DNA from: Leucoraja ocellata
Taxonomy: Eukaryota
Assembly: GCA_036785375.1 (NCBI GenBank)
Contig: JAWMAR010002335.1
Coordinates: forward strand, 62,309-126,000
Length of the DNA: 63,692 bases
Reading direction: 5' to 3'
The position numbers and the translations under genes are program-made. Under the pieces are notes generated by a model. The model saw nothing but the letters and a program-made list of their open reading frames with translations. It was not told the origin of the DNA and ran no database searches. Position 1 is the first letter of the stretch. Each line of letters begins with the position of its first letter. Positions 1 to 63,692 of the stretch are shown one piece after another.

Positions 1-12817: not shown

Positions 12818-13078
12818 GCAGTCCTGGTCAGTCCTTTGAAGATAGACACCAGTTGCTTGGAGCAACTCAGCGGGACGGGCCGCATCTCTGGAGAGAAGGA
12901 ACGTAAATGCTGCCTGGCCCGCGGAGTTCCTCCATTCATGCCTGTGTGAGAGTGAGGGAGGGAGAGTGTGAAGAAGGCTCTCGACCCGAAACGCCACCCG
13001 TTCCTTCTCTCCAGAGATGCTGCCTGTCCCGCTGAGTTGCTCCAAGCAACTGGTGTCTATCTTCAAAGGACTGACCAG

Positions 13079-13115
<37 letters not shown>

Positions 13116-13213
13116 CCTCCCTCTCACACAGGCGTGACTGGAGGAACTCCGCGGGCCAGACAGCATCTACGGAGAGAAATGGGCAGGCGACCCATTCTTC
13201 AGGCTGCCTTATG

Positions 13214-13244
<31 letters not shown>

Positions 13245-14191
13245 CTCCCACCCACACACGCGAATGCAGGAGAAACTCAGCGGGTGCAGCAGCATCTATG
13301 GAACGAAGGAAATAGACAACGTTTCGGCACCGCTGCACCCGCTGAGTTTCTCCAGCATTCGCGTGTGTGGGTGGGAGTTGGGGTGAGGGGGGGGGGGGGA
13401 GAGACATAAGGCTGCCTGAAGAATGGGTCGTCTGTCCATTTAACTCCGTAGATGCTGCCTGGCCCGCGGAGTTNNNNNNNNNNNNNNNNNNNNNNNNNNN
13501 NNNNNNNNNNNNNNNNNNNNNNNNNNNNNNNNNNNNNNNNNNNNNNNNNNNNNNNNNNNNNNNNNNNNNNNNNNNNNNNNNNNNNNNNNNNNNNNNNNNN
13601 NNNNNNNNNNNNNNNNNNNNNNNNNNNNNNNNNNNNNNNNNNNNNNTCCTTTGAAGATAGACACCAGTTGCTTGGAGCAACTCAGCGGGACAGGCAGCAT
13701 CTCTGGAGAGAAGGAACGGGTGGCGTTTCGGGCTGAAAGTTTCTTCAGACTGAAAGTTTCACCTCTCAGTAGATCATAAAATAACACAATCATCACGGTC
13801 AATGTGAGATACAGTGTTTATTCATATTTGACAAAATAAAAAGACGACTACTTGCACATATTGAGAGAAGGTGCATCACACCAAACAACATTTGTCTAAA
13901 AAAACACAAATTATTCTTCAGCTCATTAAAGAGCTCGGGTGAAAAAAACCAATATAGTGTATGACAACAAAGTAACATCATTTGTGCCACGTGATTAACT
14001 ACACTACAGTCCACGATGTTCATTCGGGAAAGATCGGGAGACGGACAAGTCACCTGCACAAATGACAGAATTGCCGAGTACCGTGGGAACTCTTTACTCT
14101 ACCCCCGTTATATCGTGGTGATATCGTGCTAGACCACGACCACTCCACTCTGGCTACATCTTGCGTCAAGTCGCCCCGTGTAAACTACCCA
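11953..14191. mobile_element. Non-autonomous Harbinger/PIF-like DNA transposon in the J-C intron, filled with rearranged SINE-like pieces
   Basis: Ends ACCCCTTTTCACGGTGCGACTTGACGCAAGA and TCTTGCGTCAAGTCGCCCCGTGTAAACTACCC are inverted copies (core GCGACTTGACGCAAGA exact); flanks taa/tga. The family assignment is inference. Confidence 0.65.
12420..13745. repeat. Direct and inverted copies of a (CT)n / SINE-like unit, including a ~145-bp-arm palindrome (13146-13473)
   Basis: Repeated cacaggcgtga...aactccgcgggccag, aactcagcggg and gatagacaccagttgcttggagc units in both orientations; adjoins an N gap. Confidence 0.8.
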
Positions 14192-14589
14192 TGACTATGT
14201 TTGTTTCATATGCGCTGAGAAGAAACAAACTGAGACCAAGTACCTGCTGTTGATTAGAAAATACAGTTCGATGCATCGCAGATCAAGGACCACAACAATC
14301 TCAAACAATTAGAAAGCATAGTGAAAGCAAATTGATGCAAAATTTTCCACTAATTTGGAACTAAACCGCATCCACTTCATAGTCAAAGGATCGAAAGTCA
14401 TAGCACATAAGGCGTTTAAATCGGCAATCTCACTGCAGCAAAATCACATAACATTCTAAAGCACCATCGATCCAACATTGCAATGAATGGGTAATTAATG
14501 TAGAAGAACAATTTAATATAATTATTGGAAATATAGGTTAAAATTACAACTGGATACATCTAGAGACTGAATAGGATGACGTTTCTTAC

Positions 14590-14636
14590 CGCTGGTTACC
14601 GTCACCATGGTGCCTCCTCCCAGTAGTTAGGAGAGT
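14590..14636 (-). CDS. IGHJ: JH segment with an apparent 1-nt deletion in the W-G-x-G motif
   Basis: ACTCTCCTAACTACTGGGAGGAGGCACCATGGTGACGGTAACCAGCG|gtaag. The 3' frame gives GGGTMVTVTS and the 5' frame gives SPNYW; the two are offset by one base. Confidence 0.93.
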
Positions 14637-14675
14637 CACGGTGTTACATTCTATGGGGTTCTTCACACAATAACA
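14637..14675 (-). other. JH recombination signal sequence (23-RSS)
   Basis: Read on +: heptamer CACGGTG (14637-14643), exactly 23 nt of spacer, nonamer ACAATAACA (14667-14675); abuts the J coding end. Confidence 0.92.
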
Positions 14676-14984
14676 TGATCTGCACAAGGCAGGCAAAAAA
14701 AAGAACAAAAATCCTGTAATTATTCGTATTTCACATCTAAAGCAAATGCCTTATTGCTCTTTGAAAACAATGAATGCATTAACAAAATCATTTCCAACAA
14801 TAATCACATACAAACAGGGCAGTGAAATGTGATAAGAATCATCTACATATAAAATATAAATTAACTCAAGTTACCTCTACAATAAAATGTGCGGAAATAT
14901 TCCGGGACATGTTTATGCTCCTGTTGTATGAAATATTAAATTGAAAATATCATATACTGGCCCAGATCACAGTATTATGGGTTG

Positions 14985-15013
14985 TGATGTTGTTTTAGGT
15001 AGGAAGCGCTGTG
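14985..15013 (-). other. Recombination signal sequence 3' of the V(DD) exon, 12/13-nt spacer class
   Basis: Heptamer CACAGCG (15013-15007), then CTTCCTACCTAA(A), then a degenerate nonamer ACAACATCA (6/9 to ACAAAAACC at a 13-nt spacer). No nonamer at a 22-23 spacing. Confidence 0.7.
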
Positions 15014-15337
15014 TCATCTGCCCCTGTTGATCTGTCGCACAGTAATAGACAGCGGTGTCTTCGATCTTCAGGTTCCTGGCGATCACGGTGAACATATTAT
15101 TCGAATTGTCTTTGGACGGAGTAAATCGGCTCTCGATCCCTGGAGCGAAGTAGTCGGTGCTAGTCGGCGCGCGGTAAGCAAGCAGCCACTCCAGCCCTTG
15201 CCCGGGGACCTGACGGACCAAATATATATAGTAGCTGCTAAGAGTGAACCCGCTGGTTTTACAGGTCAGTGTGATGGAGCCTCCAGGAACCGCGGTCCCT
15301 GTCTTGGGCTGAGTGAGAACGATCTCGGAATGGACAC
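15014..15337 (-). CDS. IGHV: IgM VH exon (L2 + VH) with 17-nt in-frame 3' extension; probable germline-joined V-D-D
   Basis: Acceptor ttgcag|GT. Translation (R)[107 protein letters not shown]. Both Ig cysteines and the GLEW and DTAVYYC motifs are present; no stops. Confidence 0.95.
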
Positions 15338-15512
15338 CTGCAAGTTAAAAAAATACATGAATGGCGAGGATAAAATATTGACCATTAATCCCCCACTCTA
15401 ATTATCAATAGGAAATACATTGGGGAGGGTTCTAGAGTGGGTAGAAGGGGAATGGTGTAGGGGATTATAGCACTGAGAAACTCGTGAGGAATTTGTCCAA
15501 CTCATTACTCAC

Positions 15513-15558
15513 GGACTATTAACGCCAGGAACAGACTGAGTGAAACCGCAGACATCAT
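15513..15558 (-). CDS. IgM heavy-chain leader exon (L1), MMSAVSLSLFLALIV(R)
   Basis: 46-nt exon from ATG (15558) to phase-1 donor C|gtgagt; hydrophobic signal peptide; 175-nt intron to the V exon, the typical split Ig leader. Confidence 0.93.
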
Positions 15559-15650
15559 CCCGCTGGGAAGTTTGACCGGTTGTTTCTGTACAGAACCTCG
15601 CAACAAACCCACTGCAAGGAAGTTGGACTTCGGCCCCCTCTTAGAGAGAA

Positions 15651-15657
15651 TTAAATA
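15651..15657 (-). promoter_or_regulatory. Putative TATA-like box of the VH promoter (TATTTAA)
   Basis: About 95 nt upstream of the leader ATG in a GC-rich stretch; I saw no octamer in the proximal promoter. Confidence 0.5.
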
Positions 15658-16855
15658 CCCGGCAAAAGTGGGCGCGGCTGTGGGTGGACCAGTAAACCGA
15701 GTGGTGCAGCGGCGGAGCTGAGACACGGCTCCAAACTCAACAGCAAGATGGACTCACGATATCACATCTATTAACTGATACACATGCACACGAGGTTAAT
15801 AAAACAGCGTGCTATTCCGCCCCTTACACAATATAAACTCACGGTATAGTTGTAAATAAGATGGTTGAAAGATTGGTCTCATAGTGCAGTTTTTCGTAAA
15901 ATATGTTCGGAATTCCTCAAATTTAAATTTAAATGCTTCGTGGTGTGCGTGTGCTTGCGTGCGTGAGAGGAGAGAGTGGAGAGAGGAGAAAAANNNNNNN
16001 NNNNNNNNNNNNNNNNNNNNNNNNNNNNNNNNNNNNNNNNNNNNNNNNNNNNNNNNNNNNNNNNNNNNNNNNNNNNNNNNNNNNNNNNNNNNNNNNNNNN
16101 NNNNNNNNNNNNNNNNNNNNNNNNNNNNNNNNNNNNNNNNNNNNNNNNNNNNNNNNNNNNNNNNNNNNNNNNNNNNNNNNNNNNNNNNNNNNNNNNNNNN
16201 NNNNNNNNNNNNNNNNNNNNNNNNNNNNNNNNNNNNNNNNNNNNNNNNNNNNNNNNNNNNNNNNNNNNNNNNNNNNNNNNNNNNNNNNNNNNNNNNNNNN
16301 NNNNNNNNNNNNNNNNNNNNNNNNNNNAGCTAGACATAAATGCTGGAGAAACTCAGTGGGACAGGCAGCATCTCTGGAGACAAGGAATGTGTGACGTTTT
16401 GGGTCGAGAGCCTTCCCCAGACCTCCAGAGACACTGCCTGTCCGCTGAGTTACTCCAGCATTTTGTGTCGAGCTTCATTTAAAGCAGCATCTGCAGTTCA
16501 TTCCTACACATTCGTTGTTATCAATATGAGCCGTTCGAACAATATTGGGACTGTCCATTCCAATATCAAGATACATTTATTTGTCACATGTCCCAGTTGC
16601 TACAGTGAAATGTGTGGTCACCGTACAGCCATACAGATAAAATGTCAATATCGAGATTGGTTACAAAAAAGGCAGTAGAGGAAATTGATAATAAAGCAAA
16701 CACAAAATTCTATTAAAATGTCATGAAGAGATCGGAAGGAAATTAATGGATGGCATAGTGCAGGAGGGGAATTGTAGATCTGTGGAGCGATTGGAGAAAT
16801 GATCGGCATTAGGGATGATTTATGTGGTGTTGATTTTCAGATGCTGCTTCCAATG

Positions 16856-17446
16856 AACATAGAAACATAGAAACAGAAATAGGTGCAGGAGTAGGCCATT
16901 CGGCCCTTCGAGCCTGCACCGCCATTCAATATGATCATGGCTGATCATCCCAATTCAGTATCCTGTACCTGCCTTCTCTCCATACCCCCTGATCCCTTTA
17001 GCCACAAGGGCCACATCGAACTCCCTCGTAAATATAGCCAATGAACTGGCCTCAACTACCTTCTGTGGCAGAGAGTTCCACAGATTCACCACTCTCTGTG
17101 TGAAAAATGTTTTTCTCATCTCAGTCCTAAAGGATTTCCCCTTTATCCTTAAACTGTGACCCCCTTGTCCTGGACTTCCCCCAACATCGGGAACAATCTT
17201 CCTGCATCTAGCCTGTCCAACCCCTTAAGAATTTTGTAAGTTTCTATAAGATCCCCCCACAATCCTCTAAATTCTAGCGAGTACAAGCCGAGTCTATCCA
17301 GTCTTTCTTCATATCGAAGTCCTGACATCCCAGGAATCAGTCTGGTGTAACTTCTCTGTACTCCCTCTATGGCAAGAATGTCTTTCCTCAGATTTGGAGA
17401 CCAAAACTGTACACAATACTCCAGGTGTGGTCTCACCAAGACCCTG
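16856..17446 (-). mobile_element. CR1/HER1 LINE 3' fragment, 1.3 kb upstream of the IgM leader
   Basis: [22 protein letters not shown]...; (catagaaa)n tail. Confidence 0.9.
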
Positions 17447-17574
17447 TTGAATGAAGGCACATTCTAACCAATCAATCATTGAGCATATTTGTTGGATAGT
17501 GTTTCAATGATTCAGACTGCACTGGTAGGGCGGATGGTGTAGAAAACTCTAATAGAGATATCTGAAGGGATATC

Positions 17575-19020
17575 ACTGTACTCACTCTATACTCATGACT
17601 GCGTAGCCGGTCACAGTGCCAACTCCATGATCAAATTCGCTGACGCCACAACTGTTGTGGGACGTATCACTGATGGGGATGAGTCAGAGTATAGAAGAGA
17701 GATCGAGCAACTGCCCATATGGTGCCAGCACAATAACCTGGCCCTCAACACCAGCAAAACCAAGGAACTGAGTGTGGACTTTGGCAGGAGTAGGAGGGGG
17801 ACCCACAGCCCCATTTATATCAACGTGTCGATGGTTGAAAGGATCAAGAGCTTCATATTCCTGGGCGTGCACATCTCTGAAGATCTTTCCTGGTCCGAGA
17901 ACACTGATGCAATTATCAAGAAAGCACATCAGCACCTCTACTACTTGCTGAGAAGATTACGGAGAGTCGGTTTGTCAAGGAGGACTCTCTCTAACTTTTA
18001 CAGGTGCACAGTAGAGAGCATGCTGACCGGTTGCATCGTGGCTTGGTTCGGCAACTTGAGCGCCCTGGAGAGGAAAATACTACAAAAAGTAGTAAACACT
18101 GCCCAGTCCATCATCAACACTGACTCCCCTTCCATCGAGGGGATTTATCGCAGTTGCTGCCTCAAAGAGGCTGGCAGGATCATCAAGGACCCACACCATC
18201 CTGGCCACACACTCATCTCCCTGCTACCTTCAGGTAGAAGGTACAGGAGCCTGAAGACGGATCATCAATCAGGCAAGCAAAATAACTGGCAAAACTCAAA
18301 ATCAATGATCAGTACTCCACACCCAGGCAGTTAAAAGGAAAGCCAATCTCATTGCACAGGATCCCACCCACCCTCTGCACAAGTCTTTACAACTTCTGCC
18401 ATCACCCGCCGATATAAAGTCCCCCTATCCAAGAAAAACATCCACAAAAACTCATTCAGACCCATTGCCATAAACAGCTTAAATAAAAAATGAACAATGG
18501 ACAAATTAACCCTGACGCATTGTCACTTTACACGTATCCACAACTTTTATCTTGTCTATTTTTACAGTTTTTAATCTTTATATTTGCTTTTAAGATCGAT
18601 ACACACTGTGTGTGCTCGCAGAAATCTATGTTGTATGACTGCTTATCAGTACATTGTCCTGTCTGTATGTTGAGCCACGTCAAAGAAGATTTTCTGTTAC
18701 GACAGACAATAAAGTTTTCTGAATCTGAATCTGACTTTGAATCTGAACAACCAGGTTCAGGAATAGCTACTTCCCCACAGCCATCAGGCTATTAAACCTG
18801 GCTCAGCCAAAACTCTGAACATTAATAGCACATTATTTGTTATTTGCACTTCATCAGTTTATTTATTCATGTGTGTATATATTTATATTACGGTATATGG
18901 ACACACTGATCTGTTCTGTATTCATGCCTACTATGTTCTGTTGTGCTGAAGCAAAGCAAGAATTTCATTGTCCTATCAGTGACACATGACAATAAACTCT
19001 CTTGAATCTGGAATCTTGAG
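17575..19020 (+). mobile_element. Rex1/Babar-like LINE fragment (RT C-terminus) with a nested LINE tail at ~18265-18745
   Basis: IKFADATTVVGRITDGDESEYRREI...LPSGRRYRSLKT; sequence resumes at accaggttcaggaatagctacttcccc (~18750). Confidence 0.85.
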
Positions 19021-19145
19021 TTATCTGAGGAGATAGATAGAAACAGTAGTTACCCGATTTGTGAGGAAAACACGAGGAGTATTGAAAATTTTAATGTGCA
19101 TACGGGCAATTATAGTTTCCTGCACTCCAACATAGCATTCTTCTT

Positions 19146-20200
19146 AACTTAAAGCACACGGTATTGGGGGATCAGTATTGATGTGAATAGAGAACTGGCT
19201 GGCAGACAGGAAGCAAAGAGTAGGAGTAAACGGGTCCTTTTCACAATGGTAGGCAGTGACTAGTGGGGTACCGCAAGGCTCAGTGCTGGGACCCCAGCTA
19301 TTTACAATATATATAAATGATTTGGATGAGGGAATTGAAGGCAACATCTCCAAGTTTGCGGATGACACGAAGCTGGGGCAGCGTGAGCCCCGCAGCTTCC
19401 ACAGTTTAAGGATAAGGGGAAATTATTATTTAAATGGTGGCCGATTGGGAAAGGGGGAGATGCAACGAGACCTGGGTGTCATGGTACACCAGTCATTGAA
19501 GGTAGGCATGCAGGTGCAGCAGGCAGTGAAGAAAGCGAATGGCATGTTAGCATTCATAGCAAAAGGATTTGAGTATAGGAGCATGGATGTTCTACTCCAG
19601 TTGTACAGAGTCTTGGTGAGACCACACCTGGAGTATTGTGTTCAGTTTTTGTCTCCTAATCTGAGGAAAGACATTCTTGCCACAGAGGGAGTACAGAGAA
19701 GGTTCATCAGACAGATTCCTGGGATGTCAGGACTTTCATATGAAGAAAGACTGGATAGACTCGGCTTGTACTCGCTAGAATTTAGAAGATTGAAGAGGGA
19801 TCTTATAGAAATTTACAAAATTCTTAAGGGGTTGGACAGGCTAGATGCAGGAAGATTGTTCCCGATGTTGGGGAAGTCCAGGACATGGGGTCACAGTTTA
19901 AGGATAAAGGGGAAATCCTTTAGAACAGAGATGAGAAAAACATTTTTCACACAGAGAGTGATGAATCTCTGGAACTCTCTGCCACAGAAGGTAGTTGAGG
20001 CCAGTTCATTGGCTATATTTGAGAGGGAGTTAGATGTGGCCCTTGTGGCTAAAGGGATCATGGGCTATGGAGAGAAGGCAGGTACAGGATACTGAGTTGG
20101 ATGATCAGCCATGATCATATTGAATGGCGGTGCAGGCTCGAAGGGCCGAATGGCCTACACTTGCACCTATGTTCTATGTTTCTATGTTTCTATGTTTCTA
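19146..20200 (+). mobile_element. CR1/HER1 LINE 3' fragment with an internal deletion
   Basis: [21 protein letters not shown]...KFADDTK...GYGEKAGTGY; (ctatgttt)n tail. Confidence 0.92.
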
Positions 20201-21364
20201 TGACTTGAATTTTAAGTTATCATTGTATTTTCTATGCATCTGTGAATTTGTCACGTATGGCATTCAAATGTATGCATTGATCCCAGCCATTGTTGGTAAA
20301 TAAAGGGATATGATACATGTTCTCTGTTAACCTAGGTTTGTAGAAAATATTATTGACTAACATCATCCATATGCACTTTAACTTTATTTTTACAGGAGAG
20401 AACATTGACAATTTAAAATAAATGTTTCTGATGTCATCTGTTCAGAGATTTGCATTTATTTCGCACTTTATCTGTTTCTCGCCTCTGGGGAAACATTGAT
20501 TCTGTTTCTGTCCTTCAGTAAACGAACCTGGGTTGGGGCTGTTGAAATCAGCATTTATTTAAATCAGCTCATCTCTGTTTCCAGCCATTTTTAGACCAAC
20601 ACAAACAAGGCAATGAAGGTATCATTCTCGATGGCAATTATATGTTTTAATGAAGGTACACACAATCGTTGGAGAAACTCAGCGGGTGCAGCAGCATCTA
20701 TGGAGCGAAGAAAATAGGCGACGTTTTGGGCCGAAACCCTTAATGATATTGGCAGTTGGCGCAAATCAACTGAATTCTCACAGATAGTCTATTTTATCAT
20801 ATCTTGTTCAAATAAAATTATGTGATTTTATATTACGGATTCACTCCAGAATATTATTTTGCTGTTCACTTGAATCTCCACTTGAAGAAATATCTAAGCA
20901 CGCGAGGTCAATGGAGGAATCGAGTTCTTTCCACACCTCCACTGTAGNNNNNNNNNNNNNNNNNNNNNNNNNNNNNNNNNNNNNNNNNNNNNNNNNNNNN
21001 NNNNNNNNNNNNNNNNNNNNNNNNNNNNNNNNNNNNNNNNNNNNNNNNNNNNNNNNNNNNNNNNNNNNNNNNNNNNNNNNNNNNNNNNNNNNNNNNNNNN
21101 NNNNNNNNNNNNNNNNNNNNNNNNNNNNNNNNNNNNNNNNNNNNNNNNNNNNNNNNNNNNNNNNNNNNNNNNNNNNNNNNNNNNNNNNNNNNNNNNNNNN
21201 NNNNNNNNNNNNNNNNNNNNNNNNNNNNNNNNNNNNNNNNNNNNNNNNNNNNNNNNNNNNNNNNNNNNNNNNNNNATGTACTTCCAGGCCCAAGTAAGAA
21301 TGTAATTGTACCGCTTTCAGCACATGAAAATTATACATTCTTGATACTTGACGCGTCATGTGTT

Positions 21365-24300
21365 AGAAACATAGAGGAAACATAGAAACATGGAAAAATA
21401 TGTGCAGGAGTAGGCCATTCGGCCTTCTGAACAGGAACCACCATTCAACATAATCATGGCTGATCATCTAAATTCAGTACCCCGTTCGTGCTTTTTCCCC
21501 ATATCCCTTGTTTCCATTTGTCCTAAGAGCTAAATCTAACTCTCTCTTGAAAAGATCCAGAGAATTGGCTCTGCTGCCTTCTGTGGCAGGTAATTCTGCA
21601 GATTCACAAGTCCCTGGGTGAATTTTTTTATCCTCATCTCAGTCCTACATGGCCTATCCCTTATTCCTACACCGTGACCTCTGGTTCTGGACTAACATAC
21701 CATTTGCTTTCTTTACTGCCTGCTGCACCTGCATGCCTACCTTCAATGACTGGTGTACCATGACACCCAGGTCTCGCTGCATCTCCCCCTTCCCCAATCG
21801 GCCACCATTTAGATAATAGTCTGCTTTCCCGTTTTTGCCACCAAAATGGATAACCTCACATTTATCCACATTATACTGCATCTGCCAAATATTTGCCCAC
21901 TCACCCAGCCTATCCAAGTCACCTTGCAGTCTCCTAGCATCCTCCTCACAGCTAACACTACCCCCCTGCTTAGTGTCATCCGCAAACTTGGAGATATTGC
22001 CTTCAATTCCCTCATCCAGATCATTAATATATATTGTAAATAGCTGGGGTCCCAGCACTGAGCCTTGCGGTACCCCACTAGTCACTGCCTGCCATTGTGA
22101 AAAGGACCCATTTACTCCTACTCTTTGCTTCCTGTTTGCCAGCCAGTTCTCTATCCACATCAATACTGAACCCCCAATGCCTTGTGCTTTAAGTTTGTAT
22201 ACTAATCTCTTATGTTGGACCTTGTCGAAAGCCTTCTGGAAGTCCAGATACACCACATCCACTGGTTCTCCCCTATCCACGCAACTAGTCACATCCTCGA
22301 ATAATTCTATAAGATTCGTCAGACATGATTTACCTTTCGTAAATCCATGCTGACTTTGTCCAATGATTTCACCACTTTCCAAATGTGCTGCTATCCCATC
22401 TTTAATAACTGACTCTAGCAGTTTCCCCACTACCGATGTTAGACTAACTGGTCTGTAATTCCCCATTTTCTCTCTCCCTCCCTTCTTAAAAAGTGGGGTT
22501 ACGTTTGCTACGCGCCAATCTTCAGGAACTACTCCAGAATCTAAAGAGTTTTGAAAGATTATTATTAATGCATCCACTATTTCTGGACCTACTTCCTTAA
22601 GTACTCTGGGATGCAGCCTATCTGGCCCTGGGGATTTATCGGCCTCTAATCCATTCAATTTACCCAACACCACTTCCCGGCTAACCTGGATTTCACTCAA
22701 TTCCTATAACTCATTTGACCCGCGGTCCCCTGCTATTTCCGGCAAATTATTTATGTCTTCCTTACTGAAGACGGAACCAAAGTAGTTATTCAATTGGTCC
22801 GCCATATCCTTGTTCCCCATGATCAACTCACCTGTTTCTGACTGCAAGCGACCTACATTTGTTTTAACTAATCTCTTTCTTTTCACATATCAATAAAAAC
22901 ATTTGCAGTCAGTTTTTATGTTCCCTGCCAGTTTTCTTTCATAATCTATTTTCCCTTTCCTAATTAAGCCCCTTGTCCTCCTCTGCTGGTCTTTGAATTT
23001 CCCCCAGTCCTCCGGTATGCTGCTTTTTCTGGCTAATTTGTACGCATCATCCTTCGCTTTGATACTATCCCTGATTTCCCTTGTTATCCATGGATGGACT
23101 ATCTTCCCTGATTTATTCTTTTGCCAAACTGGTATGAACAATTTTTGTAGTTCATCCATGCAGCCTTTAAATGTCTTCCATTGCATATCCACCGTCAACC
23201 CTTTTAGAATTAATTGCGTCAATCTTGGCCAATTGGCCAAATCTGACACCATTCAGATAATAAACTGCCTTCCTGTTCGTGCCACCAAAATGGGTAACCT
23301 CACATGTATCCACATTATACTGCATGCATCTGTCTTATTTTAAGTCACCTTGCAGCCTTATAGCATCCTCATCGCAGCTCCCACTGCCACCCAGCTTTGC
23401 GTCATCCGTAAATTTAACTTGGAAATGCCACATTTAATTCCCTCGTCTAAATTGTTAATAAATATTGTAAATAACTGGGGTCCCAGCCCCGAGCCTTGCC
23501 GCACATCATTTGTCACTGCCTGGCATTCTGAAAAGGACCAGTTATGCCTACTCTTTGCTTCCTGTCTGCCAACCAGTTCTCTATCCATGTCAATACCCTT
23601 CCCCCATTACAATGTGATCTAATTATGCACAATAATCTCTTGTGTGGGACCTTGTCAAAGGTTTTTTGAAAGTCCAGATACACCACATCTACTGGCTCTC
23701 CCTTATCCATTCTACTTGTTGCTTCCTCAAAAAATTCCAGAAGATTAGTCAAGCATGATTTCCCTTCATAAAGCCATGCAGACTTTGACCAATCCTGTCA
23801 CTGTTTTCCAAATACGCTGCTATGACATCTTTAATAATCGACTCCAGCATCTTCCCCACGACCGATGTAAGGCTAACTGGTCTATAATTCCCCGTTTTCT
23901 CTCTCCCTCCTTTCTTAAAAGGTGGAGTTACAACGGCTGCACTTCAGTCTACAGGAACGGATCCAGTCGGGAGAATATTGGAAAATGATCACCAATGCAT
24001 TCATGATTTCTAGAGCCACTTGCTTGAGTACTCTGGGATGCAGGTCAACAGGCCCTGGGGATTTATTTGTCTTCAGCCCCAACAGCTTGCATAACACCAT
24101 TTCCTGACTAACGTGGGTTCCCTTCAGTTCCTCCCTCCCACTAAATCCTCGGCCCCCTCGTATTTCTGGGAGATTGTTTGTGTCTTTCTTAGTAAATACT
24201 GAACCAAATTACTCGTTTAACTGATCTGCCATTTCCTTGCTTTCCATTAGAAATTCACCTGTCTCTGATTGTAAGTGACCTAAGTTTTCTTCACTGATCT

Positions 24301-24560
24301 TTTCCTTTTTACATATCTAAAGAAGCTATTGCAGTCAGTTTTTATATTCCCCGCAAGCGTTCTTTCATGTTCTCTTTTCCCGCTCTTAATTAACCTTTTT
24401 TTCCTCCCCTGTTGAGTCCTAAATTTCTCCCAGTCTTCTGGCCAATTTATATAACCTCTTCCCTGGATTTAACACTATCCTTGATTTCCCTCGTTAGTCA
24501 CGTTGAGCCGCCTTCCCCATATTGTTTCTTTCTCCAGCCGGGGATGAACACATTTTGGAG
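21365..24560 (-). mobile_element. Nested CR1 LINE ORF2 fragments
   Basis: 348-aa RT ORF at 21654-22700 plus upstream ORF2 pieces, and an older copy at ~23250-24560. Confidence 0.9.
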
Positions 24561-24599
24561 TTCAGCCACCATTCAATGATCATCAATGATAGGCTATTT

Positions 24600-26930
24600 T
24601 ATACAGTAAATTGCTAGATTCTGAAGGACATGGATGTGCTGAGGGATCTTGGAGTCCAAGTTCATAGCTCACTACAGTTGGCAGCACATGTAGATGGTAA
24701 AGTGGATGTATGGTATACTTACGTTCATTGCTAGAGGTGTTGAGCATAAGGGTCAGGAACATGATGCAGTTCTATATGAGTTTGATGAGGCAGTAATTGG
24801 AGTATTGAGTACAGATCCGATCGCCCCTTTAAAGGGAAGGAATTGAGGTTTTGGAGAGGGTACAAAACAGGTTAACCAGAATTATACTGCATCTGCCATG
24901 CATTTTCCCACTAACCCAGCCTATCCAAGCCACCTTGCAGCCTCCTAGCATCCTCTGAACCAGAATAACCAGAATGCTGCCTGGATCAGCCACATGGAGA
25001 GATTGGATAACCGTGGATTGCTTTCTCTGGAATGTCGGAGGTTCGTGGGGGACTTGATAGACGTATATACAATGATGAGAGTCATTGAAACAGTAGATAT
25101 TTAGTATCATTTTCAAGGATGGAAATGTCCAACATGAGAAGACGTAGCTATAAGGTGTGAGGGAGAACATTCAATGCAGATGGGCGAGGCAAGTATTTTA
25201 CATGGAAGGTACGGACCAGGAACACATGATGGTGGTGTGGGTGGATATGATAGTGGTGTTTAAGAGGCTCATTGTAGGTACAGGGAAGTGCAGAGAGTAC
25301 AAGGATATGGATCAGGACAGGCAGATCAGTTTAATTGGGCTTAATGTTCGCTACAAACATTGCATTCTTAAGGTTCCTAAGGATTTGGACGAGGGAATTG
25401 AATGCAACATCTCCAAGTTTGCAGATGACACGAAACAGGGAGGCAGTGTTAGCTGTGAAGAGGATGCTAGAAGGCTGCAAGGTGACTTGGATAGGCTGGG
25501 TGAGTGGACAAATGCATGGCAGGTGCAGTATAATGTGGATAAATGTGAGGTTATCCACTTTGGTGGCAAAAACAGGAAAGTAGACTATTATCTGAATGGT
25601 GGCCGATTAGGAAAAGGGGAGATGCAACGAGACCTGGGTGTCATGGTACACCAGTCATTAAAAGTAGGCATGCATGTGCAGCAGGCAGTGAAGAAAGCAA
25701 ATGGTATTTTAGCATTCATAGCAAAAGGATTTGAGTATAGGAGCAGGGAGGTTCTACTGCAGTTGTACAGGGTCTTGGTGAGACCACACCTGGAGTATTG
25801 CGTACAGTTTTGGTATCCTAATCTGTGGAAAGACATTCTTGCCATAGAGGGAGTACAGAGAAGGTTCGCCAGACTGATTCCTGGGATGTCAGGACTTTCA
25901 TATGAAGAAAGACTGGATAGACTCGGCTTGTACTCGCTAGAATTTAGGAGATTGAGGGGAGATCTTATAGAAACTTACAACATTCTTAAGGGGTTGGACA
26001 GGCTAGATGCAGAAAGATTGTTTCCGGATGGGGAAGTCCAGAACAAGGGGACACACACAGTTCACCCCCTCTCCTCTTCCCCTCCGCTCCTCTGCCCACA
26101 CTCTCTACACCACCCCCCCCCCCCCCCCCCCTCTAGATGTGACTGCAAGTTGGGGGCTATGCGTCAGTAGATAGGGTGGTTATGGGGTAAAAGGAGCAAA
26201 TTAATAATATGAATATAATATCAAGGGGGGTAATTATCGTAAGTGCGGGGGGGGGGGGGGGTAGTTAGTGTGTGTGACGCTGCATGCCGCCTCCCCCCCC
26301 ACAACCGCACGTTGGAGGGAACAGACCCAACGGGTCTGCACTTGGTCTAGTATTTCCTAAATGTTGTGTTTGTCCCTACCTCCACCATCCTCCTTCCTCC
26401 TCATCTGAGGAAAGACATTCTTGCCATAGAGGGAGTACAGAGAAGGTTCACCAGACTGATTCCTGGGATGTCAGGACTTTCATATGAAGAAAGACTGGAT
26501 AGACTCGGTTTGTACTCGCTAGAATTTAGAAGATTGAGGGGGGATCTTATAGAAACTTACAAAATTCTTAAAGGGTTGGACAGGCTAGATGCAGGAAGAT
26601 TGTTCCCGATGTTGGGGAAGTCCAGAACAAGGGGTCACAGTTCAAGGATAAGGGGGAAATCGTTTTGGACCGAGATGAGAAAAACATTTTTCACACAGAG
26701 AGTGGTGAATCTCTGGAATTCTCTGCCGCAGAAGGTAGTTGATGCCAGTTCATTGGCTATATTTAAGAGGGAGTTAGATGTGGCCCTTGTGGCTAAAGGG
26801 ATCAGGGGGTATGGAGAGAAGGCAGGTACAGGATACTGAGTTGTATGATCAGCCATGATTATATTGAATGGCGGTGCAGGCTCGAAGGGCCGAATGGCCT
26901 ACTCCTGCACCTATTTACTATGTTTCTATG
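24600..26930 (+). mobile_element. Decayed CR1 fragment followed by two younger CR1 3' fragments
   Basis: KFADDTK...[11 protein letters not shown] ORFs at 25380-26050 and 26403-26930. Confidence 0.85.
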
Positions 26931-27084
26931 TCGCGTTACAGCCAATATTCAATAAATCTCTGCACCTGTGTATATATTTTTAGCCTATTTTCTGTATTCA
27001 CCACAATCAGAGGCAACATGCATTTTACCTGTTTATATCATGTTGTTTATTTAATCTCACGATATCATCATCATATTCATACTT

Positions 27085-27760
27085 TATTAGTCAAGTATGT
27101 TTTGCAACACACGAGGAATTTGTTTTGCCGTACAGTCATACCAATAAAAAGCAATAGAACACACAAAATACATTAGAACATGAGCATCCACCACAGTGAC
27201 TCCTCCACATTCCTCACTGTGTTGGAAGGCAAAAATTGTTCAACCTCTTCCCTTCTTTGATCTCCCACGGTTCTGGGCCTCGAGCTTCCGTTGATCTAGA
27301 CTCCTATAGCTGGCGGTGGTCCCTCCGCATCAGGGTGATCAAGCTCCTGTATCAGGGGATCTCAGCTCCCCATGCCAGGCGATCTGACCCCCAGGTTGGG
27401 GCTGGTTAAACCTTCTGTGTCCTTGGAGCTTACCGACTCGGTCTCTCCCGAGACTGCGAGCTCTTTGATGTTAAAGTCCGCAGGCTGCGGTTGGAGCGTC
27501 GATCCAAGGCAAGGCATCAGCGTCGATGTAAGTCCACGGCCCCGCGGTGGGGCACAAAGTCAGTCCCGAGCAAGGCCGCCAGCTCCATGATGTTAGGCCG
27601 CAGAGCGACCGGAGATACGATCCGGAAAACAATCGCATCTCCGGCAAGGTAAGAGATTGAAAAAAACTTTCCCGTGACCCCATCCCTCACCCCCCACATA
27701 AAACAAACCAGAGAACATTAGCACAAACTTTCAAAACACACAAAAATAATAAAAACGACG
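27085..27760 (-). mobile_element. GC-rich non-autonomous retroelement
   Basis: Shares blocks (catccaccacagtgactcctc...ctcactgtg.tggaagg, aaaa.tttccc) with 31668-32545. Confidence 0.55.
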
Positions 27761-27911
27761 ATATATTGTCCAACTTGTTGTTTTATTTAACCTTGTCTTT
27801 GCCCCGCATAAACCATATTAGACCTACCCCCATATTCATTAAACTCACTGTACATGAAAAGGCAATAATGATCCGCTCTTTTCACAATGTATCATGTTTT
27901 ATTTTCTCATA

Positions 27912-28235
27912 TTTAGTTTTGTTTAGTTTGGAGACACAGCGCGGAAACAAGCCCTTCGGACCTCCGTGTCCACGCCGACCAGTGGCCCCCATACACCAGC
28001 ACTATCCAACGCACTAGGGACAATCTACATTCCTTTCCAAAGCCAATTAACCAACAAAGCTACACGTCTTTGGAGTGTGGGAGGAAACCGGAACAGCCGG
28101 AGAAAACGCACGCGGTCACATGGAGAACGGACATACACCGTACAGACAGCCTCCAGTCAGGATTGAATCTGGATCTCTGGTGCTGTAAGGCAGCAACTCT
28201 ACCACTATGCCAGCCTGTCATCCCATATGCCACTG
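27912..28235 (-). mobile_element. V-SINE (HE1-like)
   Basis: tRNA-like head (ggcatagtggtagagttgctgcc...), conserved GTGGG/GTTTTCTCCGG.TG.TCCGGTTTCCTCCCACA core, LINE-derived tail. Confidence 0.8.
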
Positions 28236-29069
28236 TGCCACCCCCTATATCTACTATAATAGACAACGTCATTATTTATGGGCTGTATTTATTTATATAA
28301 CATTTGGAATCTCTAAACTAAAAAAATAAATTAACTATAATACCATGAAGCACAATTCCATGTCACATTAGGCCTTACGTCTCCATACCTTACACTGAAA
28401 CACGCATTCATCTGCCAAGCCCAACATCTGTCTCAACCTTCTGTATCTTACACTGAGCACACTCCCCAATAGTCTTGCAAAGACACTATATAGACCATAG
28501 AAATGTACAGCACAGTTTCATGTCTTTCGACTCACAATCTCTCTACTAAATATAATGCCAAGATAAACTAATCTCACCTATGTGCAAATGATTCACATCC
28601 CGCCACTCTCTGCATATCCATATGCCTGTTTAAATCCTTCTGGTACATTACACAATGTGTTTCAAGCACCTTTCCACTTCATATGCTGCACTATGTCTAC
28701 AATAATTACACCCCAAAATGCCGCCGGCTGTAAAGCACGAGGGCGCGTCTATATTTATTTCAGACTGTATTAATCCTACAGAGACTGTAGCAGTCTGGAA
28801 TAAAGTTATCCGTGTTGGCAAGTTGGGTTAAGGCCACATATTTTCTCAGTTGCACTACCGGACCTGGGCTGCGCCACTTTTTATGCAACAAACATACAAA
28901 AAATACAACAAGTATTTGAAAATTGTGAATAAACTTTATCAACAGATATAATCACTTTGGTTCTCGGTTAAAAGAAAGATGGAAACCTGCAATGATGCAA
29001 ATACTGCACCTTGCATCTATTTTAATGTCACCGTAAATTATCTATCTTTATAGATGCAGAAAATCTCAA

Positions 29070-29750
29070 AGCACTTGACTTTGTGGCCAAGTTAGCAGAT
29101 GATATGAACATAGGTAGAGGGACAGGTAGTGTAGAGGATCAGGAGCCTGCAGATGAACTGGACATGTTGGTAGAATGGGCCAACAAGGATATGGAAAATG
29201 TTGAGCCATGTTTGGGCCCATATCTGTGGAGGGATAAGCTGGCCTTGGAGAGAGTTCCAATGAGGCTGAGAATAATGATCTGTGGGTGATTGGGGTAACC
29301 TATGATGAGCGTATGACGACGCTAGGCCTATGTACGCTGGACTTTAAAACGATGTGGTGAGACCTTATTGCGACTGATTGAAGATTGAAAGGCCTGAGGA
29401 GGGTTGATGTGGAGAGGGTGTTTCCACGCATTGCAAAGTCTAGGACAAGAGAGCACAGCCTCAGTGTAAAAGTACATAGACTTAGAAAGGAAATGAGGAA
29501 TTTCTTTGGTCAGCGGTGAATCTGTGGAATTCATTGCCACAGGCAGCCGTGGAGGCCAAGTTATATGGTTATGTTTTCAAGCAGAGATTGGTAGATTTGT
29601 GTTTAGTTAGGAAGTCAAGGGCATTGGCGGAAAGGCAGCAGAATGGGTGCGAGATAGAAAGATAAACCAGCAGCCATTGAATGGCGGAGTAGACTCGATG
29701 GGCCGAATGATATAATTATGCTGCTATGATTCATGAATATCTGAACTTAT
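29070..29750 (+). mobile_element. Old degenerate CR1 3' fragment
   Basis: Remnants of AKLADD and of the gtgaatctgtggaattcattgccacag and gggccgaat 3' motifs. Confidence 0.65.
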
Positions 29751-31667
29751 GAATGTACACTGAATCACCAGAGAAAATGTAGTAAAATAATGCACTAGAC
29801 ATTGACAAGTCACCTGGACCTAATGACCTGAATGTGAGCGTTAGAAATAAGTAGATGTAGACAAAGAGAGAGTATGGATTATAATATATTACAAAATGAC
29901 GTAACATTGTGGGAAAACTCTAATTGAGTTAAAACTACAAAAGTGACCACGATTAAGAAGGAGGAGAGTCAGAAATGAGCACGAAAAAATGTGAAATAGT
30001 CGAACATCGATCAGAGGGGAGATATATTGAATGCCATGATTAAATAGATAATATCCGGGTGCTTAGAGTTCATAAGCGCTTCTAACAGATTGTTCATCAT
30101 TTTTTGAAAAAGCAACGGTATTTGACAAAGTTGTTATTAGTTTTTGAAGATGGAATGTATGTCCTGGTTTGTTTTTGGATGAGGTACTTGCATAGATCAG
30201 TGATGATATTGTTTACAACGCATATTAATAACTTCAATAAATGCACCGATTACCGTGTTTAGGCTTTTTGACGGCACACATAGTGTTCCGGTGAGAAGTG
30301 TCAGGTTAACACAAAGAACCTGCAGTGTGATGTGTACAACTGGCACCAAATTGGACTATGCTTTATGAAACATTGAAGACATCATATTTGAAATGAAGAA
30401 GGAAAGCAAGTACTGACAATATTATCTAAGTGGGGTGTACCTTAAGTGGGGCGCAAACATTTCTGAGCAACCAGATTATGACACACAAAATATTACCCGG
30501 AGGTGCAGCAGCCGTCTTGGGAGGCTAATGGAATGAAGCGTGTATTGAAGTGGGATAAATAAGTAGTTTGTGGTACCTGCTGAGATTATCTCCTCCATTA
30601 ACTGGTGAATAGAGGTGGGGACAGGATAAAGCGTGGGAAGTGACGAGTGGAGGGAATGTGTTGGGAGGATCTGCAATTACTGGGTTACACCGATGATAGA
30701 CACACATGGCGGAGCAACTCGGGGGCTCAGGAAGCATCTCCGGCGAAAAGGAATCGGTGACTTTCAGCTCCAGACCCTTCTTCTTCAGACTGAGAGTCAG
30801 AGGAGAGGGGCAATAGTAGACATACTAATATTGGATAACATTCTTACTTGTTTGGCTGAAACATCAAGGGGGGGGGGGGGGGGGGACAAGGCATGTAAGG
30901 GTACAAATAACAAATGAATGAAAGTTACGAAAATAAAAAAATAAAAGCCAGCCACAACGATCAAGGAATGGTGGAGCCCACAATGGTCTCTTGTTGGCTG
31001 TGGAAAAGGTGACAACGAGTGTATACAAGCCGTAAAACTAAGCAGGACGACAGTGAAACTAGTAGCATGACTTGGATGGGTGAGGAAGGGGAGTGATGGA
31101 TTGCAAAGGTTACAGGAAATAAGGAAGATCAATATTCCTACCGCTGGGGTTCGGGATAGGGTTAGGGTTAGATTTAGGGAGAGTGCAGGTGAGGATATCG
31201 ATTGGCAGATGGCTGGAGGAAGGATACGGACGATGGGACGTTTTATAGGTTTCTAATTAGATCATGTCTGGAGACATCTCTAATGCCGAACTACAATGCT
31301 TGGGACATTTATAAGGGCGGTAGTGCAAGCTTCACTAAGCTGATTCTTGCATGACAGGATGACGTAGAGAGGCAGATAAGCAGAAAGAGACCACTGCATA
31401 AACAAAGGCCTTGAGATGACCTTACTATTGTTAATATTCTGAGCTGGGTTGATGGGCTAGCTGGTGAGATTATTTTTTCTACAGTGGTGTTCAGGACTGA
31501 GGAGCGTGGATTCAGAATAAGGGGTAGCCAATGCAATTGGTGATTCAGAGTAATTGGTGACAGGGAGTTGTGACACTTTGGAATTCTCTATTCCCGACAA
31601 CAATGGATATGAATATATTGACAATATTTGAATTGGATGCTGGTGCAGTTTAAAAAAATCAAACAAG

Positions 31668-32545
31668 GCAATACAATACAATACCTTTATTTGTTATTTG
31701 AACCCCACATGAGGTTCAAATGAAATGTAGTTTCTGCAGCCATACAATAAAAGAACCAAAACACACACCAACACTATTCACATAAACATCCATCACAGTG
31801 GCTCTCCTCCTCACTGTGATGGAAGGAAAAGTTCTTGTCTCTCCCCTGCATTCCATTTCCCTCCCGAAGTCGAGGTCAAAGCCCCCGGCGGGCGCTAGTC
31901 CGCGGCAAATTAAGGCCGTGCCGGGCGTTGTAGGGCCCCCCTCCAGGTCACTCTCAACCCCACAATTCGGGCGGGAGAAGTCGCCGCTGCCACTGCCGGT
32001 GCCCCGCAAAGCAGCCTCCCACCGGGGATCCGCGAGCTCCTGGAGTTCCATCCCCCGGAGCCGGGCCGCAGCAACGCGCCACCGCCGCTCTCCACGCCCC
32101 GAAGCCGGCCAGCTCCACGGAGGTAAGTCCGCAGCAGCTCCACAGCAGCTCCACAACAGCTCCACAGCTCCACAGGCTCCGCGGCTCCACAACAGCTCCA
32201 CAGCTCCACAGGCTCCGCGGCTCCATAACAGCTCCACAGCTCCACAGGCTCCGCGGTTCCACGGGCGCCGTGACTTGAGCCTCCAGGTCGTTCCGGTGGA
32301 GGCCGCTCCACGGCGCTAGGCCCCAACGGCAACGGAGACCCGACAGGGAAAAGGTCGGGTCTCCATGCAGGGAAGAGATTAAAAGTTTCCCCCACCCATC
32401 CCCCACCCCCCACACATACACATTAAAAAATAAAAAAAAAAAAACGCTAAACCGCTGCAACTAAACCCTCAACAGGACAAAAAAAACAAAAAAAAACACG
32501 GACAGACTGCAGAGGCCGCTGCGACACCGGTCGCGCCGCCCACAT
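31668..32545 (-). mobile_element. GC-rich non-autonomous retroelement with an internal 33-bp tandem repeat (~32146-32260)
   Basis: (aatac)n tail plus tttatt; three copies of ctccacaacagctccacagctccacaggctccgcgg. Confidence 0.6.
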
Positions 32546-32749
32546 CAAAGAGTACGGGGAATGAGAGGAAAGGTGATGAGGATTCTTAGACGTGTGTGAT
32601 CTTATGGAAGAGCGAAGCGACCCTGGATGATGGGATAGCAACTTTCTGCAATGTTTCTCGATTGACAATAGACAATAGGTGCAGGACTAGGGCCATTCGG
32701 CCCTTCGAGCCAGTATACAAGCCCAGTCACTCCATTCTTTTAACACATG

Positions 32750-33900
32750 ACAGTCCCGCCTTCTCTGCCTCCTGCCTCACACACTGACTACTTGCTTTCT
32801 CTATTTGAGTCCCTCCCCCCAACCATTCTAGTTTAAAATTTCCCCAGTAGCCTTTGCAAATCTCCCCGCCAGGATATTGGTCCCCCTCGAGTTCAAGTGC
32901 AACCCGTCCTTTCTGTACAGGTCGCACCTTCCCCAAAAGAGGCCCCAATGATCCAGAAACTTGAATCCATACCCACTGCACCAGTCCCTCATCCACTCAT
33001 TTATCCTCCACCTCACTCCATTCCTACTCTCACTGTCGCGTGGCACAGGTAGTAATCCTGATATTGTTACCTTTCCAGTCCTTCTCCTTAACTCTCTTCC
33101 TAACTCCCTAAATTATCCTTTCAGGACCTCTTCTCTTTTTCAACCTATGTCGTTGGTACCTATATGTACCATGACCTCAGGCTCCTCTCCCTCCCATTTC
33201 AGGATTTCTCGGACATGTTCAGACACATCCCTGACTCTGGCACCAGGGAGGCAAACTACCATCCTGGTCTCCTGTCTGCGTCCACAGAATCGCCTATCCG
33301 ACCCCCTGACTACAGAGTCCCCTATTACAATTGCCCTCCTCTTCTTTTCCTTACCCTTCTGAGCAACAGGACTGGTCTTTGTGCCAGAGGCCCGGCCGCT
33401 GTCGCTGCCCCCAGGTAGGCTGTCTCCCCCACCCTTACTCAAGCATGAGTACTTATTTTCAAGGTGCACAGGCACCGGGCTACTCACTAGACCCTGCCAC
33501 TGCCCATTGCCCTTCCTAACTGTGACCCAGTTGTCTGTCTCCCGTGGTCTTGGAGTGACCACCTCCCTGTAACTCCTCTCTATGACCTCCTCGCTCTCGC
33601 TGAGCAGACAGAGGTCATCGAGTTGCTGTTCCAGGTTCCTGACACGGTCCCTTAGGAGCCCCATCTCGACGCACCTGGCGCAGATGTGGACGTCTGGCGG
33701 GGTATCAGACTCCATGACCTCCCACATCTGACATCCAGAACAGTAAACTGCCCTGGCCTTCATTCTCCCCCTTATCCTGGATACAATACAAAGCCCTTAC
33801 CCGGGATACAAGCCAATAAGTTACTTCCTCTAGTCTGTTCGACCAATCAGCGGCTTCCTCAAGCCCACTTAATTTGAAGTGTGATCTGCGAATGGAACAT
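32750..33900 (-). mobile_element. CR1 LINE 5' part: ORF1 (Cys-rich N-terminus + SGNH esterase-like domain)
   Basis: MKARAVYCSGCQMWE...HICARC...AIVIGDSVVRG...CLPGARV...VHIGTNDIG...DGLHLN. Confidence 0.88.
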
Positions 33901-34024
33901 TGCAGAGTTGGGTTCCTCCTCCGTCACCAACAGCTCCTAGGCCTCTGTTGAAACAAGCCCCGCGCTGGGTTTGTAAACCTACCGCACGGACATCGCTCCT
34001 CCCTCACCAACGGCTCCTGGGCCT

Positions 34025-36095
34025 CACCTACACCTGGAGTATTGCGTACAGTTTTGGTCTCCTAATCTGAGGAAAGACATTCTTGCCATAGAGGGAGTAC
34101 AGAGAAGGTTCACCAGACTGATTCCTGGGATGTCAGGACTTTCATATGAAGAAAGACTGGATAGACTCGGCTTGTACTCGCTAGAATTTAGAAGATTGAG
34201 GGGGATCTTATAGAAACTTACAACATTCTTAAGGGGTTGGACAGGCTAGATGTAGGAAGATTATTCCCGTTGTTGGGGAAGTCCAGAACTAGGGGTCACA
34301 GATTAAGGATAAGGGGGAAATCTTTTCGGACTGAAATGAGAAAATCATTTTTTACACAGAGAGTGGTGAATCTGTGGAATTCTCTGCCACAGAAGGTAGT
34401 TGAGGCCAGTTCATTGGCTATATTTAAGAGGGAGTTAGATGTGGCCCTTGTGGCTAAAGGGATCAATGGGTATGGAGAAAAGGCAGGGACGGGATACTGA
34501 GTTGGATGATCAGCCATGATCATATTGAATGGCAGTGCAGGCTCGAAGGGCCGAATGGCCTACTCCTGCACCTATTTTCTATGTTTCTATGTTTCTATGT
34601 GGAGGGTGCAATGATTCTAAATTGGAGAAATCGGTGTTTATGCTGTTCCATTGTAAGATATTCCAGCGGATCATCATCGGGTGCTGCTCTCCACTGTGTG
34701 TGAGGCCAAGGTTAACAATGGAAGATGCTCGGTGTGGGAATGGGAAGCAGAGCTTAACTGGCTGTGAACCTTATGGAGAAAGCGTAAATGGTCATCAAAA
34801 CGTTCGCCTAGTGTACGCTTGGTCTCACCAATGTACACGAATGAGCATCGCGGGAGACAAATGCTGCACACGTGATCTGCAGAGGTGGATGTGAATCTCA
34901 GTCTGAACTAGGACGACTGCCTGCATGGCTGGTGAAACAGGAGCTGTCGGGCAAGGGGTTACATTCCATGCGGATGTAGGGGAAATGCTTGGGAATGGTG
35001 CAGTTTCGGTGGGCAGAGATGAGCAGACCAAGCAACTGCGGACAATGTGGTCTCAACAGAAAGCAGAAGCGGTGGAAACAGAAAGATAGAGTCATAGAAA
35101 CATAGAGTGATACAGTATGGAAACAGGCCCTTCGGCCCAACTTGCCCGCACCAACCAACATGTCCCAGCTACACTCGTCCCACCTGCCTGCGTTTGGTCC
35201 ATATCCCTCCAAACCTGTCCTATCCATGTACCTGTCCAACTGTTTCTTAAACGATGGGATAGTCCCATCCTCATCTACCTCCTCTGGCAGTTTGTTCCAT
35301 ATGCCCATCACCCTCTGTGTGAAAATGTTACCCATCGTATTCCTATTAAATCTTTTCTCCTTCACCTTGAACCCATGTCCTCTGGTCCTTGATTCCCCTA
35401 TTCTCATCATTTTGTACCCTATAAGATCACCCCTCATCCTCCTCCGCTCCATGAAATAGTGAAGTGGCCTACTCAACCTCTCCCTATAGCTAACACTCTC
35501 TGTAGACGTAAAGCCAGCCAAGCCGTCACTATGTTCTGCCAGATTCTGAAAGTATTTGACATTGTCAAGGTGAATTATCATCATTTATTCACATTTAAAC
35601 TCTTTGACATGTCATTTTTACCATGTTATGCTGCTTATCATATGCTGAGAGAATGGAGCAGCTGGGCTTGTAAACTCTGGAGATTTGATGGATGAGAGGG
35701 GATCTTATTGAAATATAAAATTATTCAGGGTTTGGACACGCTAGAGGCAGGAAACATGTTCCTGATGTTGGGGGGGGGGGGGGGGGGGGGGGGGTCCAGA
35801 ACCAGGGGCCACAGTTTAAGAATAAGGGGTCGGCCATTTAGAACGGAGATGAGGAAACACATTTTCGCACAGAGAGTTGTGAGTCTGTGGAATTCTCTGC
35901 CTCAGAGGGCGGTGGAGCCGGTTCTCTGGATACTTTCAAGAGAGAGCTAGATAGGGCTCTTAAAGATAGCGCAGTCAGGGGATATGGGGAGAAAGCAGGA
36001 ACGGGGTACTGATTGGGGATGATCAGCCATGATCACATTGAATGGCGATGCTGGCTCAAAGGGCCAAATGGGCTACCTCTGCACTTATTGTCTAT
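34025..36095. mobile_element. Patchwork of CR1 3' ends (34025-34600 +, 35090-35490 -, 35640-36095 +) and a Penelope GIY-YIG remnant (~34700-35080 -)
   Basis: CR1 C-terminal ORFs; C...RCSFVYIGETKRTLGERFDDHLR. Confidence 0.8.
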
Positions 36096-36181
36096 TGTTG
36101 CGTATGGGACATGCTCCAGGGTAATATTTATAATGCAATTTCATGAACAACAATGTTGTACACTGAAAAATATTATAGTAA

Positions 36182-36513
36182 TGCCCCTGTCCCACTTAGC
36201 AAACCTGAACGGAAACCTCTGGAGACTTTGCGCCCCACCCAAGGTTTCCGTGCGGTTCCCGGAGGTTGCAGGTGGTTGCCGGAGGTTGCAGGTAGTGGAA
36301 GGTAGACAAAAATGCTGGATAAACTCAGCTGGTGCAGCAGCATTTATGGAACAAAGGAAATAGACAATGTTTCGGGCCGAAACCCATCTTCTTGCTGGTA
36401 GTGGAAGCAGGCAGGGGGACTGACAAAAACCTCTGGGAACCGCACGGAAACCTTAGGTGGGGCGCAAAGTCTCCAGAGGTTTCTGTTCAGGTTTCCTAAG
36501 TGGGACAGGGGCA
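36182..36513. mobile_element. Harbinger-like MITE with ~85-bp terminal inverted repeats and an inserted SINE-like piece
   Basis: TGCCCCTGTCCCACTTAG...GGAGGTT / AACCTC...CTAAGTGGGACAGGGGCA; flanks taa/tag; the insert is flanked by direct repeat ggtagtggaag (36291-36301 and 36397-36407). Confidence 0.85.
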
Positions 36514-37215
36514 TAGGATCATGACTAGACATGAACAATAACGATTGCAGCAAGGTAGGCCATTAGGCCCTTAAAACTGGTTCAGTCTTCAACCCAATCA
36601 TTGCTGATCGTCATGTGTCCGATTCTTCAAAATATTATTAGATCCCTCCAACTCCAAGAACTGCATCTAGCAGATTTGTGAATGGATGTAATGAGTATTA
36701 ATCATTTACACTTCTCACTTCCAGTCCAGAGTGGCTTTGAGTCCAAACTGTCAGAGAGCACAATTAAATGATGAATCCTAAAGACCCATTGGTTAACCAA
36801 TTGCGTCGCCAGTTGTGGGTATGAGACACGTGTTGCTGGGCAGATCTTGGAGTTGTTAGTTTGCAGTCAGCAGCTCTGTGCATCGGGCTGGAACCAGTAC
36901 ATTAATTTCTCTAAATAATCCACAGGTGCTTCCTTTCTCCTCCTGCTCTTTGCTAAGGGTGGAGTGTTGGACTCCAGCCACATCATATGTGGGAGAAAGG
37001 TGAAATCAAATGGAATCAGAATAAATATGAAATGCCATTCATTTTTTAAAATTCAGCCTGAACGGCGAGTTGTGAGGCTAATAACATTGTGAGACACAGA
37101 TGTGCCAGGGAAAACATAACATTTTGGACAATCATTCATGATCAAGTTTATAATAACATATTTTATTGCCATTGCACATATGTGCAAAGAGATTTGGTAT
37201 GCAGCTTCCATCCGA

Positions 37216-38912
37216 TGTTTCTATGTTTCTAACGTGTAATCTGAGATCAAACGGCCCACTCATGTGATCTATCTGTTATCTTTTGTACTCCTATGTTATA
37301 TCACATCCATTTTAATTTGCTGCCGTATCGATCAGGTTCCTCGTGTCTTGTCTAAGACTACATGTTCATTAAATCCATGTGGGGAAAACTAAATTAACTT
37401 TATTAACGCCTCACACTAATTGTTTGTGTTTATGTGGCTCTGCAAATACGGTCTTTGTTATCATAAGAGTACGCATTGAATAAATGATAGAATGACTAAT
37501 AGCATAAGGAAGGAATGCATTTAAGATTCTGCCGAATCAGAATATCCCCCCTCTTCTACATTTTCTGTGGCGAAATTATGAATGATGGGCAAGAGGTCAC
37601 CATGTAACTGACAGGAAACATCTGTGTCGACCGAGCTGCTAAATTAATCAGGCACTTGCAGTCTGCTGCTCAAACACTGAAAACTGTGATGATGAATTAC
37701 AACTAACAAAATAAAAAACTACCTCGCAATTTATATCTCGCAAACTTCCAGCTACCAATCGTATTGATTGCATGCTGCATCATTTCAATTAAACTGTCAG
37801 GAGTATCAATTCTGATCGTGTAAATCCCGGCTACTGTGTTTGATTGGGATTAACTTTCACGTTTACAGTGGGATCAATGTCTCTTATATTCTGTATGGAA
37901 TCTGTTTAGAGATTATCTGACAGAGTTATAAGGTAGTTCATATAGTGGGTATGATTGCTAGTCACACACCACACAGATGAGTAAAAATGTGTAAAATACC
38001 GAATGGATACTCATTGTATTCCAGTTTTGCGAAGGCCAGAGGTGTCCACATTGTTTCCCTTTGCACACTGAAGCCGTGTACATGAAGTGAGCGCTTCTGC
38101 GTGAAGGTCACTGGATGATATAATGTAGGCGTGTGTGAACATGTAAAACATATCTGGGATGATCAGTGGGGTCTGGATTCCATGTTCTTTAGCCAGAGCA
38201 CACCGACGTTTTACAAATCGACCAATGCTGTGATCCATGTGTTTCCCCGCGTATTTTCCTGCACCAGTCATCTCTTTCTGACTATTGTGGTAGAAATACT
38301 CATTGGGCACATGCACTGCCCTACGCTTATGTTAAACCAATCAACCCTTATGATTTAATCGTCAATTAATTGTATATTTCACATTGTTTTAGTAAATTAA
38401 TGCACCGCAATACAACAAAACCAATGATTCAACGATTCAATGATACTTTATTGCCACATGCAGCTAGGTACAGTGAAATTCTTTATTTTTGCATAAAATC
38501 TAGTAAAATCGCACAGCAGACCTCACGCGAGGTAATGTACAAATAGTCGCCATGTTTCTGGGCCCAAGAAAGTTACAAAATGTTTATTGAACTGACATCA
38601 ATGACAGGTCAGTCAAAAGTCAATGTCTTTGCACGGATAGAATCATTCCTTGATTTAACCATTTAATCACAGCTAAGCATTATCGGTATATCTGCTGGAG
38701 TCACTCCACGGGCAATGACACCACTGGTAAATACATGGTTATCTCCATAAACATTGTTCGTTCCAATTCTACAAGAGTAGAGGGATGTACAACTAATATA
38801 GTGAGCAAAGCCCTCGCAACTGTTTTTCGGACAAATATTATAGGGGAGGGTAATCCTTGACGTGACCCAATGACAAAGTTCACTTGACTCTCTCGCATGA
38901 AATGCACTGGGA
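37216..38912 (+). repeat. Local segmental duplication, copy A (uninterrupted)
   Basis: Colinear with 50177-51423 + 52448-52512 + 62038-62250. Confidence 0.9.
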
Positions 38913-39014
38913 CAAATGCAGTGTTGGTTGGATGCGGAGACGATATCCCTCCATACACTATAAATCGCACGGAGCGTGTATTTAATGTGATGCTCCTGCT
39001 CATGTCCTAATGTG

Positions 39015-39290
39015 CACACTGCCACACAGTTGCACAGATCCAGGTTCGATCCTTACCTCTGGAGCTGTCTGTGTGGAGGTTGCCACCGCGTAGATTTACT
39101 CCGGGGGCTCCGGTTTCGTACCACATCCCAAAGATATACGGATCTGTAGGTGTAATGGGCTGTGTAGTATTGCCTTTTATATGTTCGATGTGGATGAGAG
39201 TGGGATAACAATAAACTAGTGTGAACAGCAGGTCGATGTTCACCATGGACTCGTTAGGCACAAGGGCCTGTATCCATGCGGCATCTTAAA
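39015..39290 (+). mobile_element. Degenerate V-SINE
   Basis: caggttcgatcct B-box-like motif, ctccggtttc..ccacatcccaaaga core. Confidence 0.7.
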
Positions 39291-39444
39291 AATTACAATT
39301 AAATATAGTCACAAGGATAGATACCTAAAAGGGCTATTTCCATTAATTCTCATGAATGCTTCTCTTGCACTGCTCACTCTTCTACGCCCAAAATATTCTC
39401 AGGTCATTGAAAATGTAGACCATGAAGATCGTGTTAAATCCAGT

Positions 39445-41320
39445 AACCATATAACAATTACAGCACGGAAACAGGCCATCTCGACCCTTCTAGTCCGTGC
39501 CGAACACGTATTCTCCCTATGTCCCATACACCTGCGTTCAGACCATAACCCTCCATTCCTTTCCCGTCCATATAACTATCCAATTTATTTTTAAATGATA
39601 AAAACGAACCTGCTTCCACCACCTTCACTGGAAGCTCATTCCACACAGCCACCACTCTCTGAGTAAAGAAGTTCCTCCTCATGTCACCCCTAAACCTTTG
39701 TCCCTTAATTCTCAAGTCATGTCCTCTTGTTTGAATCTTCCCTACTCTCAGTGGGAAAAGCTTATCCACGTCAACTCTGTCTATCCCTCTCATCATTTTA
39801 AAGACCTCTATCAAGTCCCCCCTTAACCTTTTGCGCTCCAAAGGATAAAGCCCTAACTTGTTCAACCTTTCTCTGTAACTTAGTTGCTGAAACCCAGGCA
39901 ACATTCTAGTAAATCTCCTCTGTACTCTCTCTATTTTGTTGACATCCTTCCTATAATTAGGCGACCAAAATTGTACACCATACTCCAAAATTGGCCTCAC
40001 CAATGCCTTGTACAATTTTAACATTACATCCCAACTTCTATGCTCAATGCTCTGATTTATAAAGGCCAGCACACCAAAAGCTTTCTTTACCACCCTACCT
40101 ACATGAGATTCCACTTTCAGGGAACTGTGCACAGTTATTCCTAGATCCCTCTGTTCAACTGCATTCTTCAATTCCCTACCATTTACCATGTACGTCCTAT
40201 TTTGATTTGTCCTGCCAAGATATAGCACCTCACACTTATCAGCATTAAACTCCATTTGCCATCTTTCAGCCCACTCTTCCAACTGGCATAAATCTCTCTG
40301 TAGACTTTGAAAATCTACTTTGTATGCGTGTGGTACACCAGCTGCACAGCGGCTCAGAGGAAAGCGCTCCAGAGGGCCATTGACAACGCCCAGAGGATTG
40401 TCGGCTGCCCTCTCCTTACCTTGGAGGACTTACACAGTTCCCGCTGCACCAAAAAATCCCAGAATATCATAAAGGACATTTCCCACCCCGGACACTCCCT
40501 GTTTGAACTGTTGCCGTCAGGCAGACGGTACAGATCTACAAGGACAAGGACAAATAGATTAAAAAACAGTTTTTACCCCACTGCTATAAAAGCACTAAAT
40601 GTAGCCGCCAAGGAACGCAGGGGCGATACAGACTAAGGGACTGGTACACTGTGAAATCGACAGAAGGATGGAGGGTTGGGTGTGTATGCGTGCTTTGTTC
40701 GTGATATTTATTTAGTTGTTTATCTTTTAATATTTTACCTTGTATGTATCGTTAGCTTTTAGAAATGTTTGAATGCTGCACTGACTGGCTGACATTTTAA
40801 ATTTCGTTGTTCATGGTTCATGTTACAATGACAATAAAGAAACGATTCTATTCTACTATTCTACTTCATTATCCACAACCCCACCTATCTTAGTATAATC
40901 TGCATACTTACTAATCCAATTTACCACACCATGATCCAGATCATTGATGTACCTGACAAACAACAGTGGACCCAACACAGATCCCTGTGGAACCCCACTA
41001 GTCACCTGCCTCCAACCTGACAAACAACCATCCACCATTACTCTCTGGCATCTCCCATTCAGCCACTGTTGAATCCATCTTGCTACTCCTCCATTAATCC
41101 CCAACCATTGAACCTTCTTAACCAACCTTCCGTGAGGAACCTTGTCAAAGGCCTTACTGAAGTCCATATATACAACATCCACTGCTTTACCCTCATCAAT
41201 TTTCCGAGTAACCTTTTCAAAAAATTCAAGAAGATTAGTCAAACATGACCTTCCAGGCACAAATCCATGTTGACTGTTCCTAATCAGACCCTGTTTATCT
41301 AGATGCTTATATATTATAAA
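39445..41320 (-). mobile_element. CR1 LINE (RT to 3' end) split by a Rex1-like insertion at 40321-40859 (+)
   Basis: ORFs 39458-40282 and 40856-41428 are contiguous ORF2; tctactt is duplicated at 40314-40320 and 40860-40866. Confidence 0.9.
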
Positions 41321-41884
41321 GAGGCATAAACATTGGCCAGAGGAAGCAGCAACCCGGAGGACTGGGAGACATTTAGAATTCAACAGAGGAGGACATTGAG
41401 GGGGGAAATAGAGCATGAAAGAAAGCATGCGGAGAATTTAACAACTGACTGTAAAATCTTTTAAAGATATGTGAAGAGGAAGAGATTAGTGAAGGCAAAT
41501 ATAGGTCCCTTACAGTCAGAAACGGGTGGATTTATAATGGGAATTTATAATGGGAAACATGAAAAGGTAGACCAGTTAAACGAGTACTTTAGTTTTGTCT
41601 TCACTAAGGACGACACAAACAATCTCCCGGAAAAAACTAGGGGAGCGAGGATCTACTGGCAGGCAGTGACTAGTGGGGTGCCGCAAGGATCGCTGCTGGG
41701 ACCCCCGTTGTTTACAATATATATTAATGATTTAGATGATGGAATTAAATGAAACAATAAGTTTGCGGGTGACGCAATGCTGGGTGGTAGTGTGGGCTGC
41801 GAGGAAGATTCTATGAGGCTGCGGGGTGACTTGTATAGGTTAGTTGAGTGGGAAGAAGCACGGCAGTGCTGTTTAATGTGGATT

Positions 41885-44800
41885 AATAGTAAGATTAAAC
41901 GAGAACTTACCAGCTTGAAGTTTGATCTTTATTTTATGAGGAGTTACGATGAGGGATTACGTGAAGACCCCGCCAGCACGCATGCGCGAAATTCTACAAA
42001 GCAGCGGTGTGGAATCACAGTAATAATAATTGAAATAAACATAGTAAGATAAGAAGAACTAGGATACCAGTTGACCGTTATAATAGAGGGTGGGAGCGGA
42101 GGGCACGTAATCCCTCATCGTAACTCCTTATAATATAAAGATCAAACTTCAAACTGGTAAGTTCTCGTTTATCTTACTATTTTACTTCGGAGTCACATGA
42201 GTGACTACGTGAAGATTTTAAAGATCTGTGATTTCATGCCGTGGAAACGAGTCCATGCTTCACTCACTGCCTTAGTTGACCAGGGGAAGAAGTATGTTAT
42301 CGTATTCAGACATGAATAATGATGATAGTAACCTCCCTCACCTGGGAGGAACTATGAACAGAACTTAACATAGAGTTTGTAAATTCCCAAGATCTGGTAA
42401 TGGGTTAGTACTAAATGTGTGGAAAATTGCTAGATTGACCATCCTGCAACTGCTAGGATGTGGTCCCGCTAACTTCCATGACCCTGCTGCTGAGGTTGTT
42501 GTAGCCTTGGTGGATTTGAAATGTCAGTATTTACTCCTGTATAAGCCAGACCCATAATCACCTGAAGATGGTCTGAAGTGATACCTTCTTTTGAGGGTAG
42601 ATGTAACTAACAATATTGCTAGTTCAGAGTCTCTAGGCTCTTGTGATCTAACATTATGGTGTATATGTGTGACCATACACAATCGAAGCTTCATGGGATA
42701 TGTGAACATCTAGTTAGAGATCTGGTGCCCCTGGTCTATACTGCTTGACTAAGTCATAACATAAGTGTTATTTAGCCTGCAGATATAATCATCCTGTCCA
42801 GTCAACGTTTATGAAATGACTCGACCCGTAGTGCTGCATGCAGGTCTATGAGCATAACCACCTATAAGTGAGTTAGCCCAAGGACAGGGATGTAGCAGGA
42901 GCCCTTCAGCGAAGCGACGTGGCACAACGTTAACACCCCATATCACTGCGTCCCTAGGCCTGGGAGGTTTCGAGTTGCTGATTTCCTTCATAATCTAGAA
43001 CTCAGAGGGTGAGCCCCCCAGAGTGGATTCTACTCCTCCCAGCCAGTATGATGAAGCACTTTAGGTATGGTAGATGGCACTTTAGACATCATGATTTGTC
43101 AAGCCCTCATATGAGCCTGAACTATAAGACGTCAGTCATCGTGCCAAATATGTAATATAATTATAAAACAAATACCTCCCATCTCCTTATGCGGAAATAT
43201 TGTTATTTTTTGGTGCAATCCCTGCGATCTAAGGGGCAGAAAACGCTGAAGGAAATGAAACACTAAGGGGCAGAAAACGCTGGTGGGTGTTGTGTACAGG
43301 CCACCTAACAGTAGTAGTGAAGTTGGAGATTGTATCAAACAGGAAATTAGAAATGCATGCGACAAAGGCAAAACAGTTATAATGGGTGACTTCAATCTAC
43401 ATATAGATTGGGTGAATCAAATTGGCAGGGGTGCTGAGGAAGAGGATTTCTTGGAATGTATGTGGGATAGTTATCTAAATCAACATGTAGAGGAACCAAC
43501 GAGAGAGCAGGCTATTTTAGACTGGGTATTGAGTAATGAGGAAGGGTTAGTTAGCAATCTTGTTGTACGTGCCCCCTTGGGCAAGAGTGACCATAATATG
43601 GTTGCGTTCTTCATTAGGATGGAGAGTGACATTGTTAATTCAGAAACAATGGTTCTGAACTTAAAGAAAGGTAACTTTGAGGGTATGATACGTGAATTGG
43701 CCAAGATTGACTGGCAATTAATTCTAAAAGGGTTGACGGTGGATATGCAATGGAAGACATTTAAAGACTGCATGGATGAACTACAAAAATTGTTCATCCC
43801 AGTTTGGCAAAAGAATAAATCAGGGAAGGTAGTACATCCATGGATAACAAGGGAAATCAGGGGTAGTATCAAAGCGAAGGATGATGCGTACAAATTAGCC
43901 AGAAAAAGCAGCATACCGGAGGACTGGGAGAAATTCAAAGACCAGCAGAGGAGGACAAAGGGCTTAATTAGGAAAGGAAAAATAGATTATGAAAGAAAAC
44001 TGGCAGGGAACATAAAAACTGACTGCAAAAGTTTTTATAGATATGTGAAAAGAAAGAGATTAGTTAAAACAAATGTAGGTCCCTTGCAGTCAGAAACAGG
44101 TGAGTTGATCATGGGTAACAAGGATATGGCGGACCAATTGAATATCTACTTAGGTTCCGTCTGCACTAAGGGAGACATAAATAATTTGCCGGAAATAGCA
44201 GGGGACCGCGGGTCAAAGGAGTTGGAGGAATTGAGTGAAATCCAGGTTAGCCGTGAATTGGTGTTGGGTAAATTGAATGGATTAAAGGCCGATAAATCCC
44301 CAGGGCCAGATAGGCTGCATCCCAGAGTACTTAAGGAAGTAGCTCCAGAAATAGTGGATGCATTAGTAATAATCTTTCAAAACTCTTTAGATTCTGGAGT
44401 AGTTCCTGAAGATTGGCGGGTAGCAAACGTAACCTCACTTTTTAAGAAGAGAGGGAGAGAGAAAATGGGGAATTACAGACCAGTTAGTCTAACATCGGTA
44501 GTGGGGAAACTGCTAGAGTCAGTTACTAAAGATGGGATAGCAGCACATTTGGAAAATGGTGAAATCATTGGACAAAGTCAGCATGGATTTACGAAAGGTA
44601 AATCATGTCTGACGAATCTTATAGAATGTTTCGAGGCTGTAACTAGTAGCGTGGATAGGGGAGAACCAGTGGATGTGGTGTAACTGGACTTCCAGAAGGC
44701 TTTCGACAAGGTCCCACATAAGAGATTAGTATACAAACTTAAAGCACATGGCATTGGTGGTTCAGTATTGATGTGGATAGAGAACTGACTGGCAAACAGG

Positions 44801-47800
44801 AAGCAAAGAGTAGGAGTAAACGGGTCATTTTCACAATGGCAGGCAGTGACTAGTGGGGTACCGCAAGGCTCAGTGCTGGGATCCCAGCTATTTACAATAT
44901 ATATTAATGATCTGGATGAGGGAATTGAAGGCAATATCTCCAAGTTTGCGGATGACACTAAGCTGGGGGGCAGTGTTAGCTGTGAGGAGGATGCTAGGAG
45001 ACTGCAAGGTGACTTGGATAGGCTGGGTGAGTGGGTAAATGTTTGGCAGATGCAGTATAATGTGGATAAATGTGAGGTTATCCATTTTGCTGTCAAAAAC
45101 GGGAAAGCAGACTATTATCGAAATGGTGGCTGATTGGGAAAGGGGGAGATGCAGCGAGACCTGGGTGTCATGGTACACCAGTCATTGAAGGTTGGCATGC
45201 AGGTGCAGCAGGCAGTAAAGAAAGCGAATGGTATGTTAGCTTTCATTGCAAAAGGATTTGAGTGTAGGAGCAGGGAGGTTCTACTGCAGTTGTACAGGGT
45301 CTTGGTGAGACCACACCTGAAGTATTGCGTACAGTTTTGGTCTCCAAATCTGAGGAAGGACATTATTGCCATAGAGGGAGTGCAGAGACGGTTCACCGGA
45401 CTGATTCCTAGGATGTCAGGACCGTCTTATGAAGAAAGACTGGATAGACTTCGTTTATAGTCTCTAGAATTTAGGAGATTGAGAGGGGATCTTATAGAAA
45501 CTTACAAAATCCTTAAGGGGTTGGACAGGCTAGATGCAGGAAGATTGTTCCCGATGTTAGGGAAGTCCAGGACAAGGGGTCACAGCTTAAGGATAAGGGG
45601 GACATCCTTTAAAACCGAGATGAGAAGAACTTTTTTCACACAGAGAGTGGTGAATCTCTGGAACTCTCTGCCACAGAGGGTAGTTGAGGCCAGTTCATTG
45701 GCTATATTTAAGAGGGAGTTAGATGTGGCCCTTGTGGCTAAGGGGATCAGGGGGTATGGAGAGAAGGCAGGTACGGGATACTGAGTTGGATGATCAGCCA
45801 TGATCATATTGAATGGCGGTGCAGGCTCGAAGGGCCGAATGGCCTACTCCTGCACCTAATTTCTATGTTTCTATCTGCAGCGAGCACGTTCATGGTCGGT
45901 TTAACAACCCCAGTCGCAGGAACGGTCTTCTCAGTCTCTGTAAGTCAAAGAATTGATTATATCATGCTGAGGACAGTTTCCCGCGTCACGGCAAGACCAA
46001 TACTTGTGTCTAGAATAACCATATATGGTTCTATCATTCCCCACATCAGTGGGAACCATGGCTGGCTAAGCCCGGCAGGCACTATAAAAATGCTTGAGGC
46101 GGGAACTTGCTGAATTTTGCAAACCCGTCTGATGAGGCAGAAATGGAGGAAGACATAAAAGAACATTCCTCCTTAGTGTAGCTAGAATGTAACCATCGCT
46201 ACTGACATGCCACATATTTTCCACTGCTGATTGAGCCTCGATGGAAGCTTCTTGGTCTTTAATGTTGACAATGTATTTTAATACTTTGTGATACAACACC
46301 CATATTGTGTACCATAATGAGGTTTGGGTAAACTATCACCGGATATTTTGACTTGTTTGCACCCATGTCATCAGACATTTGCCACCACCGAAGTGTATCA
46401 ACTTGGACTAGAGCATGCAGATTAGGCATATTCGCATAAACCTTTAATCCACAGAATGCACTCAGTGTCTATAGGTAGTTGATACCATGTAACTGAGGAA
46501 TTGGTAACTCTCCCATCCACATCTGTAACTAGATGGCATGAGCAATTTCTCATCCTGAACAATAGCATCAGTTTGTAATTTAACTGAAGATTTACTGATT
46601 TAGTGGAGTAGCATAGAGCTGGTAACAATGACCACATGGTACTTGAGTGCTTACTTCTTTTGCATGCTGTATTGTTTTGATTGTGCAAAAGCCCAATTAG
46701 CACAGCTGTAAGCCAATTATACTTGATGAACAGAAGGCTGTTTGATCAGGTTTGTTACGGGTTTCAATTAATTTCAATCCTTTACCTCAGGGCGGAGTCC
46801 CAGATGATTAATAGAGTTAAAGGTAATCACAATAATCAATAATTTCAGTTGGTATCAACTTAAATTTATCTGGACAGATGAGAACCCAATTTCTCAAATG
46901 GGTTTGTGGCTGATACAGCTAACTTTGCAAAATACAGCGTTTAAATCTCATCCAGATAGTTCTTAACAATATTTTTTAGCTCTGAGCTGCCGAAGCATTC
47001 ATTTAGTAAATAACCTGGGAGCTGGTTTCCCTATTTTGCTATATCATTGCCCCATCCAGTTAAATTTCAGATATTTCCGGCGCACTGTGAATGAAGCTGA
47101 CCCCATGGGAATTAATAGTCACAAAGTTTCAATGTCTATACTACACATGCGAGTTGGGCTTGTTGATAATAAGCAGGCCTCATCTGTCATTATAGCGAAT
47201 CTGCCTAAAGAGGCAACTCCAGCCATATTCCGAGACTGTCTCGCTTGTACTGTGCAGTATAAACTATCTCTTCCAACCTTCATGTAAATGGTCCACAACA
47301 CTACGTTTCGGAAAAACCCAGACCCACCTACCGTCATGGCTACCGGTGGTTTTATGGTAAGCCCAAAAGGCCCCCGATGCGGGTTTGATTTCCATCCTTG
47401 ATTGGAGCATAGGGCTGCTGGTGTATGTGGACCCAATGTCTTTCCAGGTGCATGGTATCTCCCAGCCGGCACCTGTTCCTCGGACATGCTTCCGAGTTCA
47501 GAGTCAGTTGCCAACTGACCCCTCGCACTCACCTTCGCAGAAGGGAGTTTTGTAGGCAGCCCTGAAAAGGGTGTGGCCACAGGCTCTCGAGGAGACCTGC
47601 GCTGATATGGCCCTCCCTGGCCAATCAGATGGGTAAAACATCCGAGGCCGAACCCATGTTGGAGGGGACCCTCTTGGCCTGACCTCCGTCACTGACTTCA
47701 GTCAGCCTTAACCTCGTGTGCATCATTTTGCACATTCTGCTCCTGGGAGGAAGAGAAGCTTCGATTACGGGGTTGGCGCATCTTCCAGAGTCAGCCCAGA

Positions 47801-48476
47801 AGTGTTTCTTAATGCTCCCCTCTGTCGAGGGAGATGCATTATGCAGCCCTCTATGAGGTGCAGCCATGGGTGTCCTAGGACCCCATGGTGACTAAACTCC
47901 ATATACTGGAGCATGTCACGTTGGAGCATTTGCTCCATCAACCGCTCCATGCGGGATATGCGATCACAGTCTTCACAGCCCGACTCCCTTCGGTCTGTCC
48001 GACTTCTGCTTGGACTTCCCGCCAGTCTGTGATGTCCATATGGACTGTGCAGGTGCCAGGTCGGAGAATGATGATCGATTAGCGGTCCAGGTGTAGCCAA
48101 CCGCTGCTGACTGCCCGCACTCCCGTGGTCCTCCGCAGTCAGTCTCCATTTGGACTTAGTCCATGGTTCCTTTCCTGTAACACATCCTCACAGAAATAGA
48201 ACTAAACAACCTGAGAGTAAAGAATTTTCCCGCAGTTCCTGTTTTAAACCTTCTGCTGCGGGGGCAACGCTCCGGGCTTTAGCAGGACCTTTAAACAGAG
48301 GTTCCTGCAGGAAGATAAAACCTGGAAAAATTAAAAAAAAAACTTACCTTCAGGGCTGACTGCTGGCAGGAGAATCGCGCCTGCCAGCCAGTCGTTGCGC
48401 AATGCGATAGACGATATAACGCGCATGCGTGCTGGCGGGGTCTTCACGTAGTCACTCACGTGACTCCAAAGTAAAA
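41885..48476 (-). mobile_element. DIRS1-type tyrosine-recombinase retrotransposon, both termini and ICR intact, ORFs decayed
   Basis: Left ITR begins TTTTACTTTGGAGTCACGTGAGTGACTACGTGAAGACCCCGCCAGCACGCATGCGC (48476 downward); right ITR plus extension at 41885-41988; ICR at ~42104-42215 complementary to both ends. Remnants of RT (RKYLKFNWMGQ, APRLFTK ~47000-47080), methyltransferase-like domain (FYVFLHFCLI..V.KIQQ...IVP....QPWFP, 45957-46166) and tyrosine recombinase (..ST.A.TTSAA...DHILAVAGWS ~42435-42520). Confidence 0.9.
43229..45874 (+). mobile_element. 5'-truncated CR1/HER1 LINE inserted in the DIRS element
   Basis: Endonuclease (GVVYRPPNS, IMGDFN, SDHN) through RT to the 3' tail; a few nonsense mutations. 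Confidence 0.93.
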
Positions 48477-49018
48477 TCCAAAACAAGAAGGCAGATTATT
48501 ACCTGCATGGTGTCAGATTATGAGAAGAGGATGTGCAAGAGACCTGGCTGTGCTTGTACATCAGTCACTGAAAGTAAGCCTGCAGGTACAGTATACAGTG
48601 AAGAAAGCTAATGGCATGTTGGCCTTCATAGCGAGAGGATTTGAGTTTAGATGTTCTACTGCAGTTGTACAGAGCCCTGGTGAGACCGCACCTGGAGTAT
48701 TGTGTGCCATTTTGATCCCCTAATTTGAGGAAGGACCTTATTGCTATTGCGTGAGTGCAGCATAGGTTCACCAGGTTAAACCCGGGATGACGGGACTGAC
48801 GTATGATGAAAGAATGCGTTGACTGGACTTGTATTTGCTGTAATTTAGTAGGATGAGAGGGGATCTTATAGAAACATATAACATTATTAGAGCACTGGAC
48901 AGGGTAGATGCAAACATGATGGTCTCGATGTTGGGGGAGTCCAAAACCAGGGTCACTGTTTAAGATTAAGGGATAGGCCATTTAGGACTGAGATGAAGAA
49001 AAACTTTTTCACCTGGAG

Positions 49019-50190
49019 AGACAATAGACAATAGGTGCAGGAGGAGGCCATTCAGCCCTTCGAGCCAGCACCACCATTCAATGTGATAATGGCTGATCAT
49101 CCCCAATCAGTACCCCGTTCTTGCCTTCTCCCCATATCCCCTGACTCCGCTATTTTTAAGAGCCCTATCTAGCTCTCTCTTGACAGCATCCAGAGAACCG
49201 GCCTCCACCGCCCTCTGAGGCAGAGATTTCCACAGACTCACCACTGTCTGTGCTAAAAAGTGTTTCCTCGTCTCTGTTCTAAATGGCTTACTCCTTATTC
49301 TTAAACTGTGTCCTCTGGTTCTGGACTCCCCCAACATCGGGAACATGTTTCCTGCCTCTTGCATGTCCAAACCCTTAACAATCATATGTTTCAATGAGAC
49401 CCCCTCTCATCCTTCTAAACTCCAGAGTATACAAGCCCAGCAGCTCCATTCTCTCAGCATATGACAGTCCCACCATCCCGAGAATTAACCTTGTAAACCT
49501 TGTAGCCATGATCATATTGAATGGCGGTGCAGGTTCGAAGGGCCGAATGGCCTACTCCTGCACCTATTTTCTATTTTCTAAACCTACGCCGCACTCCCTC
49601 AATAGCAAAAATGTCCTTCCTCAAATTAGGGGAACAAAACTGCACACAGTACTCCAGGTGTGGTCTCACTCGGGCTCTGTACAACTGCAGAAGGACCTCT
49701 TATCACCAACCTATCCACGATTTCTAGAGCCACTTCCTTAAGTACCCTGGGATGCAGACCATCAGGCCCTGAGGATTTATCAGCCTTTAGTCCCATCAGT
49801 CTATCCAACACCATTCCCTGCCTAATATGGATTTCTTTCAGTTCCTCCATCACCCCAGTACCTATGACCACTACTATATCCGGAAGATTGTTTGTGTCCT
49901 CCTTAGTGAAGACAGATCCAAAGTATCTGTTCAACTCATCTGCTATTTCTTTGTTCATGAGAGGTGTGAATCTGTGGGATTCTCTGCCAGAGGAGGCAGT
50001 GGAGTTCAAGTCACTGGATGTTTTCAAAGAAGGTTAGATTTAGCCCTTAGTGTTAACGAATTCTAGGGATATGGAGAAAATGCTGGTACAGATTTTGGAT
50101 GATCTGCAATTATCATCTTGAATGGTGGTACTGGCTCGAAGGGCCGAATGGCCTACTACTGCACATTAATTTCTAAGTTTCTATGTTTCT
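49019..50190. mobile_element. Patchwork of CR1 fragments in both orientations
   Basis: CR1 C-terminal and ORF2 motifs with (agacaat)n and (ctatgttt)n tails. Confidence 0.8.
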
Positions 50191-51423
50191 AAACTGTAAT
50201 CTGAGATCGAACGGCCCAGTCATGCGATTCATCTGTAACCTTTTGTCTGCCTATGTAATATTAAATTCATTTAAATTCGGTAACATATCGATCATCTTCC
50301 CCATTTCTTCTACAAGACTACATATCCATTACATCAAAGTGGGGAAAACTTAATTAACTTTATTAACGCCTCAAACTTCCCTCTAATTGTTTGTGTTTAT
50401 GTGGCTCAGCAGAGATAGTCCTTATTAAAATAAGAATGCGCATTGAATAAATGATAAAATTACTAATAGCATAAGGAATTAATGCATTTTCAATTCTGCC
50501 GAATCAGAATATCCACCCTCTTCTACAGACAAAACATTTCATTGTGAATGATGGGCAAGAGGTCACAATGTAACTGAAAGGAAACACCTGTGTCGGTCGT
50601 GCTGCTAAATTAATGAGGCACTTTCAGTCTGCTGCTCAAACACTGAAAACTCAGATGGTGAAAAACAACGAACAAAATAAAAAACTACCTAGCAACAGAT
50701 CTCGCAAATTCCAGCTACCAATCTCATTGGTTGCATGCTGCATCATTTCAGTTAAATTGTCAGGAGTATCCATTCTGATCATGTAAATCCCGGCTACTGT
50801 GTTTGATTGGGATTAGCTTTCACGTTTACAGTGGGATCAATGTCTCTTAGATTCTGTATGGAATCTGTTTAGAGATTATCTGACACAGAGTTATAATGTA
50901 GTTCATATGGTGGGTATGATTCTAGTCACACACCACACAGGTAGTGACCTGAGTAAAAATGAGTAAAATACCGAATGGATGTTTCCCTTTGCACACTGCA
51001 GCCGAGTACATGAAGTGAGCGCTTCTGCGTGAAGGTCACTGCGTGATATAATGTAGGCGTGCGTGAAAATGTAAAACATATCTGGGATGATCAGTGGGGT
51101 CCATGTTCTTTAGCCAGAACACACAAACGTTTTAAAAATCGACAAATGCTGCGATCCATGTGTTCCCCCGCCCATTGTATATTTCAATTTGTTTTAGCAA
51201 ATGAATGCACCGCAATGCAACAAAATCAATGATTCAATGATACTTTATTGCCGCATGCAGCTAGATGCAATGAAATTCTTTAGGTTTGCATACAATCTAG
51301 TTAAATCGCACAGCAGACCTCACCTAGGCAGTGCACAAAGAGTCGCCATGTTTCTGGCACCATGAAAGTTACAAACTGTCTATCGAACAAACATCGATGA
51401 CAGTTCAGTCAAAAGTCAATTTC

Positions 51424-52434
51424 AAGTCAACTTCCTGAAACAATATTTACAAGCATACCAAACTTTAAACTGTAGACTGATTGGAAGATGCAATGAACAA
51501 TAAGGCTGAATCAAGGAAATTAATATCATATTTATACAATAGTATCTTAAATATAGAATTACCACAGACAGAGGCACTTAGAGAAGAATGGGATGAGAAC
51601 TACTGATAAAAATCCCAAAAGAAACTTGGGAAAAACACTTGATATATATACATAAATGTTCGATTAAAGCAAGACATAATTTAATTCAATTTAAAATTCT
51701 ACACAGATGAAATTATTTGAAAACTAGATTGCACAAGTTCTACCCAAATACTTTCCCCATTTGTGATAAATGTTTATCTCAGAATGCCACTATAGCACAC
51801 TCTTTTGTTTTTTGTATAAAATTACACAAATTTTGGAGAGAAATCTTTGACATTTTCACAAAATTACTTAAGATAAAACTTGATCCTAACACTGAATTGA
51901 TTATATTTGGATTACTGGAACTCGAGAATAAATTGACTATGTTTCAAAAATCATTCCTTAATTATGGTTTAATAACGGCAAAAAAACGTATACTGACATT
52001 TTGGAAAAATACATCGATACCAACACTTAAAATGTGGATTTCAAACATGTTGGAAACCCTACATCTTGAAGAAATACGATTCCTCCTAACAGACAAAGTA
52101 GACCAATTCCAAAGGATTTGGTGTCCATTTGTCGACTTCTTACAAGCAAATGGTGCAACACAAACGTAGAAACGATCCGTTTCAGGACTGGGTGAATGGT
52201 GGTCAGGAATAACAAATCTCTCCTTTATTTTTCTGCTTTCTTCATCTGCTTTCCTCTTCATTTTCTTTCTTTTCTCATTTTCCTTTTCTCACTTTCTGAT
52301 ATCACACACTTCTCTATTTTTTTCTATACTTTTTCTGTCTCCTTTTCATTGTTAAAATAAAAATAATAAGAAGCTGTACATGAATTGTAACATGCCAATA
52401 TATACCATATTATTGTACTTGCATCTAATTTTAA
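51424..52434 (+). mobile_element. L1-clade LINE 3' fragment (zf-RVT / CCHC region) with a 13-bp TSD
   Basis: LIQFKILHR...CDKC....ATIAHSFVFC..L.KFW; TSD aaaagtcaatttc at 51411-51423 and 52435-52447; empty site in copy A near 38615. Confidence 0.9.
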
Positions 52435-55400
52435 AAAAGTCAATTTCTTTGCACCTATAGAATGGAACCATTTAATCACAGCTAAGCAATGTCGGTATAT
52501 CTGCTGGAGTCATAGAAACATAGAAAATAGGTGCAGGAGTAGGCCATTCAACCCTTCGAGCCTGCACCGCCATTCAATATGATCATGGCTGATCATCCAA
52601 CTCAGTACCCTGCATCTGACTTCTCTCCATACCCCCTGATACCTTTAGCCACAAGGTCCACATCTAACTCCCTCTTAAATACAGCCAATGAACTGGCCTC
52701 AACTACCTTCTATGGCAGAGAATACCAGAAATTCACCACTATCGGTGTGAAAAACGTTTTTCTCATCTCGGTCCTAAAGGATTTCCCCTTTACCCTTAAA
52801 CTGTGACCCCTTGTTCTGGACTTCCCCAACATCGGGAACAATCTTCTTGCATCTAGCCTGTCCAACTCCTTAAGAATTTTGTAAGTTTCTATAAGGTCCC
52901 CCCTCAATCTTCTAAATTCCAGCGAGTACAAGCCGAGTCTATCCAGCCTTTCTTCATATGAAAGTCCTGACATCCGAGGAATCAGTCCGGTGAACCTACT
53001 CTGTACTCCCTCTATGGCAAGAATGTTTTTCCTCAGATTAGGAGACCAAAACTGTACATGATCATATTGAATGGCGGTGCAGGCTCGAAGGGCCGAATGG
53101 CCTACTCCTGCACCTAATTTCTATGTTTCTATAATACTCCAGGTGTGGTCTCACCAATAGCCTGTACAACTGCAGCAGAACCTCCCTGCTCCGATACTCA
53201 AATCCTATTGCTATGAATGCTAACATACCATTCGCTTTCTTCACTGCCTGCTGCACCTGCATGCCTGCTTTCAATGACTGGTGTACCATGACACCCAGGA
53301 CTCGTTGCATCTCCCCTTTTCCGAATCGGCCACCATTTAGATCATAGTCTACATTCCGGTTGTTGCCACCAAAGTGGATAACCTCACATTTATCCACATT
53401 GTACTGCATCTGCCATGCATTTGCCCTTTCACCCAGCCTATCCAAGTCACCTTGCAGCCTCCTAGTATCCTCCTCACAGCTAACACTGCCCCTCACCCCC
53501 AGCTTCGTGTCATCTGCAAACCTGGAGATGTTGCCTTCAATTCCCTCGTCCAAATCATTAATATATATTGTAAATAGCTGGGGTCCCAGCACTGAGCCTT
53601 GCGGTAGCCCACTAGTCACTGCCTGCCATTCTGAAAAGGACCCGTTTACTTCTACTTTTTTCTTCCTGTTTGCTAGCCAGTTCTCTATCCACATCAATAC
53701 TGAACCCCCAATACCGTGTGCTTTAAGTTTGCATACTAATCTCTTATGTGGGACCTTGTCGAAAGCCTTATGAAAGTCCAGATATAACACATCCACTGGT
53801 TCTCCCCTATCCACTCTACTAGTTACATCCTCGAAAAATTCTATAAGATTCGTCAGACATGATTTACCTTTCGTAAATCCATGCTGACTTTGTCCAATGA
53901 TTTCATCACTTTCCAAATGTGCTGCTATCCCATCATTAATAACTGACTCTAGCAGTTTCTCATTTTCTCTCTCCCTCCTTTTTAAAAAGTGGGTTACATT
54001 AGCTACCCTCCAATCCTCAGGAACTACTCCAGAATCTAAAGGGTTTTGAAAAATTATCACTAATGCATCCACTATTTCTGGAGCTACTTCCTTAAGTACT
54101 CTGGGATGCAGCCTATCCGGCTCTGTGGATTTATCGGCCTTTAATCCATTCAATGTATCTACCACCACTTCCCGACTAACCTGGATTTCCTCCGTCTCAT
54201 TTGACCCCTGGTTGATTATTTATGTCTTCCTTTGTGAAGACGGAACCAAAGTAGTTATTCAATTGGTCTGCCATGTCCTTGTTCCCCTGCTGTGAGGAGG
54301 ATGCTAGGAGACTGCAAGGTGACTTGGATAGGGTGGGTGAGTGGACAAATGTTTGGCAGATGCAGTATAATGTGGATATATGTGAGGTTATCCATTTTGG
54401 TGGCAAAAACGGGAAAGCAGACTATTATCTAAATGGTGGCCGATTGGGAAAGGGGGAGATGCAGCGAGACCTGGGTGTCATGGTACACCAGTCATTGAAG
54501 GTAGGCATGCAGGTGCAGCAGGCAGTAAAGAAATCAAATGGTATGTTAGCTTTCATTGCAAAAGGATTTGAGTATAGGAGCAGGGAGGTTCTACTGCAGT
54601 TGTACAGGGTCTTGGTGAGACCACACCTGGAGTATTGCGTACAGTTTTGGTCTCCAAATCTGAGGAAGGACATTATTGCCATAGAGGGAGTGCAGAGACG
54701 GTTCACCAGACTGATTCCTGGGATGTCAGGACTGTCTTGTGAAGAAAGACTGGATAGACTTGGTTTATACTCTCTAGAATTTAGGAGATTGAGAGGGGAT
54801 CTTATAGAAACTTTCAAAATTCTTAAGGGGTTGGACAGGCTAGACGCAGGAAGATTGTTCCCGATGTTAGGGAAGTCCAGGACAAGGGGTCGCAGCTTAA
54901 GGATAAGGGGGAAATCCTTTAAAACCGAGATGAGAAGAACTTTTTTCACACAGAGAGTGGTGAATCTCTGGAACTCTCTGCCACAGAGGGTAGTTGAGGC
55001 CAGTTCATTGGCTATATTTAAGAGGGAGTTAGATGTGGCCCTTGTGGCTAAGGGGATTAGGGGGTATGGAGAGAAGGCAGGTACGGGATACTGAGTTGGA
55101 TGATCAGCCATGATCATATTGAATGGCGGTGCTGGCTCGAAGGGCCGAATGGCCTACTCCTGCACCTAATTTCTATGTTTCTATGTTTCTATGATCTATT
55201 CACCTGTTGCTGACTGCAAGACACCTACATTTATTTTAACTTATCTCTTTCTCTTCACGTATCTATAAAAACGTTTGCAGTCAGTTTTTATGGTCCCTGC
55301 CAGTTTTCTTTCATAATCTATTTTCCCTTTCCTAATTAAGCCCTTTGTCCTCCTCTGCAGGTCTTTGAATTTCTCCCAGTCCTCTGGTAGGCTGCTTTTT

Positions 55401-56524
55401 CTGGCATTTGTTCGCTTCATCTTTTGTTTTGATACTATCCCTGATTTCCCTTGTTATCCAGGATGCACTACCTTCCCTGATTTATTCTTTTGCCAAACTG
55501 GGATGAACAATTGTTGTAGTTCATCCATGCAGACTTTAAATGCCTTCCATTGCATATCCACCGTCAATCCTTTAAGAATTAATTGCCAGTCAATCTTGGC
55601 CAACTCACGCATACATTCCAAGAAATCCTCTTCCTCAGCACCCCTGCCAATTTGATTCACCCAATCCATATGTAGATTGAAGTCACCCATTATAACTGTT
55701 TTACCTTTGTCGCACGCATTTCTAATTTCCTGTTTGATACCATCTCCAACTTCACTACTCCTGTTAGGTGGCCTGTACACAACTCCCACTAGCGTTTTCT
55801 GCCCCTTAGTGTTTCACAGCTCTACCCATATGGATTCCACATCCTCCAAACTAATGTCCTTCCTTTCTATTGCGTTAATCTCCTCTCTAACCAGCAACGC
55901 TACCCCACCTCCTTTTCCTTTCTCTCTATCCCTCCTGAATATTGAATATCCCTGGATGTTCAGCTCCCAGCCTTGGTCACCCTGGAGCCATGTCTCCGTG
56001 ATCCCAACTATATCATAATCATTAATAGCTATTTGCACATTCAACTCATCCACCTTATTACGAATGCTCCTTGCATTGAGACACAAAGCCTTCAGGCTTG
56101 TTTTTACAACACTCTTACCCCTTATACAATTATGTTGAAAAGTGGCCCTTTTTGATTTTTGCCCTGGATTTGTCTGCCTGCCACGTTGACTTTTCACCTT
56201 GCTACCTATTGCTTCTATAAGAGGAATATTTAATTTTAAGAAACAAAGAGTCCGTACGACTAGAAAAACCTTTTGTATTTCGGTTTGTGGAGTAGGAGTG
56301 TGGCACAAATTGAACGAGGAATTAAAGCAATGTACAAACATGAATCATTTTAAAATGATATATAAAAAAATAATTTTCAAGGGGTGAAGGGGATGGTTGA
56401 CAAGTGGGGGTTAATGTTTGTCTATTGCTTTACAATTGTTTACTTATGTTTGGTTACTTCATATATGAAGTTTGTATGTGTATAATAGTTGTGTGTATAT
56501 ATATGTCTTTTTGTTTTTTTTAAT

Positions 56525-59500
56525 ATAACCATATAACCATATAACAATTACAGCACGGAAACAGGCCATCTCGGCCCTACAAATCCATGCCGAACAAAAA
56601 ATGTTTCCCCTTAGTCCCACCTGCCTGCACTCGTACCATAACCCTCCATTCCCTTCTCATCCATATGCTTATCCAATTTATTTTTAAATGATACCAATGA
56701 ACCTGCCTCCACCACTTCCACTGGGAGCTCATTCCACACCGCCACCACTCTCTGCGTAAAGAAGTTCCCCCTCATATTACCCCTAAACTTCTGTCCCTTA
56801 ATTCTGAAGTCATGTCCTCTTGTTTGAATCTTCCCTATTCTCAAAGGGAAAAGCTTGTCCACATCAACTCTGTATATCCCTCTCATCATTTTAAAGACCT
56901 CTATCAGGTCCCCCCTTAACCTTCTGCGCTCCAGAGAATAAAGACCTAACTTATTCAACCTATCTCTGTAACTTAGTTGTTGAAACCCAGGCAACATTCT
57001 AGTACATCTCCTCTGTACTCTCTCTATTTTGTTGACATCCTTCCTATAATTTGGCGACCAAAATTGTACCCCATACTCCAGATTTGGTCTCACCAATGCC
57101 TTGTACAATTTTAACATTACATCCCAGCTTCTATACTCAATGCTCTGATTTATAAAGGCTAGCATACCAAAAGCTTTCTTTACCACCCTATCTATTTGAG
57201 ATTCCACCTTCAAGGAACTATGCACGGTTATACCCAGATCCCTCTGTTCAACTGTATTCTTCAATTCCCTACCATTTACCATGTACGTCCTATTTTGATT
57301 TGTCCTGCCAAGGTGTAGCACCTCACATTTATCAGCATTAAACTCCATCTGCCATCTTTCAACCCATTTTTCCAAATGGCCTAAATCACTCTGTAGACTT
57401 TGGAAATCCTCTTCATTATCCACAACACCCCCTATCTTGGTATCATCTGCATACTTACTAATCCAATTTACCACACCTTCATCCAGATCATTGATGTACA
57501 TGACAAACAACAAAGGACCCAACACAGATCCCTGAGGCACCCCACTAGTCACCTGCCTCCAACCCGATAAACAGCCATCCACCATTACCCTCTGGCTTCT
57601 CCCATTCAGCCACTGTTGAATCCATCTTGCTATTCCTGCATTTATACCCAACAGTTGAACCTTCTTAACCAACCTTCCATGAGGAACCTTGTCAAAGGCC
57701 TTACTAAAGTCCATATAGACAACATCCACTGCTTTACCCTCGTCAATTTCCCTAGTAACCTCTTCAAAAAATTCAAGAAGATTAGTCAAACATGACCTTC
57801 CAGGCACAAATCCATGTTGACTGTTCCTAATCAGACCCTGTTTATCTAGATGCTCATATATATTGTCTCTAAGTATCTTTTCAATTAATTTGCCCACCAC
57901 TGAAGTCAAACTAACAGGTCTATAATTGCTAGGTTTACTCTTAGAACCCTTTTTAAACAATGGAACAACATGCGCAGTACGCCAATCATCTGGGACTATT
58001 CCCGTTTCTAATGACATTTGAAATATTTCTGTCATAGCCCCGGCTATTTCTACACTAACTTCCCTCAATGTCCTAGGGAATATCCTGTCAGGACCTGGAG
58101 ACTTATCCACTTTTATATTTTTCAAAAGTGTCAGTACTTCTTTTACTTTGAACCTCATAGTATCCATAGCTACTCTACTAGTTTCCCTTACCTCACATAA
58201 TTCAATATCCTTCTCCTTGGTGAATACCGAAGAAAAAAAATTGTTCAATATCTCCCCCATCTCTTTTGGCTCTGCAGATAGCTGTCCACTCTGTCTCTCC
58301 AATGGACCAATTTTATCCCTCGTTATCCTTTTGCTATTAATATAGCTGTAGAAACCCTTTGGATTGACTTTCACCTTATTTGCCAAAGCAACCTCATATC
58401 TTCTTTTAGCTTTTCTAATTTCTTTCTTAAGATTCTTTTTACATTCCTTATACTCCTCAAGCACCTCATTTACTTCATGCTGCCTATAATTATTGTAGAT
58501 CTCCCTCTTTTTCCGAACAAGATGTCCAATTTCCCTTGAAAACCAGGGCTCTTTCCAATTTTTACTGTGTCCTTTCAACCGAACAGGAACATAAAGATTC
58601 TGTACTCTTAAAATTTCCCCTTTAAATGTCCTCCATTTCTCTTCTACACCTTTCCCATAAAACAAAATGTCCCAGTTCACTCCTTTTAAATCATCTCGCA
58701 TCGCATCAAAGTTAGCCTTTCTCCAATCAAAAATCTCAACCCTAGGTCCAGTTCTGACCCTCTCCATAATTATCTTGAAACTAATGGTATTGTGATCACT
58801 GGACCCGAAGTGCTCCCCAACGCATACCTCCGCCACCTGTCCAGTCTCATTTCCTAACAGGAGGTCCAGCACTGCCCCTCCTCTAGTAGGTACCTCTATG
58901 TATTGCTGCAAAAAAACTATCCTGCACACATTTTACAAACTCCAACCCATCCAGCCCATTTACAGAATGTGTTTCCCAGTCTATGTGTGGAAAGTTGAAA
59001 TCTCCCACAATCACTAACTTGTGCTTACGACTAATATCTGCTATCTCCTTACATATTTGCTCTTCCAATTCTCGTTCCCCGTTTGGCGGTCTATAATACA
59101 CCCCTATAAGAGTTGCTACACCTTTCCCACTTCTCAATTCCACCCAAATAGCCTCCCTAGATGAGCCCTCCAATCTATCCTGCCAAAGCACTGCTGTAAT
59201 ATCTTCCCTGACTAGCAATGCAACACCTCCACCTCTTGCCCCTCCAATTCTATCACACCTGAAGCAGCGAAATCCTGGAATATTTAGTTTCCAATCACAG
59301 CCCTCCTGCAACCACGTTTCACTGATCGCCACAACATCATACTTCCAGGTGTCTATCCAGACTCTAAGCTCATCAACCTTTCTTACAATGCTCCTAGCAT
59401 TAAAATATGCACATTTAAGAAAACCCCCGTCACTTATTCTCTGTTTATTTCCTTTTTTTTCTTTCTCCTCTTGTGTCCGAGTGCTTCCCATTTCTGCTTC

Positions 59501-60078
59501 CTGCCTCCCATTCTGTCTACTACCTTTCGCTATTTGAGTCCCTCGCCCCAACCATTCTAGTTTAAAGTCTCCCCAGCTGCCTTTGCAAATTTCCCCGCTA
59601 GGATATTGGTCCCCCTCGGGTTCAAGTGCAACCCATCCTTTCTGTACAGGTCCCACCTTCCCCAAAAGAAGTCCCAATGATCCAGGAACTTGAATCCCTG
59701 CCCTCTGCACCAGTCTTTCAGCCACGCATTTATCCTCCACCTCGCTCCATTCCTACTCTCACTGTCGCGTGGCACAGGCAGTAATCCTGATATGGTTACC
59801 TTTTTGGTCCTTTTTCTTAACTCTCCTCCCAACTCCCTAAATCCTCCCTTCAGGACCTCTTCCCTTTTTTTCCTATGTCATTGGTACCTATATGTACCAC
59901 GACCTCAGGCTCCTCTCCCTCTGATTTAAGGATATCTTGGATGCGTTGAGACACGTCCGAGACCTTGGCACCAGGGAGGCAGACCACCATCCTGGTCTCC
60001 CGACTGCGTCCACAGAATCGCCTATCCGACCCCCTAACAATAGAGTCCCCAATTATTATGGCCCTCTATTTTTCCCTA
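56525..60078 (-). mobile_element. Young, nearly complete CR1 LINE (ORF1 3' half + ORF2 endonuclease/RT)
   Basis: A 772-aa ORF and the endonuclease ORF (NARSI...SETWL...GGGVA...YYRPPN...GDFN) are separated by one frameshift at an A-run (~58910); (ataaccat)n tail. Confidence 0.95.
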
Positions 60079-60079
60079 G

Positions 60080-60942
60080 CTATAAACTTTTTTGTTTATT
60101 TAGTTATGTAAAAGTGTGTTTTTTTGTGTTTTTTTGGTGTTTTTATGTGGAGGAAGGCACGGTGCGGGGGATACCGTCCTTCAGCCACTTCCTGGTGAGG
60201 ACGCGACTATTATTCGAGTCGCGTCCTCGCCCTCCCCCCTCCCCCCACAGCGGCCTACCTACCTGGATTGGCGCGGCCTTTCCTGCCGGGATCGACCGGA
60301 GCTCCAGCAGCGGCGGGACAGCGCTGAAACATCGCGGGCTGGCGATGCCTTACCGGGGGTCGCCGTCTGGAGCCCGGAGTGCTGGACCTGCTGCACTGAC
60401 ATCATGGAGCTGCGGTTTGCGGAGCTCCCAACGCGGGCAGCGCTGATGGACAGCGCGGGGTCCTGTGACTCTGCCCGGCTCAGCCTGTGGACTCAGGAGC
60501 TGCAGACTCCGGCAGCGGGAGGCGGCTGATCAGGAGGTCCGGGCCGCTGAGGAGGAGGATGTTCACCGTCGGGGTTCGGCGTCGGCGTTCCACCAGCCCG
60601 GCGTGAGGGCCTGAACATCGGGCCACCCGGGGCGGCGACTGCGGGTGCTCGGAAGGCCCCGACCACGGATGAACACGGAGGGGAGGCTGGCTGGACTATG
60701 GTGCCATCCTCACCTTGGTGCCATTTATGTTATGTTGTGTCGTGGACTTTCTGTGTTTGTGCTTTTTTTTTTAATTCAATCTCAATTTTATTTTTAATAT
60801 GTTTTATTATTTATTTATTATTTATTTATTTGTTTATGATTTTTTTTAATGATACTGCCTGTAAGGGAAATTCATTTCGTTATCTCAAATTGAGACAATG
60901 ACAATAAATTTGAATACAATACAATACAATACAATACAATAC
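60080..60942 (+). mobile_element. GC-rich non-autonomous retroelement
   Basis: GC-rich body, gacaataaa and (aatac)n tail; no coding motifs. Confidence 0.55.
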
Positions 60943-62254
60943 AGTCTGTAGGTATTATGGGAAATTGCCTGGGGTAGTATTATTATTATTAATTAATTGA
61001 TTTTTAAATATGGTAGAAGTGTTGGGGAAAAGGGGTGAGATTTAATAAGTTATTCTTCTTCTCACTCCTTTTCGAGCTTGTACAGACACAGAGTTGGACA
61101 TTGGAAATTTGCTTTTTGTTCTTTTCTTTGCTTGTAAATATTGATTGTAATGTCCAATTGTTTGATAATTTCGATTTTGTTACTATTAATGTCTTTAATG
61201 TCTTTACTTGTTCGGAATAAATAAAATAAATAAAAATAAAATAAATACCCCCATTTTACACCCCTCTGTCTCTCTGCTCACATATTTAAGAACCCCACCA
61301 CCTCTTATTCTATGTTTATTCTTTTGTTCTTCTTCCCCCCCCGTCCCCCCTACATGTTGGGTCTGAGTAGCTTTCTCTATTTGAATCCCTCCCCCAACCA
61401 TTCTAGTTTAAAGTCTCCCCAGTAGCCTTTGCAAATCTCCCCACCATATTTTGGTCCCCCTCGGGTTCAAGTGCAACCCATCCTTTTTGTACATGTCACA
61501 CCTTCCACAAAAGAGGTCCCAATGATCCAGAAACTTGAATCCCTGCCCTTTGCACCAGTCTTTCAGCCACTCATTTATCCTCCACCTCGCTCCATTCCTA
61601 CTCTCACTGTCGCGTGGCACAGGCAGTAATCCTGAGATTGTTACCTTTGTGGTCCTTCTCCTTAACTGTCTACCTAACTCCCTAAATTTTCCTTTCAGGA
61701 CCTCTTCTCTTTTTCTACCTATGTCATTGTAACCTATAAATACCACAACCTCAGGCTCCTCTCCCTCCCATTTCAGGATATCTTGGACACCTTCAGACAC
61801 ATCCCAGACCCTGGCACCAGGGAGGCAAACAACCATCCAGGTCTCCAGACTGCGTCCACAGAATCGTGTGTCTGACCCCCTAACTATAGAGTCTCCTATT
61901 ACTACTGCCCTCCTCTTCTTTTCCTTATCCTTCTGAGCAACAGGGCCGGTATCTGTACTGGAGGCCCGGCCGCTGTTGCTACCCCCAGCTAGGCCACCCC
62001 CCCCAACAGTACTTAAACAGGAGTACTTATTGTCAAGGTCACTCCGCGGGCAATGACACCACTGGTAAATACATCGTTATCTTCATAAACATTGTTCGTT
62101 GATATTCTACAAGGGCAGAGGATGTACAGCTAATATAATGAGCAAAGCCCCCAAACTATTTTTTTAAACCAATATTATAGGGGAGGGTAATCCTTGACGA
62201 GACCTAATGACAAAGTTCCTTTGGCTCTTTCACCCCAAATACACTGAGACAGAC

Positions 62255-63692
62255 TAATCTTCTGGAATCTTTTGAGGATGTAACAAGTAGAATGAATAAG
62301 GGGAGCCAGTGGATGTAGTGTATCTGGACCTTCAAAAAGGCCCTACGCAAGATATTAGTGTGCAGAATTAGAGCACATGGTATTGGTGGTAGGGTATTGA
62401 CACGGATAGATAATTGACAGAAAGCAAAGAGTACGAATTAACGGGTCCTTTTCAGAATGGCAGGGAGGGAGTAGTGGGTTGTCGCAAGGCACAGTGCTGG
62501 GACCCCAGTTACTTACAATATATATTAACGAATTAGACGATGGGAATTAAATGCAACATTAGCAAATTTGCAGATGACACAAAGCTGGGTGGCAGTGTGA
62601 ACTGTGAGGAGGATGCTATGAGAATGGAGGGTGACTTGGACAGGTTGGGGGAGTGGGCAGATGCATGGCAGATGAAGTTTAAGGCAGATAAATGTGAGGT
62701 TATGCACTTTGGTAGCAAAAACAGGAAGGCTGATTACTATCTAAATGGCGTCAAGTTAGGAAAAGGGGAAGTACAACGGGATCTGGGGATCCTTGTTCAT
62801 CAGTCTATGAAAGTAAGCATGCAGGTACAGCAGGCAGTGAAGAAAGCGAATGGCATGATGGTCTTTATAACAAGAGGAATCGAATATAGGAGCAAAGAGG
62901 TCCTTCTGCAGTTATACAGAGCCCTAGTGAGACCACACCTGGAGTATTGTGTGCAGTTTTGGTCCCCTAATTTGAGGAAGGACATTCTTGTTATTGAGGG
63001 AGTGCAGTGTAAGTTTACAAGGTTAATTCCCGGGATGGCGGGAATGTCATATGCTGAGAGAATGGAGCAGCTGGGCTTGTACACTCTAAAGTTTAGAAGG
63101 ATGAGAGGATATCTCATTGAAACATATAAGCTTGTTAAGAGCTTGGACATGCCAGAGGCAGGAAACATGTTCCCAATGTTGGGGGAGACCAGAACCAGAA
63201 CCATGATCATGCTCAAAGGGCCGAATAGCCTACTCCTGCACCTATTGTCTATTGACAAAGATAGGTGGAAGAGTGAACTGAGAGGAGGATGCTATGAGCC
63301 TGTAGGGTGACTTGGATAGGTTGGGTGATTGGGCAGCTGCATGGCAGATGCAGTATAATGTGGATAAATGTGAGGTTATACACTTTGGTGTCAAGATCAC
63401 GAAGGCAGATTATTATCTGAATGGTGTCAGATTAGGAAAAGGGGAGATGCAATGAGACCTGAGTGTGCTTGTACATCAGTCACTGAAAGTAAGCATGCAG
63501 GTACAGCAGGCAGTGAAGAAAGCTAATGGCATGTTGGCCTTCATTGCGAGAGGATTTGAGATTAGGAACAAGGAGGTCCTACTGTAGTTGTACAAGGCTG
63601 TGGTGAGACCACACCTGGAGTATTGTCTGCAGTTTTGGTCTCCTAATTTGAGGAAGAACATTCTTGTTATTGAGGGGGTGCAGGTAGGTTTA
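62255..63692 (+). mobile_element. CR1 LINE RT fragments (two partial copies)
   Basis: ISKFADDTKLGG...[13 protein letters not shown] motifs, repeated at 63285-63692. Confidence 0.9.

Follow-up and report, generated by a model that had tools for sequence, protein, structure and literature searches.

We find that the IgM heavy-chain minicluster in a 63,692-nucleotide stretch of the Leucoraja ocellata genome (hereafter the window) has its V, D1 and D2 segments fused into a single unit facing J, and we consider it likely that this VDD-J arrangement is an inherited germline join. The joint itself is real in the assembly. The assembly totals 3.44 Gb; the window covers bases 62,309-126,000 of its 145-kb contig C2335 and contains one complete IgM minicluster on the minus strand. 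A single leader-V, a D region and J are followed by four C1-set exons and a secretory tail, and the TM exon, also on C2335, is found ~1.1 kb beyond the start of the window. No second V was found on contig C2335. The best identities of the VH exon are to cartilaginous fish, with 64% and 62% to Chiloscyllium punctatum and 61% to Heterodontus HV01, and the protein searches, in which nothing exceeded 64% identity, returned no record of the window junction. The coordinates of the cluster and its joint are collected in Table 1.

Table 1. Features of the IgM minicluster, its V-D-D joint and the element inserted in its J-Cmu intron (window coordinates).
Feature	Position	Strand	Remarks
Leader exon MMSAVSLSLFLALIV	15513..15558	-	GT donor intact; matches sister clusters
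VH exon	15031..15337	-	frame open; Pfam V-set E 7.5e-15
V 3' end, GCGACAGA		-	untrimmed; same as unjoined sisters L008, L013, L014, L016
TC, palindromic to untrimmed V end	15029..15030	-	probable P nucleotides, as judged from the V end; C also fits D1
D1 core CAACAGGGG, 9 nt	15021..15029	-	D1 allele TACAACAGGGGGT minus 2 nt per end
CA between D1 and D2	15019..15020	-	untemplated, probable N, as judged against D1 and D2 of unjoined sisters
D2 3' tail GATGA	15014..15018	-	adjoins D2 heptamer; only 4 bases match D2
D2 3' 12-RSS	14985..15013	-	heptamer CACAGCG as in sisters; spacer and nonamer damaged as assembled
D2-J interval	14644..15006	-	private 16-nt deletion near 14812
JH 23-RSS	14637..14675	-	identical to group-1 sisters
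JH	14590..14636	-	one G short in WGGG codons as assembled, frameshift
2.2-kb terminal-inverted-repeat element, J-Cmu intron	11952..14190	.	young, private to window cluster
Cmu1 exon	8058..8354	-	open, intact splice sites, C1-set
Cmu2 exon	6323..6640	-	open, C1-set
Cmu3 exon	4602..4898	-	open, C1-set
Cmu4 exon with secretory tail	2408..2799	-	open, C1-set

The initial annotation of this DNA had noted that the end of V (TGT GCG ACA GA, positions 15041-15031 of the minus strand) is followed by no heptamer, that the next 17 nt continue in frame as DQQGQM, and that CACAGCG then leads directly to J. Each of these observations was confirmed. Neither a heptamer nor a V 23-RSS is present after V, the 17 nt, TCAACAGGGGCAGATGA (15030-15014, minus strand), extend the reading frame to CATDQQGQM, and the 377 nt from CACAGCG (15013-15007) to the J heptamer at 14637 contain no RSS-flanked D. 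The prediction that the 17 nt would resolve into trimmed D cores and added bases was likewise borne out, the segment reading as V-end P bases, a D1 core, N bases and a D2 tail. When the 17-mer was shuffled, a D1 match of at least 9 nt arose in 67 of 100,000 shuffles. At the other end of the joint, the D2 3' tail is GATGG or TATGG in the sister clusters, and one VDD-J pair (L003/L004) shares the ATGA ending found here. Altered D2 3' ends beside an intact heptamer were in fact observed in several clusters (ATGA or ATTGTA in L003/L004, L020-L022 and L026, as against ATGG in unjoined clusters); they could reflect renewed cutting at the signal that remains, or simply substitution.

Missing from the joint are the V 23-RSS, both D1 signals, the D2 5' signal, and the V-D1 and D1-D2 intervals. 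The span from the V end to J is correspondingly 421 nt here versus 1,169 nt in an unjoined sister, such that ~750 bp are gone. In its untrimmed V end, palindromic TC, trimmed D1 and D2 and two extra bases, the joint is built like a V(D)J coding joint. A single V-to-D2 join that left out D1 was rejected on account of the 9-nt D1 core. Since a direct V-to-D2 join would not keep D1, two joins obeying the 12/23 rule are the simplest route. The remaining interval aligns to the D2-J interval of sister clusters, with 353 matches in 381 columns. Its identification as a V-D1 or D1-D2 spacer was rejected, the best local alignments to these covering 18-19 nt. The decomposition of the 17 nt and the identity of the interval thus uphold the two joins proposed in the initial annotation; their fixation in the germline, which it had also proposed, is likely, but the junction is single-copy among those scored.

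We propose that two RAG-mediated joins took place in the germ line of an ancestor, in a germ cell or its precursor, and generated the VDD-J configuration. Under the 12/23 rule, V(23) would have been joined to D1(12) and D1(22) to D2(12). In a B cell, a single D2-to-J join could then give rise to a heavy chain with the fixed CDR3 start CATDQQGQM-.

The case for inheritance is built on the sister clusters. These were found by DNA search, and 40 of about 60-64 candidates were scored, the counts being a lower bound. Twenty of the 40 are unjoined and have the organization V(23)-(12)D1(22)-(12)D2(12)-(23)J. The other 20 are joined in one form or another: 13 are VDD-J, four are VD-D-J, one is VD-DJ, one carries the D1 5' signal on J, and one is fully joined. 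The 13 VDD-J clusters represent six junctions, four of which recur, in 2, 4, 3 and 2 copies. In the one recurring pair measured, the C regions are 0.63% apart, and four copies are located on a single contig. Because the same VDD-J junction is shared by diverged copies, joins of this kind must be inherited, and germline joining appears, from these comparisons of assembled clusters, to be routine in the present genome. Junction duplication is a sufficient but not a necessary sign of inheritance. The window junction is present in a single copy among the 40 clusters scored of 64 candidates; we nonetheless regard its germline origin as likely, because half of the clusters (20/40) are joined and four of the six VDD-J junctions are duplicated. 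As a set, with about half of the IgM clusters examined joined and close enough to unjoined sisters for their joints to be dissected and ordered, these clusters bear on the frequency of RAG action in germ cells.

Phylogenetic trees were built from 20 and 21 group-1 clusters, with C1661 omitted from the C-region tree owing to its insufficient coverage and group-2 clusters not included. Joined clusters are scattered among unjoined ones, which fits repeated independent events. The nearest relative of the window cluster is C2360a in the C-region tree and C353 in the V-side tree. This difference between regions, together with the poor-looking consensus at the joint, is what might be expected if the V of one cluster had been connected to the D2-J interval of another by an assembly chimera or read error. 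We consider such an artifact extremely improbable. A chimeric switch would be expected within homologous sequence, not at a 9-nt D1 core with P- and N-like bases set precisely between a V end and a D2 heptamer, and other clusters likewise swap neighbours between the two trees. Differences among V genes (window positions 15150-15175 and the sisters) are concentrated in CDR1 and CDR2, where they occur in patchwork combinations; along with the discordance between V-side and C-region trees, this suggests that sequence may have been exchanged between clusters.

Several of the joined sister clusters have unusual structures. In one (L081, G000:C1356, ~249,780-250,190), the heptamer of the D1 5' 12-RSS adjoins a J trimmed by ~5 nt. 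No D1 or D2 bases are left, the V 23-RSS is kept, and an unjoined sister (C1748) lies at 0.78%. This cluster likely represents a hybrid joint that would make a D-less, one-step V-J gene. A second (L080, G000:C353, ~2,381,930-2,382,300) has V joined to D1; after the D2 5' heptamer come eight bases that match D2 in reverse orientation and then J, an order that likely reflects an inversional route. Two public runs share the D2-signal/J join of this cluster, X6 with an exact match over 30 nt and X2 with one differing letter, hence at least one odd join of the assembly is inherited. A third (L082, G000:C1868, ~71,280-71,360) is a full VDDJ join with no intervals left, in single copy among the 40 clusters. 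All partial states are represented in this family, among them a D-less cluster and a likely inverted-D2 join. It is conceivable, though rather unlikely, that the window join belongs to a still-running series of RAG events in the germ line, and that it is polymorphic between animals and bears re-cutting scars at both remaining signals. If so, unjoined sisters only 0.8-2% away would allow germ-line V(D)J recombination to be measured, in both its rate and its chemistry, in a living population.

The sequence around the joint is of uneven quality. Private indels of 1-2 nt, mostly in homopolymers, number 16 in 2,667 aligned bases at 14194-17200, bounds that were picked post hoc with the data already in view, compared to 8 in 31,099 elsewhere. 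The patch covers ~13.7-17.2 kb, and its indel excess reaches 2 kb upstream of the leader and promoter. Private substitutions are much less raised, at 22/4,237 and 29/5,946 in the C region and 6/452 in J and the D2-J interval. Comparisons with ten to eleven sisters revealed no such patch in other joined clusters, single-copy ones included. The patch looks like an under-corrected consensus derived from very few long reads. The preprint 10.1101/2021.07.02.450803 describes homopolymer errors in HiFi reads and a loss of their coverage at GA-rich repeats. A (GACA)n tract is located just upstream of the promoter in 20/20 sisters and the corresponding window site is unreadable; a coverage trough driven by this repeat is plausible. 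The patch is centred at neither the joint nor the repeat site but at a point between them, so its position does not decide between a cause centred on the joint and one centred on the repeat.

An alternative origin for the joint is a somatic VDD-J intermediate of a single lymphocyte that was built into the contig, the inherited cluster being unjoined. Reads from unjoined cells would misalign over the 750-bp deletion, thereby leaving the somatic read uncorrected near the joint, and the indel patch does surround the joint and suggests thin read support there. The single copy of the junction among those scored points the same way, as do nurse shark data: shark thymocytes frequently contain VDD-J, which is also found in B cells, and 9 of 15 VDD-J cDNA clones from spleen were mutated (PMC2435157). 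We nevertheless judge a somatic origin unlikely. The patch is off-centre from the joint and continues 2 kb past the promoter, and a coverage trough would be needed in addition, with the majority unjoined path having to be missing. Assemblers normally favour the majority path, in this case the unjoined one. VDD-J also has a high prior probability in this assembly (13/40). Furthermore, the V exon, with one private substitution in 313 bp compared to ~5 per kb for the C region, carries no hypermutation load. The pattern of somatic mutation in B cells, in which V and the D-J interval bear point and tandem mutations and sequence upstream of the promoter is spared, is not what we observe here. Somatic hypermutation was accordingly rejected as the source of the private changes, with V nearly clean and the indels extending upstream of the promoter. 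No unjoined twin of the cluster is present in the assembly, where the best matches reach 98% in an intron stretch and 96% at the promoter; this result is neutral with respect to germline or somatic origin. Public runs carry little weight in either direction. Among 24 runs listed, none contained half of the sampled sequence words. None of four (X1, X2, X3 and X6) covers 14996-15026, in contigs that drop rare variants and cannot show absence, and the private C-side SNPs are unseen in X1, X2, X3 and X4, whose contigs collapse rare variants and may come from other species.

The functional state of an inherited VDD-J cluster depends on two lesions that both lie inside the indel patch. In the sisters, the D2 RSS has an exact 12-nt spacer followed by ACAAAAACA, whereas in the window the A-tract of the nonamer is broken by changes in this stretch, namely three substitutions and deletions of 2 nt and 1 nt. 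Of the 12/13-type signal described in the initial annotation, the heptamer therefore stands, but a clean RSS does not, given that spacer and nonamer are broken as assembled in comparison with the sisters. The G missing from J is present in 20/20 aligned sister clusters. As the annotation had stated, a flush join keeps the J tryptophan in frame; as assembled, however, with J one G short, it stops at ...NSPNYWEEAPW* and is not productive. The only open joins are those trimming at least 8 J bases, in which the tryptophan is lost. The final D2-to-J step would operate, and the statement that only one somatic join remains would hold, only if the nonamer damage and the J frameshift are errors of the consensus. 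We think it probable that they are; otherwise, with both lesions real, the cluster would be a decaying pseudogene. Its functional state cannot be read from the present assembly, in which the RSS and the J frame, the sole functional clues, sit where the sequence looks least reliable.

Within the inherited join, a special case would treat the changes at the D2 signal and the 5' end of J as real scars that closed off the last step, left by RAG cutting and re-joining (open-and-shut) or by error-prone repair. We hold this version to be improbable, and its weight is included in the likelihood given to the germline join as a whole. At the D2 signal, a 30-nt stretch contains six private changes, and the start of J has three in 15 nt. 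Next to an intact heptamer, the D2 3' end is altered in L003/L004 and the L020 group as well. Yet changes are packed just as tightly upstream of the promoter, where no signal sequence is near, and the heptamers are intact.

Germline, partially joined IgH clusters of the horn shark and little skate were reportedly described by Kokubu in 1988 and by Harding in 1990. The VDD-J germline arrangement is thus ordinary, having been on record for sharks and skates since 1988; as a single locus, the window adds one more junction to the class described then. Among IgH clusters of the horn shark and little skate, a significant fraction is of the VDD-J, VDJ or VD-DJ type, and a germline hybrid joint has been described (PMC2193153). 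The window resembles these clusters in its V-D1-D2-J-C minicluster organization, its VDD-J form and the presence of unjoined clusters alongside in the genome, and departs from them in the apparent RSS and J lesions, whose reality is uncertain. Horn shark heavy-chain joints have been hard to dissect and their expression was not detected (PMC2193156). In contrast, the sisters in the present genome are ~2% off in the C region, so that P, N, D1 and D2 bases can be assigned.

Germline light-chain joins with trimming and P bases have also been reported (PMC2193156). The nurse shark NS4 light-chain genes in that source share with our clusters the trimming, the P-like bases and the occurrence of independent joins interleaved with unjoined relatives. 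Unlike NS4, the window cluster encodes a heavy chain, contains two joins, is incompletely joined and has two probable N bases, whereas NS4 shows little TdT activity. The NS4 joins were verified in erythrocyte DNA and in other animals (PMC2193156), and the window join is known from one assembly. Somatic VDD-J in nurse shark thymocytes and B cells has an identical configuration and joint anatomy (PMC2435157). It is, however, cell-specific, and its B-cell transcripts are often hypermutated over V and the D-J interval (PMC2435157), while the window V shows almost no mutation and duplicated joins are numerous among the sisters. Partly and fully pre-joined clusters have been reviewed (PMC4279169). 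Among them, nurse shark IgM1gj is a germline-joined IgM heavy chain, as we propose for the window, but consists of a full VDJ join without Cmu2 and is dominant in neonates (PMC4279169); the window cluster is joined only as VDD and keeps all four Cmu exons. The portions of PMC12227049 and PMC2192082 consulted add nothing further on germline joining. A genome-wide census of joined IgM clusters was not found in the literature searched, most subscription papers and old scans falling outside that search.

The locus also carries private insertions or rearrangements. The 2.2-kb element in the J-Cmu intron is absent at the matching site in 20/20 sisters. Its right end is 98-99% identical to 39 other copies among those listed, TTA is present on its left flank, and 1,413 candidate places were found in the genome. 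A different insertion of ~190-250 bp is located a few bases from the site of this element in 14/20 sisters. A second private rearrangement or insertion was observed at 21694-23236, where the window has 1.54 kb compared to ~325 bp in 11 aligned sisters (871 in one). Finally, the J-Cmu intron contains an inverted duplication (window positions ~9200-9290 and 10220-10340) that is common to the sister clusters.
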